A stretch of DNA of 64,000 nt from a virus. Below, one piece after another: positions 1 to 64,000 of this stretch. The DNA is taken from the IMG/VR virus record IMGVR_UViG_3300025648_000012, positions 78,722 to 142,721 of that record; one strand, 5' to 3'. A program made the position numbers and the translations under genes. Every line of letters begins with the position of its first letter. Position 1 is the stretch's first letter. The notes beneath the pieces are model-generated. The model ran no database searches. It saw only the letters and a list, made by a program, of their open reading frames with translations, and was not told the DNA's origin.

Positions 1-1026
1 ATAGCAGCAAACGACGAGGTACTCGGCTCCGTATTTGAAACAGGAAGACAGCTCCGTAGAAAGTTAATTAAAAATCCAACAGAAGAAATACGGCAGGAAA
101 TAAAGAAAAAAGGTGACTTGCATATTCTTAATGTAAAGAGGTTTTTCAATAAATGGGTGGAAAAATCTGATCCATTGCGAGAAGCAGTTAAATCGGTTAT
201 ATTTGGAGCAATCTACTTAATGACAGCAAGAACTCTTGGTAGAAATACGAAAAAACCTGAGATTGTTGAAATACAAGCGTTAATGCGAAAAGCTCGAGAT
301 GAAAAACAACCCATTGAACCGTACATGGAAAGACTTGAGGAGCTTTTAGAAGAGGATAGAACCGAGTATGCAAATAACATTCTTAATAAACTATTTTCTG
401 CATTTAAGAAATCTTCAAAATGGTTAGATTCCGTTACAAGAAGTGCCGCAAAAAAGCAACAAGCAGAGTCTCCAATAGGCCGAGTTAGGCATCTTTGGGC
501 TACTCTTTTTGAAGATAAAAGTCTAACTGCTAAACAAATAAGAAGAGGAGCAAATGCTCCAATTCAGGGTTTTGGCTCTGAAATAGGTGTAGTTTCTTCC
601 TACTTAATATGCAATACGTGGAATAAACTCTTTCCCAAAGTAAATGTTGAGTTTAGCAGAATAATCCACGATGCGTCTTATTTCCATGTTCCAATAGAAT
701 ACTCTGTAGAGTTTATTCATGTTATGTCATACATGGCAACTACTGGAGTTGCAGATTACTATGAAAGGCATTTTGGACTAAAAATGGTAGTCAATCCTGA
801 GATAGAAATTGAGCTTGGAGTTTCCGATGACAAGTTTGAAAAATGGAATTGGGAACTGCCGTCTTTGGTTTCTTTAATGGAAAAAACACTAAAAGACAAG
901 GGGGAAACCCACAGTCTAAAGCACATATTTAGATCTTGGAAGAATAACTCAATGAAAAATTTTCCACTATTGAATGTAGAGTTATCCAAGGAATTGAGAA
1001 CTGAATACCAAAAACTTAGAGCATAA
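1..1026 (+). CDS. polA: Family A DNA polymerase, C-terminal part (5'-truncated by the window edge)
   Basis: Frame is open from base 1. Contains DLH, motif B REAVKSVIFGAIY, ESPIGRVR, RRGANAPIQG and motif C RIIHDA. Confidence 0.92.
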   Translation: MAANDEVLGSVFETGRQLRRKLIKNPTEEIRQEIKKKGDLHILNVKRFFNKWVEKSDPLREAVKSVIFGAIYLMTARTLGRNTKKPEIVEIQALMRKARDEKQPIEPYMERLEELLEEDRTEYANNILNKLFSAFKKSSKWLDSVTRSAAKKQQAESPIGRVRHLWATLFEDKSLTAKQIRRGANAPIQGFGSEIGVVSSYLICNTWNKLFPKVNVEFSRIIHDASYFHVPIEYSVEFIHVMSYMATTGVADYYERHFGLKMVVNPEIEIELGVSDDKFEKWNWELPSLVSLMEKTLKDKGETHSLKHIFRSWKNNSMKNFPLLNVELSKELRTEYQKLRA

Positions 1027-1029
1027 ACT

Positions 1030-1407
1030 ATGGTTGAAAGAAGAATCCAATACCTAACAGGTTTAGAATCGCTAATTACTTTTGAAGATCCTCCTGGAAC
1101 TTCACACATCTTTCTAATTGAAGCCTACCCTCTAAAGTTTAATATGTTTTGGGTAAGACTAGTAGAGTTAGAAAGGTTAGAAAAATCTAGAGCAATGAAA
1201 TCGTATTTAAGAGAATGTTGGTCTAACCGCATTTACTGTTCTTCTATTTTAAGTTTTATGCCAGCATTAGTATTATCAGTAGCAGAAAGAGTGGATTTAA
1301 GTAATCCAGAATTACTTCACCTAAATTTTGGCGGCTCTCTACTCAATGAGTATCCCAAGTTAAATTTAGAACAGTTAACGGGCAACCCAAACACTGTAGT
1401 TCATTAG
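1030..1407 (+). CDS. Hypothetical protein
   Basis: 125-aa ATG ORF packed tightly between neighbours. Confidence 0.6.
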   Translation: MVERRIQYLTGLESLITFEDPPGTSHIFLIEAYPLKFNMFWVRLVELERLEKSRAMKSYLRECWSNRIYCSSILSFMPALVLSVAERVDLSNPELLHLNFGGSLLNEYPKLNLEQLTGNPNTVVH

Positions 1408-1416
1408 GAGATTTTA

Positions 1417-2091
1417 ATGACACTTCAAACACTAATACCTTGTTTAACTCCTCAAGGAATACTCTTAGGAGCTTTTTTAATTACTCCAACAGATTTAACT
1501 AATGTTGGAGTTTTTAATTTTTCAGAAGGGTCAGTTTCACTAACTTGGATTACATATCCAGTGGATGCAACAAACCCTTCGGGACTTAGATCCTTTTACG
1601 CCTATGTTACAAATAACCCTTCGCAATTACCAGGATTTTCTTCTTTTGTCCCTGCGGATATAACCAACTATCAGAGATGGAATGCTCCTCAAGTGGGAGG
1701 TGGGTTATCATCTCAACAAAACAATCTTCTTGAAGTTATACGGGGTGGCTTTTACTCCAATAGGAATTTGTTAGTAGTACCCTCGTCAAGCGGAACTACG
1801 CCTACTCAACCCAATACTTGGGAAATAACTTTAGCTGCTTCTTCATTAGAAGGAATTACATTTGTTGACTTTGATTGGACACTTTTAATTGCTGGAACTT
1901 CCATACTTCCAACCTCAAATCCGACTGGTATGAAAGCTATAGTTGTAGGTACATCCAATCAAAACAACTTGTTCAATACGGTAAGAATACTGCTTCTTAC
2001 GAGCCCTACTCCTGGTACATATAGCTTTGGATTTTTAGTAACCCAGGTTAGCGGAACTGTAACTGCAACTCTTAATTTAATCATTGACTAG
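1417..2091 (+). CDS. Hypothetical T/S/G-rich protein, possibly virion-associated
   Basis: AGGAG RBS upstream. Composition resembles the beta-rich structural proteins later in the window. Confidence 0.5.
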   Translation: MTLQTLIPCLTPQGILLGAFLITPTDLTNVGVFNFSEGSVSLTWITYPVDATNPSGLRSFYAYVTNNPSQLPGFSSFVPADITNYQRWNAPQVGGGLSSQQNNLLEVIRGGFYSNRNLLVVPSSSGTTPTQPNTWEITLAASSLEGITFVDFDWTLLIAGTSILPTSNPTGMKAIVVGTSNQNNLFNTVRILLLTSPTPGTYSFGFLVTQVSGTVTATLNLIID

Positions 2092-2105
2092 CTTACAATT
2101 AAAAA

Positions 2106-2465
2106 ATGAAAATTTACATCTCAGGTCCTATGACAGGTATAGAAGACCTTAATTTTCCAGCCTTTCATTTTGCAGAAAAGGTACTAAAATCTGTTGCTCA
2201 GCAATTTAGCACTCATATAGAAGTAGAAAACCCTGCCAGTTGGGGGTTGCCAGCCGAACCCTATGAGGATTGCATAAAATTTGCTATTACTAAACTTATG
2301 GACAACTGTAAATATGTAATTGCATTAGAAGGCTGGGAAAACTCTAAAGGGGCTAACGCAGAAATAGCAGTGGCTATAGCCCTTGGAATTCCTGTTCTAT
2401 CTTTAGAGGACGTAACCTCAATTTTTGGAGAAAAGAATGAACAAACCCCAAATGAGTCTATCTGA
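2106..2465 (+). CDS. DUF4406 / nucleoside 2-deoxyribosyltransferase-like protein
   Basis: KIYISGPMTG...NFPAF, NPA and LEGWENSKGANAE..A..LG.PV motifs. Confidence 0.85.
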   Translation: MKIYISGPMTGIEDLNFPAFHFAEKVLKSVAQQFSTHIEVENPASWGLPAEPYEDCIKFAITKLMDNCKYVIALEGWENSKGANAEIAVAIALGIPVLSLEDVTSIFGEKNEQTPNESI

Positions 2466-2841
2466 CGTAATCACTGAACTTGAACTATCCTATAAGCAGG
2501 CACTTAGTAATCACGAACCCTATCTAAGGATAAGCTTTAGTGGGTTATTAAACACTTTAATACATCTTTATAACCAAAAAACACAACTAGAGAGGGAAAA
2601 TGCACTTGGAGGGAGTGCAGAACCTTTTATCTGGAAACCTATAGAAACTGCTCCTAAAGATGGAACTACCATACTTGGTGCGATTATCATTAGATGTACC
2701 CGCAAAGAAATTTCTTATATGTTTGCTGGAGCAGTAAATTACTTGGAAGGAGAGTGGTGCAGTGAGTATAGAGTTTCTAGAAAGAGCACTCATAATTTAA
2801 CTCATTGGATGACCCTTCCAAAAACACTTGAAGGAGAATAG
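2437..2841 (+). CDS. Phage protein with DUF551-like C-terminal domain
   Basis: WKPIETAPKDGT...THWMTLP. ATG at 2437 follows GGAG. Confidence 0.7.
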   Translation: MNKPQMSLSDVITELELSYKQALSNHEPYLRISFSGLLNTLIHLYNQKTQLERENALGGSAEPFIWKPIETAPKDGTTILGAIIIRCTRKEISYMFAGAVNYLEGEWCSEYRVSRKSTHNLTHWMTLPKTLEGE

Positions 2842-2842
2842 A

Positions 2843-3631
2843 ATGGAGAATAGTTTTGAAGTTTTAGGGAAAGGTTACGTAAAACTCATTGAACATTGGG
2901 GTTCAGACGAGAGAATAATTGAAGCTGCTAGAATGTCTACTTCAAAGGGGTTTAATGGGTGGGGCGAACCTTGTAAGAATTGTGAAGGTAAAGGAAACTA
3001 TTATATTGAACTTGTTTTAACACATTGCAAGGAATGTGATGGACAGGGGCATATTACTGGAGATGAAAAGCTACTCAAATTTCTATACACTAACAACCAC
3101 TCGACCCCCTTTGAGATGGCAGGTTTAATCATTGAAGTTAAAGCCCCTATCTTTGTATTTAGAGAATGGCATAGGCATAGGACACAGAGTTACAACGAAA
3201 TGTCGGCTAGGTATATTCCATTACCCAATGAAAACTACACTCCAACTCTTACTAGATTAATTTTAGGGTCTAAATTTACAGCAAATAAGCAAGCTACAGG
3301 TACAGCGGAAATAAACATTGCAAAGGCGGATCTTTGGCTATCTGAATTGGCAGCTTTGTATGCTTACGCTCAAGAAGTCTATGAGAAGGGACTGGAAGCT
3401 GGAGTTCCTAAAGAATTAGCAAGACTTTCTGTACCCGTTGCTAGGTTTAGTAGAATGCGCGCATCGGCTAATCTTCTAAATTGGCTAAAATTCTTAACAT
3501 TAAGAATGGATAGCAAAGCTCAATGGGAAATTAGAGAATACGCAAAAGCGGTTGGAAATTTAATTTCTCAGAAATTTCCAAAAACTTGGGAGCTTTTTGT
3601 AGAACATACGTTAAGGAGTGAGCAACAATGA
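2843..3631 (+). CDS. thyX: Flavin-dependent thymidylate synthase with an inserted CxxCxGxG zinc-finger pair
   Basis: HSTPFE and RHRTQSYNEMSARY ThyX signature, KELAR, AQWEIR. AAGGAG RBS before ATG 2843. Confidence 0.95.
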   Translation: MENSFEVLGKGYVKLIEHWGSDERIIEAARMSTSKGFNGWGEPCKNCEGKGNYYIELVLTHCKECDGQGHITGDEKLLKFLYTNNHSTPFEMAGLIIEVKAPIFVFREWHRHRTQSYNEMSARYIPLPNENYTPTLTRLILGSKFTANKQATGTAEINIAKADLWLSELAALYAYAQEVYEKGLEAGVPKELARLSVPVARFSRMRASANLLNWLKFLTLRMDSKAQWEIREYAKAVGNLISQKFPKTWELFVEHTLRSEQQ

Positions 3632-3912
3632 AACAAGATCCTAAGGTTTTATCTTCGTATAAGAGCATGGAAAATGAAGTAATGAACTTTTTCTTCGACC
3701 CTTCCAGAAATTCAAGTACAGTATTGCATGGACTTAATGCTTTGCAGTCTAAGATAGATAGTTTGATTTTAATTCTGGAAAAAGAAGTTGCTAATGAACA
3801 GGACATTGCTCAAGAAAAGGAAAACGCCTCAAGTGAAGAAAACTCGTCTTATTTGGATGCTTATGGAATTGGAAAAATACTAAAAAACTCTTTTTTAGGA
3901 AGGAGAACTTAA
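3628..3912 (+). CDS. Hypothetical protein
   Basis: ATGA overlap with thyX and a GGAG RBS. Confidence 0.6.
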   Translation: MKQDPKVLSSYKSMENEVMNFFFDPSRNSSTVLHGLNALQSKIDSLILILEKEVANEQDIAQEKENASSEENSSYLDAYGIGKILKNSFLGRRT

Positions 3913-4136
3913 TGTTTCCTTTTAGTAGGAGAAACCTGGTGTTTCCTGCAATTATGACTAATCCTAAAGTTTGCATTCCTTTAAGTAGTCCAGTAGTAAT
4001 TACTGGAGAGGTACTAAACCAAGGATTGCACTTTGATGAAGTGATTGTTAGAAACGGCAAAATCAAAAGCAAGTTAAATGGATTAAAGGGCAAGCCCCTT
4101 AACGGAAAGTTTAAGGTAATTTTAATTCCTGAGTGA
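3912..4136 (+). CDS. Hypothetical protein
   Basis: TAATG coupling and AGGAGGAG RBS. Confidence 0.6.
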   Translation: MFPFSRRNLVFPAIMTNPKVCIPLSSPVVITGEVLNQGLHFDEVIVRNGKIKSKLNGLKGKPLNGKFKVILIPE

Positions 4137-4142
4137 GCTAAA

Positions 4143-4637
4143 ATGGAAACTAATCAAAGTAAAAAGATCCTTTTATCCGAATCTACTTTTTTAGATATTG
4201 TAAAAGGATTGGCAAAAAAGATTCGGGAATCTGAAGAGTATTCTGTTTCTACGCTTAAATACATTGTTGCACCAAGCCGAGGAGGGTTAATTCCTGCGGT
4301 TCATCTGTCTCATTTGCTCAATCTCCCTTTAATTGTTTTAGAAAAACACGAGTTAACCTCCCTTAAATCTAAGGTAGAATTTAGGTACAGTTTAGACAAT
4401 GATGAAGCGGAGCAGTTTGAAAACATTAAAATTATTCTAGTAGAAGATATTTCTGATACAGGTAAAACCTTTCAGACCATGCTTAGCGGGCTGAACTCTA
4501 CAAAAAACGTAATAACAGCTAGCCTTGTTTGTAGAGGCACTACCTCATTTTCCCCTGACTTTTTCGGTAATTACTACATAGGTAACTCTTGGGTAGTATT
4601 TCCTTGGGAGCACAAACCCATAATCAATAAAAAATGA
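4143..4637 (+). CDS. Type I purine phosphoribosyltransferase (Gpt/Hpt-like)
   Basis: SRGGLIPA, PRPP loop IILVEDISDTGKT, C-terminal WVVFPWE. Confidence 0.9.
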   Translation: METNQSKKILLSESTFLDIVKGLAKKIRESEEYSVSTLKYIVAPSRGGLIPAVHLSHLLNLPLIVLEKHELTSLKSKVEFRYSLDNDEAEQFENIKIILVEDISDTGKTFQTMLSGLNSTKNVITASLVCRGTTSFSPDFFGNYYIGNSWVVFPWEHKPIINKK

Positions 4638-6682
4638 TTAACATTAAGAAATTTGGCGTTTCTGGAGTATTGTTTAATAAGCAAAAGCTAAAGGTTGAGC
4701 CAGGAGTAACTTACATATATGGCAAGTCTACTCAAGAAAATGGCAATGGAAATGCAGTAGGTAAATCTCTGTTTGCAACCTCTATAGCTGAAATTCTGTA
4801 CGATACTCCAATAGTCGGTACTCGCCAAGACAAGTCTACTGCTACGTATTTGCTCGAATTTGATTCTCACAGAGTAGTTTCTAAAAATAAAAAACTCTCC
4901 GTTACTGAAAATGGAAAGGCAATAAAATTTAGAACAAAACAACTAGCTTCAGAATGGCTTAAGAAGCATTTTCCAGTTTCCGAAGAAGAGTACAGAACAT
5001 ACTGTTTCTTAGATTCAATAACTCCACATCCTTTAGTTAGAGGAACTTCTTCACAGCGCAAGGAGTTCTTTACTAACTTCTTTAGAATATCCTCAATAGA
5101 TACCGCCCGTCGAGAAGTAAATTCTAAGCTAAACTACTTAAAAGTAGAAAGAGCAAAACTAAATGAGGTTGTAGCTCAACTAAAGGAATGTAGTACTCTG
5201 TCTAAACAAGAGTTTATCTCAAAACAATCTAGATATAAACACTTGCAAGAGGAGCTTGAAAAACTCTCAAAAAGCTACGAAGAGTACCAAAAAGCAACTC
5301 GAAATAATGAACTAAGAGCGTTGTATAGAAGCGACTTAGAAATAGCTGGAAATCTTTCCTACAAACGGTTAGAAAAACTAGAATTACTACTAACACAAAG
5401 ACAAAGTACAAATGATAAAGCGAAGGAATACTCGCAATATCTCAAAAGAAAAGAAAACTTTGAAGAGTTGGCTAAAGGGATAGACTTCTCTGTACCAATT
5501 GAAGAACTAGTCAAAGCCAACGATAAATACCAAAGACTTTTAGGCAAGTTGGTGGAACCAACAAAACCAAAGAAAGTAACTTTGCTAAAAAAGGTGGAAT
5601 TTTCTCAAGAACAGCTAGATGCCCTATCAATAGTTAATCAAAAAATAGCGTATGCAACTAAATTTTCTAAGGGCAAGTGCTTTGCTTGCGGTCAACCTGT
5701 AAAAGTAGAAGATTTGAGTAAGCTGCAAGAAAAAAAGAATGAGTTAACAAAGCTAAAACAGCAATCTGAAGACTATAAGAATTCAGTAGCTGAGTATAAG
5801 CTTTATAAAGAAAAAATAGTACTGTATAGAGAAGAGGTAGAGCAGTTTAGAAAAAACGAGGAAGAGTTGAAAAGACTAAAACCCTTTGTTAGGCTCTACA
5901 ATGCCAGAATAGAACTAGAAGAACCTAAACACGTAAAAAAGGTTAATTCTGTACCCACTAAAAAATTAGAAAAGTGCATTGCGGCTTTGAAAAGATGCTT
6001 ACCTAATAAAGATATTTTAGATCTTCCAGAAAGTAAAGTTGTAGAGTTTAATATGGAAGCTTTACTAAAATTACAAGAAGAATTTGCTCAGTTACGGGTC
6101 GAGCTTAAAGCTAACAAACTCAATAGGGAGAAAAGGATCACTCTGCTTGAGAGGAAAGACAAATTAGAAACTATTCTTAAAAATGAAAAAGCTCTTCAGT
6201 TGCTCTCAAAAGCGTATTCTGATAAGGAATTAAAACACCTTATAGTTAAGTCAATTTCTGAAAAATTAGTTGAGCTTGTTAACTTTTACAGTAAAGCAGT
6301 TCTTCCCTCCTCTACTTTTGATATTAAGTGGGGTACGCAACTTTCTATTTTGGCTACACGTAAATCTGGAACCACAGATGTTAGAAAGTTATCCGCAGCA
6401 GAAGCTAAGCTGTTTACTTTAGCTTTAGTATTGGCATTACTGCACTTTGTTCCTTTACATAAGAGGTGCAACTTGCTAATACTTGATGAGCCTTGCTCTT
6501 CATTTTCTCCTCATACTCGAGAAAAATTTTATTCATTTTTACCAATTTTACTAACTATTATACCCTCTATAATCGTGGTTACTCCAGACCCAGATGAAAG
6601 AATGCCTGGGGCTAGGGAATACACCATAGTAAGAAATAAAAAGGAGTCTAAACTTGTCTCGGGACACCCAACTGAAGCGTAA
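4634..6682 (+). CDS. SbcC/Rad50 (gp46-like) ABC ATPase
   Basis: Walker A NAVGKS, coiled coils with central CFAC zinc hook, signature LSAAE, Walker B LILDEP. Confidence 0.9.
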   Translation: MINIKKFGVSGVLFNKQKLKVEPGVTYIYGKSTQENGNGNAVGKSLFATSIAEILYDTPIVGTRQDKSTATYLLEFDSHRVVSKNKKLSVTENGKAIKFRTKQLASEWLKKHFPVSEEEYRTYCFLDSITPHPLVRGTSSQRKEFFTNFFRISSIDTARREVNSKLNYLKVERAKLNEVVAQLKECSTLSKQEFISKQSRYKHLQEELEKLSKSYEEYQKATRNNELRALYRSDLEIAGNLSYKRLEKLELLLTQRQSTNDKAKEYSQYLKRKENFEELAKGIDFSVPIEELVKANDKYQRLLGKLVEPTKPKKVTLLKKVEFSQEQLDALSIVNQKIAYATKFSKGKCFACGQPVKVEDLSKLQEKKNELTKLKQQSEDYKNSVAEYKLYKEKIVLYREEVEQFRKNEEELKRLKPFVRLYNARIELEEPKHVKKVNSVPTKKLEKCIAALKRCLPNKDILDLPESKVVEFNMEALLKLQEEFAQLRVELKANKLNREKRITLLERKDKLETILKNEKALQLLSKAYSDKELKHLIVKSISEKLVELVNFYSKAVLPSSTFDIKWGTQLSILATRKSGTTDVRKLSAAEAKLFTLALVLALLHFVPLHKRCNLLILDEPCSSFSPHTREKFYSFLPILLTIIPSIIVVTPDPDERMPGAREYTIVRNKKESKLVSGHPTEA

Positions 6683-7313
6683 TCTTTACGCAACAAATTA
6701 CTGGGCTCCACTTGATGTGCACGTTTATTTACGAAGGCACAAAATAGGGCACACTTTTGATAAAAAAATGTTCGGAGTACCTACTCTTGAATTACTAACC
6801 GACCTTCGTGGAGTTGACTCTCTTCTTCCTAAAATCTTCTTTGGAGCAACAAGTTCCATTCTATCCTATGGAATACCTTGCCTTGACTATACTCGTGGAA
6901 TGAAGGTCTGTATTGATTACGTCCTTAAAACTCCAAACTCAATAACTGTAAATAGAGGTTACAAGACGGTTATGGAGTATGTTAATAGTTGTTGTTATTC
7001 GTCTGCCTTATCAGAAGCAGAAACTGTAATTTTATCCATAAAGGATACTTCATTTAGAAAAAGGATTAGCCTAGAACTAATGAAGTACTTAAAAGGGGAA
7101 TTGACTGTAGTAAAATTACAAACTATTTGTGGCTTACATGAATATAGTAATGAACTATTGAGTGTTCTACCCAAACTAGATACTTTAAGGTTAGCAATTC
7201 AACATTCTAAGATTTCATCTGTTAAGGAAGCTTCCTCTAAATTTAGAGTGTCTGAGTTTGATATAAATTTTGTATTAGCGGAGAGAAAAAATGAGCATGA
7301 AGTTTCGGTTTGA
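6654..7313 (+). CDS. Hypothetical replication-module protein
   Basis: 219-aa ORF overlapping both neighbours. No motif recognised. Confidence 0.55.
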   Translation: MSRDTQLKRNLYATNYWAPLDVHVYLRRHKIGHTFDKKMFGVPTLELLTDLRGVDSLLPKIFFGATSSILSYGIPCLDYTRGMKVCIDYVLKTPNSITVNRGYKTVMEYVNSCCYSSALSEAETVILSIKDTSFRKRISLELMKYLKGELTVVKLQTICGLHEYSNELLSVLPKLDTLRLAIQHSKISSVKEASSKFRVSEFDINFVLAERKNEHEVSV

Positions 7314-8322
7314 AGTACCCTCAGTAAATGCTGTTCTTGATATAGTTACAGCACTAGCCCCACCTTCTGGAGGTTCCGTTAGCTTAAATGCTACCAATGG
7401 AAAATTGGTAGTAACTTCTAAATCTGAGTTGGATTTAGTAGTGGCTAAAATTCCTTGTGAGGTCGAAGGTTCTGCTCATTTTGCTATTACCTTAGATACA
7501 TTTAAGCAAGCAGTTAAGGGCAAATCTGCAATGCAAGGGGAGTTTCTTAACGACCAAGGTTTGGTATTAACCAGTAAAAACTATAAAGCAGTTTTGGCTA
7601 CTTCTGATGCAGATTCAGTTGAGTATCCAAAAATTGAACCAGATGAGGTTCTAACTATTACTCCTGAGATGGGGAAATTTCTACTCAAAGCTGTGAGTAA
7701 AGTAGCGCTATCCCCATTGGGTGAAACTTGGATTCCTCTATCTATTGTTAGTACGGAAAAAGGAACAACTGTTATATGCTATGACCCCTACAAAGTTTTG
7801 TGGATGAAAAATTCTAAACTTGTTGGTAATTTTAGAGTAACCCTTCCAGTAACCACAATTAAAAATATACTATCTTCGCTATCTGGTAGAGAAATAACTC
7901 TAAATTTGACTAAACAATTAGTTGAAGTTAAAGCAGGCTTAGTTAAGGCAGCTGTTGCACTTCCTGGAGAAAGTACAATTCCTTTAGACTCTGTTCTTGA
8001 GATTATTAAAAAGAAGAATACAAGTGAGTTAAATGAGTTGGATAAAGAAGAAGTCTCTAGTTTTTTAGAAAATGCTAAAGCAATAGCAGTTGGAAAATTA
8101 TCTGAAATATCTGCCAAGGAAAATGTATGGAAAGTATCTTCGGATAGTGGCTCCATTTCTGCCAAGTTAAAAAATGCAAACTTGACCTTCAAGATGGATT
8201 GCACAGTATTGAGCGACTTAGTTGGAAAATCCTCGAAGGTAGTGTTGATGGGGGTAAATGAGAGTGCGTATTTCTTTTCATTAGGGGATAACGCCTTTGC
8301 TTATGGTTCACAAAATCAGTAA
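7291..8322 (+). CDS. Sliding clamp (DNA pol III beta-like)
   Basis: About 340 aa with a repeating alpha/beta pattern similar to the three-domain DnaN fold, located in the replication module. Confidence 0.65.
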   Translation: MSMKFRFEVPSVNAVLDIVTALAPPSGGSVSLNATNGKLVVTSKSELDLVVAKIPCEVEGSAHFAITLDTFKQAVKGKSAMQGEFLNDQGLVLTSKNYKAVLATSDADSVEYPKIEPDEVLTITPEMGKFLLKAVSKVALSPLGETWIPLSIVSTEKGTTVICYDPYKVLWMKNSKLVGNFRVTLPVTTIKNILSSLSGREITLNLTKQLVEVKAGLVKAAVALPGESTIPLDSVLEIIKKKNTSELNELDKEEVSSFLENAKAIAVGKLSEISAKENVWKVSSDSGSISAKLKNANLTFKMDCTVLSDLVGKSSKVVLMGVNESAYFFSLGDNAFAYGSQNQ

Positions 8323-8331
8323 AAAATAGCA

Positions 8332-8721
8332 ATGACTTACTCCAGTATAATTACTACCTATAGTGACCTTCCTAAAAATTACTTTTGGAAAAAAGAAAAT
8401 GGGACTCTTTTTCCAACAGTTGACCTTAACAAAGGAATTTACACAGTAGGCGCCCCTTTGGACTTATCACTGTTTAGCTCTGTTTTTGTGCTTAACCAAG
8501 GCAACAAAGAAGTAGGATATTACTTTCAATCCCCTTATAAGGAAAAAGTAAGTAAATTTTTTTACTTAACTTGGTTTAGAAGTAATGAAGGAAAGGCAGA
8601 ATCCTACAGAGCGTCATTAAAAACCGAAAATTTACTCATTCTTAATTTTGAAAACCATGGCTTATTAGCAATATCCCCTCAATGGAATTTTAGACTGTCC
8701 CAAATATTTGAGAACCAATGA
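8332..8721 (+). CDS. Hypothetical protein
   Basis: ATG ORF with ATGA overlap to the next gene. Confidence 0.55.
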   Translation: MTYSSIITTYSDLPKNYFWKKENGTLFPTVDLNKGIYTVGAPLDLSLFSSVFVLNQGNKEVGYYFQSPYKEKVSKFFYLTWFRSNEGKAESYRASLKTENLLILNFENHGLLAISPQWNFRLSQIFENQ

Positions 8722-9227
8722 AACTTATGTTCACCTCATCCAAAGAATTCCAAAAATTTAAGCAAGAATTTGCAAATAGAGTCGAGATAGACCAGGACAC
8801 TCTTATAGCTGAAATTCTTACTCTTCATAAATCTAGGTTATCACGAAACATAGTTGGAGAAAAACGGTACTCTCCTAAAACGCTCATTGATGCTTCCCTT
8901 AGTGACTTATCTACTCGAGCTAGATTTACTGAGTTATTTGTGAGATTAGATATCAATGTGTCCAAGATGGAGCTTTTAATTAAAGTAATAACTAACTATA
9001 TAGTTTCAGAGTATGGGGAAGAGTTAAAAGCTGAGTACAAAACAGTAGGAGAAAGAAACGCCTATATTGACCGTAAACTGGCTAAATACAAACGACAGAT
9101 AAAAGAGGGGCAACAAGTAATGGAGATGCTTCAAGCAGTAATAAAAGACATAGACATGGGAGGGTATTTGCTAAAAACTTGTATTGAATCCCTAAAACTT
9201 ATTGACCCTAAAAACAATGTGGTCTAA
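8718..9227 (+). CDS. UvsY-like recombination mediator (putative)
   Basis: All-helical protein with KTVGERNAYID segment, directly upstream of a UvsW-like helicase. Confidence 0.5.
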   Translation: MKLMFTSSKEFQKFKQEFANRVEIDQDTLIAEILTLHKSRLSRNIVGEKRYSPKTLIDASLSDLSTRARFTELFVRLDINVSKMELLIKVITNYIVSEYGEELKAEYKTVGERNAYIDRKLAKYKRQIKEGQQVMEMLQAVIKDIDMGGYLLKTCIESLKLIDPKNNVV

Positions 9228-17919: not shown

Positions 17920-19253
17920 AACTTTCTAGGGATACAACTTTAGATAAAAAACTTCCTACTATTGGATATCATTATGCTCCAGCTGGGGCAGATAAGATAT
18001 CCACCACAAACTTAAAATGTACTCCATATAATGAATATGCTCCAAAAATTAAAAAAATTAAAAAGGGGAGTACCATTATAACTGTTTGTTATGGGTTTAA
18101 TAAGAAACTAACATTAAGTAGAGTTTTGCCCCTCAAAGATGCACAAATTACAGGAATAACCATACTCAAAAAAGCAAAGGTTAGCCTGTATAATGCCACC
18201 ATGTTAACGGTAAACGAAACAACCCATACTCGACTAAATAACATAAGAAAGGCAAGTTACACTATTCAAGATAGCGGTGGGTTTCAGCTGTGGTCTGGAG
18301 TTGAGGACTTTTTAGACCCAAAATTGATAAAGAATAAACACACTCTTTGGGCAGATTCCGGCGTAGGATTAGACTTACCCCTTAGTGGCTGTTCAGATGA
18401 AAAGGTATTTTTAGCCGGAGCTAAAATGCTAGCGGCAAACAACCAAGTAATGAAAAGCAATAAGTACAACTTGATGAACGTTTCTCACGGAGGAACCTTA
18501 AAGGGTCGAGAAAAATGGCTAAACATTGTGCTTGAGGACCCTCAAACTTCAATGTGCATTGCTGGTCTACGGGCTACAGCGATGCAACAAAATATCTCGG
18601 GAGTAGGGGACAGAATATCTCCAGTAGCATTTATTTCTCACGTTCTTTTTACAATTCTTAAAACTCAAAAATACTATCAGCATTATCACGTATTAGGTGT
18701 AGCTACAGGATGGCAAATGTTTCTACTTTCATTGGTAGCCCATAACTTAGGTAAAACTATAACCTCAGATTCCGCTACAGCTCAACTTTCTGCTAAATCT
18801 GGATTCTTTTTAGAAAGCGACTCCCTAAAACCCCTTGGAAGAATACCGAAATCTGTAAGACAATCATATTGCAACTGTGAAGCTTGTAACTTAGTTGGTA
18901 ACAAATACTGGTTTTATGTTGTAGACCAGCTTACTATGCTCCATAACTTGTATAGTTTAATAGATTGCGCTGAAACTGCTAACCGCTATGCTGAATATGC
19001 TATAAAAAATAATGTTTCTTTTTCTGACATAACTACTGTGGTTTTAGGATCTACCTCATCAACCAAGCACACTGATAAGGCTATTTTTGAGGCGGTTAAA
19101 TTAGTAAAAACTACAGATTATAAAAAGTTAAAGGAAGTTTCAGTTTTTACTACTCCTACAACTCTGTTTACTCAAAAAGACGAGCTAATTCAGACGCGTA
19201 AAGTCCTTAAAAAATATGGAGAATATTATGGAACCTCCTTTTTTACTCCGTAG
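17916..19253 (+). CDS. dpdA: TGT/DpdA-superfamily guanine transglycosylase
   Basis: IQDSGGFQL, GLDLP, VSHGG, HYHVLG, TSDSAT and a CNCEAC...H zinc site. Sits among the que genes. Confidence 0.8.
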   Translation: MKLSRDTTLDKKLPTIGYHYAPAGADKISTTNLKCTPYNEYAPKIKKIKKGSTIITVCYGFNKKLTLSRVLPLKDAQITGITILKKAKVSLYNATMLTVNETTHTRLNNIRKASYTIQDSGGFQLWSGVEDFLDPKLIKNKHTLWADSGVGLDLPLSGCSDEKVFLAGAKMLAANNQVMKSNKYNLMNVSHGGTLKGREKWLNIVLEDPQTSMCIAGLRATAMQQNISGVGDRISPVAFISHVLFTILKTQKYYQHYHVLGVATGWQMFLLSLVAHNLGKTITSDSATAQLSAKSGFFLESDSLKPLGRIPKSVRQSYCNCEACNLVGNKYWFYVVDQLTMLHNLYSLIDCAETANRYAEYAIKNNVSFSDITTVVLGSTSSTKHTDKAIFEAVKLVKTTDYKKLKEVSVFTTPTTLFTQKDELIQTRKVLKKYGEYYGTSFFTP

Positions 19254-19722
19254 TCAAGAACCACATTTATTTACTGGAATAGAAGTCGAGCATTCCCCGT
19301 ATTTTGGAGAAAAAACTCTTTTTGTAGTTGGAACCGTTGAAAAAGAAAAAATAGAAAAAGCTCTAAAAATAGAAAACTGTACGCATTTATATTTGGGAGC
19401 TAATCAACACTTTTCAGATTACGTAATTGAGTTAGCAAAAGAATTTAGTAACTTAATTCACGTAACTGTTGATATTCCTTATTTGCTATATATAGATGAA
19501 GTGTTTAGTAATGAGCTACTTCACCCAAGTCTTAAAAAAGTACACTTTATGCTCAGTGCCCCACTTGTAGTTTCACACAGATTACTTTCCATTAAAGTTG
19601 ATGATTCTGTAAATAATAGGCGTAATCCAGGAGTGTGGGTGTTTCCTATTACGTCAAATACTAAAAATTTTACACCTTGGTCAGCTTATAAAAATGATGT
19701 ACTTTTAGGAGAAAAGTTTTGA
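19228..19722 (+). CDS. Hypothetical protein of the modification cluster
   Basis: FTGIEVEHSPYFGEKTLFVVG...HLYLGANQ...IKVDD...NPGVW, located between dpdA and the glycosyltransferase. Confidence 0.65.
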   Translation: MEPPFLLRSQEPHLFTGIEVEHSPYFGEKTLFVVGTVEKEKIEKALKIENCTHLYLGANQHFSDYVIELAKEFSNLIHVTVDIPYLLYIDEVFSNELLHPSLKKVHFMLSAPLVVSHRLLSIKVDDSVNNRRNPGVWVFPITSNTKNFTPWSAYKNDVLLGEKF

Positions 19723-20897
19723 AAGTATTTTATATGGGGTTAGAATCAATAGTCTCAAGATACACCTACCAATTAACTAATTGGAATACTCGAGTATTTG
19801 AGGAGCTTGGAGTTAATTACGAGATAGTTACTGGGGAAGAAATTCCAGAGGCTAAAGGACATATTTTAGTAGGTTCAGTTTTGGATGCGCATAACCGAGG
19901 ATACTACTCTTTAACGCAAACAGCTAATTTGGTAAAACTACACCAACAAGGTAATATAACCAGTACAGATGTAATTTTTTATGAGGATATGTTTACTCCA
20001 GGAATAGAAATTCTTCCTTATATTTTTGCTCAAGTTCCTATGAATAAACGACCTAAAGTTTTTGTTAGGTGTTTAGCGCAAACTATTGACCCAGACGATT
20101 TTACTAACCGGGAAGGTATGTTTGGTTTCATGAGAAGGTACGAACAGTTAGTAGATTCTTTCGTTACTGGCATTCTATGCGCTTCGGAAGAGATGGTGGC
20201 TAACTTAAAAATTGCTGGATTTAAGTCTGACTTGTATGTAACTGGTTTACCCTTTGGTAAAGCTGAAGTTCAAGAGAGAGTTACACCTACTCCTTTTGAA
20301 AACCGTCCGAAAACTGTAGTATTTGCTGCTCGGTGGGATAGTGAAAAACAACCTAAATTTTTTATAGAGGTTGCAAAATTAGTAAAGAAAAAACTTGGAA
20401 ATTCAGTAAAATTTGTAGTCTTGAGTGGAAGAAAAGGAATAAACTCAAATGATTTAGACTTGAAGACTGCTGCTATTGAGGCTATTCAAGACTCAACTAT
20501 TGAGTGGAAAGATGGGCTTTCCAAAAATGAATACTACACGTGGCTAAATAACAGTAGAGTTCTTTTTAATTGTGCATTGCAAGATTGGGTTAGTAATACG
20601 GTAAGTGAAGCCGATGCTTTAGGCTGCAATACTGTTTTTCCTGCGTATAGATCTTTTCCAGAGGTTTTCAAAAGTAGCCGAGAACATTTGTATATACCGT
20701 TTAATGTGGAAGACGCAGCACTCCTCATTGAAAAAAATATAGAACAACCACAATCTGATTTAGGAGAAGTTTCTAGTAATCAGAATCTTTCCATATATAA
20801 AACAGTCAAAATTTTTCAGGGAGTAGGTAAAGAGTACCTACGGTCAAATTTAGACTATAGAGGAAAGTTGTACGGAGCAATTTCAAAAGGAGATTAA
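19719..20897 (+). CDS. GT-B (GT4-like) glycosyltransferase
   Basis: FAARWDSEKQP and FNCALQDWVSNTVSEA..LG...PAYRSFPE in the C-terminal domain. TTG start after AGGAG. Confidence 0.85.
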   Translation: MKVFYMGLESIVSRYTYQLTNWNTRVFEELGVNYEIVTGEEIPEAKGHILVGSVLDAHNRGYYSLTQTANLVKLHQQGNITSTDVIFYEDMFTPGIEILPYIFAQVPMNKRPKVFVRCLAQTIDPDDFTNREGMFGFMRRYEQLVDSFVTGILCASEEMVANLKIAGFKSDLYVTGLPFGKAEVQERVTPTPFENRPKTVVFAARWDSEKQPKFFIEVAKLVKKKLGNSVKFVVLSGRKGINSNDLDLKTAAIEAIQDSTIEWKDGLSKNEYYTWLNNSRVLFNCALQDWVSNTVSEADALGCNTVFPAYRSFPEVFKSSREHLYIPFNVEDAALLIEKNIEQPQSDLGEVSSNQNLSIYKTVKIFQGVGKEYLRSNLDYRGKLYGAISKGD

Positions 20898-20898
20898 A

Positions 20899-21090
20899 AT
20901 GTTAGTACGGTTTAGTTTAGCAAATGGAGGAGATTTTGCAGTTACTCCCTCCAATGTTGTAGCAGTGTATTGGGGCAAAAAAGAAAACTCTGTTGACTGT
21001 ATTCCAACTACAATCGTTCTTGGGACTGGTGAGGAATTCAATACAGAAGAAAGCTTTGACGAAGTATTAGAAAAACTTGGTTCCATTTAG
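20899..21090 (+). CDS. Small FlbD-like protein
   Basis: Pattern F..V.P..V..V...T.I.L..G....EES..EV...L. AGGAG RBS. Confidence 0.55.
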   Translation: MLVRFSLANGGDFAVTPSNVVAVYWGKKENSVDCIPTTIVLGTGEEFNTEESFDEVLEKLGSI

Positions 21091-21099
21091 GCTTATTCC

Positions 21100-21900
21100 A
21101 TGTTTAATTATACTGAACTTTTTTATTCATTGCAGGGCGAAGGGGAAAGAGCTGGCGTACCCTCTGTTTTCCTCCGTTTGTTTGGCTGCAATTTGAGATG
21201 TCCTGGCTTCTACGGTAAACAAAAGGTAGACTCTATTGACCCTTCCCAATACTCCAAGTTTGAAGATTTGCCCCTCATGGACGGTGGATGTGACACCTAC
21301 GCTTCTATTTACCCCCAATTTTCTAAATTTGCTCAAAAGATTACAGTAGAAGAACTTGTTAAAAAGCTGTCTAGTTTTGATTGCCGAGACCTGGTTATTA
21401 CCGGTGGAGAGCCACTGTTACCGGGGAATCAACGTAGGTTAGTAGAGCTACTTACTAACTTTGAGTTTAGCAGCTTACCTTTTGATGTAATTACGTTTGA
21501 AACGAATGGTACGCAAGAACTAATTCCTGAGATGGTAAAAGCAGTGGAGGACACAGGATTTACATACTTATTTTCTGTTTCTCCAAAATTGTCTAATTCA
21601 GGTGAAACAGAAGAAGCAAGAAAAGTAAGACTACAGTTAGATTTTAAGCAGGAACCGGAATGTTCAAATACTCAATACCTTAAGTTTGTTATAGCAACAA
21701 GAAAGGATGCGGAGGAAGCATTGCAGCTAGCCATGGAACTAGGAGCTACTCCTTTGAGTATTTATTTTATGCCGATGGGTGGAATTGTATCCACCTATGA
21801 ATTACACAAAACTGCTGTAGCTAACTTGGCTTTGGAGTATGGAGTTAGGTACTCTGATAGATTGCAAGTTCCACTATTTAAGAACGATTGGGGCACCTAA
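21100..21900 (+). CDS. queE: 7-carboxy-7-deazaguanine synthase (radical SAM)
   Basis: ELFYSLQGEG, FLRLFGCNLRC...GCDT, ITGGEP, ETNGT, SVSPK, LKFV. Confidence 0.93.
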   Translation: MFNYTELFYSLQGEGERAGVPSVFLRLFGCNLRCPGFYGKQKVDSIDPSQYSKFEDLPLMDGGCDTYASIYPQFSKFAQKITVEELVKKLSSFDCRDLVITGGEPLLPGNQRRLVELLTNFEFSSLPFDVITFETNGTQELIPEMVKAVEDTGFTYLFSVSPKLSNSGETEEARKVRLQLDFKQEPECSNTQYLKFVIATRKDAEEALQLAMELGATPLSIYFMPMGGIVSTYELHKTAVANLALEYGVRYSDRLQVPLFKNDWGT

Positions 21901-21901
21901 T

Positions 21902-22135
21902 ATGAAAACACAAAAATTTAGTCACAGAGAATTAGTAAAGTCCAAGTTAGAGCAATTAGGTCGAGTTGATACCGCTTTAGCCAAATCTTTAGGAATTTCA
22001 AGGCTACCTGTTCAGATTGAAAGGTTAAGAAAACAAGGTATGAAAATTAACTTGATCCGTGAGTATACAGGGTCAATGTACTATATGTTAGAAAACTATA
22101 CGCTCAAAAAAGGTGCTCAAAATGACTTACAGTGA
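21902..22135 (+). CDS. Small winged-HTH-like protein
   Basis: LGISRLPVQIERLRKQGMKI...YY resembles small phage HTH proteins. Confidence 0.55.
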   Translation: MKTQKFSHRELVKSKLEQLGRVDTALAKSLGISRLPVQIERLRKQGMKINLIREYTGSMYYMLENYTLKKGAQNDLQ

Positions 22136-22343
22136 AAATAACAAGTACATAGATGTTCTGAATTCCTACATTAAGGAAGACACTGCATTAGTTAATTACT
22201 ATAATAAAACTTTGAAGTTGCCTTCTGGAGAAATAGGAAATAGATTACTTTTAGTGGAAACTAGACTACTTAATTTGTCAAAACTTGTTTGTGAGCTTAT
22301 TACAGAGCTAGGAACAAATAAACAGTTACCAAAATACTACTGA
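22122..22343 (+). CDS. Hypothetical protein
   Basis: Short ORF filling the gap before folE. Confidence 0.5.
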   Translation: MTYSENNKYIDVLNSYIKEDTALVNYYNKTLKLPSGEIGNRLLLVETRLLNLSKLVCELITELGTNKQLPKYY

Positions 22344-22352
22344 GGAATAAAA

Positions 22353-23027
22353 GTGGCTAATACTGACGAAGCATTAGGAGCGGAAATAGGAACAATTTTA
22401 AGAAACAAGGGAATAGAAACTCCCATGTTTGGATCGAACTACCTGGACAACTTTTCAAAAATAGAAACACTGGCTCCATTAGTTGAGTCCATTCTAACAA
22501 TTCTTGGAATGGACTTGAAAGATGATTCTCTTAGGGATACGCCAAAACGTGTTTCTAAGATGTTTATTGAAGAATTGTTCTATGGGCTTGACTACAGCAA
22601 CTTTCCGGCATGTACAGCCGTGGATAATAAGATGCACTATGACGAAATGCTACTTGAGGGAGGTATAACGGTAAACTCTCAGTGTGAGCACCACCTTGTA
22701 CCGTTCAAAGGACATGCGTACGTTGCATATTTACCAGCCAATAAAGTATTGGGGTTATCCAAGTTTAACCGAATAGTAGATTTCTTTAGCAGAAGGCCAC
22801 AAGTTCAGGAGAGGCTAACAGTACAGATTGGTACCTCCATACAGCATATTGTAGAAACGCCAAATGTTGCGGTTGTACTAGAATGTTCTCATTTTTGTGT
22901 TCAATGCCGTGGAGTAAAAGATTCTGATAGTTGGACTGCAACGTCAATGCTCGGGGGTATTTTTAAGGAACAAGCGGTTAGAGTTGAGTTGTTTTCTCTA
23001 ATAAACGGTAGACGAGGGAGGCATTAG
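22353..23027 (+). CDS. folE: GTP cyclohydrolase I
   Basis: DTPKRV, SQCEHH, GLSK, RRPQVQERLT, HFCVQCRG. GTG start after GAGG. Confidence 0.96.
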   Translation: MANTDEALGAEIGTILRNKGIETPMFGSNYLDNFSKIETLAPLVESILTILGMDLKDDSLRDTPKRVSKMFIEELFYGLDYSNFPACTAVDNKMHYDEMLLEGGITVNSQCEHHLVPFKGHAYVAYLPANKVLGLSKFNRIVDFFSRRPQVQERLTVQIGTSIQHIVETPNVAVVLECSHFCVQCRGVKDSDSWTATSMLGGIFKEQAVRVELFSLINGRRGRH

Positions 23028-23033
23028 TAATCC

Positions 23034-23456
23034 ATGTCAATGACTTTAGACGATATTATTAAAAAATGCAAACCATTACAAAAGGATCTTGCTCTGTATG
23101 TAAAATTTAGGTCTATAAAAACAGGGAAGCAAGATGACGTGTATCCATTTATTGCTGCAAAAGCTTATTCAACTAAGCGTAGATTACCGGACGGACGTAT
23201 GGTAACCAATGTAAATCCGGAAACTTACATTGCAGTAATTATGGTTATTGACAATAAAAAACACGTCAAGGTATCCTGTAGCTGTCCTTCCTTCAACTAT
23301 GGAGGTTTTGAGTATTCTTTAGCTAAAAAAGGGGCTGCAGATATACAATATGGAGACGGGTCTGCACCGGATATAAAAAATCCAAAAAGAATTCCAGGAA
23401 TGTGCAAGCACCTTGTTGCTTTAAGAAGTTATGTTAAGACAAAGTACAAGTTCTAA
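23034..23456 (+). CDS. SWIM-type zinc finger protein
   Basis: VSCSCPSF...GMCKHL (CxC...CxH). Confidence 0.75.
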   Translation: MSMTLDDIIKKCKPLQKDLALYVKFRSIKTGKQDDVYPFIAAKAYSTKRRLPDGRMVTNVNPETYIAVIMVIDNKKHVKVSCSCPSFNYGGFEYSLAKKGAADIQYGDGSAPDIKNPKRIPGMCKHLVALRSYVKTKYKF

Positions 23457-24352
23457 TGGCAAAAACTTACCGTAAAAGTGAATCCTTTGAAGTTCTAAAA
23501 ACAGTAAAAGACTACAAAGATAATCTCACAACTTACCAATGGCTTAATACTCTTGATTTCTTTATTGAGGAGGCCGTTAAACCTTTGGCGTTCGCGCTAC
23601 CTACACTCACAAAAAACTTTTTAGCATTAGTTGCTGCTAAACAGGTCATAAATTCCCATACTCGTTATTGCCGAGGAGAAAAACAATCGTTAGTAATAAA
23701 CATTTTTAATTTCCTGTGTACGGAAAAAGTAGAGTACCTAAGTGCAATAACTGTAAATAGGGGGATATGGTTTGGATTCTTTTCCTTAGCCCAGGGAACA
23801 GTAGAACCCTATATGTCAGTTATGAGTAATCCAGCCCAGTACTCCCAGTACCTAGTAGCCAAGGATTGGGAGCAAAAAAGACCTATTTGGCAATTCATTA
23901 AACAATCACAATACTGGCAGGACAAGGCATCATGGTTCAAGTCAATAATAGTTCAAAAATTTACAAGGTTGGCGTTAAACCGAGCAAAAGCATCGTATAC
24001 TGCAATCGGTCATATAGTTGACTTAGATGATATTATCTCAGTTAATTTGCAATTTGTAAATAAAGCAGTAGAGAGGTGTGATACAAACAAGGGTACGTTA
24101 GCCACCTTTGTAAACACTTGGTTGTACTCTGCCAATGCAGAAGTTAAAAAGTTAATTTCAAAGAATGAAATGTCTTTGAATGACGAATTGTTAGTTGCGG
24201 ATCAATCTGTCTCATGGGAAATGGAACGCTCTATGTCTGCAATAGCTAAAGAAGTAGACAAAGAAGGGTATGTTAGAGCCGTTCTTGGCATACCTGAGTA
24301 TTTTACAGCAGTAGATTACCAAGTGCTTCAAAAAGCAGCAAAAGTAAGTTAA
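23456..24352 (+). CDS. Phage sigma-factor-like protein (putative)
   Basis: DDII...FVNKAVERCDTNKGTLATFVNTWL resembles sigma70 region 2. Confidence 0.65.
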   Translation: MAKTYRKSESFEVLKTVKDYKDNLTTYQWLNTLDFFIEEAVKPLAFALPTLTKNFLALVAAKQVINSHTRYCRGEKQSLVINIFNFLCTEKVEYLSAITVNRGIWFGFFSLAQGTVEPYMSVMSNPAQYSQYLVAKDWEQKRPIWQFIKQSQYWQDKASWFKSIIVQKFTRLALNRAKASYTAIGHIVDLDDIISVNLQFVNKAVERCDTNKGTLATFVNTWLYSANAEVKKLISKNEMSLNDELLVADQSVSWEMERSMSAIAKEVDKEGYVRAVLGIPEYFTAVDYQVLQKAAKVS

Positions 24353-24370
24353 ATTTAAGGAGAAATAAGA

Positions 24371-25888
24371 ATGTCAATAGATTTAGAAGACACAAAAACT
24401 GGTGGATTTTCGGACTCACCAAAAATTCCAAGTATTGAAAAAGTATTACCGGTAGTTAAATGGAAAGCTGGAAAATATACCAAAATTCGTTTAATTGGTA
24501 AAGTTACTCCAACTGCCAAGTTTTGGGTTAAAGTTAAAAAGAAGGATGGGGGCATAACTAAATTTCCTGCCCCTTGCATTTCTTACGACCCATTAACTCA
24601 GGAACACGATGAGACAATAAAAGATCCTTGGTGGGAATATTATAAGCAGGAACGAGCTGCAATTAAAGACGGCTCGTTGGACAAAGAGGATGCTTTAGTA
24701 CAGTACTCAACTGATTGTTATTGTAACGTAATAGTTAGAAGTAAGCAGCAAAAGGGTGGGGATTTTGAAACTCGCACTAAAGCAGAAGCAAGGACAGGAT
24801 TCAAAGATCCGGAATCTGAGTCTGATACTCCTGTAGAAGTTGCACGTTTTACTTCCTCTGTTTTACGTAAAATAAAGGAGAAGAAAGAGCTAAATGAGGT
24901 AGAAACAAAAGAAGGTGTTACGTGTTACCCCTGCAATGACCCTCGTTATGGTTTTGATATTCTTGTTAAGTATAATGAGAATTCTGCGTCACCAAGCGAA
25001 ACCTATTCGGTAGAGAAGGGTGAAGGTAGAACAAAACTTACTGAGGAAGAGAAGCTGTATCTTGTGTATGACATTGACAGTGTTGCAAAACTTCCTGAAA
25101 ATGTTACAGAAGAATCAGTTATTAGTGATTTTAATTCATGGAGAGAAAGAATGGGAATTAAGAAACCTAGCAAAACAACTGTTTCAAAGAAAGGCAAAGG
25201 GCGTACAGAAGAAGACGAAGATGAGGATGACTTGGAAGAGGAAGAGGAGGATGAAGCGCCTAAATCCAAGGCAAAGAAACCCGTCAAGAAGTCTAAGAAA
25301 GTTGAGGACGATGATGACGAGGATTTTGATGACGAAGATGAAGAGGACGAAGCTCCCAAATCTAAATCAAAAAAGGCAGTGAAAAAGTCTAAAGTCGAAG
25401 ATGAAGACGATGATGAAGACGATGATGAAGATGATGACTTCGGCGACGATAACGAAGACGAGGAAGAGTCCCCTAAATCTAAAAAGTCAGTTAAAAAGCC
25501 TGTCAAGAAGTCTAAGAAAGTAGAAGATGACGAAGACGAGGATTTTGATGACGACAGTGATGAGGATGAGGATGAAGACGACGAACCCAAGTCAAAGAAA
25601 CCTGTCAAAAAGTCAAAGAAGGTAGAAGATGAGGACGATGATGATGACGACTTTGGTGACGATGACGATGACGATGAAGATGAAGATGAAGCTCCCAAGT
25701 CTAAGTCAAAGAAACCTGTAAAGAAATCAAAGAAAGTAGAAGATGACGACTTTGATGATGACAGTGACGACGATGACGGTGACGACGAGGATGATTCCCC
25801 CAAGTCAAAAAAATCTGTCAAAAAGCCAGCTAAGAAGCCTGTCAAGAAGTCAAAGAAGGTAGAAGATGATGACGATGATGATTTTTGA
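24371..25888 (+). CDS. Single-stranded DNA-binding protein (gp32-like) with a very long charged C-terminal tail
   Basis: Directly upstream of recA. IRLIG and DPRYGFDI core motifs. Acidic C-terminus ending DDDDDDF. Confidence 0.7.
   Translation: MSIDLEDTKTGGFSDSPKIPSIEKVLPVVKWKAGKYTKIRLIGKVTPTAKFWVKVKKKDGGITKFPAPCISYDPLTQEHDETIKDPWWEYYKQERAAIKDGSLDKEDALVQYSTDCYCNVIVRSKQQKGGDFETRTKAEARTGFKDPESESDTPVEVARFTSSVLRKIKEKKELNEVETKEGVTCYPCNDPRYGFDILVKYNENSASPSETYSVEKGEGRTKLTEEEKLYLVYDIDSVAKLPENVTEESVISDFNSWRERMGIKKPSKTTVSKKGKGRTEEDEDEDDLEEEEEDEAPKSKAKKPVKKSKKVEDDDDEDFDDEDEEDEAPKSKSKKAVKKSKVEDEDDDEDDDEDDDFGDDNEDEEESPKSKKSVKKPVKKSKKVEDDEDEDFDDDSDEDEDEDDEPKSKKPVKKSKKVEDEDDDDDDFGDDDDDDEDEDEAPKSKSKKPVKKSKKVEDDDFDDDSDDDDGDDEDDSPKSKKSVKKPAKKPVKKSKKVEDDDDDDF
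25210..25885 (+). repeat. Coding repeats of alternating Lys-rich and Asp/Glu-rich blocks
   Basis: About six copies of (A/S)PKSK..KKPVKKSKKVE followed by D/E runs that usually contain one Phe. Confidence 0.9.
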
Positions 25889-25906
25889 TCTTTAGATTGT
25901 AAATTA

Positions 25907-25947
25907 TGGGTACTCAGCTACCTTAGTGAGTTCCCAATTTTCCTTTT
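25907..25947 (+). terminator. Putative intrinsic terminator or hairpin between ssb and recA
   Basis: TGGG-T-ACTCA...TGAGT-T-CCCA stem followed by ATTTTCCTTTTT. Confidence 0.45.
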
Positions 25948-25961
25948 TAAGAGAAAAACCA

Positions 25962-27365
25962 ATGGCAAAAAGAAAAGAAGAACAGGAACAGTTTGATATT
26001 AGATTAGCGCTTTCAGACTCAGTTGATGATGTTTCAAGAAGGCTAAGTTATGAGGAATCCTCTCTAGAGGCGGTGCCTCCCATGAGTACAGGTATGCTGG
26101 CAATGGACTTGGTTTATGGTGGTGGGTTACGTCCAGGTATGCTTACACACGCAGGGGAAGAACAAACTGCTAAGACTACTGCGCAACTTACAATCATGGC
26201 TTCGGCGATTAAGCATGACATACCTTTAATTGCTTTTTCTGACTATGAAGGGAGCACTCGTTCAAGCAAAAATTATGTCCATGAGATTCTAAAAAATGTT
26301 GGTGTTAAAATGAACATGGACGAAGTATTTGGTAAAAAAGACGACCAGGGTAAGTGGGTTGTAACTCCAAGGGTTCGTTATAGAGCTGAAGCAATTTTAG
26401 AAAAATTTTACGATTGGCTGCACTCTATACTACAAATTCTGCCGGATAAACGGTTGGTTGGAAAAAATTGGTGGCTAATCTACGAGGATACCAAAGAAAA
26501 CAAAGCAAAGTATGGGGAGTTTAGTGACCCATCCATGCCAAAAAAGTATGGTAAAGGTATATGGATTCCAGCACAAGATTCTAAACTACAGGCAGTAATT
26601 TGTGTGGATAGCTATGCGGCCATGAACCCCTTAGCCCAAGATGAAGACGAATCCTCCAATGCTTTAGCTGTTGCTGCAAGAGCCTTTGCTAAACAATTAC
26701 CTAGAGTTAAAGGGAGAATGCTTCAAAAAATGGTAGCAGTCATAGGCACTAACTTGTTAGGTGATATTCCTATGGCTATGTATGGCCCTACTCAAAACGA
26801 AAAAGGAGGTAAAGCCCTAAAGGGATTTTCTGATGTACGAGTTTGGTTTACAAAAAGATCCTTATCCGCTCCACCTTTCAATCCAAAACCGGGTAAGAAA
26901 ATATCCAGTGAGATTGAAGCTTCTGTAACTGGAGAAGGAACTGATAGGTATAGGTACATTCATATAAAGGCGGTCAAGAATAAGCTATCTATGCCAAACA
27001 GAGAAGCGTACCTTAGAATATGGGAAGAGGATGGAGAGGGAGTAGCCCGTGGATTAGACCCAGTATTTGATACTATATTTTACCTACGGGAAACAGGGCA
27101 ATTAACCGGTAAGCGTTCCAAGTTCGAGCTGAACCTAGATGGAATTCCAACAAAGAAGTTCGTTACTTGGGAGCAGTTAAAAGGGTGGATACTAAAGGAC
27201 AAAGCGTACAAAGTTGCTCTTTGTAAGCACCTTGGTATTAAAAAGCCTTTTGACATTCGTATATTTTGCTTTAGGCAAATGGAAAAAGGAATTGGAGAAA
27301 AGTTATACATTGCTGCCAATATTGACAAGCATTCAATCAAAAAAGGTGAAGAAGATGACGAATAA
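25962..27365 (+). CDS. RecA/UvsX-like recombinase
   Basis: STGMLAMDLVYGGG, Walker A variant GEEQTAKTT, DYEG, CVDS, GGKALK, VKNK. Confidence 0.88.
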   Translation: MAKRKEEQEQFDIRLALSDSVDDVSRRLSYEESSLEAVPPMSTGMLAMDLVYGGGLRPGMLTHAGEEQTAKTTAQLTIMASAIKHDIPLIAFSDYEGSTRSSKNYVHEILKNVGVKMNMDEVFGKKDDQGKWVVTPRVRYRAEAILEKFYDWLHSILQILPDKRLVGKNWWLIYEDTKENKAKYGEFSDPSMPKKYGKGIWIPAQDSKLQAVICVDSYAAMNPLAQDEDESSNALAVAARAFAKQLPRVKGRMLQKMVAVIGTNLLGDIPMAMYGPTQNEKGGKALKGFSDVRVWFTKRSLSAPPFNPKPGKKISSEIEASVTGEGTDRYRYIHIKAVKNKLSMPNREAYLRIWEEDGEGVARGLDPVFDTIFYLRETGQLTGKRSKFELNLDGIPTKKFVTWEQLKGWILKDKAYKVALCKHLGIKKPFDIRIFCFRQMEKGIGEKLYIAANIDKHSIKKGEEDDE

Positions 27366-27735
27366 CCCTTCAAAGGAAGCAGTAGGCGTTCTAATACCGT
27401 GCTCCACTTTACTTTCAGTACTTCATGTAGATTGGCAAAATGAACTACCTCAAGATAGAGCGGGGTATAAACTATTCAAGGAAAATCTTTTATCCTATGT
27501 ACTATATTCAACTTCCTGCAAGTTGTTTGATAAAGATGGAAACGAATTCAATGTACGGGAAGACCAGTGGCTACAAGTTATTAGAGGTGAGTACAAAGTC
27601 CTAAGTAGGTTAGATAAGATTAAAAAATACGGAGACTTTTCTTCTGCTCGACTTGTGTACTATAATGAGGAAGATAATGAATCTTTTATCCTTAAAGAAG
27701 GAGATGAAAAGAATGGTACTCAACATTTACTCTAA
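27355..27735 (+). CDS. Hypothetical protein
   Basis: ATG 27355 overlaps the end of recA. Confidence 0.55.
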   Translation: MTNNPSKEAVGVLIPCSTLLSVLHVDWQNELPQDRAGYKLFKENLLSYVLYSTSCKLFDKDGNEFNVREDQWLQVIRGEYKVLSRLDKIKKYGDFSSARLVYYNEEDNESFILKEGDEKNGTQHLL

Positions 27736-28177
27736 ATCTGGAGAAATTCCTACCTACGCTCATGCAACTGATTCTGGAATGGACTTAAAAGCCTTTTCCA
27801 GTACTGAAAACTCATGGACTATTCACCCTAACCAAGTAACTATAATTCCAACTGGAGTTTTTATTGCATTACCTCCAGGCTACGAAGCTCAAATTAGGTC
27901 TAGATCAGGACTTGCTGCAAAGTATGGAGTATTTGTTGTAAACAGTCCTGGTACAATAGACGAAGGGTACAGAGGGGAACTACAAGTCATACTGACTAAG
28001 GTAGGTAATGCAAACTTTGAGGAAGAGTATGTAGTGAATACCGGAGATAAAATTGCTCAATTAGTAATTGCTCCTGTCTCTAAACTTGGAGTAGTCCTTA
28101 TGAAAAACCAGCACGAGTTTGAAAAACTACCTCAAACAACAAGAATGGCTGGTGGATTAGGTTCTACTGGAAGATGA
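27713..28177 (+). CDS. dut: Trimeric dUTPase
   Basis: SGMDL, RSRSG, GTIDEGYRGE, KIAQL and RMAGGLGSTG (all five motifs). Confidence 0.95.
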   Translation: MVLNIYSKSGEIPTYAHATDSGMDLKAFSSTENSWTIHPNQVTIIPTGVFIALPPGYEAQIRSRSGLAAKYGVFVVNSPGTIDEGYRGELQVILTKVGNANFEEEYVVNTGDKIAQLVIAPVSKLGVVLMKNQHEFEKLPQTTRMAGGLGSTGR

Positions 28178-28181
28178 AACT

Positions 28182-28823
28182 ATGGACCTTAATTTAACAT
28201 ACGCGACTGCTGCAAATAGTAGCGTTGTTCCTACTCCAAGCACGCCTTCTCTAGAAAGGATAGCTAAACGTAAAAACAGAACTTCTAGATTTTGGGATAC
28301 AGTTGATTACTGGGAGCCTAATAAAGAAATTTCAAAAAAGGCTGCGCTCATTACTATTGACAAGTTAGTTGTCGATTTGTTACCCAAGTATAAGGGAATT
28401 ACAAAACTAGCTAAGGATAATTCCCTTGTTATTACGAATTTTATCTTAACGGAGCTTGCACCTTTAACTTTAGCAATTAGCCCAGCAGTAACTCAGTGCA
28501 AAGAAATTCTTAACCGTACTCTTAAAACAGACGAGGATAACTCTCCTTCCCTTGATACCTCCGTTTTAGATCAAGTATACTTCATGTCGAACGAAGCAGT
28601 TAAAATTCGTTTAAGAAGGTTTATTGCTAAGTTGTATTCTCTTAAAGAGTTTGACTTGGTTAAAGAACCTGACGTACTTGATAAACTTTCAAGGTCAATA
28701 AGTAAACCAATAGTTGAGGCTATTACAAATAAAACCTCAGGTAAAAATGAACTCAAAGAAGCATTAGATCATTTAGAAAAAATGCAAGGAGTAAACAAAC
28801 AGAGGAAGACTCATGCTAGGTAA
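28182..28823 (+). CDS. Hypothetical protein upstream of TerL
   Basis: 213-aa helical ORF overlapping the terL start. Confidence 0.55.
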   Translation: MDLNLTYATAANSSVVPTPSTPSLERIAKRKNRTSRFWDTVDYWEPNKEISKKAALITIDKLVVDLLPKYKGITKLAKDNSLVITNFILTELAPLTLAISPAVTQCKEILNRTLKTDEDNSPSLDTSVLDQVYFMSNEAVKIRLRRFIAKLYSLKEFDLVKEPDVLDKLSRSISKPIVEAITNKTSGKNELKEALDHLEKMQGVNKQRKTHAR

Positions 28824-30912
28824 ACAAAGAGATAAAAAACTAAAGGGCAAATCTGACTCCAGATTGGCCCTTTTCTCCTTTATTGACTCAGAAGCTCTAC
28901 AGCCTCATGTTGAAGAAAAAAGTAGAGATTTACCCAAACTTGTTAAAAACAACGAAAATTTTGATGTTCGCGCCTACATGGATAGTCTAGTAGACGAGAA
29001 TACAGGTATAATTCGTGACTTAAAAATTGACGATAGAGATTTCCCTTCTGCTAAAAACTTTTTTGACTACTCAACTACCATAATTGGGAATGATGCTAAC
29101 CCTCCTTGGATTGCACAGATGTGGATGTGCGTATTTGCCCTGGGAGAAGTATGCCCAATCTGCAGCTCCAAAAAATGGTCTAACTTTAGATACATTATAG
29201 AGGAAGTAGGTAAACACGTTCCAGCAGAAGCATTAAAAGAACACCTTGTATTCTTGGAGTATGGAATATGTCCTAAGTGCAAAACACATAAGTGGGAACT
29301 CATTAAAAACCACGGACTTAAAAACTATGCTGAATTAGTAGCTGTGTTTGGTCAACGGTCAGGTAAGAGTAGCAGTCTTGCGTTAATGTCGACCTACATA
29401 ACTCATAGATACCTTAAACTACCTCCACTCGGCACCCTAACTAAAGCAATACAGAGGTCTACTCCAATTACTTCCACATTTGTCTCCCTTAATTTTGCTA
29501 AGGCGTATAAGCTTTTGTGGACACCTTATTTACGCATATTGCAGGATTCAAAATGGTGGAATGACTACCATGAATTTCTAAAATACACTTCAAATAGATT
29601 AGGAGTTGAGCTAATAAAGGATAAGGATGTATTTTTGAAATACTTACACCGCAACATGGAATTATACCCAGCTGGGCCTAAAGGCGAAACTCTCCGTGGA
29701 GAAACTAGATTTCAGGCTTCAATAGATGAGTTGGCGTTGTTTCCTCAACCTGCGGGAGATTCAGAAGAAGATGAGGATACAGATAGAGCCAATGCTGATA
29801 AAACTCATACATCCTTAAGTACAAGTCTATCTACTATTCAAGGAGTACACTTAGAACTGTTAAAAAGACACATTGATATTCCTCCTGCTCTCATGTGCGG
29901 AATATCTTCTCCCATGGCTGAAAGAGATAAAGTGTGGAGATTGTTTCAAGATTCACAAACTATTGAAGGTTCAAAAACCATACTTGGAGTAAATGCTGCA
30001 ACTTGGGAAATTAACCCAAACATGGATAGAGAAACATCTCCCATGATAATAAACGCATTTAGACGAAACTCAGTCAATGCAATGCGAGACTATGGTGCAG
30101 TCCCTCCAAAAGTAAACTCTCCGTTTTTAAGCCCAACTAACTTTCCTTACAAACTGTGGACACAACCTCCAACGCACGAGTTAATTCCCATGCTCGATGA
30201 GCCTGGAGTAACTTATGCGAAAGTCCGTAAACTCAATAATGTTTCTTTTCCATCCGTACTTTGTTTAGACGCAGGCAGAACAAACAACTCTTTTGCAGTT
30301 GTAGCTGGTCACTTTGATTTGCATGCTCAAAAGGTCGTTGTAACAACTCTATTAGAGATAAAACCAGTAGAAGGTCGTCCAATTGACTTTAATTTGGTCT
30401 ATAAGAATGTTATACTTCCAATAGCTAAAGATGTCCATGCTACTGCTTGTTTTGCTGACCAATGGCAGGGTGTAGAATTGTTAGATAGACTAAAAGATGA
30501 TATGGGTAAGTATGGAAATGGAAAACCTAAGTGTGGTGTACGAACTTACTCTCCAAAGAGGTTTGACTTTGATACTTTAACAAGTTTACTGACTAACAGC
30601 AACATAAGACTACCCTTCATTAAAAAGGAAGTATACGACGAGACAATACAGTCATTGCACAATATAAAAGTGGAGACAGCATTTCCTTCTCAGCATCTAT
30701 TACTGCAAATGCTAACTATTCGGGATGTAGGTGATACACGTTGCCCAGAAAAAGGTGTTGGTTATACGGATGACTTGTACCGAGCACTTGTGCTGCTAAC
30801 CCGTATATTTGATGAAAAAGTAATGGAACGTTTGAAGACAATTAAAGTAGAATCAACAAGTAATGAGCAGTTAACAGTAAAGCCTATCTATGTTTCTCGT
30901 GGTGGATTATAA
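28813..30912 (+). CDS. terL: Terminase large subunit with N-terminal CxxC...CxxC insert
   Basis: Walker A GQRSGKS, LRG, Walker B SIDE, ISSP coupling motif, nuclease LDAG...TDD. Confidence 0.9.
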   Translation: MLGKQRDKKLKGKSDSRLALFSFIDSEALQPHVEEKSRDLPKLVKNNENFDVRAYMDSLVDENTGIIRDLKIDDRDFPSAKNFFDYSTTIIGNDANPPWIAQMWMCVFALGEVCPICSSKKWSNFRYIIEEVGKHVPAEALKEHLVFLEYGICPKCKTHKWELIKNHGLKNYAELVAVFGQRSGKSSSLALMSTYITHRYLKLPPLGTLTKAIQRSTPITSTFVSLNFAKAYKLLWTPYLRILQDSKWWNDYHEFLKYTSNRLGVELIKDKDVFLKYLHRNMELYPAGPKGETLRGETRFQASIDELALFPQPAGDSEEDEDTDRANADKTHTSLSTSLSTIQGVHLELLKRHIDIPPALMCGISSPMAERDKVWRLFQDSQTIEGSKTILGVNAATWEINPNMDRETSPMIINAFRRNSVNAMRDYGAVPPKVNSPFLSPTNFPYKLWTQPPTHELIPMLDEPGVTYAKVRKLNNVSFPSVLCLDAGRTNNSFAVVAGHFDLHAQKVVVTTLLEIKPVEGRPIDFNLVYKNVILPIAKDVHATACFADQWQGVELLDRLKDDMGKYGNGKPKCGVRTYSPKRFDFDTLTSLLTNSNIRLPFIKKEVYDETIQSLHNIKVETAFPSQHLLLQMLTIRDVGDTRCPEKGVGYTDDLYRALVLLTRIFDEKVMERLKTIKVESTSNEQLTVKPIYVSRGGL

Positions 30913-30917
30913 ATTTG

Positions 30918-30936
30918 AGAACAATTTTAGGTTGAG
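30918..30936 (+). promoter_or_regulatory. Conserved intergenic motif AACAATTTTAGGTTGAG, copy 1
   Basis: The identical 17-mer also occurs at 44440 and 52565, always intergenic and upstream of a start codon. Confidence 0.65.
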
Positions 30937-30948
30937 AGGATTTAACTC

Positions 30949-31179
30949 ATGAAAAGAGAAACTTACAACTCAACCTATTACAAACTTCGTAACTCCATTA
31001 CTAAAAGAGATAAAAACTGTGTTCAATGCGGTGAGAAAGCGAACCACAGGCATCACATCATACCCTTATCACGTGGCGGTACTAACTCTATGGCAAACTT
31101 GATGTTCTTGTGTGAAACTTGCCACCAATCTAAACATAGACACAAGTTTACTAATAAGCGAAAGGTAAAGGCATGTTAG
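30949..31179 (+). CDS. HNH endonuclease
   Basis: CVQCG...HHIIPLSRGGTN...NL..LCETCH..KH. Confidence 0.9.
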   Translation: MKRETYNSTYYKLRNSITKRDKNCVQCGEKANHRHHIIPLSRGGTNSMANLMFLCETCHQSKHRHKFTNKRKVKAC

Positions 31180-31637
31180 TATTAGGATTAGATCCAGGAA
31201 CTAAGAACTTTGGTTTTTCCTTAGTTGAGTTTAAAGGAAAGCCAAATGTGGTTACTACTGGAATGCTCAATTATCCAATTTCTGACTTGGTAAATTACCA
31301 AGAAGGTAAGGAGCTGTTTAAGAAAGAGGTAAAAGCCCTAAGTAAAAATTCAAGTTTAATTGCTGTTGAGCGGTTTCAATCTCGAGGTGGTAAAGCTGGA
31401 AAAACTATTGAGTGTGTTAACATAATGATAGGTTTATTGGATCAGTGCAATAAACCTTTATCCATGTTTTTACCTGCTACTTGGAAAATGGACTTTACTC
31501 GAAGGTTTGGATTCAAGGTTGTAGAAACTTATTCGCATTTTGATTGCAAAAATCACGAAGTTGATGCCTCACTAATTGCAATCTATGCTTACTCCAAGTT
31601 TGTTAAACCGATAGAGTACAACTGGAAGAAAATTTAA
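31173..31637 (+). CDS. ruvC: RuvC-like Holliday junction resolvase
   Basis: LGLDPG, AVERF, PATWK, HEVDA. Confidence 0.85.
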   Translation: MLVLGLDPGTKNFGFSLVEFKGKPNVVTTGMLNYPISDLVNYQEGKELFKKEVKALSKNSSLIAVERFQSRGGKAGKTIECVNIMIGLLDQCNKPLSMFLPATWKMDFTRRFGFKVVETYSHFDCKNHEVDASLIAIYAYSKFVKPIEYNWKKI

Positions 31638-31669
31638 TTAAACATGGGGATTGAAAATGGGGATTGAAA

Positions 31670-32641
31670 ATGGCTAATGCAACATTACTTCCAATAGACT
31701 TTATTACCGCAGGAATTTCACCAACTCTTTCTGTAACTTCTAAAGATGAACCAGAATACCTTAAAGGGTGGGTGGATTCAAACTTGGTAGTTGCAGCCAA
31801 TGAAGTTGCAGGCGGTGGCGGCCTTCCAACTTGGTGGACTAAGCTTAGCGACGAAGAGCAAGAATCCTATTTGGAAGAACATCCTAATTCCAAATATGCG
31901 GATGCAGCGAAATCTCATATTGAGCGACGTAAAGCTGCATCCGTAGTAGCTCCATTAACTCCAGAGCAAAAGTCAGAAGGTAATAGAGTAGTTAAGTTTC
32001 TAAAGACTAAAAAGCAGCATTTGGTTATAGCGGCTAAAGCTCATGCTCTAGAATGGAAACATGCGGGTGGTGCTGTTTCTAGACTAACTACTGGTAAGCC
32101 TTTAGAAGACCACCACAAGGAAGCATTAACTGCAGTCGGTACTGATTTAGCACGCCTTATTATGGCAACAGCTAGCGGTGGAAAGTCAGAAGTGGCTAAG
32201 CTTTTGGGTGAAGGACTGGCTGATCTATGTAAGGACACCTTTATTAAAGTAGCGTTGGGAACTGCAGTTGGACTCAATCCTTCTTCGCATAGAACAACTT
32301 CTGGCTACTTAATGTTAACGTCAAGAGAAAATAAAAACTCAATGGAATCCATTAGCAAAGAACAACTTGAAAGAATAACAGAAAAAACAATTCTTCTTGT
32401 CTTAGAAGAGTTAGAAAAGAAATTTAAGGAGGATACTCCTAAGGAAGTTAAGAAAGCTTTAGAAAAAACAACCAATAAGGCTTTAGTGGTTAAGGCTAAG
32501 ATTGATATGAGCGAAGAAGTTGCAGGTGCTGGTCTTTGTCCTGAGTGCCGTAAGCCAATGGGGACAACACTGGTTGGAGGGCATGAAATGCTGGTTTGCT
32601 ATACGGATAGAATTACGTTACCTAAACCAGACGGGTGTTAA
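31670..32641 (+). CDS. Hypothetical protein with W..L....Q..YL..HPNSK motif and C-terminal zinc ribbon
   Basis: WWTKLSDEEQESYLEEHPNSKY and CPECRKPM...CYTDR. Confidence 0.65.
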   Translation: MANATLLPIDFITAGISPTLSVTSKDEPEYLKGWVDSNLVVAANEVAGGGGLPTWWTKLSDEEQESYLEEHPNSKYADAAKSHIERRKAASVVAPLTPEQKSEGNRVVKFLKTKKQHLVIAAKAHALEWKHAGGAVSRLTTGKPLEDHHKEALTAVGTDLARLIMATASGGKSEVAKLLGEGLADLCKDTFIKVALGTAVGLNPSSHRTTSGYLMLTSRENKNSMESISKEQLERITEKTILLVLEELEKKFKEDTPKEVKKALEKTTNKALVVKAKIDMSEEVAGAGLCPECRKPMGTTLVGGHEMLVCYTDRITLPKPDGC

Positions 32642-33215
32642 GTTGGGAATTAAAAAAACAAAACCCAGTAGAGCTTTAGTTAAGGTTAGTAAACGAGAAC
32701 CTAAAAAGTTAAGCAAAAAGCTATCTAAAGTTAGTGAAAAGTTATCTTCTATATTGGGGGATAGCTCGGAAAACATATTAGGTTTGCTTGAAGCTAACAA
32801 TTCTGAGTCGGCATCAAACTTAATACTAACAAAACTGATGCAGTCTTTAGTTGATACAATCCCCTATGCTGAAAATAATGTAAGAAAAACTCGGGGTCAA
32901 AAGGGAGTTTATCAGTTAAATTCGTTAGTTCAATCCTTGCGAGAACTAATGATTGATATGCAAGCAGTGAGGGACAAGGGACTACTTGGTGAACGCCTAG
33001 TTGAAAAAATTATTAGACCAGCTTTTATGGACATAGGTAAAACTTTGGTTGAAGAAGATGATAGAATGTACCGAGAATTAAGAGACCAGTTTGATTCAGA
33101 AGCAGTAACAGCAATTCGTAAACTTCAAAAAGAGTCGATTGCAAGAATTGCTGAGTTTATGAACCGTCAATATAGTGAAGTTAAAGAAGGTACTATTGCC
33201 TTCATTCAAAACTAA
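32520..33215 (+). CDS. Hypothetical helical protein (true start probably near 32637)
   Basis: Long ORF whose first 40 or so codons overlap the upstream gene. Confidence 0.55.
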   Translation: MQVLVFVLSAVSQWGQHWLEGMKCWFAIRIELRYLNQTGVKLGIKKTKPSRALVKVSKREPKKLSKKLSKVSEKLSSILGDSSENILGLLEANNSESASNLILTKLMQSLVDTIPYAENNVRKTRGQKGVYQLNSLVQSLRELMIDMQAVRDKGLLGERLVEKIIRPAFMDIGKTLVEEDDRMYRELRDQFDSEAVTAIRKLQKESIARIAEFMNRQYSEVKEGTIAFIQN

Positions 33216-33223
33216 GGCGTAAA

Positions 33224-33823
33224 ATGAAGTTAACTCATTGGCTTAAAAGTTCAAAAATAGCAGAAGAAAAAGTTTCAGATAATTCTCCAATCTATGTATA
33301 CCGAGAATTGCTTAATGTGGATCAATTGTCGGTGTGGGCTAAACAGCAAGGATTCTCTACTCTCTGTCAAAACTTGCACACTACAGTTGCTTGCTCTAAG
33401 ACTCCAGTTTCTTGGAAAAGTATTAAGTTAGACAAAGACCAGGTATGGGTTACGTCTTCCATTGTTTCTCAATCTCTTAATTGTTCTCTAGTTATTTTAG
33501 ACGACTTAGTATTAGAGGAAAGACAAAAGGAGTTTGCGAAACTTGGAGTAGAAGACTACGGGACTTCCATGACACTGTCCTTAGAGACAAAAGCACAAGG
33601 AGCAGTTCTTCCATTTGCCTTAAAATTTGGAGGAGAAAAAGTTCGCTCATATACTATTGTACCTGCAGAACACCTTAATGCTTTTACTGAATTAGTTGGA
33701 GTTAAGCCTAGATTAAGTCATTGGTTCAAAACTTTAACCCAAGAACAAAAAGATGAATACTTAAAAACCCATCCAAACTCGAAGCTTTCTGTTTGGAACT
33801 TGCACTCCAAAGATGCAAAGTAA
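33224..33823 (+). CDS. Acb1/gp57B-like 2H phosphoesterase-fold protein with a degenerate second motif
   Basis: IYVYRELLN...WAKQQGF...LHTTVACSKTPVSW...LKFGGE. The expected second HxT reads S-M-T. Confidence 0.65.
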   Translation: MKLTHWLKSSKIAEEKVSDNSPIYVYRELLNVDQLSVWAKQQGFSTLCQNLHTTVACSKTPVSWKSIKLDKDQVWVTSSIVSQSLNCSLVILDDLVLEERQKEFAKLGVEDYGTSMTLSLETKAQGAVLPFALKFGGEKVRSYTIVPAEHLNAFTELVGVKPRLSHWFKTLTQEQKDEYLKTHPNSKLSVWNLHSKDAK

Positions 33824-34265
33824 ACGGCTAGTAAGAGCAGAAGTTGCACCGTTTATTGTTAACCGGTTAAAGAAACAATTCACTAAAAAGAAAATGGCTG
33901 TTTTTAGTGAATTGGGATTAAACAAAAGGGGTAGATTACGGGCAGATATACTTGCGTTATCCATGTCCTCAATCATAACAATAGTGGAAGTAAAAAGTAG
34001 TGAAGCTGACTTTAAGGCGGATAATAAATGGGAACTCTACTTACCATTTTGTAACCGTTTTTACTTTGCTGTACCAGAAGGCCTTAAACTTAATGTACCC
34101 AAGGGAATTGGAATAATTGCGGTGAATACTACTGGGAAAATGAGAGTAATTCAAAAATGCAAGTTTCGCTCAATAAAGAGCGAAGAAGTCAAGCAAAACA
34201 TCTTAGTTAGATGTGCATTTAGAAACTCAGATAACAACACGAGAAAAAATAAAGGCAATAGTTAA
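33813..34265 (+). CDS. MmcB-like PD-(D/E)XK endonuclease
   Basis: RADILAL...IVEVKSS.ADFKAD.KW..YL.FCNRFYFAVP. Confidence 0.85.
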   Translation: MQSKRLVRAEVAPFIVNRLKKQFTKKKMAVFSELGLNKRGRLRADILALSMSSIITIVEVKSSEADFKADNKWELYLPFCNRFYFAVPEGLKLNVPKGIGIIAVNTTGKMRVIQKCKFRSIKSEEVKQNILVRCAFRNSDNNTRKNKGNS

Positions 34266-34277
34266 TAGGAAAATACA

Positions 34278-35921
34278 ATGTTCCTTTCAGCAAATACAGT
34301 ATTCAAAAGTTCAGGTCAACCTGCCAAGTTAAATTCTAAAATAAATGCTTCTGTCTTTGCTCAGCCGTTTATGGGCAATCCTTACCAGTATTTTCTTACT
34401 GGTATTATAAACCAGCAGCCTGACATAGATGATACTTTGCAAACTATGCTGTTGCTACGGGATATTTATCAAAATGATAATATCGCTGGGTCTGCAGTTG
34501 ATATGATATCGTCCTTTCCTTTTTCTGATTATGAATTGCGTGGATTAAAGGATAGTGAATTAGAGATTTTTAAGCAGTCATTAGCGCAGATTGATATAGT
34601 AGGGTTGTTAGCTAAAGTTAGCTTAGCCTATATGGTTGATGGATTTTACTGTGGAACCTTATTACTCTCTAAAGATCAAAAACTGGTTCAGGATATTATG
34701 ACGCATGATGCTCTTCAATGCAACATACGGGCAAACATGCTTCAAGCTTCTGACCCAGTTATTCACGTTACAACAAACCAAGATATTCTTGCTTTTTTAA
34801 ATGCAAATACGGAGTACTCAAAGGCCGTAACGGAAAGGTGGCCCTTAACTCTTAAAAATGCCTTGCTATCGGGTCAAATGATTCTTGACCCATTATCTAC
34901 TGTGTATGTACCTAGGTCAGGCTTAACCAACAAACCCTTTCAGTCTTTTTTACAAAGAATTTTACCAATGTATTTATTGGAAAAAGCACTTTATAAAGGT
35001 ACCTATACTGAAGCGGTAAGAAGACAAAGGTCTACTACGCATATTCAAATGGGAGATGATATTTGGACTCCAACTGATGCAGAACTAGCAGCAACTGTTA
35101 ATTTGTTTATGGAGTCAGAAAGAGACCCGCTTGGTGGTTGGGTAGTTACACGGAATGGGGTTAACGTTTCTGAAATAAAGCCAGGTGGAGAATTTTGGAA
35201 ATGGACGGAATTAAGTGACACTTTAACTCCCTACAAACTTCGAGCTTTAGGAATTTCAGAAGCCTTCCTATCTGGTGACGCTTCCTTTGCTTCGGCTGAA
35301 AGTGCATTTTCCGTTTTTCTCGAGACATGCAATTCGCATAGAATGGAAATGACTCGCAATGTAATTACAAATAAAATTTTTCCTCTAATAGCGTTAACTA
35401 ATGATTTAGTTAAAGATGGCAAGCATTTGAACACCTCAAAGGTATCCGCAGTAGAGCTACTAACAGACGTACGGGTTAAAGGACAATTAAAAATACCAGA
35501 AATTCATTGGCATAAACAGTTAACCTCAAAATCAGAAGAGTCGTCTTTTGATATGCTAGAAAAGCTGAGCGAAAAAGGTGTACCAATAGCCATTAAAACT
35601 TGGGCGGCAGCTGCTGGGTATGATATAGACACCCTTATAAAAGATTCAATTGACAATCAAGAATATAAAGCTAGATTTGCAAAACTTGGAATTGGAAACA
35701 ATAACGAAGAGGAGCCACTTTCGACAGAGGCTTCCTTGAAAAAAGTGGGAGTACTAAATAGAGATTGGAATGTAGAAGAGTCAAAAACTCCTAAGAATTT
35801 CGATGTGATGCTATCCTCCATTGCATCAAAAATGAACGGGGACCCTGAATATAGGGCTAAAGTAAGAAAATCAAATATGGAAAAGTTTGGATACTTCAAA
35901 CTTAATTCAACCAATGTTTAG
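34278..35921 (+). CDS. Portal protein (putative)
   Basis: 547 aa in the packaging module. RDIY..D.IAG..VD near the N-terminus and LRALGISEAFLSG.AS.ASA near the C-terminus. Confidence 0.75.
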   Translation: MFLSANTVFKSSGQPAKLNSKINASVFAQPFMGNPYQYFLTGIINQQPDIDDTLQTMLLLRDIYQNDNIAGSAVDMISSFPFSDYELRGLKDSELEIFKQSLAQIDIVGLLAKVSLAYMVDGFYCGTLLLSKDQKLVQDIMTHDALQCNIRANMLQASDPVIHVTTNQDILAFLNANTEYSKAVTERWPLTLKNALLSGQMILDPLSTVYVPRSGLTNKPFQSFLQRILPMYLLEKALYKGTYTEAVRRQRSTTHIQMGDDIWTPTDAELAATVNLFMESERDPLGGWVVTRNGVNVSEIKPGGEFWKWTELSDTLTPYKLRALGISEAFLSGDASFASAESAFSVFLETCNSHRMEMTRNVITNKIFPLIALTNDLVKDGKHLNTSKVSAVELLTDVRVKGQLKIPEIHWHKQLTSKSEESSFDMLEKLSEKGVPIAIKTWAAAAGYDIDTLIKDSIDNQEYKARFAKLGIGNNNEEEPLSTEASLKKVGVLNRDWNVEESKTPKNFDVMLSSIASKMNGDPEYRAKVRKSNMEKFGYFKLNSTNV

Positions 35922-36420
35922 TGTAACTGCAAAGCCTTGTGAGTTTTGGGTTTACAAAGGAAAAACACCAATAGTAGTTTCCTCAATGGAAATCACTCAA
36001 GGAACAGTATTTGGACTACTTACCGAGGATTTCGGTAAGATGGTTTTTCCTTCAAATATGAACAAGGAGTATTTAGTTAGTGCTGACACAATTAAAAACC
36101 TTCTAAAAGGAAACACGAAAATGGCTAAGGGCAAGTTAACAGCTCATTACGTATCAACTGAAAAAGAAAGAGTGGAATCTCTAATTAAAGATGAGCAGTT
36201 TTACAAGTTTTGGATTTACACTGGTAAAAAGCCTATGAGTTTTAATTACCGTGGAACTAACTACAGACTAGAACCAGGTGACCAGTTTGGTGTTAGAGAG
36301 TCCGCAGATAAAAAGAAGATTCGTTTTATACTTGGAGAAGATGTAAATAGAGTATTTACCATTGAACATTCAGCTCTAGTTACACTTTCTAAAAACTCTA
36401 AACCGGCAAGAAGGGTTTAA
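35914..36420 (+). CDS. Hypothetical protein made of two related domains
   Basis: FWVYKGKTP...TQGTVFGL and FWIYTGKKP...EPGDQFGV. Confidence 0.6.
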   Translation: MFSVTAKPCEFWVYKGKTPIVVSSMEITQGTVFGLLTEDFGKMVFPSNMNKEYLVSADTIKNLLKGNTKMAKGKLTAHYVSTEKERVESLIKDEQFYKFWIYTGKKPMSFNYRGTNYRLEPGDQFGVRESADKKKIRFILGEDVNRVFTIEHSALVTLSKNSKPARRV

Positions 36421-36449
36421 TAGCACAGTTAAAAGCAACAGGAGGAGTA

Positions 36450-36905
36450 ATGTTTGACTCGATGAGTAACGAAGACGAAGATACTCGAGATTATCCAGTA
36501 GTTGCCTTTGGGTTTAAGGGGGATATTCCAATAGGAGCTATTTCTCAAGACATGCTTATACTTCATAATGAATATAAAAATATGAAGTGCGCGCAGGACG
36601 ATGCCGTAGACCATCTTGCTTCCGCTACGGGCATTCCTATTGTTGATGAAAAACCAAACGTAATACTATTCTACAAAACAGAAAAGGGTCAAGAAATTCC
36701 TAAGTATGCGACTCCTTGCGAAGTAATTGTACGGGAATTAGTAACAGAAGACCCTCCTCAAGGGGTTGTACCTCCTGATATGAAAACTTTAAATCCAAAT
36801 AGACATTCCTGGAGGTGGGGTCCTAACCTTACGGAAATGTACTTAAACAGAAAAGCTCCTACAGGAGCTCCAATAATTGACCCGAGGTTGTACCACTTGT
36901 ATTAA
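36450..36905 (+). CDS. Hypothetical protein
   Basis: AGGAGGAG RBS and ATG. Confidence 0.6.
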   Translation: MFDSMSNEDEDTRDYPVVAFGFKGDIPIGAISQDMLILHNEYKNMKCAQDDAVDHLASATGIPIVDEKPNVILFYKTEKGQEIPKYATPCEVIVRELVTEDPPQGVVPPDMKTLNPNRHSWRWGPNLTEMYLNRKAPTGAPIIDPRLYHLY

Positions 36906-36921
36906 GTTTAGGAGAACATTC

Positions 36922-37806
36922 ATGGCCTTAAAAAGACCCACCATTAAAAATCTACAAACAACTAATAAACCGTTAGTCCATAGCGAAATTGTTAATCCTC
37001 TTAGAAAGAAAGAGGCTAAACTAGAAGCAGTTCCATTACCTCACCCAAAGAATACTAGCGAACCTTTGGCAATAGGTATAGGAATGCCTTCTAGGTTTTA
37101 CTTCTATGAGTTTAAGGACTTATTCATTACACCCTTCAAAACCAAGCATTTAGCCAAACTTAACCATGTAAATGAAACTGGTGATTTACGGTCATTGTGT
37201 GAGACAATTTCTTCAATTTTGTCTACATCCTCTGGAGAGCAAAATTTAGGCTTTAAGCTAAACCTTGGAGACTTTGCGTATGTTCTTCATAGACAGTATC
37301 AAGATCATTTTAAGGGAACCCCATTAACTGTAACTGCATATTGTGAAAATGAAGATCATATTGCAGAAGTAGAAGCTTTACGCAAACCTAAGGATTCTTT
37401 GGTAAACAAAGTTACTTACGCTTCATCTGCTATTAAAATCGTTGAGTTGCTAGAAGCACCACCTCCCCTCTTAATAAAGGGGAACCGGGTTAGACCACCG
37501 ACTCTATCAGATATGCTTTGGATGTCTGATGACCCAACGTTACTCACTAATAATGAATTTTTGTACTTGGTAGGAATTGCAAGCTACCTTGAAGTTTTAA
37601 GCCCGGGAAGTAAAGAAGAAATCCCAATTATGGATAAGGTTAAGTACGTAGAAGAAACACTGGAAGATGTGGACGTATACGCTATTGACGCTTACCGGGA
37701 AAATGCTCCAAAATTTGGAGTTGAAGAATCTGTCAAAACTAACTGTGTAGGGTGCGGCGCATCAATGGAGATTAACTTTTCCATTGATGCGTCCACGTTT
37801 TTGTAA
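36922..37806 (+). CDS. Baseplate hub assembly / tail chaperone (T4 gp26-like)
   Basis: MPSR..FY...I.PF, L.LGDF.Y, RPPT..D, FGV.E...CVGCG...FL. AGGAG RBS. Confidence 0.65.
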   Translation: MALKRPTIKNLQTTNKPLVHSEIVNPLRKKEAKLEAVPLPHPKNTSEPLAIGIGMPSRFYFYEFKDLFITPFKTKHLAKLNHVNETGDLRSLCETISSILSTSSGEQNLGFKLNLGDFAYVLHRQYQDHFKGTPLTVTAYCENEDHIAEVEALRKPKDSLVNKVTYASSAIKIVELLEAPPPLLIKGNRVRPPTLSDMLWMSDDPTLLTNNEFLYLVGIASYLEVLSPGSKEEIPIMDKVKYVEETLEDVDVYAIDAYRENAPKFGVEESVKTNCVGCGASMEINFSIDASTFL

Positions 37807-37987
37807 GAGGTTTATTCCACCGTTTCCTTTAGAATCAAGATTACAAGCAAAGCAGGCAATAATGACATATTACCAATGGTCAGAAGAAATGCCTCTACAA
37901 GAAATGTATTTTCACCTTACTACTATTTCAAAAATTCGGGAAACAAAGAGAAAGGCTTTAGCTGAAGGTAATGTTTTCATTGAGTGA
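37784..37987 (+). CDS. Small tail/baseplate chaperone partner (putative)
   Basis: Overlaps the previous gene. Size and the EMPLQE helix fit small chaperone partners upstream of tape-measure genes. Confidence 0.4.
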   Translation: MMRPRFCKRFIPPFPLESRLQAKQAIMTYYQWSEEMPLQEMYFHLTTISKIRETKRKALAEGNVFIE

Positions 37988-38043
37988 TATTCCATTCATT
38001 GAGTGATATTCATTGAGTAATTGAGTAAACTATCAAAGGAAAA

Positions 38044-40293
38044 ATGAAAGTAAAAAAGAGAGTTGGCGTTAAATCTAAATTTACTACAAGTAATGCTTTA
38101 GTAAGAGCAAAGCAGAAGCAAGCTATGGCAAAATTTGATGCTATAGAGAGCACTGCTCAACTTAAAGTTCTAAACTCCAGCCTGCTCAATGCAGGCATTG
38201 CTACACCTTCGATTGCTATTTCTGAGGCCAACTTAAGAGCGCAAATCGCAGTAAAACGAAAAGTCATAACAAATAAAAGCATTTTAGAGAACAAGAAGGC
38301 TAAGATTGAGTCCATTGAGCATGCAAAAGAGCAGGAAAAGGTAGCTAAAAATGAGACTTTAAGGCTCAAGCAAAATTCTGTGAATAGTCTAAAGGACAGG
38401 CTTATTCAACAGAAAGAAAAAGAAGTAGAGAGCCTTGAGTCTAATCTTTTACTACCAAAGTTTTCGGAATTTGTCGAGGAAACTCAAGAGAACGCTAAAG
38501 TCGCAAGTGCCTTAGTAGCTTCAAAAAATGTCCATTCAGAAATACACGATACTAAACTCAAAATAAAGAGAAAGAAAAAAGAGGGAGTTGAAGCAAGGGA
38601 GCGAGCTGCTGGCACTGCAATGGTAGTGGCTACTCCTTTAAGTACAGATACTTTCGGTGAATTTCTATTAAAGAAAAAGAGAGAAGGAATTTCAAGCCAA
38701 ATAGCTGATATTCTAAATAAGGCTAAGGATAGAATTCTTACTAAAAAAGAAGCAGAAAAAGTAGAAGAACTATCTGAAAACGTAGAATTATCAGACTCTA
38801 TGGAAAAGGCAGTGATGTCTGCCTTAAGAAAGTTCCATAAAAAACAAAAGCATAAAGTAGAAGGAGCGGGTAAAGCAGGAGTTGATTATGCCGCTAATTT
38901 AATTACACGTAAAGTCAAGAGTGTAGCAGGTACTGTTGCCAACATTGCGGGAACTATGGTTCCTGTTGGTAAAGTTTTCGATGCTTGGCAGTTTGCCCAT
39001 AACAAAGTAGGCGATTTTTCAAGCACAAAATACGGTAAATTTATTGATAAGCGGCTTTCGAACCCAAATAGAAGCGACATAAGTAGAGCAGCTTGGCACT
39101 CCATAGATAATGCACTTAGAACCTTTGGAAACACTGTTAAAACTTTACCAACTACCATAAAAAATGCGTTAATGAATTTGCCTTCACTGCTATTTAAGGG
39201 AATAGCTAAAACTCTTGGAGGTATGTTCAAAGGTATTACTAAACTTGGAAGTTTTGCATTTTCAAAAATACGGGGAGCTCTATCGTTTCTTGGAAGTAGC
39301 TCAGGTTTGCAAGATTTAGCAGCAATGGCTCTACTTTGGCCTACATTTATTAGCCCGTTAATCTCCACCATTAAAAAGCAATTAGAAGATACTTATGGGG
39401 AACATTGGATAAGTGATTTTCTAAGTAAAACTTGGTATTCTGGTATGGACTTTCTTGTTGATAAAGTTCGAGATGCTTTTGGCCTAAGTTCCTTAGCGGA
39501 TGCCAAGAAAAATGACCTAAACGATCTGTACGAAAGAGTTTCTACTAAGCCTCTAAGAAAAGGAGCTGGTGGAACTGTAGACATGCAAAATGCAGTTAGG
39601 GATTATGAAGAATATTCTGGAGAAAAAGCTGCAGGCAACACTCTCAAAGAAAAGTACAACTATATTTTAGAAAAAGCCAAGCAGAGTACTTGGAAACCAG
39701 GTAAAGCTGGTGGAGTGGAAGAACCTTTAAGAAACCCACTTGGTTACACGGACACCGTTCCTTCAACTGACTTAGACTCTACTCTACCTACTTCTTTAAC
39801 AGGGGATGTTACTAAAGGCCCGTTAAACCCATCCTCCTTCTTTTCAGATTTATTCTCAAAGGGTACAGTAAAAGGTGGAGGTAAGGGGCTAATTGGAAAC
39901 TCAAAATATCCTGTACTAAATGTCTCACCCCCGGGAACTGCCCCTGTTCCTTTAGTAAAGACTGCACCAGAAAGTTTACAACCCTCTACTCCAGGGTCCG
40001 TACCTGTATCCTCTTATACTTCGTCTACTCCTCCATCTCTAAACGTTTACCCAAGTGGAGTGGCTACAGTACCAGTTAATAAAGTAATGGCTCAACCAAT
40101 GAGTGGAGCAGGAGGAGTTGGGGCTACGGGAGATATGAATAGCATGAACCCGGAACTGATGACGTCTCCGATTGCTCCTTTAGAAAAGCAGCAGTATTCA
40201 GCAAAGCCTTTAACTGCAGGAGGAATTAAAACTTTTGACTGTAGTCCAGAATACCACATGCTAAATGCCTGCTTAATTGGTCAACATCTATGA
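38044..40293 (+). CDS. Tape-measure-like tail protein (putative)
   Basis: Helical N-terminus, amphipathic G/A/F-rich middle, P/S/T-rich C-terminus, and position in the tail module. Confidence 0.5.
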   Translation: MKVKKRVGVKSKFTTSNALVRAKQKQAMAKFDAIESTAQLKVLNSSLLNAGIATPSIAISEANLRAQIAVKRKVITNKSILENKKAKIESIEHAKEQEKVAKNETLRLKQNSVNSLKDRLIQQKEKEVESLESNLLLPKFSEFVEETQENAKVASALVASKNVHSEIHDTKLKIKRKKKEGVEARERAAGTAMVVATPLSTDTFGEFLLKKKREGISSQIADILNKAKDRILTKKEAEKVEELSENVELSDSMEKAVMSALRKFHKKQKHKVEGAGKAGVDYAANLITRKVKSVAGTVANIAGTMVPVGKVFDAWQFAHNKVGDFSSTKYGKFIDKRLSNPNRSDISRAAWHSIDNALRTFGNTVKTLPTTIKNALMNLPSLLFKGIAKTLGGMFKGITKLGSFAFSKIRGALSFLGSSSGLQDLAAMALLWPTFISPLISTIKKQLEDTYGEHWISDFLSKTWYSGMDFLVDKVRDAFGLSSLADAKKNDLNDLYERVSTKPLRKGAGGTVDMQNAVRDYEEYSGEKAAGNTLKEKYNYILEKAKQSTWKPGKAGGVEEPLRNPLGYTDTVPSTDLDSTLPTSLTGDVTKGPLNPSSFFSDLFSKGTVKGGGKGLIGNSKYPVLNVSPPGTAPVPLVKTAPESLQPSTPGSVPVSSYTSSTPPSLNVYPSGVATVPVNKVMAQPMSGAGGVGATGDMNSMNPELMTSPIAPLEKQQYSAKPLTAGGIKTFDCSPEYHMLNACLIGQHL

Positions 40294-41711
40294 TATCTAA
40301 AGAGTTAATTGAAAAGGGAACAAAAACAGCGGAATACACAGTTAATTCCCTCGTTACCTTTGGATTCATTCAAGAATGCAAAGACGTGTTAACTGGAAAA
40401 AAGCCAAATGTACTTAATTATTCTAATCTTATTACCTCAACAGTAACCAAGTATAAAAGGTTTATTGAGAATTCCAAAGAGGTAGAAACTTCAGTATTTA
40501 AGGAAATGTCAAAAGCTGTAAAAACCGTTCTTACTAACCTATTTGGAAATATGATAACTAGAATATGGTCTTTTATTCGAGACGTTATATTTGATGTGGG
40601 GTCAGTTTTTGTAACGAGTTTTTTTAAAATATCAAGGTTTTTAGTAGAAACTGCAATAAAAGTAAGCAGACATTTGCTGGTACTTTTAGTAGAGAACCCT
40701 ATAGCAGCTGGAGCATTAGCCGCAGCTTTGGGAGTTGCCTACCTTCTGTATAAAAAACCTTGGAGAATGAAAAAAGAAGAAACTGTTGAAGCGCAACAGC
40801 CCGTAGAAAGTGAAATAAAAAACTGGGAACAGGCAGCAAAACCTACAACGAAAGAAGGAACCAAAAAATTTGGTATTGAGTATGAAGAAGCTCATAAATC
40901 TTGGAAAGAATCTTTAGAAACTAAAGGTCAACAAGAAAGAGACATAGTATGGGCAGCTAAAGTAGTTGGAGTGGATAAAGGTTTGCTTTTAAGAATAGCA
41001 AAAGCAGAATCATTGGGAACAACTGGAACTAACGCTAAAAACCCATTATCATCTGCGCGTGGCTTATTCCAATTTTTAACTTCTGACTTTACTGATAAAG
41101 ATGGAAAATACCACGAATCTACATGGACTACAGTAGTTAAAAAATACGGTAAAGACTTTAAGAAGTATGGGGGCTATGAGATAACTATGGAGAATCAAAA
41201 TCCATACGATCCCAAACAGTCGTCTTTTCTTGCTGCTCACTTATTAAAAGAATGCAAAGAAAAATACCCATCATTAAAAAGCTCAACTGATTTTTATATG
41301 GTTTGGTTTTTAGGCCCTAGAGCAGAGCAATTCTTAAAACTGTTCCGTAAAAATCCAAATACTCCAAACGAAAGCTTTTTTAAGCCCCTTGAATTTGAGC
41401 AGAATCCTAGCATAATAAAGTATAAAGAAACATTGTGGCATGTCTACCACAAAATGCTCTTAAAGGTATCCGATGCCAAAGATACTCAATACGATAGGCA
41501 GGACTACGCTGAGGTAGAAGCACCCCTAGTTGTAACTCCAAAACCAGTAGCCTTAGTTACTACTCCAGCAGTAGCGCAAAATGAAAAAGTTGTTGCTTTT
41601 AATAGCAAAGAAACAACAAAGAAACAGTACTCATCACCTCCATCTGGTTCTGCTTCAATTTCACAGCCAGAAGTGTACCGAACTCAATTTGGCTTGTACT
41701 CCACCGGCTAA
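40290..41711 (+). CDS. Tail-associated lytic transglycosylase (SLT)
   Basis: IAKAES...AKNPLSSARGLFQF...TW catalytic motifs after a hydrophobic segment. Confidence 0.85.
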   Translation: MISKELIEKGTKTAEYTVNSLVTFGFIQECKDVLTGKKPNVLNYSNLITSTVTKYKRFIENSKEVETSVFKEMSKAVKTVLTNLFGNMITRIWSFIRDVIFDVGSVFVTSFFKISRFLVETAIKVSRHLLVLLVENPIAAGALAAALGVAYLLYKKPWRMKKEETVEAQQPVESEIKNWEQAAKPTTKEGTKKFGIEYEEAHKSWKESLETKGQQERDIVWAAKVVGVDKGLLLRIAKAESLGTTGTNAKNPLSSARGLFQFLTSDFTDKDGKYHESTWTTVVKKYGKDFKKYGGYEITMENQNPYDPKQSSFLAAHLLKECKEKYPSLKSSTDFYMVWFLGPRAEQFLKLFRKNPNTPNESFFKPLEFEQNPSIIKYKETLWHVYHKMLLKVSDAKDTQYDRQDYAEVEAPLVVTPKPVALVTTPAVAQNEKVVAFNSKETTKKQYSSPPSGSASISQPEVYRTQFGLYSTG

Positions 41712-41726
41712 AAGGATTGAAAAACC

Positions 41727-42938
41727 ATGCCATTATCATTGCCTAGCATAAATGTAGCAAATGGGTTACAAGGTTTAGTAGGAAATCAACCTTTGTCCGC
41801 TACAAGTCTTTTGCCGAATCTATCTATTCCCCCTATCGGTGGAGTATCTTCGTTGTCAGCTGCGCTTCCAGGGTCTGCTGGAGCTCAATCGTTATCAAGT
41901 GTAGGAGGTGGGCTTTTAGAATCTCAATCTTCTGGACGAGTATACGGTACTACGGATGAGGATTTAGCTAAGAATCCTAACTACTCCATTACTTTTATTC
42001 AGTACGATGATGCAGGAAATCCAGCAATAACTGTAAAGGCGTTTGCTCCAACCTCTTTTCAAGCCTCTTTTGATTCTCAATTTCAAGCCCCTTTTGCTGG
42101 GGGATTACTTGGTGGTGGCTTTCTTGGAAATTTGGCTGCAGCGTTGACTGGAACGAGGTTAACAGCACAGGCTTTAACCATGCAGGTATGGCAAGGAGGA
42201 GCAGACCACCAATTTACGGTAGATTTGGACCTTACTGCCTGGAGTAATTCTGATGATGTACGTGGGCCTTTAGCTGGGTTAATAGAGATGGGAGTTGCAG
42301 GAGTAGACAACGGATTGTTTGTTGCTCCTGGCCCGAGATTAGATCCCGAAGAAACAGGTAAAATACTTGCTGGGCTTTTTACACAAACTGCGTCTGTAGC
42401 TTCTCAAGTTATATCAGCAAGCAACCCTCCTACGAGTTCTTCTCAGGCAAATACCTCTGGAAGTTCCGTAAATGCCATAGCTTCCGCCGCAAATGATCAA
42501 GCTACAGTAGCGGGTAATTCTCAATCCATAGCATCCGCATTAACAAATAACGGAGCAGTTGCGCAAGAGAAAAAGATAATAGGGCAGTCAAGTACGGATT
42601 TAATGAAGAAAGCGGTTAAAAAGAAAATATCTGTGCAGATAGGACAGTGGTTTACATTACCAAATATAGTTATTACGAATTTAACTCCAGTTTTTGCTTC
42701 AAACATTCTTGATAGCAATGGATTTCCAATTAAAACCTCAGTACAGGTTACCTTTATTCCCTTTTTTCAGTTATCCAAGGAAGACGTTCTAAATATGTTC
42801 GTAAATACCAACTCAAGTCCTGGGGTTGGGGTTGCAAATACTGCAGCCACACTTTCATTAGCGACTGGGCTAACTGGTGGAGTAAAGGGTATAATTCCGA
42901 CTTCTACAGTTAGTAGCGGATTGTCTTTGCTTGGTTAG
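41727..42938 (+). CDS. Tail tube initiator / baseplate protein (putative)
   Basis: QVWQG....F.VDL and IGQWF...IVIT......D.NG.P....V.V.F pattern, plus position. Confidence 0.55.
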   Translation: MPLSLPSINVANGLQGLVGNQPLSATSLLPNLSIPPIGGVSSLSAALPGSAGAQSLSSVGGGLLESQSSGRVYGTTDEDLAKNPNYSITFIQYDDAGNPAITVKAFAPTSFQASFDSQFQAPFAGGLLGGGFLGNLAAALTGTRLTAQALTMQVWQGGADHQFTVDLDLTAWSNSDDVRGPLAGLIEMGVAGVDNGLFVAPGPRLDPEETGKILAGLFTQTASVASQVISASNPPTSSSQANTSGSSVNAIASAANDQATVAGNSQSIASALTNNGAVAQEKKIIGQSSTDLMKKAVKKKISVQIGQWFTLPNIVITNLTPVFASNILDSNGFPIKTSVQVTFIPFFQLSKEDVLNMFVNTNSSPGVGVANTAATLSLATGLTGGVKGIIPTSTVSSGLSLLG

Positions 42939-42951
42939 GGGCTAAATAATA

Positions 42952-43290
42952 ATGAAGACTTTATCACAAACAACAAAGGTAGTTAAAGACAATGATGGTA
43001 CAATTCAACCTGACTTGTTAAACTCCTTGTATGTAAACATGCAATATGAGGTAGTAATTCAAGAAATTTTGCAAGTTACAAGTGCTCACGAAGCTAATTT
43101 ACCTGGCTTAGCTTATTCCTATTACGGCGATGTGGATATGTGGCGTGCAATTTTAGTAGTTAATGGACTAATTGACCCAATATCGGACGTAGTTGCAGGA
43201 ATGTATTTAGTTATGCCAACCCGCGATTCTGTATCAAAATACTTAACTGCAAATAATGCAACGACTTCAATAGCAAAAATAACAATCTAA
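42952..43290 (+). CDS. LysM / gp53 / tail-X-like baseplate protein
   Basis: LPGLAYSYYGD..MWRAIL.VNGL.DP...V.AG..L..P. Confidence 0.75.
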   Translation: MKTLSQTTKVVKDNDGTIQPDLLNSLYVNMQYEVVIQEILQVTSAHEANLPGLAYSYYGDVDMWRAILVVNGLIDPISDVVAGMYLVMPTRDSVSKYLTANNATTSIAKITI

Positions 43291-43305
43291 ATAAGGTACT
43301 ACTCA

Positions 43306-44418
43306 ATGGCGTTTACTGTTGGGCCAACTTGCCGCATAGAACAGATTCTAATAGAAAAGAATAAATTACCGGATACTTTTGGCATTACTTACCTACATAT
43401 TGTATCCTCAGCGGAGGTGTCTCTGCCTACCTGTACTCTGTCCTTCATAGACCCAATAGGGTTTATGGAAAAAATAGGAATAGGGGATGGAACTATAGTT
43501 TCTATTACAATAACCACTTCAGTTACAAAAACGTATGAATTTAGAGTTTGCAAAGTGCCTTTAAGACTGCAAGCTGGTCTTGGGTATACTTATACTTTAG
43601 AAATGTACTTAAATTACCCGCTATATTTGGCTCAAACAGATGAAAACTCTCAAACTGGCCCATCATCTGCCGCCATGACCTACATAGCCAATTCGGTAGG
43701 GTTAAATGGTTCTCAAAATAACATAGTAACTACAGCGGATTCTATGGTGTGGTCTCCAGGAGGAAGAGTTTATTCAGTATGGGCTAGATCTATAGCCTTA
43801 AGAGGGTACAAAAGTTCTACTTCTTTAATGGTGGTTGCAGTTTCAGAAGATGGCGATTTACTCTACAAAGATATATCCTTAGCAAAAATTGCGGTGAACG
43901 TCTCTACAATCTTAACTCCAGGATTTGTATTTTGCCAAGAGTTTAAGCCAACAATAACTCCTGGTGTAAGCAATTTAACTCTTAATTATGACCACACAAG
44001 GTACGCTCAAGATCTAACGCCAATCGCCTACGATAGCATAGATGTTTTTCCTCATAATAATTCCATACTTTTATCCTCAACTGTAGATTCTATTATAACA
44101 AATGGAGGTTGCAGTTTTGGTCCTGTATTGTTTGGAACAACGCACGAGAACTATGACAACGCAGTAGCACAAAATGTTAGAGCGGATGCGACCTATTCAG
44201 TACAGGGAGAATTTTTATTTCCAACATCTAGCGGGTTATCTCTGCTAGACGCTTTTACTTTTGAGTTAAAAACACAGGCGCTAGATAGTCAACAAAATAA
44301 TTCAGAGTTAAAGATAGATTTTTCTGGTAAATGGATAGTTAAAACCAAAATGATCCATATTGAGGGTCCACACTTTGCTGAAAAAATAATTGCTGTCAAA
44401 CAAACACTATCCAATTAG
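43306..44418 (+). CDS. Baseplate hub protein (gp27/gpD-like, putative)
   Basis: Size, position between the LysM-like and spike genes, and C-terminal SGKWIV....H. Confidence 0.6.
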   Translation: MAFTVGPTCRIEQILIEKNKLPDTFGITYLHIVSSAEVSLPTCTLSFIDPIGFMEKIGIGDGTIVSITITTSVTKTYEFRVCKVPLRLQAGLGYTYTLEMYLNYPLYLAQTDENSQTGPSSAAMTYIANSVGLNGSQNNIVTTADSMVWSPGGRVYSVWARSIALRGYKSSTSLMVVAVSEDGDLLYKDISLAKIAVNVSTILTPGFVFCQEFKPTITPGVSNLTLNYDHTRYAQDLTPIAYDSIDVFPHNNSILLSSTVDSIITNGGCSFGPVLFGTTHENYDNAVAQNVRADATYSVQGEFLFPTSSGLSLLDAFTFELKTQALDSQQNNSELKIDFSGKWIVKTKMIHIEGPHFAEKIIAVKQTLSN

Positions 44419-44422
44419 CCAT

Positions 44423-44457
44423 CAGAACAATTTTAACAAAACAATTTTAGGTTGAGC
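44423..44457 (+). promoter_or_regulatory. Conserved intergenic motif, copy 2 (35 bp)
   Basis: CAGAACAATTTTAACAAAACAATTTTAGGTTGAGC, one mismatch to 52548-52582. Confidence 0.65.
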
Positions 44458-44458
44458 C

Positions 44459-45037
44459 ATGATTTTTTCAAATCAGCATCAATTATCCTTATTTCCAAAC
44501 GAATCTCAAAGATACATAGGAATAGTTACTTCCATTACTGACCCTAAAAATTTAGGAAGAGTTCAGATAAAATGTCCAGGAGTTTACCCAAAAGGTTCAG
44601 ATTGGATAGGGATTCAAAGGGATTGCATTGTTGGAGCTTCCCCTTCAAACGCTACGTCTTATGGAACTTTTGGAGTTCCGCCAGTTGGTGCGGAAGTAAT
44701 CTTTGAATTACAAAATAATGACCCTAATTCTGCTATTATAGTGGGTACAAGGCAAACTGCTGCTTTACCAAATGGCTGGAGTACAACTGCATGGGGTTGG
44801 TTAGATATAGATGGAAATTACATACAAGTAGATAAAAAGACATTTAAGCTATTTGTTGCAGCCTCTGGAACTTACCTTGCAGTAGATTCTTCTGGAAACA
44901 TAACAATTTATACTCCTGGAACCATAACTACTAATTGCACAACTGCAACAGTTAACGCATCATCTGGAGTCAATATAAATACTCCAACAGCTACGTTCAG
45001 TACTAATGTAGTTGTAAACGGCACTTTAACAGTATAA
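44459..45037 (+). CDS. Baseplate central spike (gpV/gp5 OB-fold)
   Basis: GIV...DP..LGRVQI..P...W, VPPVGAEV..E....D, followed by beta-helix repeats. Confidence 0.85.
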   Translation: MIFSNQHQLSLFPNESQRYIGIVTSITDPKNLGRVQIKCPGVYPKGSDWIGIQRDCIVGASPSNATSYGTFGVPPVGAEVIFELQNNDPNSAIIVGTRQTAALPNGWSTTAWGWLDIDGNYIQVDKKTFKLFVAASGTYLAVDSSGNITIYTPGTITTNCTTATVNASSGVNINTPTATFSTNVVVNGTLTV

Positions 45038-45078
45038 AACAACAGTATAAGAAAACAACAACCCATGAGTAACAGTCC

Positions 45079-45351
45079 ATGAGTAAACCTGTAGCAGTTG
45101 TTGGTAGTACATCAAGCCATGGTGGTTCCATGATAACAGCATCTGGCTCAAAAGTTATAACGCCTCAAGGCCCAGTTTGTATTACAGGCGATTCTCATTC
45201 CTGCCCCATTTCTGGACACGGAGTAACTTCAGTAACAGGTAACTCTACTCGAGCTACTACTTCTGGTAAAGCAATAGTACTTCAAGGAGCAGTAGCAGGA
45301 TGCGGGGCTAGTATAGTGGGTAACTTTGCGACGAGAGTAGCGTTGGATTAA
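45079..45351 (+). CDS. PAAR-like spike tip
   Basis: SSHGG, GD.HSCP..GHG, G....GCGA. Confidence 0.88.
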   Translation: MSKPVAVVGSTSSHGGSMITASGSKVITPQGPVCITGDSHSCPISGHGVTSVTGNSTRATTSGKAIVLQGAVAGCGASIVGNFATRVALD

Positions 45352-45360
45352 GGAGGAAAA

Positions 45361-45744
45361 TTGGCAACTTATCAGGATGTAAATTCAAATATAGGAATTG
45401 ACTTTAATTCACCGGTATTATCGGATATTAACTGTATTCAAAACGGTTTAACCAATATGTTTTCTACGGTTCCAGGTCAACGAGGTAGAATTTTTCAACC
45501 TACCTACGGTTCTGCCTGGGCTTATCTTTTGCAAGAGCAAATAAGTACTACTAATGCTACAAAGATAATTAAAACCATGATAAACGATATTAAAACATGG
45601 CAACCCTGGATTACAGTAATTGAAGGTCAGTGCACTATTTTAGTGGATTACACTTTGCCTGGGTACTCTGTAACTCTAGCTTGGCAGTTAGCTTCCTCAA
45701 CCAGCACAAATTTTACTTCTTTTGCACTTCAAACAAATGGCTAA
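45361..45744 (+). CDS. Baseplate wedge gp25/gpW-like protein
   Basis: NMFST.PGQR...PTYGS...LL.E...WQP. AGGAGG RBS with TTG start. Confidence 0.85.
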   Translation: MATYQDVNSNIGIDFNSPVLSDINCIQNGLTNMFSTVPGQRGRIFQPTYGSAWAYLLQEQISTTNATKIIKTMINDIKTWQPWITVIEGQCTILVDYTLPGYSVTLAWQLASSTSTNFTSFALQTNG

Positions 45745-45747
45745 ACT

Positions 45748-48474
45748 ATGAACATACTGCAACTACTGCTACCTACAGTACCTTTTGGTCAACCCTATTC
45801 AACTAATATATCCATTGACCCCAATTCTTTGCCTTCCGGTGGACTACTCACAACTGGAAGCTCTCAAATAAAATCTTTTACTGTAACTATTCCAACAAAT
45901 TTACCACCTGGAATAGGTTATACTGTCGGGGGCTATTCTTTAAGTCAGCTCAATGTTACAGTAAATTCAACTGGCCCCTACACGTTGAATGGTTCTCCTA
46001 ATAATACTCTATCAGGGAATTCCTATGTAATTCCTGTTTCTATAGTGGGCGGTTTCATAGTTCCTCCAACTATTACTTTAACTGGAGTGTGCAATACTAC
46101 TGGACTGTATACTGGTAATCAATTTATAATTACTGCAAATACTACCGCAGGTGGTTCAGTTGACTTATATGGTAATGCTACAATTCCTACTGCTTCTACA
46201 TATTCTTCAACTCAAACTTATACTTTAACCTGTATTCAGCAGATAAATTTATCAAATTTAACTGTGGATCAGGGGGATTTTGTAACTCAGTTGCAAACAG
46301 CTTTAGCCAACAAGCAATCTTGGGCTGGAAACCTAACTACAGAAACTTCTGAAACAATAATTGAATTAGTTGCGACCATTGCTGCGTTTGACTCTACTCG
46401 AGTAATTAGAGCAACAGAAAACGCATTTCCGCAATTAGCTCAAAATGATGCTGCAATACTTGCTGGGGCAATTCTTTCAGGAGTTAGATTAGCCAGAAAG
46501 TTACCTGCTCAAGCTTTGGTAAATTTAAGCAATACTGCATCAACTTCAATTACTATTTTGCCTTATACTCAATTCTCAGGTGCAGGTGCACAGTGGTTTA
46601 ATACTCAAACAATAACCATTCCAGCGTTAGGAAGTATTGCTAATGTTGCGCTTTATGAAGGTACAATAAACATTACTTATGGCACTGGAACTGGTAAACC
46701 CAACCAAATGTGGATATCTAATGAGGATTCATTCACAATTTCTGACCAAGATGTAGTAATTAAAGTAAATGGAACTGTTTTAGAAAAAACGTTTGGTGGA
46801 TTATGGAATGCTGCAGGAACAAGTGCGTATGGAGAATTTACACTAAAAGATGGAAGAGCAATTGCACAGTTTGGTACCGCTAGTTATGGATATTCCCCTG
46901 CTACTTCTGATACTATTGCAATTCAATACTGCGTTACTTCTGGATCTTTAGGAAATACACTTTCTACTATTGGTTCTTCAGTAGTGACCGTAGCTTTGGT
47001 TGGGGCAGCCTCTCAAGCTGTGCCTTATCCTACCATATCTGGTACTTTTGTAACAAATCCATCGGGTGGAGCGGATGAACTCCCAGCATCAACTTACAAA
47101 ACTATTAGCGCTGGCTCTTTTGGAACTTATGGTTCAGCAGTAACTAAACCACAGTTACAAAGTATAGCCAAAAACTATCCCGGAATAGCAGACGTTATAG
47201 TAAAAGTTCAAAGAGACATAGATCCCTCCTCTTTATACTTGATGAACACTGCTCAAGTATCCCTACTGCCTACTGGAGGGGTAACTTGGACACAAGCACA
47301 AACTTCTGCATATTTTAATTATTTGAACCAAAACACGATGTACTCAACTCAATACGTACTTATTACTCCTTCAGCTATTCCAGTAGTAGTTGCTGCAAAT
47401 GTGTACGTTATAAATACGGTTCAATCGTTGGCTGCAATTCAAGAAACACTTACTAATGCAATTACTGCGTATTTATCTCCAAGAACCGGAATACTTGGGT
47501 TAAATATGTACTTATCTGACTTAGATACTCTAATTAAAAATGCTGCTCCTGGTGTAGTTGATTACGTCGATATTGTGTACCCTACAGCGGATATGCTCGT
47601 AACAGCCCCCTCAACTCCTCCCATTTTGTACGCACTTAACCCAACAACGCCAACTGCTGGAGTATCAGCATTAACCACCGGAGCGTATGCGTACTCTGTT
47701 GGAGTGAGCGCAGTATCTCCAGTGTTTACTGGCAATACTTTCACAGTAGGAGCTGGGGGTGCTTCTTTATCTTCTGCACAATCCGGTTACTTTGTAGAAA
47801 TTACGTATAGTGGATCCGCAAGCCCCATTGCTCTCCCTAGTCCAGGGGGAAATTCTGGTGTGTCTTACACAATTTACAACCAGAATACATTGAGCTCCAC
47901 AATAACCACTGCGTCAGGAGCAATTATTTTATCTGGAGTATCAAGCACCTCCATAGGAGTAGCGCCAAATACTGAAGTATATTTAGTATCAGACGGCACT
48001 AACTGGTTGGCTACGGTTGGAACTTATAATTTAGACGTAGGAGCGCCTAGTTCTTGGGTTTATCCAGTGTATGGAACAAGTTTGGCAAATGGTACTCAAT
48101 ATATTGATCTTACTTGGCCTATAACTACGGGGCAATCCTATACTGTTTATGGAAGAACAGCAACATTGTCGAATACCATTGGAGTATTGGCTACAATATC
48201 CGCATCACAAGTTGCTTCTCTAGTGGCAGCCGGAGTAACTCCTGGACCTTCAACTTCAACCAGCGGCTCTCCAATAGTTATAGCAACTCCTTTTTGGGTA
48301 TCTAATATTGGAAGACTATCCTTTAGAGATAACGGAATGACTCCCGTTGCACCAATTCCAAGTTTAACTGGAATAACTAACGTTGGAGTAAGATACAATA
48401 GTTTAGCAACAACTGGCTTACCAACAGGCATATCTTCAAATCCATACATAAATGTGTATTATACGAGTAGGTAA
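45748..48474 (+). CDS. Baseplate wedge protein (gp6/gpJ-like) with extra N- and C-terminal domains
   Basis: IELVA, ENAF..LAQ, QFG..., Y..TSG..GN, GGADE, AVT......YPG. Confidence 0.85.
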   Translation: MNILQLLLPTVPFGQPYSTNISIDPNSLPSGGLLTTGSSQIKSFTVTIPTNLPPGIGYTVGGYSLSQLNVTVNSTGPYTLNGSPNNTLSGNSYVIPVSIVGGFIVPPTITLTGVCNTTGLYTGNQFIITANTTAGGSVDLYGNATIPTASTYSSTQTYTLTCIQQINLSNLTVDQGDFVTQLQTALANKQSWAGNLTTETSETIIELVATIAAFDSTRVIRATENAFPQLAQNDAAILAGAILSGVRLARKLPAQALVNLSNTASTSITILPYTQFSGAGAQWFNTQTITIPALGSIANVALYEGTINITYGTGTGKPNQMWISNEDSFTISDQDVVIKVNGTVLEKTFGGLWNAAGTSAYGEFTLKDGRAIAQFGTASYGYSPATSDTIAIQYCVTSGSLGNTLSTIGSSVVTVALVGAASQAVPYPTISGTFVTNPSGGADELPASTYKTISAGSFGTYGSAVTKPQLQSIAKNYPGIADVIVKVQRDIDPSSLYLMNTAQVSLLPTGGVTWTQAQTSAYFNYLNQNTMYSTQYVLITPSAIPVVVAANVYVINTVQSLAAIQETLTNAITAYLSPRTGILGLNMYLSDLDTLIKNAAPGVVDYVDIVYPTADMLVTAPSTPPILYALNPTTPTAGVSALTTGAYAYSVGVSAVSPVFTGNTFTVGAGGASLSSAQSGYFVEITYSGSASPIALPSPGGNSGVSYTIYNQNTLSSTITTASGAIILSGVSSTSIGVAPNTEVYLVSDGTNWLATVGTYNLDVGAPSSWVYPVYGTSLANGTQYIDLTWPITTGQSYTVYGRTATLSNTIGVLATISASQVASLVAAGVTPGPSTSTSGSPIVIATPFWVSNIGRLSFRDNGMTPVAPIPSLTGITNVGVRYNSLATTGLPTGISSNPYINVYYTSR

Positions 48475-48476
48475 CT

Positions 48477-51400
48477 ATGCTACAAATTGATGCTAATCAG
48501 TTTCAAATTTACCAACCAGTAGGAGTAACTTTTAGCCTACAACCTTCCTTTTTAATTTTAGGAGGAAGTGGAAGCTACTCTTACGCTTCTTCTGGGCTTC
48601 CTTCTGGAGTCTCCATGTCTTCAACTGGAACTATCTCTGGGAAAGTTTCCGTTGCGTACCAAGGCGATTTTACAGTAACAGTTATGGATTTAGTTACTAA
48701 TTCACAAATTACAGCCACTTTTGACTATTACTTTGTAAATACTCTGTTTAACTACACAAATAATGCTCCTACATCAAGCCCTACTCTCAATAGAAGGCAG
48801 TTTTCAAAGCTAACTAGGCAAATTTTACTTCCACCCTATTTAGAAACGGCTTACTTTTTAGATCTATTAGGTGTTATTGACTTTGTATTTGACGCTAATC
48901 TTGATGCTCCAGTAGAGGCGTTAGAAAACATAAGAAATCCATATTGGAGCGGGCCAGGAGCTGAAGCCAAAATTGAAACACTGGATAACTCTACAGTGGA
49001 GTTACAATTTCCTGCTTGGGTTTCCTTGGCAGCTTCTACTGTAATTTCCACTTTGCCTGCTGGAACTTATGCCTACCAAGTTGCTCCCGTGTTTGCAAAC
49101 AACACCATAGGACCGGCAAATAGTTTAATGGAAGTATCTGTGGGGCGGCTAATTTCTCCTTCTTTAACCTGGACTGCTGTACCAAATGCTGTTAGTTATA
49201 ACATATATGGAAGAACAGAAGGCAATTTAGGATTACTTGTTAATGTACCTTATTCTGTACTATCTTACACAGATACAGGTGCAACCACACCAGTTACTGG
49301 TGGGTATATACCTTCACCATACCCTTATCCTAAACTATTGGATGAAACTGACTTATCTTCCGTAGATAGAACAACCCTTGTTCAACAAGTTAACTTACTT
49401 GGAATAAAGCTGCAATCAATTGGAGTTTTAGATGACTCCTCATACCGCTCGTTGTTGAGATTTTTAGGAAAATACTGGTTTCAAAAAGGTACAAAAGCCG
49501 CTATTGACTTTTTGAACTATGCACTCAATATCAATTTAGCCATAGATCAGCTATATGCAAACACTACAGCTAATTACTTAACTAAGATATATTCTGTGGG
49601 AGCAGTTTCTACCTTTGCTACTGGGTTGTCTGGACCTGCAGCCATGGTAAAGGATAACTCTGGAAACATCTATGTTGCGAATTACCAAGGTGGCAACACC
49701 ATATCTAAAATAACCCCAGCGGGAATAGTATCCACCTTTGCCACCGTACAGTCTCCCCCTTACGCACTAGCCATTGATTTAACTACTAATACTCTCTATG
49801 TAGGCTATGGACCTAATTATCCTTACGTATTATGCAAAATAACAAGTGCGGGAGTGGTTACACCAGTCTTTGCCACAATTTCCACTACACCTTGCTATGG
49901 TCAGTCTATTGTGGTAGATAGCACCGGAAGTAACATCTACGTATCTAATGGACAAGGCGTAATTACTAGAGTAACTTCAACTGGGTCAGTAGTTACAAAT
50001 TGGGCTGGGTACTCTGGATATACAAATGCTCCTATAGGTATTGACTCAAGTAACAACGTATACATAGCAACTCCTAACACAGGTTTCACCTCCATAGTAA
50101 CAAAAATTACTCCGGCTGGAGTAATTACAACACCTTGGGCTACAATTAGTGGAATAAATCCTATTGGATTAGCAATTGACTCAAGCAATAACGTATACGT
50201 AGCTTGCTTTGGAGCCTATCCAATATCCAAAATAACTTCGACAGGAGTAGTATCTACGTTAGCTACTTTGAATTTACCAAGTAGTTTCCCAACACCTATG
50301 ATCGTAGATTCTTTTGGATATATCTATGTAGGAAACAACACAAATACTACAATAACAAAAATAGCACCAAATGGGTCATACACTACCTTTGCGTACTTAC
50401 CGGGTTATTTCCTTTGGAGTTTTATTTTAGATTCAAGCAATGCGCTATATGTTTCTAATGAACTCTCTTTTGCGGGTAACCTTCCTTCAATAGTTAAAAT
50501 AACCAATTCCTCTGCAACTGCTACAATTGGTACAGCTTTAGCGAGTACTCCTTCTGCCATTGCTATTGATACTTCCGGTAACTACTACTTGGCTAACGGT
50601 GGAAGCAACACCGTATCCAAAGTAACAAGTGCAGGTGTTGTAACTCAAGTATTTGCAAATACGGGTACAAATCCCGTCGCTATTGCGGTAGATAGTTCAG
50701 GGAATGTCTATACTGCAAATAGTGGAAGTAGCTCAATTACCAAAGTTACTTCCACTGGGGTTGTTACTATAACCTGGGCTACTGTTGGAACAAATCCCGT
50801 AGCAATCACGGTAGATAGTTCTGGAAACGTCTATACTGCAAATAGTGGAAGTAATACTGTATCTAAGGTAACGAGTGCAGGGGTTGTTACAACAACCTGG
50901 GCTACTGCAGGTACAAATCCCGTAGCAATCACGGTAGATAGTTCTGGAAACGTCTATACTGCAAATAAAAATGCTAATTCCATATCTAAAGTAACAAGTG
51001 CTGGTGTAGTTACTCTTAATTGGGCTACTACGGGCACAAGTCCAAGCGGAATTGCCATTGATAGCTCAGGTAATGTCTATACTGCAAATAGTGTAAGTAA
51101 CACTGTTACCAAAGTAACAAGTGCAGGTGTAGTTACAGCAAGCTGGGCTACTACTGGAGCTACTCCCTCGTCCATTGCAGTTGATAGTTCTGGAAACGTC
51201 TATACTGCAAACTATGGAGCAAACACTTTAACTTTCATTACTCCATTAGGAACTTCTACTACTCCTTATGCAACCTTTACATCATCCGTAGGACCATTAG
51301 TAGTGGATAGCTCGGGTACCGTCTATACAACAGAGCAATCCATTGGAACTGATGGGTATTGGAGATCAGGCGATTTAACCAATTTATTAACTGCGTCTCA

Positions 51401-52547
51401 GGTAGCTGCAAATTCAAACTATACGTTACTTCAAAATGTAACTGTACCTTTGAACACGCTTACTCCAGCCCAACTTTCAAATGTTTGGATTCCAACAACT
51501 TTAGTTCAAATAACAAACAATACGCCATCAATATCCACTGATACAATAGTAACCCTATTTGACGAAGTATGTAACTATAATCTATGTATAAATAGGCTTT
51601 ACACAGTTCAAACTGTGGTAACTGTCTTGTATATTGACGTTTCTGGCACTGTATTAGATTCTATAGTTGGAACCGCTACCTTTCCAGACTATGCTAAGAT
51701 AAATATAATGCCATTAGCTATTGCCATTGATAGTTCAGGGAATGTCTATACTATTAGTCAATCAAGTAATTCCATTACCAAAGTAACAAGTGCTGGTGTA
51801 GTTACCCTTAATTGGGCTACTGTTGGATCAGTACCAAGTGATATAGCTGTTGATAGCTCAGGAAATGTATATACTGCTAATTACGCAAGTAACTCCATTA
51901 CCAAAGTAACGAGTGCAGGTGTAGTTACCCTTAATTGGGCTACTGTTGGATCAGTACCAGGGCATATTGCAATAGATAGCTCTGGTAACATTTATAAGAC
52001 TAATTACGCAAGTAACTCCATTACCAAAGTAACGAGTGCAGGTGTAGTTACTACAAGTTGGGCTACTACGGGCACAAGTCCAACAGCCATCGCTGTAGAT
52101 AGTATAGGGAACGTATATACTGCTAATTACGCAAGTAACTCCATTACCAAAGTAACAAGTGCTGGGGTGGGTACTACAAGCTGGGCTACTACGGGCACAA
52201 GTCCAAGCGGAATTGCCATTGATAGCTCAGGAAATGTATATACTGCAAATAGTGTAAGTAACACTGTTACCAAAGTAACAAGTGCAGGTGTAGTTACTAC
52301 AAGTTGGGCTACTACGGGCACAAGTCCAACAGCCATCGCTGTAGATAGTATAGGAAATGTATATATTGCAAATAGTGTAAGTAACACTGTTACCAAAGTA
52401 ACAAGTGCTGGGGTGGGTACTACAAGCTGGGCTACTGTAGGATCTCAGCCAGTGGATATTGCTGTTGATAACTTAGGGAACGTTTATACTGCTAATAGTG
52501 TAAGCAACACCATTACCAAAGTAACAAGTGCAGGAGTTGTACTCTAG
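48477..52547 (+). CDS. Baseplate wedge protein (gp7/P2 gpI-like) carrying Ig/FN3-like domains and three NHL-repeat blocks
   Basis: LLPPYL and Y...KGT...IDF core. About 42-aa P.AIAVDSSGNVYTAN...N.I.K repeats. Confidence 0.75.
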   Translation: MLQIDANQFQIYQPVGVTFSLQPSFLILGGSGSYSYASSGLPSGVSMSSTGTISGKVSVAYQGDFTVTVMDLVTNSQITATFDYYFVNTLFNYTNNAPTSSPTLNRRQFSKLTRQILLPPYLETAYFLDLLGVIDFVFDANLDAPVEALENIRNPYWSGPGAEAKIETLDNSTVELQFPAWVSLAASTVISTLPAGTYAYQVAPVFANNTIGPANSLMEVSVGRLISPSLTWTAVPNAVSYNIYGRTEGNLGLLVNVPYSVLSYTDTGATTPVTGGYIPSPYPYPKLLDETDLSSVDRTTLVQQVNLLGIKLQSIGVLDDSSYRSLLRFLGKYWFQKGTKAAIDFLNYALNINLAIDQLYANTTANYLTKIYSVGAVSTFATGLSGPAAMVKDNSGNIYVANYQGGNTISKITPAGIVSTFATVQSPPYALAIDLTTNTLYVGYGPNYPYVLCKITSAGVVTPVFATISTTPCYGQSIVVDSTGSNIYVSNGQGVITRVTSTGSVVTNWAGYSGYTNAPIGIDSSNNVYIATPNTGFTSIVTKITPAGVITTPWATISGINPIGLAIDSSNNVYVACFGAYPISKITSTGVVSTLATLNLPSSFPTPMIVDSFGYIYVGNNTNTTITKIAPNGSYTTFAYLPGYFLWSFILDSSNALYVSNELSFAGNLPSIVKITNSSATATIGTALASTPSAIAIDTSGNYYLANGGSNTVSKVTSAGVVTQVFANTGTNPVAIAVDSSGNVYTANSGSSSITKVTSTGVVTITWATVGTNPVAITVDSSGNVYTANSGSNTVSKVTSAGVVTTTWATAGTNPVAITVDSSGNVYTANKNANSISKVTSAGVVTLNWATTGTSPSGIAIDSSGNVYTANSVSNTVTKVTSAGVVTASWATTGATPSSIAVDSSGNVYTANYGANTLTFITPLGTSTTPYATFTSSVGPLVVDSSGTVYTTEQSIGTDGYWRSGDLTNLLTASQVAANSNYTLLQNVTVPLNTLTPAQLSNVWIPTTLVQITNNTPSISTDTIVTLFDEVCNYNLCINRLYTVQTVVTVLYIDVSGTVLDSIVGTATFPDYAKINIMPLAIAIDSSGNVYTISQSSNSITKVTSAGVVTLNWATVGSVPSDIAVDSSGNVYTANYASNSITKVTSAGVVTLNWATVGSVPGHIAIDSSGNIYKTNYASNSITKVTSAGVVTTSWATTGTSPTAIAVDSIGNVYTANYASNSITKVTSAGVGTTSWATTGTSPSGIAIDSSGNVYTANSVSNTVTKVTSAGVVTTSWATTGTSPTAIAVDSIGNVYIANSVSNTVTKVTSAGVGTTSWATVGSQPVDIAVDNLGNVYTANSVSNTITKVTSAGVVL
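49605..52544 (+). repeat. NHL-like beta-propeller repeats (about 126-bp period) in three blocks: about 49605-50505, 50520-51335 and 51708-52544
   Basis: Repeated GATAGxTCxGGxAAxGTxTATACTGCxAAT...AAAGTAACxAGTGCxGG units, some near-identical at DNA level. Confidence 0.9.
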
Positions 52548-52582
52548 CAGAACAATTTAAACAAAACAATTTTAGGTTGAGC
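52548..52582 (+). promoter_or_regulatory. Conserved intergenic motif, copy 3 (35 bp)
   Basis: CAGAACAATTTAAACAAAACAATTTTAGGTTGAGC, immediately before an AAGGAG RBS. Confidence 0.65.
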
Positions 52583-52596
52583 AAAGGAGATACCTA

Positions 52597-54732
52597 ATGG
52601 CATATCAAGTAGCAGTAACAAACACTGGTGCAGCAATGCTTGCATCAGCCATAACAAATGGACAGATACTAACGCTTTCTACTTTTGAAATAGCAACTGG
52701 GTACGGATATGACCCAACTGTAGCTTCAAATGTATCTCAAGCAGTTCCTGCCTTTCAGGGTGCTACTTTAATTAGTGGTGCTACTGTACTTTCTGTTTCC
52801 GGTAACGTTCTTACCATAGTTTGCTCCATTCCAACTACAGTCGTATCCTCTTTTGGAGAAATTGGTATTTGGGCTACTAATACGACTACTAGCCAATCCA
52901 ATATGTTTGCAATAATGGTATTTAATACCGCATTACCGGGCAGTGCATCACTTGGATCTGGAGTAACAGAAGCCTATACCATTGACTTTCAGTTAACGTT
53001 TTCGACTGGTCAATTAGCATTTATAAATACATCAAGCTCAGTATCAACAACAGTAGCTAATTGGTCCTTAATAGAAAGTACCTTACCCACTTTAGCTACA
53101 ACTACCACCATTTTAGAAGTGGGGACTGTAGCAAATACTCAAGAAGTATCTCTAATAGCCAAGGGTGTATCTAATCAATTTTGGCAGCCAGTTTCAACCT
53201 ATTACCCTGTTATTTATTCAGTATCCTCTTCGACTTCTTCGACTTCTATTGTATTTTCAAGCCCAATAGCAGTAACTTTTAGCGAAGGAGCTTTTGTAAT
53301 TAAAGGAGCAAGCTACAATACGGCGGGTATTTGGAATGAATCCTACCGTGAAGTAACAGCCATGACGGTTTCCGGTACTGGGCCTTACACCTATACTTGT
53401 ACTGTTGCTACTATTGGGCCAACAATACGTACAAATATGTGGCCGGTTGGAGGTGTAGTTACTCTATATTGCAATAACTCTTCTGCAATCGTACAGAATT
53501 TATTAGGAGTTGAGGTAGCGAGAGCACAAACTGCTGAAGCTTCTCTGTTTCCAATTAAAGGCAACTATCCTACTACTAATAGTCAAAGTTGTAATACGTT
53601 AACTACAACTGGTTTGTGGCAGATTGACTGTGCTAGTTACACTGGCTCAACTAATTTTCCATACACCAACTGCATCGGTTCAATGTATGTTCAAAGTTCT
53701 TCTTCCTATACAAATACGAGTTCTCAACTCTATAATTGGGTATCTCAGATATTCATTGATGGCAAGGGAGCATTGTATTCTCGTACGTATACTCTCATTG
53801 GAGGTTCTTCCTCTTGGTCAGCCTGGGTGTCTCCAGGAGGAGTAAGTAGTGTATCAGGATCTGGGGGTTCAACTGGGTTAACCCTAACTGGTGGTCCTAT
53901 TACCTCATCAGGTACACTTACTCTTGGTGGAGTTTTAGGAACATCTAACGGTGGAACAGGAATAAGTGCTACTCCCTCTAATGGTACCCTTTTAATTGGT
54001 AATGGTTCTGGTTACTCCTTGAGTACTTTAACCGCTGGAAGCAATGTTGTAATATCGAATGGAGCTGGAGGAATTACAATATCTGCAACGACTAGTAGCG
54101 GTGGGGGTGGAACAGTAAGTTACGTTAATGGTTCTGGGGGTTCAACTGGGTTAACCCTAACTGGTGGTCCTATTACCTCATCAGGTACACTTACTCTTGG
54201 TGGAGTTTTAGGAACATCTAACGGTGGAACAGGAATAAGTGCTACTCCCTCTAATGGTACCCTTTTAATTGGTAATGGTTCTGGTTTTAGTTTAGGCAAC
54301 TTACATGCTGGACCAAACATTGCAATAACCAATGGGTCAGGCTCGATTACTATCGGAACTTCTGGTAGCTTTGTTACTTCTGTTGATGGAAACGGAGGGG
54401 CTGTAGACTTAAGTACTTTAGCTAGTTTTAGTCATAGTTATGGTCCTGGTGTTCCTGGTTATACAAGACTACCAGGTGGACTAATTATTCAGTGGGGAGC
54501 ATTCCACCAGGGGGATTTGCCCGCTGGGCATTCCTTTGTAACGATAAACTATCCAATAGCTTTTCCTAGCTACTCTTTTTGTATAACTCTTGGAATTCGT
54601 GATGTTAATCAAACCATATCCACGGATATCGAGTTTTCGGTACAAAATAACGTAGGATTTGTAGTAGGTATGGCAGAAAGATACTCTATTGTTCAAGATC
54701 TATACATAAATTGGATATCAATAGGTTATTAG
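52597..54732 (+). CDS. Tail fibre protein
   Basis: N-terminal T..G...LA...FGEIGIW baseplate-attachment region, G/S/T-rich shaft, C-terminal GYTRLPGGLIIQWG...YPIAFP...WISIGY. Confidence 0.85.
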   Translation: MAYQVAVTNTGAAMLASAITNGQILTLSTFEIATGYGYDPTVASNVSQAVPAFQGATLISGATVLSVSGNVLTIVCSIPTTVVSSFGEIGIWATNTTTSQSNMFAIMVFNTALPGSASLGSGVTEAYTIDFQLTFSTGQLAFINTSSSVSTTVANWSLIESTLPTLATTTTILEVGTVANTQEVSLIAKGVSNQFWQPVSTYYPVIYSVSSSTSSTSIVFSSPIAVTFSEGAFVIKGASYNTAGIWNESYREVTAMTVSGTGPYTYTCTVATIGPTIRTNMWPVGGVVTLYCNNSSAIVQNLLGVEVARAQTAEASLFPIKGNYPTTNSQSCNTLTTTGLWQIDCASYTGSTNFPYTNCIGSMYVQSSSSYTNTSSQLYNWVSQIFIDGKGALYSRTYTLIGGSSSWSAWVSPGGVSSVSGSGGSTGLTLTGGPITSSGTLTLGGVLGTSNGGTGISATPSNGTLLIGNGSGYSLSTLTAGSNVVISNGAGGITISATTSSGGGGTVSYVNGSGGSTGLTLTGGPITSSGTLTLGGVLGTSNGGTGISATPSNGTLLIGNGSGFSLGNLHAGPNIAITNGSGSITIGTSGSFVTSVDGNGGAVDLSTLASFSHSYGPGVPGYTRLPGGLIIQWGAFHQGDLPAGHSFVTINYPIAFPSYSFCITLGIRDVNQTISTDIEFSVQNNVGFVVGMAERYSIVQDLYINWISIGY
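53860..54286 (+). repeat. Identical 154-bp direct repeat (53860-54013 and 54133-54286)
   Basis: In-frame 273-bp period encoding SGGSTGLTLTGGPITSSGTLTLGGVLGTSNGGTGISATPSNGTLLIGNGSG twice. Confidence 0.9.
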
Positions 54733-54745
54733 GAGATCTTATATA

Positions 54746-55363
54746 ATGTCAGTTTTATATTCGCCGTCAAAGCATGCTGCTGGTTTAGGTTCAGGGTTTT
54801 ATTTTGCTGAGGACCCAAATGCTCCAGCAGATTCTTTTTTAGTATCAGATAAGGATCACGGAACTGCTGTTGGACAAACTGGAGGATTCACCTATTCCTT
54901 CACTCCTCCGGTAGCACCAGCTACCGAAGGTACACTCACACTAATTCCACCTGTTCCTTCCTCCATAGCGGATTTGAATTCTGCAGCAGGAAATAAACAA
55001 ATTTCCATGCTAAAAGCAGCGTATTCTTCGGCAATTGCCGTTCCTGTGCAGTTTACCAATGCTGCTGGAGTTACTTCCACCTACCCAACCACCGCAATTT
55101 CCATAAATGGACAATCCTATATACAAAACTTGCAACAGTGCGTTGGAGCTGGCTCTTCTGCGTGGACTTTAGGAGTGTGGGAAGACTCCACTGGAGTAAT
55201 GCAGACTTTTACTTTTGCTGACCTTCAAGGGTTAGCAGCAGCTATTGAGGCAGTTGACGCACCAGACTGGAAAGATTTATTTACAAAAATAACATTGGTT
55301 CAATCGCTAATGACGAGCACAACTGTAGATAACACCGCAGCAATACAAGCAATTAGTTTTTAA
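54746..55363 (+). CDS. Tail fibre assembly chaperone (DUF4376-like)
   Basis: Y.PS...GFY start, W..S.G....FT.ADLQGL..A, ends IQAISF. Follows the fibre gene. Confidence 0.7.
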   Translation: MSVLYSPSKHAAGLGSGFYFAEDPNAPADSFLVSDKDHGTAVGQTGGFTYSFTPPVAPATEGTLTLIPPVPSSIADLNSAAGNKQISMLKAAYSSAIAVPVQFTNAAGVTSTYPTTAISINGQSYIQNLQQCVGAGSSAWTLGVWEDSTGVMQTFTFADLQGLAAAIEAVDAPDWKDLFTKITLVQSLMTSTTVDNTAAIQAISF

Positions 55364-55417
55364 TTTTTGAGTCTTTTTAAGGTCAAATTTTTTAAGGTCA
55401 AATTTTTTGAGGTCAAA

Positions 55418-58400
55418 ATGACCACACTACTTAATTTTACAAATAATGCAGTAACTACTTTAGGTGCCCTGGTATCCCCAAGCTCAACAGTAATTACAGC
55501 TACTACTGGTACTGGAGCACTGTTTCCTACCTCTAGTTTTTTCTTGGTACTTAAAAACTCTTCTAGCTATGAAGTGTGTTTTTGTAGTGCAAGAACAAAT
55601 GATACTTTTGCTGTAGTTAGAGCACAAGATAACACTACTGCTCAGGCATTTAATGTGGGAGATACTTTAGAGTACGCAATCACTGCTGCTACTTTAAGGA
55701 CTATTCAGTCAAACCTAGGCAATTACTCTCAAACAATAGCCCCCACAACTGCCACTACGCTAACTACAACTCAAGGTGGTAGTTTTGTATCCATTGCTTC
55801 TACTGGACTAACAATCCCTATTGGTTTACCAACTCCAGTTAATAATAATGGCTTAACTTACACCCTGGTAAATAGAAACACTGTAGTTTCAGTAATAACC
55901 ACATCCACAAATTTAATAATAGTTAGCGGTACTGGAGTTTCCGCATCCACACTTTCTCTAAATCCAAATTCAGAAGTTGAACTTGTTTCTGATGGTACAA
56001 ATTGGATAGCTACTTTTGTATCTGATGGTTCTCTAGTTAAATCCAACCTATACTCTGGAACTACTGGCCAAGTGTTGTTAAGTAATGGCTCTGGTAATGC
56101 TCCAACTTATGGAGCCTATAGTGTGTCTTTAACTTCGAGTCAAGTTACAACTGCTCTTGGGTATACTCCATATTCAGCAGCTAACCCTTCTAACTATATA
56201 ACTAGTTCTGGCAGTATTTCTGGTAGTGCCGGTTCTGTTGCTAATGGACTAACCATTGGCACTGGATTATCTGGTACATCTTACAATGGGTCAGTACCGA
56301 CTACTATTGCTTTAGCCAACACTGCTGTAACCTCTGGTTCTTATACGAACGCCTCTATAACAGTTAATGCTCAAGGCCAAATAACTGCTGCATCCAGTGG
56401 ATTCGGTGGTGCAGTTACCTCAGTAGCTGGTACTGCAGGGCAAATAACCTCAACTGGTGGTTCCACTCCAGTAATTGGATTAGCAAGTGGAATTGTAACT
56501 GCTGGAACTACTGGATCTTCTACGCTAATTCCAGTAGTCACTGTAGATACTTATGGTAGAGTAACGTCAATTACGACTGCTGCTAATCCTCAAGGAGCAG
56601 TTACTTCAGTATCGGGCACAGGTACAGTTAACGGTTTAACTTTAACGGGTACTGTAACTTCTACTGGCAGCTTAACTCTGGGTGGGTCTTTGAGTGGAAT
56701 TGCTAATTCCTCATTAACCAATAGCACAATATCAGGAGTGGCTTTAGGGAGTTCGTTGTTTAATTTAACTGCTGGCACCAACATTTCTTTTTCTTCTGGT
56801 ACAACTTATAATGGGTCTGCTGCAGTAACCATAAATGCAACTTCTTCAAGTTCAAACTTGTATATAGGATCTGGGTCTGGTTCTCCAACTAATCCAACGG
56901 TAGGCGCATATCTTGGTCAAGTGGCGATTGGTAACGGTGCGATAGTTTCCAGCACAGGAACGGGCGGGATTGCAATAGGCACTACTGCAACGGTAGCGGG
57001 TTCGACTAATAATGCGGTGGCAATCGGTAATTCTTACGCTTCGGGGGCGGATTCTTTTGCTGCGGCTATTGCAGACCATTCGGGGACGTTTGGGGCGCTT
57101 GCTGCTAGTTCAATAGCATTGGGCTATCAAAGCACGGTATCTTCTGCATATTCGGGGGTATCTGGCGGGTATAAAAATAGCATATCATCTGGTGGCAATT
57201 ATAACGGTATAGCTTCCGGTCAAAATAATAGTATAGCTACTGGGGGTCCTGCCAACTTTATTGGCGGCGGGGCTTTCAATAGCATCACGTCGTCAAGTTA
57301 CAACTCAATATTAGGTGGTAGTAATAATTACATACAAGGCAGTTCCCAATATGGAACAATATTAGGGGGATATGGTAATTACATTACTGCAACTTCTGGC
57401 GGAGTCGCCTTTGGTACTTATGCAAAAGCCACCGGATACAACCAAGTTGCTTATGCCTCCGGCTCGATAGCATCTCCGGGCGACTCACAAATTTCTTGGT
57501 ATGTTGTTAGACGCACGACAAATAACGCTACGCTTACATCTTTATATCCTGATGGTGCAGGGAATTTTGTCTCGCCAATAGTTCAACCCTCTCAAGCATT
57601 GTCCTACGAAATAACTGTAGTAGCTCATGTTGCATCTTTTATTATAAATGTAGGTTCTAGCCCTACTGGAATAGTCGTTGATACATCCGGCAATATTTAT
57701 GTTGCAAATTCTGGTTCTGGTACTGTTAGCAAGATTGCTTTAGGAGTAGCTAATAACACTTGGGCAACGGTTGGTATTAACCCTTACGGAGTGGCCCTTG
57801 ATTCTTCCAGTAATGTTTATGTGGCTAATTACGGGTCGGGTACAGTCAGCAAGATTACACCTACAGGGGTAGTTACTACCATTGCATTGGGAGACAACCC
57901 CTATGCAATAGCTGTGGATTCTTCCGGTAATGTTTATACGGCTAATTTGGGTTCTGGTGCTGTTAGTAAAATTACATCAGCTGGAGCAGTTACTACAACA
58001 TGGGCTACAGTTGGGGGTTCACCTCGTGGCATAGCCATTGATTCTTCCGGTAATGTTTATGTGACCAATTCTGGTTCTAGCACTGTTAGCAAGATTACAC
58101 CTGCCGGTGCGGTTACTACAACATGGGCTACTGTTGGAACCGGCCCCAGTGGAATAGGCATTGATACATCAGGCAATGTTTATGTGGCTAATACTGGGTC
58201 GGGTACTGTTAGTAAAATTACATCAGCTGGAGCAGTTACTGCAACATGGGCTACTGTGGGTTCTAGCCCTACTGGACTAGTCATTGATACATCAGGCAAT
58301 GTTTATGTGACAAATTATGGCTCGGGGACTGTTAGCAAGATTACATCAATCGGTGCGGTTACTGCAACATGGGCTACTGTAGGTGCTAACCCTTTTGGAA

Positions 58401-58732
58401 TAGCCCTTGATTCTTCAGGCACTGTTTATGTGACTAATTTGGGGGGCGGTTCTATTAACAGAATTACATCAGCGGGGGTGTTAGTCAGCTCTGGGGCGGC
58501 GGCGACATGGTCGTCTATAACGCCCGGGTTGGTTTACAACGATGGCGGAAAGTTAAACAATATCGCACCTACATTTTCCCCCATTGTTTCTACGGGGGGG
58601 GTATGGACGGGTGCAGGTGTATCGGTAACTACTTCTGGTACTAACCTAATCGTGCAAGTGACACCACCAACTTCAACAACCGACACTATCCACTGGGTAG
58701 CACGTATTAGAACCGTGGAAGTTACCAACTAA
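55418..58732 (+). CDS. Long tail fibre / adhesin with YadA-like repeats and an inserted NHL block
   Basis: NF.NNA.TTL...VVRAQ..T.A..F..GD N-terminus, TVNAQGQIT and TVDTYGRVT repeats, AIG and GG..N repeats, ends IHWVARIRTVEV. Confidence 0.85.
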   Translation: MTTLLNFTNNAVTTLGALVSPSSTVITATTGTGALFPTSSFFLVLKNSSSYEVCFCSARTNDTFAVVRAQDNTTAQAFNVGDTLEYAITAATLRTIQSNLGNYSQTIAPTTATTLTTTQGGSFVSIASTGLTIPIGLPTPVNNNGLTYTLVNRNTVVSVITTSTNLIIVSGTGVSASTLSLNPNSEVELVSDGTNWIATFVSDGSLVKSNLYSGTTGQVLLSNGSGNAPTYGAYSVSLTSSQVTTALGYTPYSAANPSNYITSSGSISGSAGSVANGLTIGTGLSGTSYNGSVPTTIALANTAVTSGSYTNASITVNAQGQITAASSGFGGAVTSVAGTAGQITSTGGSTPVIGLASGIVTAGTTGSSTLIPVVTVDTYGRVTSITTAANPQGAVTSVSGTGTVNGLTLTGTVTSTGSLTLGGSLSGIANSSLTNSTISGVALGSSLFNLTAGTNISFSSGTTYNGSAAVTINATSSSSNLYIGSGSGSPTNPTVGAYLGQVAIGNGAIVSSTGTGGIAIGTTATVAGSTNNAVAIGNSYASGADSFAAAIADHSGTFGALAASSIALGYQSTVSSAYSGVSGGYKNSISSGGNYNGIASGQNNSIATGGPANFIGGGAFNSITSSSYNSILGGSNNYIQGSSQYGTILGGYGNYITATSGGVAFGTYAKATGYNQVAYASGSIASPGDSQISWYVVRRTTNNATLTSLYPDGAGNFVSPIVQPSQALSYEITVVAHVASFIINVGSSPTGIVVDTSGNIYVANSGSGTVSKIALGVANNTWATVGINPYGVALDSSSNVYVANYGSGTVSKITPTGVVTTIALGDNPYAIAVDSSGNVYTANLGSGAVSKITSAGAVTTTWATVGGSPRGIAIDSSGNVYVTNSGSSTVSKITPAGAVTTTWATVGTGPSGIGIDTSGNVYVANTGSGTVSKITSAGAVTATWATVGSSPTGLVIDTSGNVYVTNYGSGTVSKITSIGAVTATWATVGANPFGIALDSSGTVYVTNLGGGSINRITSAGVLVSSGAAATWSSITPGLVYNDGGKLNNIAPTFSPIVSTGGVWTGAGVSVTTSGTNLIVQVTPPTSTTDTIHWVARIRTVEVTN
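57641..58486 (+). repeat. NHL-like repeat block (about 7 units) in the second tail fibre
   Basis: P.GIA.D.SGNVYV.N.GSGTVSKIT repeats. Confidence 0.9.
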
Positions 58733-58751
58733 TAAAGGAGAAATCCTGGCT

Positions 58752-59051
58752 TTGAATGTTCCTAACTTATCATTACCAAGTGGTCTAAATGTTACCAGCG
58801 CCTATGCCGTAATTGCTGGTTTTGCAAAGGCGGATGATTCTACAGTGAGAATCATGATTGCATTTTATGCGTCAAAAAACGCTTTTTCTTCCGGGTTGCA
58901 GGCAGTTTACAGCAAGGACTATCTGCTACCAATTAGCAGTCCAGAATCGGCGCTTCAATCTTTGGTAGTTAACGGGAATATTAACCTGTTGAATGTGATA
59001 TATTCCAATCTGCAAACTTTGCCTGATTTTGCTAATTCAACCCTAGTTTAG
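58752..59051 (+). CDS. Small tail-fibre-associated protein (putative chaperone)
   Basis: AAGGAG RBS. G..V..AY..I...Y..L..LP.F pattern typical of genes following fibres. Confidence 0.6.
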   Translation: MNVPNLSLPSGLNVTSAYAVIAGFAKADDSTVRIMIAFYASKNAFSSGLQAVYSKDYLLPISSPESALQSLVVNGNINLLNVIYSNLQTLPDFANSTLV

Positions 59052-59104
59052 TAAACTGTAAATAAAGATGTAGCAGAATTAGTAACCAACTTGAGATTAA
59101 GTTC

Positions 59105-59353
59105 ATGTCAGATATAGCAGATGATGCACAAAACACAGAACAGCAACTCTTAAAGGAAGCTGTGTCTATAAGGTTAAAAGTTCAACGTAGAACTGGTAAG
59201 TGCTTAAATTGTGGGGAATGTACCTGTAAAAAATGCTCTAAAAAAGGTCTACCTCATTGCAAAGAAAGTGAAGTAGAGAAGCACAATCCTCCCGCGTACT
59301 GTGATGTTTTCTGCAAGGAAGATCATGAAACCCGTTTGAGGTTTAACCGCTAA
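59105..59353 (+). CDS. TraR/DksA-like C4 zinc-finger protein with an extra Cys-rich insert
   Basis: MSDIADDAQ...CLNCGE...YCDVFCKED. Confidence 0.7.
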   Translation: MSDIADDAQNTEQQLLKEAVSIRLKVQRRTGKCLNCGECTCKKCSKKGLPHCKESEVEKHNPPAYCDVFCKEDHETRLRFNR

Positions 59354-59354
59354 A

Positions 59355-59864
59355 ATGACTATACCTTCAAATCTTTTAGTCTCAAGTTCTAATTTTGATA
59401 ACGCATTAACTTTTGAGCTATTAGTCAAGTTAAATTCTACGGTATTAGAAAAAGTATTTTACCCAGGAATATCAGATTCCAATGCTACTTCTTATTACAA
59501 TAATTCAAATCTAATTGCTGGTAGTTTGGGAACTAGCGGAATTTCCTACAACTCGATGTACACTATTCCTCCAACTAACTCAATTTCAGCTGGATTTTTA
59601 ATAGGAACAGGTATTCTAATAGTAACAACTACTTTTCCGTGTACTGTTCTTATTGGAAGTAATTCTTTTAATGTAAACAGCTTACTAATAACCGAAGTCT
59701 CTAGTTTCGTTCCTTTGCCGTTTTCTCTATCTGCAGGGCCATTAACTGCTTTCGTAGAGGTTTTTACTTCTATTGAGGTTACAGGGGTTGGCGCCTCTCC
59801 TATAACTTCTACGGATGTACTTGGATTAGCAATTTTGGGCCAAGCAATTTTAGGACAACCTTAA
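59355..59864 (+). CDS. Hypothetical S/T-rich protein (possible virion protein)
   Basis: Beta-rich composition, ends LGLAILGQAILG. Confidence 0.55.
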   Translation: MTIPSNLLVSSSNFDNALTFELLVKLNSTVLEKVFYPGISDSNATSYYNNSNLIAGSLGTSGISYNSMYTIPPTNSISAGFLIGTGILIVTTTFPCTVLIGSNSFNVNSLLITEVSSFVPLPFSLSAGPLTAFVEVFTSIEVTGVGASPITSTDVLGLAILGQAILGQP

Positions 59865-59875
59865 CTGGAAAAATA

Positions 59876-60211
59876 ATGACTATTATTGAAACAGCATCAA
59901 CTCCAACAAATACTCTATCTTTTGACCTAACATTGTGGAAGGGAGAGTCCTCCTTTAGAAGAAATCTTGGTCAATTTACCGCAATATACTCAACAACTGC
60001 TACTCAATTTAATACGCTATCCATTACTGCAGGTAACACGCTAACAGTTAACTGTAAAGTTTTAATGGTATCAACGGATACTCCTATAACTATTACTTGT
60101 GGTACTGTGGTTTATACTGTAAATTCCTTTATTTTTATTGACTATGTACCAACAAGTACTGCAGTAATTGCAGCACCTTCCGGCGCTAACGTAACAGTAG
60201 GAGCAGGTTAA
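59876..60211 (+). CDS. Hypothetical T-rich protein (possible virion protein)
   Basis: 111 aa, loosely similar to the preceding protein (LTF.L / LSFDL; VNS.. segment). Confidence 0.55.
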   Translation: MTIIETASTPTNTLSFDLTLWKGESSFRRNLGQFTAIYSTTATQFNTLSITAGNTLTVNCKVLMVSTDTPITITCGTVVYTVNSFIFIDYVPTSTAVIAAPSGANVTVGAG

Positions 60212-60212
60212 G

Positions 60213-60479
60213 ATGAAATTGCAAGCAAATTTGGGAACACGTTGCTATGAAACCCTGGAAGCAATTAAGAATAACACCAAACCAATAACTGTGTATTTTA
60301 TACCAAATACTGGAGTTTTTGAATTAACAGTTAATAAAACTCAAGATATAGGTTCCTGTTTAATAGTAGGAAAATACACTAAAGCTATTGTTTCCGCAGA
60401 GGTTTTAATGGAGGACATGAGGGAAACATTAGCGGATTCAATTAGGTTAGAAATGAGAAATGAAGTATTAGTACATTAG
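60213..60479 (+). CDS. Hypothetical protein
   Basis: 88-aa ATG ORF in the operon. Confidence 0.55.
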   Translation: MKLQANLGTRCYETLEAIKNNTKPITVYFIPNTGVFELTVNKTQDIGSCLIVGKYTKAIVSAEVLMEDMRETLADSIRLEMRNEVLVH

Positions 60480-60495
60480 GTAGAGTACATTAGGT

Positions 60496-61263
60496 ATGGC
60501 ACAAAACACATTAACTTCTTATGAATTAAGAATACTAAAACTAGCCCTTCCTATACTCAAAAAGCTAATAGAACCTAGTAAACCTAAAAGTGGAAAAACC
60601 CAATTCACCTCCTTGGTTTTTGGTTCTCATAAGAATGAAAATGTCAGCCAAACTAAAGCTCCAGTAGAGTTATACGCAGATGGTTCCTACTCTGTTCAGA
60701 CAAAAGTTGGAGGGTGGGGCGTGCTCCTACTTAAGGGCAATAGGCGAAAAGAAATAAATGGATTTGTGCCTTTGGGGCAGTCAGCCTCAAGAATGGAATT
60801 AGTAGCTATACTTGAAGGGTTAAAAGCATTAAAAACCACGTGTAATGTAATAGTACATTCTGATAGTAGATACGCTCTTGGAGCAATGACAGGCAACAAA
60901 GTAAATGCTAATTCTGAATTAGTAAAAGCGCTAAAGGAAGAGTCACTAAAGCATTCTGTAGAATGGATTTGGGTTAAAGGACATGCAAGTAATGCAGGTA
61001 ACATTGTAGCTGATAAGCTAGCTTCTCAAGGGAGAAAACTTGGAGAAAACTCCAAAGTATTTTTGCCTAAAAAAGAAAGAAAGGCTCATAGAAAGCAGCA
61101 AGTTAAAAAGAAACAGTCTAACATCCCTTCTAGTAGAACAAACTTAAGTAAAACGCAGCAACAAGTTTCTGCATCAAAACTTGTAGTTGAGAAGAGAAAG
61201 AGAAAATTGGAGTTAGCAAACCTAAAAGCAATTACAAACGATACTCCTTTTACTACAAGTTAA
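60496..61263 (+). CDS. rnhA: Ribonuclease HI with N- and C-terminal basic extensions
   Basis: YADGS...GGWG, RMEL.A, HSDSRY, WVKGH..NAGN..AD.LA. Confidence 0.92.
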   Translation: MAQNTLTSYELRILKLALPILKKLIEPSKPKSGKTQFTSLVFGSHKNENVSQTKAPVELYADGSYSVQTKVGGWGVLLLKGNRRKEINGFVPLGQSASRMELVAILEGLKALKTTCNVIVHSDSRYALGAMTGNKVNANSELVKALKEESLKHSVEWIWVKGHASNAGNIVADKLASQGRKLGENSKVFLPKKERKAHRKQQVKKKQSNIPSSRTNLSKTQQQVSASKLVVEKRKRKLELANLKAITNDTPFTTS

Positions 61264-61276
61264 AATGTAACTGCAC

Positions 61277-61305
61277 TTGACAATTTACAAAGGTTACTAT
61301 ATAAT
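61277..61305 (+). promoter_or_regulatory. Consensus sigma70 promoter
   Basis: TTGACA (61277-61282), 17-bp spacer, TATAAT (61300-61305), intergenic. Confidence 0.88.
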
Positions 61306-61356
61306 CAAGTTGTAGAATACTAGCTATTGGATTTTTGTAAATAAAGGGGCAGTTAA

Positions 61357-61509
61357 ATGGGCATAACAAAAATTAAATCCTCTAAAATAATTCCAGACAT
61401 TGGAAATTCCGTAATTGACGCTGCCTTGCTACATCTAAATTATTACTTAGTAAAGGAAAGCTACACGCAATCGAATCTTACAATGGTAAACAGGTTTACA
61501 AGGAGGTAG
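61357..61509 (+). CDS. Small hypothetical ORF (50 aa) downstream of the sigma70 promoter
   Basis: AAGGGG then ATG 61357, MGITKIK...NRFTRR-stop. Below the ORF-track cutoff. Confidence 0.35.
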   Translation: MGITKIKSSKIIPDIGNSVIDAALLHLNYYLVKESYTQSNLTMVNRFTRR

Positions 61510-61692
61510 TCCAACAAGTTTTGGATACTACGTGCTTTATGACTTGGAAGAAAAGGCTATTTTGTACTTTGTGAGATACCGTTTAATAAAAGCTAATAAA
61601 ATTAAAATGGGTAGACAAGTACTAGTATGGAGAAATAGAAAAAGCGTAGCTGCAGCAGGGTTCCCTTATTTTAACCAAAGGAGAATAAAGTC

Positions 61693-61941
61693 ATGATTCA
61701 AGTACTAATTCAAGGACCAGAACATTCCAAAAAAGACTGGGTAGTTTTAACCATTGCTAAAGCATTAAGAGAAATGGGAGCGCAAGTATCCGTTCTTGGT
61801 GAGGATACCTACATGGCTCATAAAGCTACAGCTAACATTGAGGAATTTCAATCTAGATTGACTGGTCAAGACATCGTAGTAGCAGAAGTAAGAACTGGCA
61901 AAGTTCACTTGAGATCAACTAAAGAATACGCAGAAGATTAA
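61693..61941 (+). CDS. Hypothetical protein with a degenerate P-loop-like N-terminus
   Basis: AAGGAG RBS. VLIQGPEHSKK...IAKALREMG. Confidence 0.6.
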   Translation: MIQVLIQGPEHSKKDWVVLTIAKALREMGAQVSVLGEDTYMAHKATANIEEFQSRLTGQDIVVAEVRTGKVHLRSTKEYAED

Positions 61942-62101
61942 AAAGGAACTTAACCTTAGCTATTCTAAGCAAAACTTACCCAATTACTTCCGTGGAAGAG
62001 GCAATAGAAGTTCTTTTAGTACTTAACAACATAAAAGAACTGCGAAAAGAATTGGTTAACTTGGGTTTAATAGATGTAATATAGAAGATGCGATATAGAA
62101 C

Positions 62102-62147
62102 ACTAACGCTTACCTCGGCACAACTCTACGGTAAGCGTTAGTCTTTT
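62102..62147 (+). terminator. 13-bp perfect hairpin followed by a short T run (terminator or processing hairpin)
   Basis: ACTAACGCTTACC (62102-62114) pairs with GGTAAGCGTTAGT (62130-62142), then CTTTT. Confidence 0.6.
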
Positions 62148-62157
62148 AATTAGCTAG

Positions 62158-63386
62158 AACCACTCCTAGCTTTGTGTAGTAGTGGGGGTGTTTGCCGCAG
62201 GGTGTGTTTCGCGGGGCACCGTAAAAACAGGATGTTTCACTGAGATAATCTTTGTGAAGAAGTATTGCTGAGAAGCATCACTTTCTTGTAAAGAACCAAG
62301 GCTCCATACTTAGATGCCATAGGCTATTAACTACAGTTATGGTATTGGTCAGTTTAAGAACATAAGCGCTTTTTGTTAAAAAAGTACACACCAGTTAACG
62401 GTTATACGGCCCTTGAAAAAGGTGTCCAAGGTCAAACTCCAAGACAAGAAGGCTGCCTAGTTACGCAGCGACCCGTTAACTTCACAATATTGCGTAGTTT
62501 AGTTAGGTATGCCGTTTACGGATAAACATACTTAATCTGTTTACAATCAAACTACGCACAGGTTTATATCTTGTACGCCTGAGGTTCTAGCCCGCTCTTG
62601 GATGTAGCGGTAAAGGTAGCACTTTGGCGCCTATTGTAATTCTTAACAGGTTGCAGTAGGGTCGGAAGATTGGGGAGGTTCAGTCCCTTAGCTAAAAGTG
62701 TCGTATAGCTTTGTTAAAATGTCCTATACTTAGAAGAATCAGGCTCCCGACATTCTTAATGCTCCAATCGGCTTAAGAGTGGGCCAAAAGCACAACAGGG
62801 ACCTGCGGTGGGATTCGTCCTTTTTCAGGAAGGGCGGTGTAACATAGAGCATAGTGTAACAGGTAGTGAGAAAAGAGAGTTTATATAGTTGATGCGGCTA
62901 AACAGCTTAAAAAAGCCAGCGTAAAGTTAAAAGTAGTGGAAAACACCACGAAAATGCCAAATTGGTGAAAGCTAAGGCGGTGCGCCACACAAGTGGATAC
63001 AGACTCAAAACATTATTTTGTTCTAGCGGTGAGGAATCGTTCTCGAAAAGGTAGTAGGCTGGCAGAGTTTAGCTGAAATCTGAATGTTATTGGATACCAC
63101 CCCTGCTTTGCTTACGCGTGATGCGGCAAAGTAGGAACCGTACTTGATTCAGGTATGGCTGTTTTACTGACTAATCAAAGAAATGTGACTCGGATGCGAG
63201 CGTTTCGGTGGTTGGTTGGGCTGCATTTCAAGCAAGACCTATGTGCAGATGCTGCGGCGGAGTTAACTTTGGGGCGACCAAACCCGTGTAGCAAAGGCAG
63301 TAATCACGCAACCTACTGAACCGGTGCCGGTGCCGAGTGGAATAAATATGGAGTGAGCCGACTAATCCCACTCCATGCTCACTTTT
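62158..63386 (+). ncRNA. Candidate large structured non-coding RNA (about 1.2 kb, boundaries approximate)
   Basis: No ORF of 60 aa or more on either strand from 61942 to 63374. Many helices with G-U pairs on the + strand and three GNRA-capped hairpins. Confidence 0.75.
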
Positions 63387-63573
63387 GTGTTAAAGTGTCC
63401 ATTTTTATTGAATTTTCAAAAAATTGCATATTTTTATATGCTAATTTTGAAGCCTTTTAAGGGGGATATAACCTGCGGATTAAGGCCTCATGGAATAATG
63501 AGGAAAGTCAGTACGAGATACAGTGAGAAAATGGAAGAAAAAGAGAAAATAAATGAAGAAAATGGGAAAATTA

Positions 63574-63700
63574 AGGAAGTGAGGCTAAAAAAAAGAGTAA
63601 GTTAGGAGAGAAAGTGGAGAAATAGAGGAAGTGAGGCTAAAAAAAAGAGTAAGTTAGGAGAGAAAGTGGAGAAATAGAGGAAGTGAGGCTAAAAAAAGAG
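63574..63700 (+). repeat. 52-bp purine-rich tandem repeat (about 2.4 copies)
   Basis: AGGAAGTGAGGCTAAAAAAA.. starts at 63574, 63626 and 63678. Confidence 0.9.
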
Positions 63701-63720
63701 AAACTGTAAATATATAGAAT

Positions 63721-63811
63721 ATAGGTAATAGTGGTTATAGGTAATAGTGGTTATAGGTAATAGTGGTTATAGGTAATAGTGGTTATAGGTAATAGTGGTT
63801 ATAGGTAATAG
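63721..63811 (+). repeat. 16-bp tandem repeat (5 full copies plus a partial)
   Basis: ATAGGTAATAGTGGTT. Confidence 0.95.
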
Positions 63812-63821
63812 GGAGAGATAA

Positions 63822-63905
63822 ATGAACATATTTTATCTAAGTAAGAATACAAAGCTATGTGCTAAGTACCATTGCTATGTGCTAAGTACCATTGCTATGT
63901 GCTAA
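63822..63905 (+). pseudogene. 5' end of a pyrimidine-dimer DNA glycosylase-like (DenV-related) gene broken by a tandem repeat
   Basis: GGGAG plus ATG 63822 gives MNIFYLSKNTKLCAKYHC, matching the MNIF.L......A..HCDKHV.KM family start, then derails into the repeat. Confidence 0.65.
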
Positions 63906-64000
63906 GTACCATTGCTATGTGCTAAGTACCATTGCTATGTGCTAAGTACCATTGCTATGTGCTAAGTACCATTGCTATGTGCTAAGTACCATTGCTATGT
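63854..64000 (+). repeat. 20-bp tandem repeat (more than 7 copies, runs off the window)
   Basis: GCTATGTGCTAAGTACCATT. Confidence 0.95.

Follow-up and report, generated by a model that had tools for sequence, protein, structure and literature searches.

Through A-minor and kissing-loop contacts, the phage RNAs GOLLD and ROOL assemble into cages made of RNA only (PMC12286853). GOLLD features separate 5' and 3' domains; the same work cites a pull-down of ribosomes by this RNA, and encapsulation is among the hypotheses that it lists (PMC12286853). ROOL (RF03087) is a large ornate RNA of phages and prophages whose function is unknown. The segment described here, which spans positions 62158-63386 on the + strand of the window, is probably the gene for a non-coding RNA of ~1.2-1.3 kb that belongs to an uncatalogued family and is kin in kind to these ornate RNAs. 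The candidate resembles GOLLD (RF02032) in being phage-encoded, very large, ORF-free and, as predicted, highly branched with similar folding statistics, and both have a lake origin; a division of the candidate into two domains is at most plausible. It is longer than GOLLD (~800 nt) and gives no match to the GOLLD model; the CGCAAG loops, which are invariant in GOLLD, and the terminal motif are missing. Each putative domain would be about the size of ROOL (~600 nt), but the candidate differs from ROOL in that there is no model match, its two halves are dissimilar and its source is a lake rather than the rumen. The candidate also has no adjacent or embedded tRNA, unlike many GOLLD and ROOL loci.

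Phage genome and genomic setting

The source genome is 142,721 bp long with direct terminal repeats, is circular and has a GC content of 38%. The window is the last 64 kb (64,000 nucleotides) of this genome, and positions refer to the window unless they are given as genome positions. The terminase, portal and baseplate genes place the phage with Ralstonia phage RSL1 and Burkholderia phage BCSR5, to which the terminase is 46-47% identical. The phage forms a deep single branch, and its closest terminase relative is 52-53% identical. Further assemblies of the same phage were found in JGI (3300006104 and 3300025467), Logan (SRR5261039, SRR5261470, SRR5261473 and SRR5262285) and ENA (several ERZ2727 assemblies). 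The lake origin of the phage rests on JGI 3300006104, which we take to be a freshwater lake series. This data set, which contains the same phage, was contributed by K. McMahon (PMC7449369).

The relatives of the phage share the tail genes upstream of the RNA and a 5'-3' exonuclease gene downstream. The candidate segment is located between the tail genes and this conserved exonuclease gene, and none of nine relatives matches the stretch. The genes from 59355 up to the candidate RNA likewise have no match in the nine relatives, which places the RNA in an accessory stretch. The genome encodes a single tRNA, ~65 kb from the candidate RNA.

Composition and coding potential of the ORF-free gap

The gap at 61942-63374 (1433 nt) is the longest without an ORF in the 142,721-bp genome, followed by gaps of about 750 and 515 nt, and the largest ORF-free gap in the nine relatives is 613 nt as compared to 1.4 kb here. 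The first-pass annotation had described this as the only long ORF-free stretch and as richer in GC than its flanks, and both descriptions are borne out. The GC content of the segment is 44.8%, a level that just 1.3% of equal-size genome windows reach, as compared to flanks of 35% and 33%; the enrichment is uninterrupted across 1.2 kb. CpG usage is 0.81 in the segment and 0.56 in the genome. A second GC-rich ORF-free stretch of ~260 nt is located outside the window at genome 75923-76200; it directly follows the phage-class promoter motif at 75923, and the sole tRNA-Arg is close by. This stretch has no match in Rfam or in the nine relatives, and it has an 11-nt word in common with window position 63462.

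The segment is non-coding. Each frame contains 23-40 stop codons, the codon log-odds are at most 0.03 as compared to 0.28-0.41 for real genes, the period-3 signal of 1.1 equals the 5th percentile of the genome, and the six read-through frames have no match in Pfam or PHROG. The use of translation table 4 (TGA=Trp) opens a frame of 197 codons at 62867-63460, and this frame would fit a recoded gene. Its codon log-odds are 0.02, however, and its sole database match is the same DNA; with no codon bias and no relative except itself, a TGA-recoded gene was rejected.

Several features of the composition fit a DNA-level or non-functional element, such as a region for replication or packaging, foreign DNA that was acquired or a long-decayed gene. 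Purine-rich tandem repeats with units of 52, 16 and 20 nt adjoin the segment, its CpG usage stands apart from that of the genome, it has no homologues and its folding signal is moderate. Origins are usually AT-rich with iterons. The segment is GC-rich and contains no significant internal repeats, unlike usual origins, and similar tandem repeats are found all over the genome. Residual coding signal is absent from the segment, and DNA palindromes would be strand-symmetric, whereas the folding signal described below is confined to the + strand. The fold statistics alone are also compatible with an element of this kind, which we consider unlikely although it deserves some weight.

Many unrelated perfect tandem repeats (units of 13-20 and 52 nt) are located at promoter or gene-start junctions of the phage, for example at window 63535-63827 and at genome 545-648, 854-926, 12897-12994 and 14117-14198. 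Their copy number varies, and another assembly (L001) has three fewer copies of the 16-nt unit and one fewer of the 52-nt unit. A gene resembling pyrimidine-dimer DNA glycosylases spans window 63822-64000 and continues into genome 1-500; the call (PF03013, E 7e-4) is below the curated cut-off and covers the downstream part only. A perfect 20-nt tandem repeat of at least 6 copies interrupts this gene near its start, and assemblies break there. A change in the number of repeats would shift the reading frame of the gene, as the unit length of 20 nt is not divisible by 3, and the sequence suggests a possible phase-variable locus.

Predicted folding of the candidate RNA

The first-pass annotation had described the segment as densely base-paired. 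Relative to shuffled sequences this holds only modestly, at the level of local structure. The z-score of the local fold is -2.25 to -2.34 on the + strand and -0.2 to -0.5 on the - strand; the local energy gives P 0.005 (z -2.34) on the + strand, with z -0.17 and P 0.28 on the - strand. Over the first 993 nt, the unrestricted MFE does not differ significantly from shuffles (z -1.39), so a comparison with shuffles, which had been proposed as a check, favors the local fold and fails over the whole length. The + strand forms 35 hairpins as compared to 27.9 in shuffles (P 0.01). The three GNRA hairpins that had been picked out by eye are present, and in total the + strand has 5 GNRA-capped stems of at least 4 bp as compared to 1.07 in shuffles (P 0.004), the - strand has 0, and among 232 genome tiles only 3 have as many. 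Several statistics were applied and the segment ends were set by eye, which makes these single P values optimistic. In the predicted fold, 42% of the unpaired bases are A.

The background of the genome is wide (mean z -0.8, sd 1.8), and some of its coding windows reach a similar fold z. Bona fide GOLLD loci give energy z-scores of -1.0 to -4.7 and hairpin z-scores of 1.9-3.0 in the same tests, and because these values are comparable, the candidate resembles a real ornate RNA on these measures. It had also been argued that the G-U pairs in the helices point to a + strand RNA. That argument is partly circular, given that the helices were chosen allowing G-U on the + strand, while the shuffle comparisons of the two strands do support strand-specific structure on the + strand.

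Most of the fold signal is found in the 5' half of the segment (z -2.5 as compared to -1.0 in the 3' half). All six helices proposed in the first-pass annotation pair fully. The confident helices of the RNA are local and are located at 62491-62558, 62630-62660, 62915-63063, 63102-63135, 63138-63158, 63167-63219 and 63250-63293. For one of the proposed helices, 62751-59/62773-81, there is a stronger 12-bp competitor, 62590-62601/62773-62784, with -18.8 kcal/mol and a pair probability of 0.69.

The RNA can be drawn as two domains of ~600 nt each, defined by two abutting 7-bp helices. The putative 5' domain (62158-62808, +) is multibranched. GNRA loops cap its stems at 62270, 62415 and 62664, and its stable arms are at 62491-62558, 62590-62784 and 62630-62660; it has 19 hairpins as compared to 15.0 in shuffles and a local fold z of -2.5. 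It is possibly closed by the modeled helix 62195-62201/62802-62808. The putative 3' domain (62809-63386, +) consists of an arm at 62915-63063, three confident hairpins at 63102-63219 and a junction at 63250-63390; the arm encloses a GAAA hairpin (62967) and an A-rich linker. Its local arms have pair probabilities of 0.85-0.98, the z of the entire domain is -1.0, and the pairing 62809-15/63364-70 possibly closes it in the model. Two helices that abut end to end in this way occur in 8.6% of shuffles (P 0.09) and the closure lies 8 kcal/mol above the free MFE, which makes the two-domain closure a hypothesis. In addition, the arm 62195-62201 could pair perfectly with 63472-63478 instead. Loop-loop complementarity of at least 5 nt is not enriched (2 as compared to 3.0 in shuffles) and therefore gives no support for kissing loops; an enrichment of such loops was rejected. 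An internal duplication was also rejected, as the two halves of the RNA are dissimilar.

Comparison with known RNA families

By sequence and model comparison, no membership of the segment in GOLLD, ROOL or another Rfam family can be detected. No match for the segment was obtained with Rfam at gathering thresholds on the window, and at E up to 10 on the segment only two junk matches were obtained. The GOLLD, ROOL and permuted-tmRNA models had no match in the segment when they were run on the whole genome. In comparable searches, five GOLLD positive controls reach 150-216 bits; the gathering score of RF02032 is 150 bits and the 3' domain is the conserved part. The ROOL search was run without a positive control. 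The first-pass annotation had placed the segment in, or beside, the class of large structured phage RNAs. A non-coding, branched, + strand RNA is the best-supported reading, and membership in GOLLD or ROOL is not detectable.

An extremely diverged and expanded GOLLD, with a 3' domain beyond detection by the model, would also account for a large lake phage RNA with a two-domain layout. Some GOLLD-like words are present in similar order by eye, with a GUGGA word between two hairpins both at 62993 and at 63337 and AAAGG..UAAU at 63293-63304. The invariant words of GOLLD are, in order, GCAAAAG, the near-invariant CGCAAG loops, GUGGA and the terminal UARUCUCAG; the segment has GUGGA twice but neither CGCAAG nor the terminal word. 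Neither an HMM nor a covariance model from 14 GOLLD loci gave a match in the segment (the model has only 4 base pairs), and in the reverse search the best match of the candidate's 3' model to the GOLLD loci has an E of 0.38, which is not significant. The motifs found by eye were rejected on the basis of these searches, and descent from GOLLD is quite improbable. A resemblance of 62799-62825 to the 3' end of 16S rRNA was rejected as well, because there is no Rfam rRNA match.

The first-pass annotation had found no hallmarks of tRNA, tmRNA, RNase P or introns, and the model searches agree. Group I/II introns and RNase P RNA have no Rfam match at E up to 10. Some divergent introns escape Rfam; for an ORF-less self-splicing intron, however, the flanks of the segment would be expected to contain an interrupted gene, and they are not halves of one gene. 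A tmRNA has some appeal given that two-piece tmRNAs (RF04321) are found in four related phage records and none was detected in the candidate's own genome, and the segment starts with a short helix vaguely like the acceptor junction of the two-piece tmRNA precursor. The candidate differs from these RNAs in that it has no T-arm and no tag frame, is 3x too long and has no HMM or covariance-model match to the tmRNAs of the relatives. In the relatives, the two-piece tmRNA genes (G010:84881-85311, G023:103138-103529, G004:8418-8778 and G003:20329-20774) have structured intervening segments of very different length. A recoded gene, an intron or a tmRNA is thus largely excluded, and taken together the three have only a very slim chance.

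Search for relatives and population copies

Homologues of the segment were searched for in several collections. No homologue was found by blastn of the whole segment and its halves against INPHARED, by blastn against PLSDB, or by exact patterns in IMG/VR. Exact patterns gave 26 matches in JGI metagenomes, all by chance, and 15 chance matches in GTDB. The read-through translations, used as degenerate seeds, gave two matches, both inside protein genes. The pattern searches detect close relatives only, and the result therefore indicates rarity and not absence. No homologue was found in 49-50 terminase-related phage records with BLAST and two single-sequence covariance models, for which the source sequence was the sole positive control, nor in nine relatives with nhmmer, and no similar RNA was found at the loci of homologues of the 82-aa gene that lies upstream.

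The other copies of the segment are all from the same population and are identical over the RNA except for C63298T. This change preserves a predicted pair as G-U, but as a single change it has no evidence value, and with one substitution among the copies there is no covariation. In independent assemblies the RNA segment stays intact, whereas the tandem repeats downstream of it change copy number.

Promoter, boundaries and flanking elements

The nearest upstream promoter is a sigma-70 promoter at 61277-61305 (+), which matches 12/12 consensus positions with a 17-nt spacer and is located ~800 nt upstream of the candidate RNA, with short ORFs in between. Three more TTGACA/TATAAT promoters are found in the phage at genome 51960, 57375 and 67240, and by its sequence the promoter at 61277 belongs to this early-promoter family. 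We infer that it drives the candidate RNA. Genome-wide, three promoter classes can be distinguished. The first consists of the sigma-70 early promoters, which have a leader in common; the second is defined by a CTGTAAATA motif, present at 20 sites; and the third has a longer motif and precedes structural genes, e.g. at window 30915, 44435 and 52560. No promoter of any of the three classes is found at the start of the RNA.

The last confident ORF upstream of the RNA encodes an 82-aa protein (61693-61941, +). Its nearest homologue is 59% identical and is located in the tRNA array of a 331-kb contig, where no similar RNA was found beside it. Small free-standing proteins are among the relatives of the 82-aa protein (see also L188:6001-6213), and further relatives occur as repeats in two very long proteins of 6156 aa (16 matched stretches) and 4292 aa (10 matched stretches). 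Between the 82-aa gene and a strong hairpin sits a possible gene of 42 codons at 61957-62084 (codon log-odds 0.28) that lacks a standard start codon.

This hairpin (62096-62148, +) features 13 perfect bp and a 15-nt loop followed by a short U-run; it has a pair probability of 0.99 and local z-scores of -2.9/-3.4 on both strands. It is terminator-like and stands between the promoter at 61277 and the candidate RNA. It may serve as a terminator, as a processing site or as the RNA's first element. A leader motif at 62155-62175 (+), spotted post hoc, is common to three early-promoter leaders (genome 52004, 57419 and 67284) and, judging from this shared sequence, may mark the 5' end of the RNA. An AT-rich inverted repeat and a second hairpin are located 3' of the GC-rich segment at 63409-63490 (+). 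Positions 63380-63499 give z-scores of -3.2/-3.4 on both strands, a terminator scan made no call at 63409-63490, and these elements are a possible 3' boundary or terminator.

The same elements would also fit a cluster of small elements, such as sRNAs, leaders and processing or antitermination signals, that regulates read-through into the early region. The confident arms are all local and the long-range closure is within chance, the motif at the 5' end is common to early-promoter leaders and there are symmetric hairpins at both ends. However, the segment has no internal promoters or spacers and its GC enrichment is continuous, and a 1.2-kb leader is unneeded because the next gene downstream has its own phage-class promoter at 63704. 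A cluster of this type is improbable.

Proposed mechanism and significance

The lack of coding signal, the structure on the + strand only and the GNRA excess were counted for a functional RNA, as were the unique 1.4-kb gap, the upstream same-strand promoter and the intact copies. The non-significant whole-length MFE, the wide genome background, the lack of a homologue and the lack of an own promoter were counted against it, together with the cost and chance level of the two-domain closure, the unenriched loop-loop complementarity, the missing tRNA neighbor and the terminator-like hairpin that separates the RNA from the promoter at 61277. The candidate is plausible on single-sequence statistics, and we lean towards a functional large structured RNA, a new ornate phage RNA on an accessory island. 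The more specific proposal of a new giant family, ~1.5x the size of GOLLD, with two ~600-nt domains, expressed early and acting as an RNA-only complex or by a new host-acting mechanism, is tentative and its chance falls clearly short of even. A scaffold or oligomer mechanism like that of GOLLD and ROOL, drawn by analogy, is more doubtful still and is given about half the weight of the functional RNA itself.

For this functional RNA, the host sigma-70 polymerase would transcribe it early from 61277 along with a few small ORFs, and the RNA would be released at or near the hairpin at 62096-62148 and would fold into the two ~600-nt domains. By analogy with GOLLD and ROOL, the GNRA loops and A-rich junctions might dock into helices of the same and neighboring molecules, and the RNA might form a protein-free scaffold or an oligomeric shell. 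The RNA might then bind or sequester host translation components rather than act as a ribozyme, guide or template.

The value of the candidate is limited in that the phage is uncultured and there are no homologues as a comparative handle on structure or function. Giant ornate phage RNAs have only recently been shown to form protein-free nanocages, their function is unknown and the generality of cage formation has been named as an open question (PMC12286853). If the reading is true, the RNA would be an unrelated and larger example and would provide an in vitro target for the generality of cage formation.
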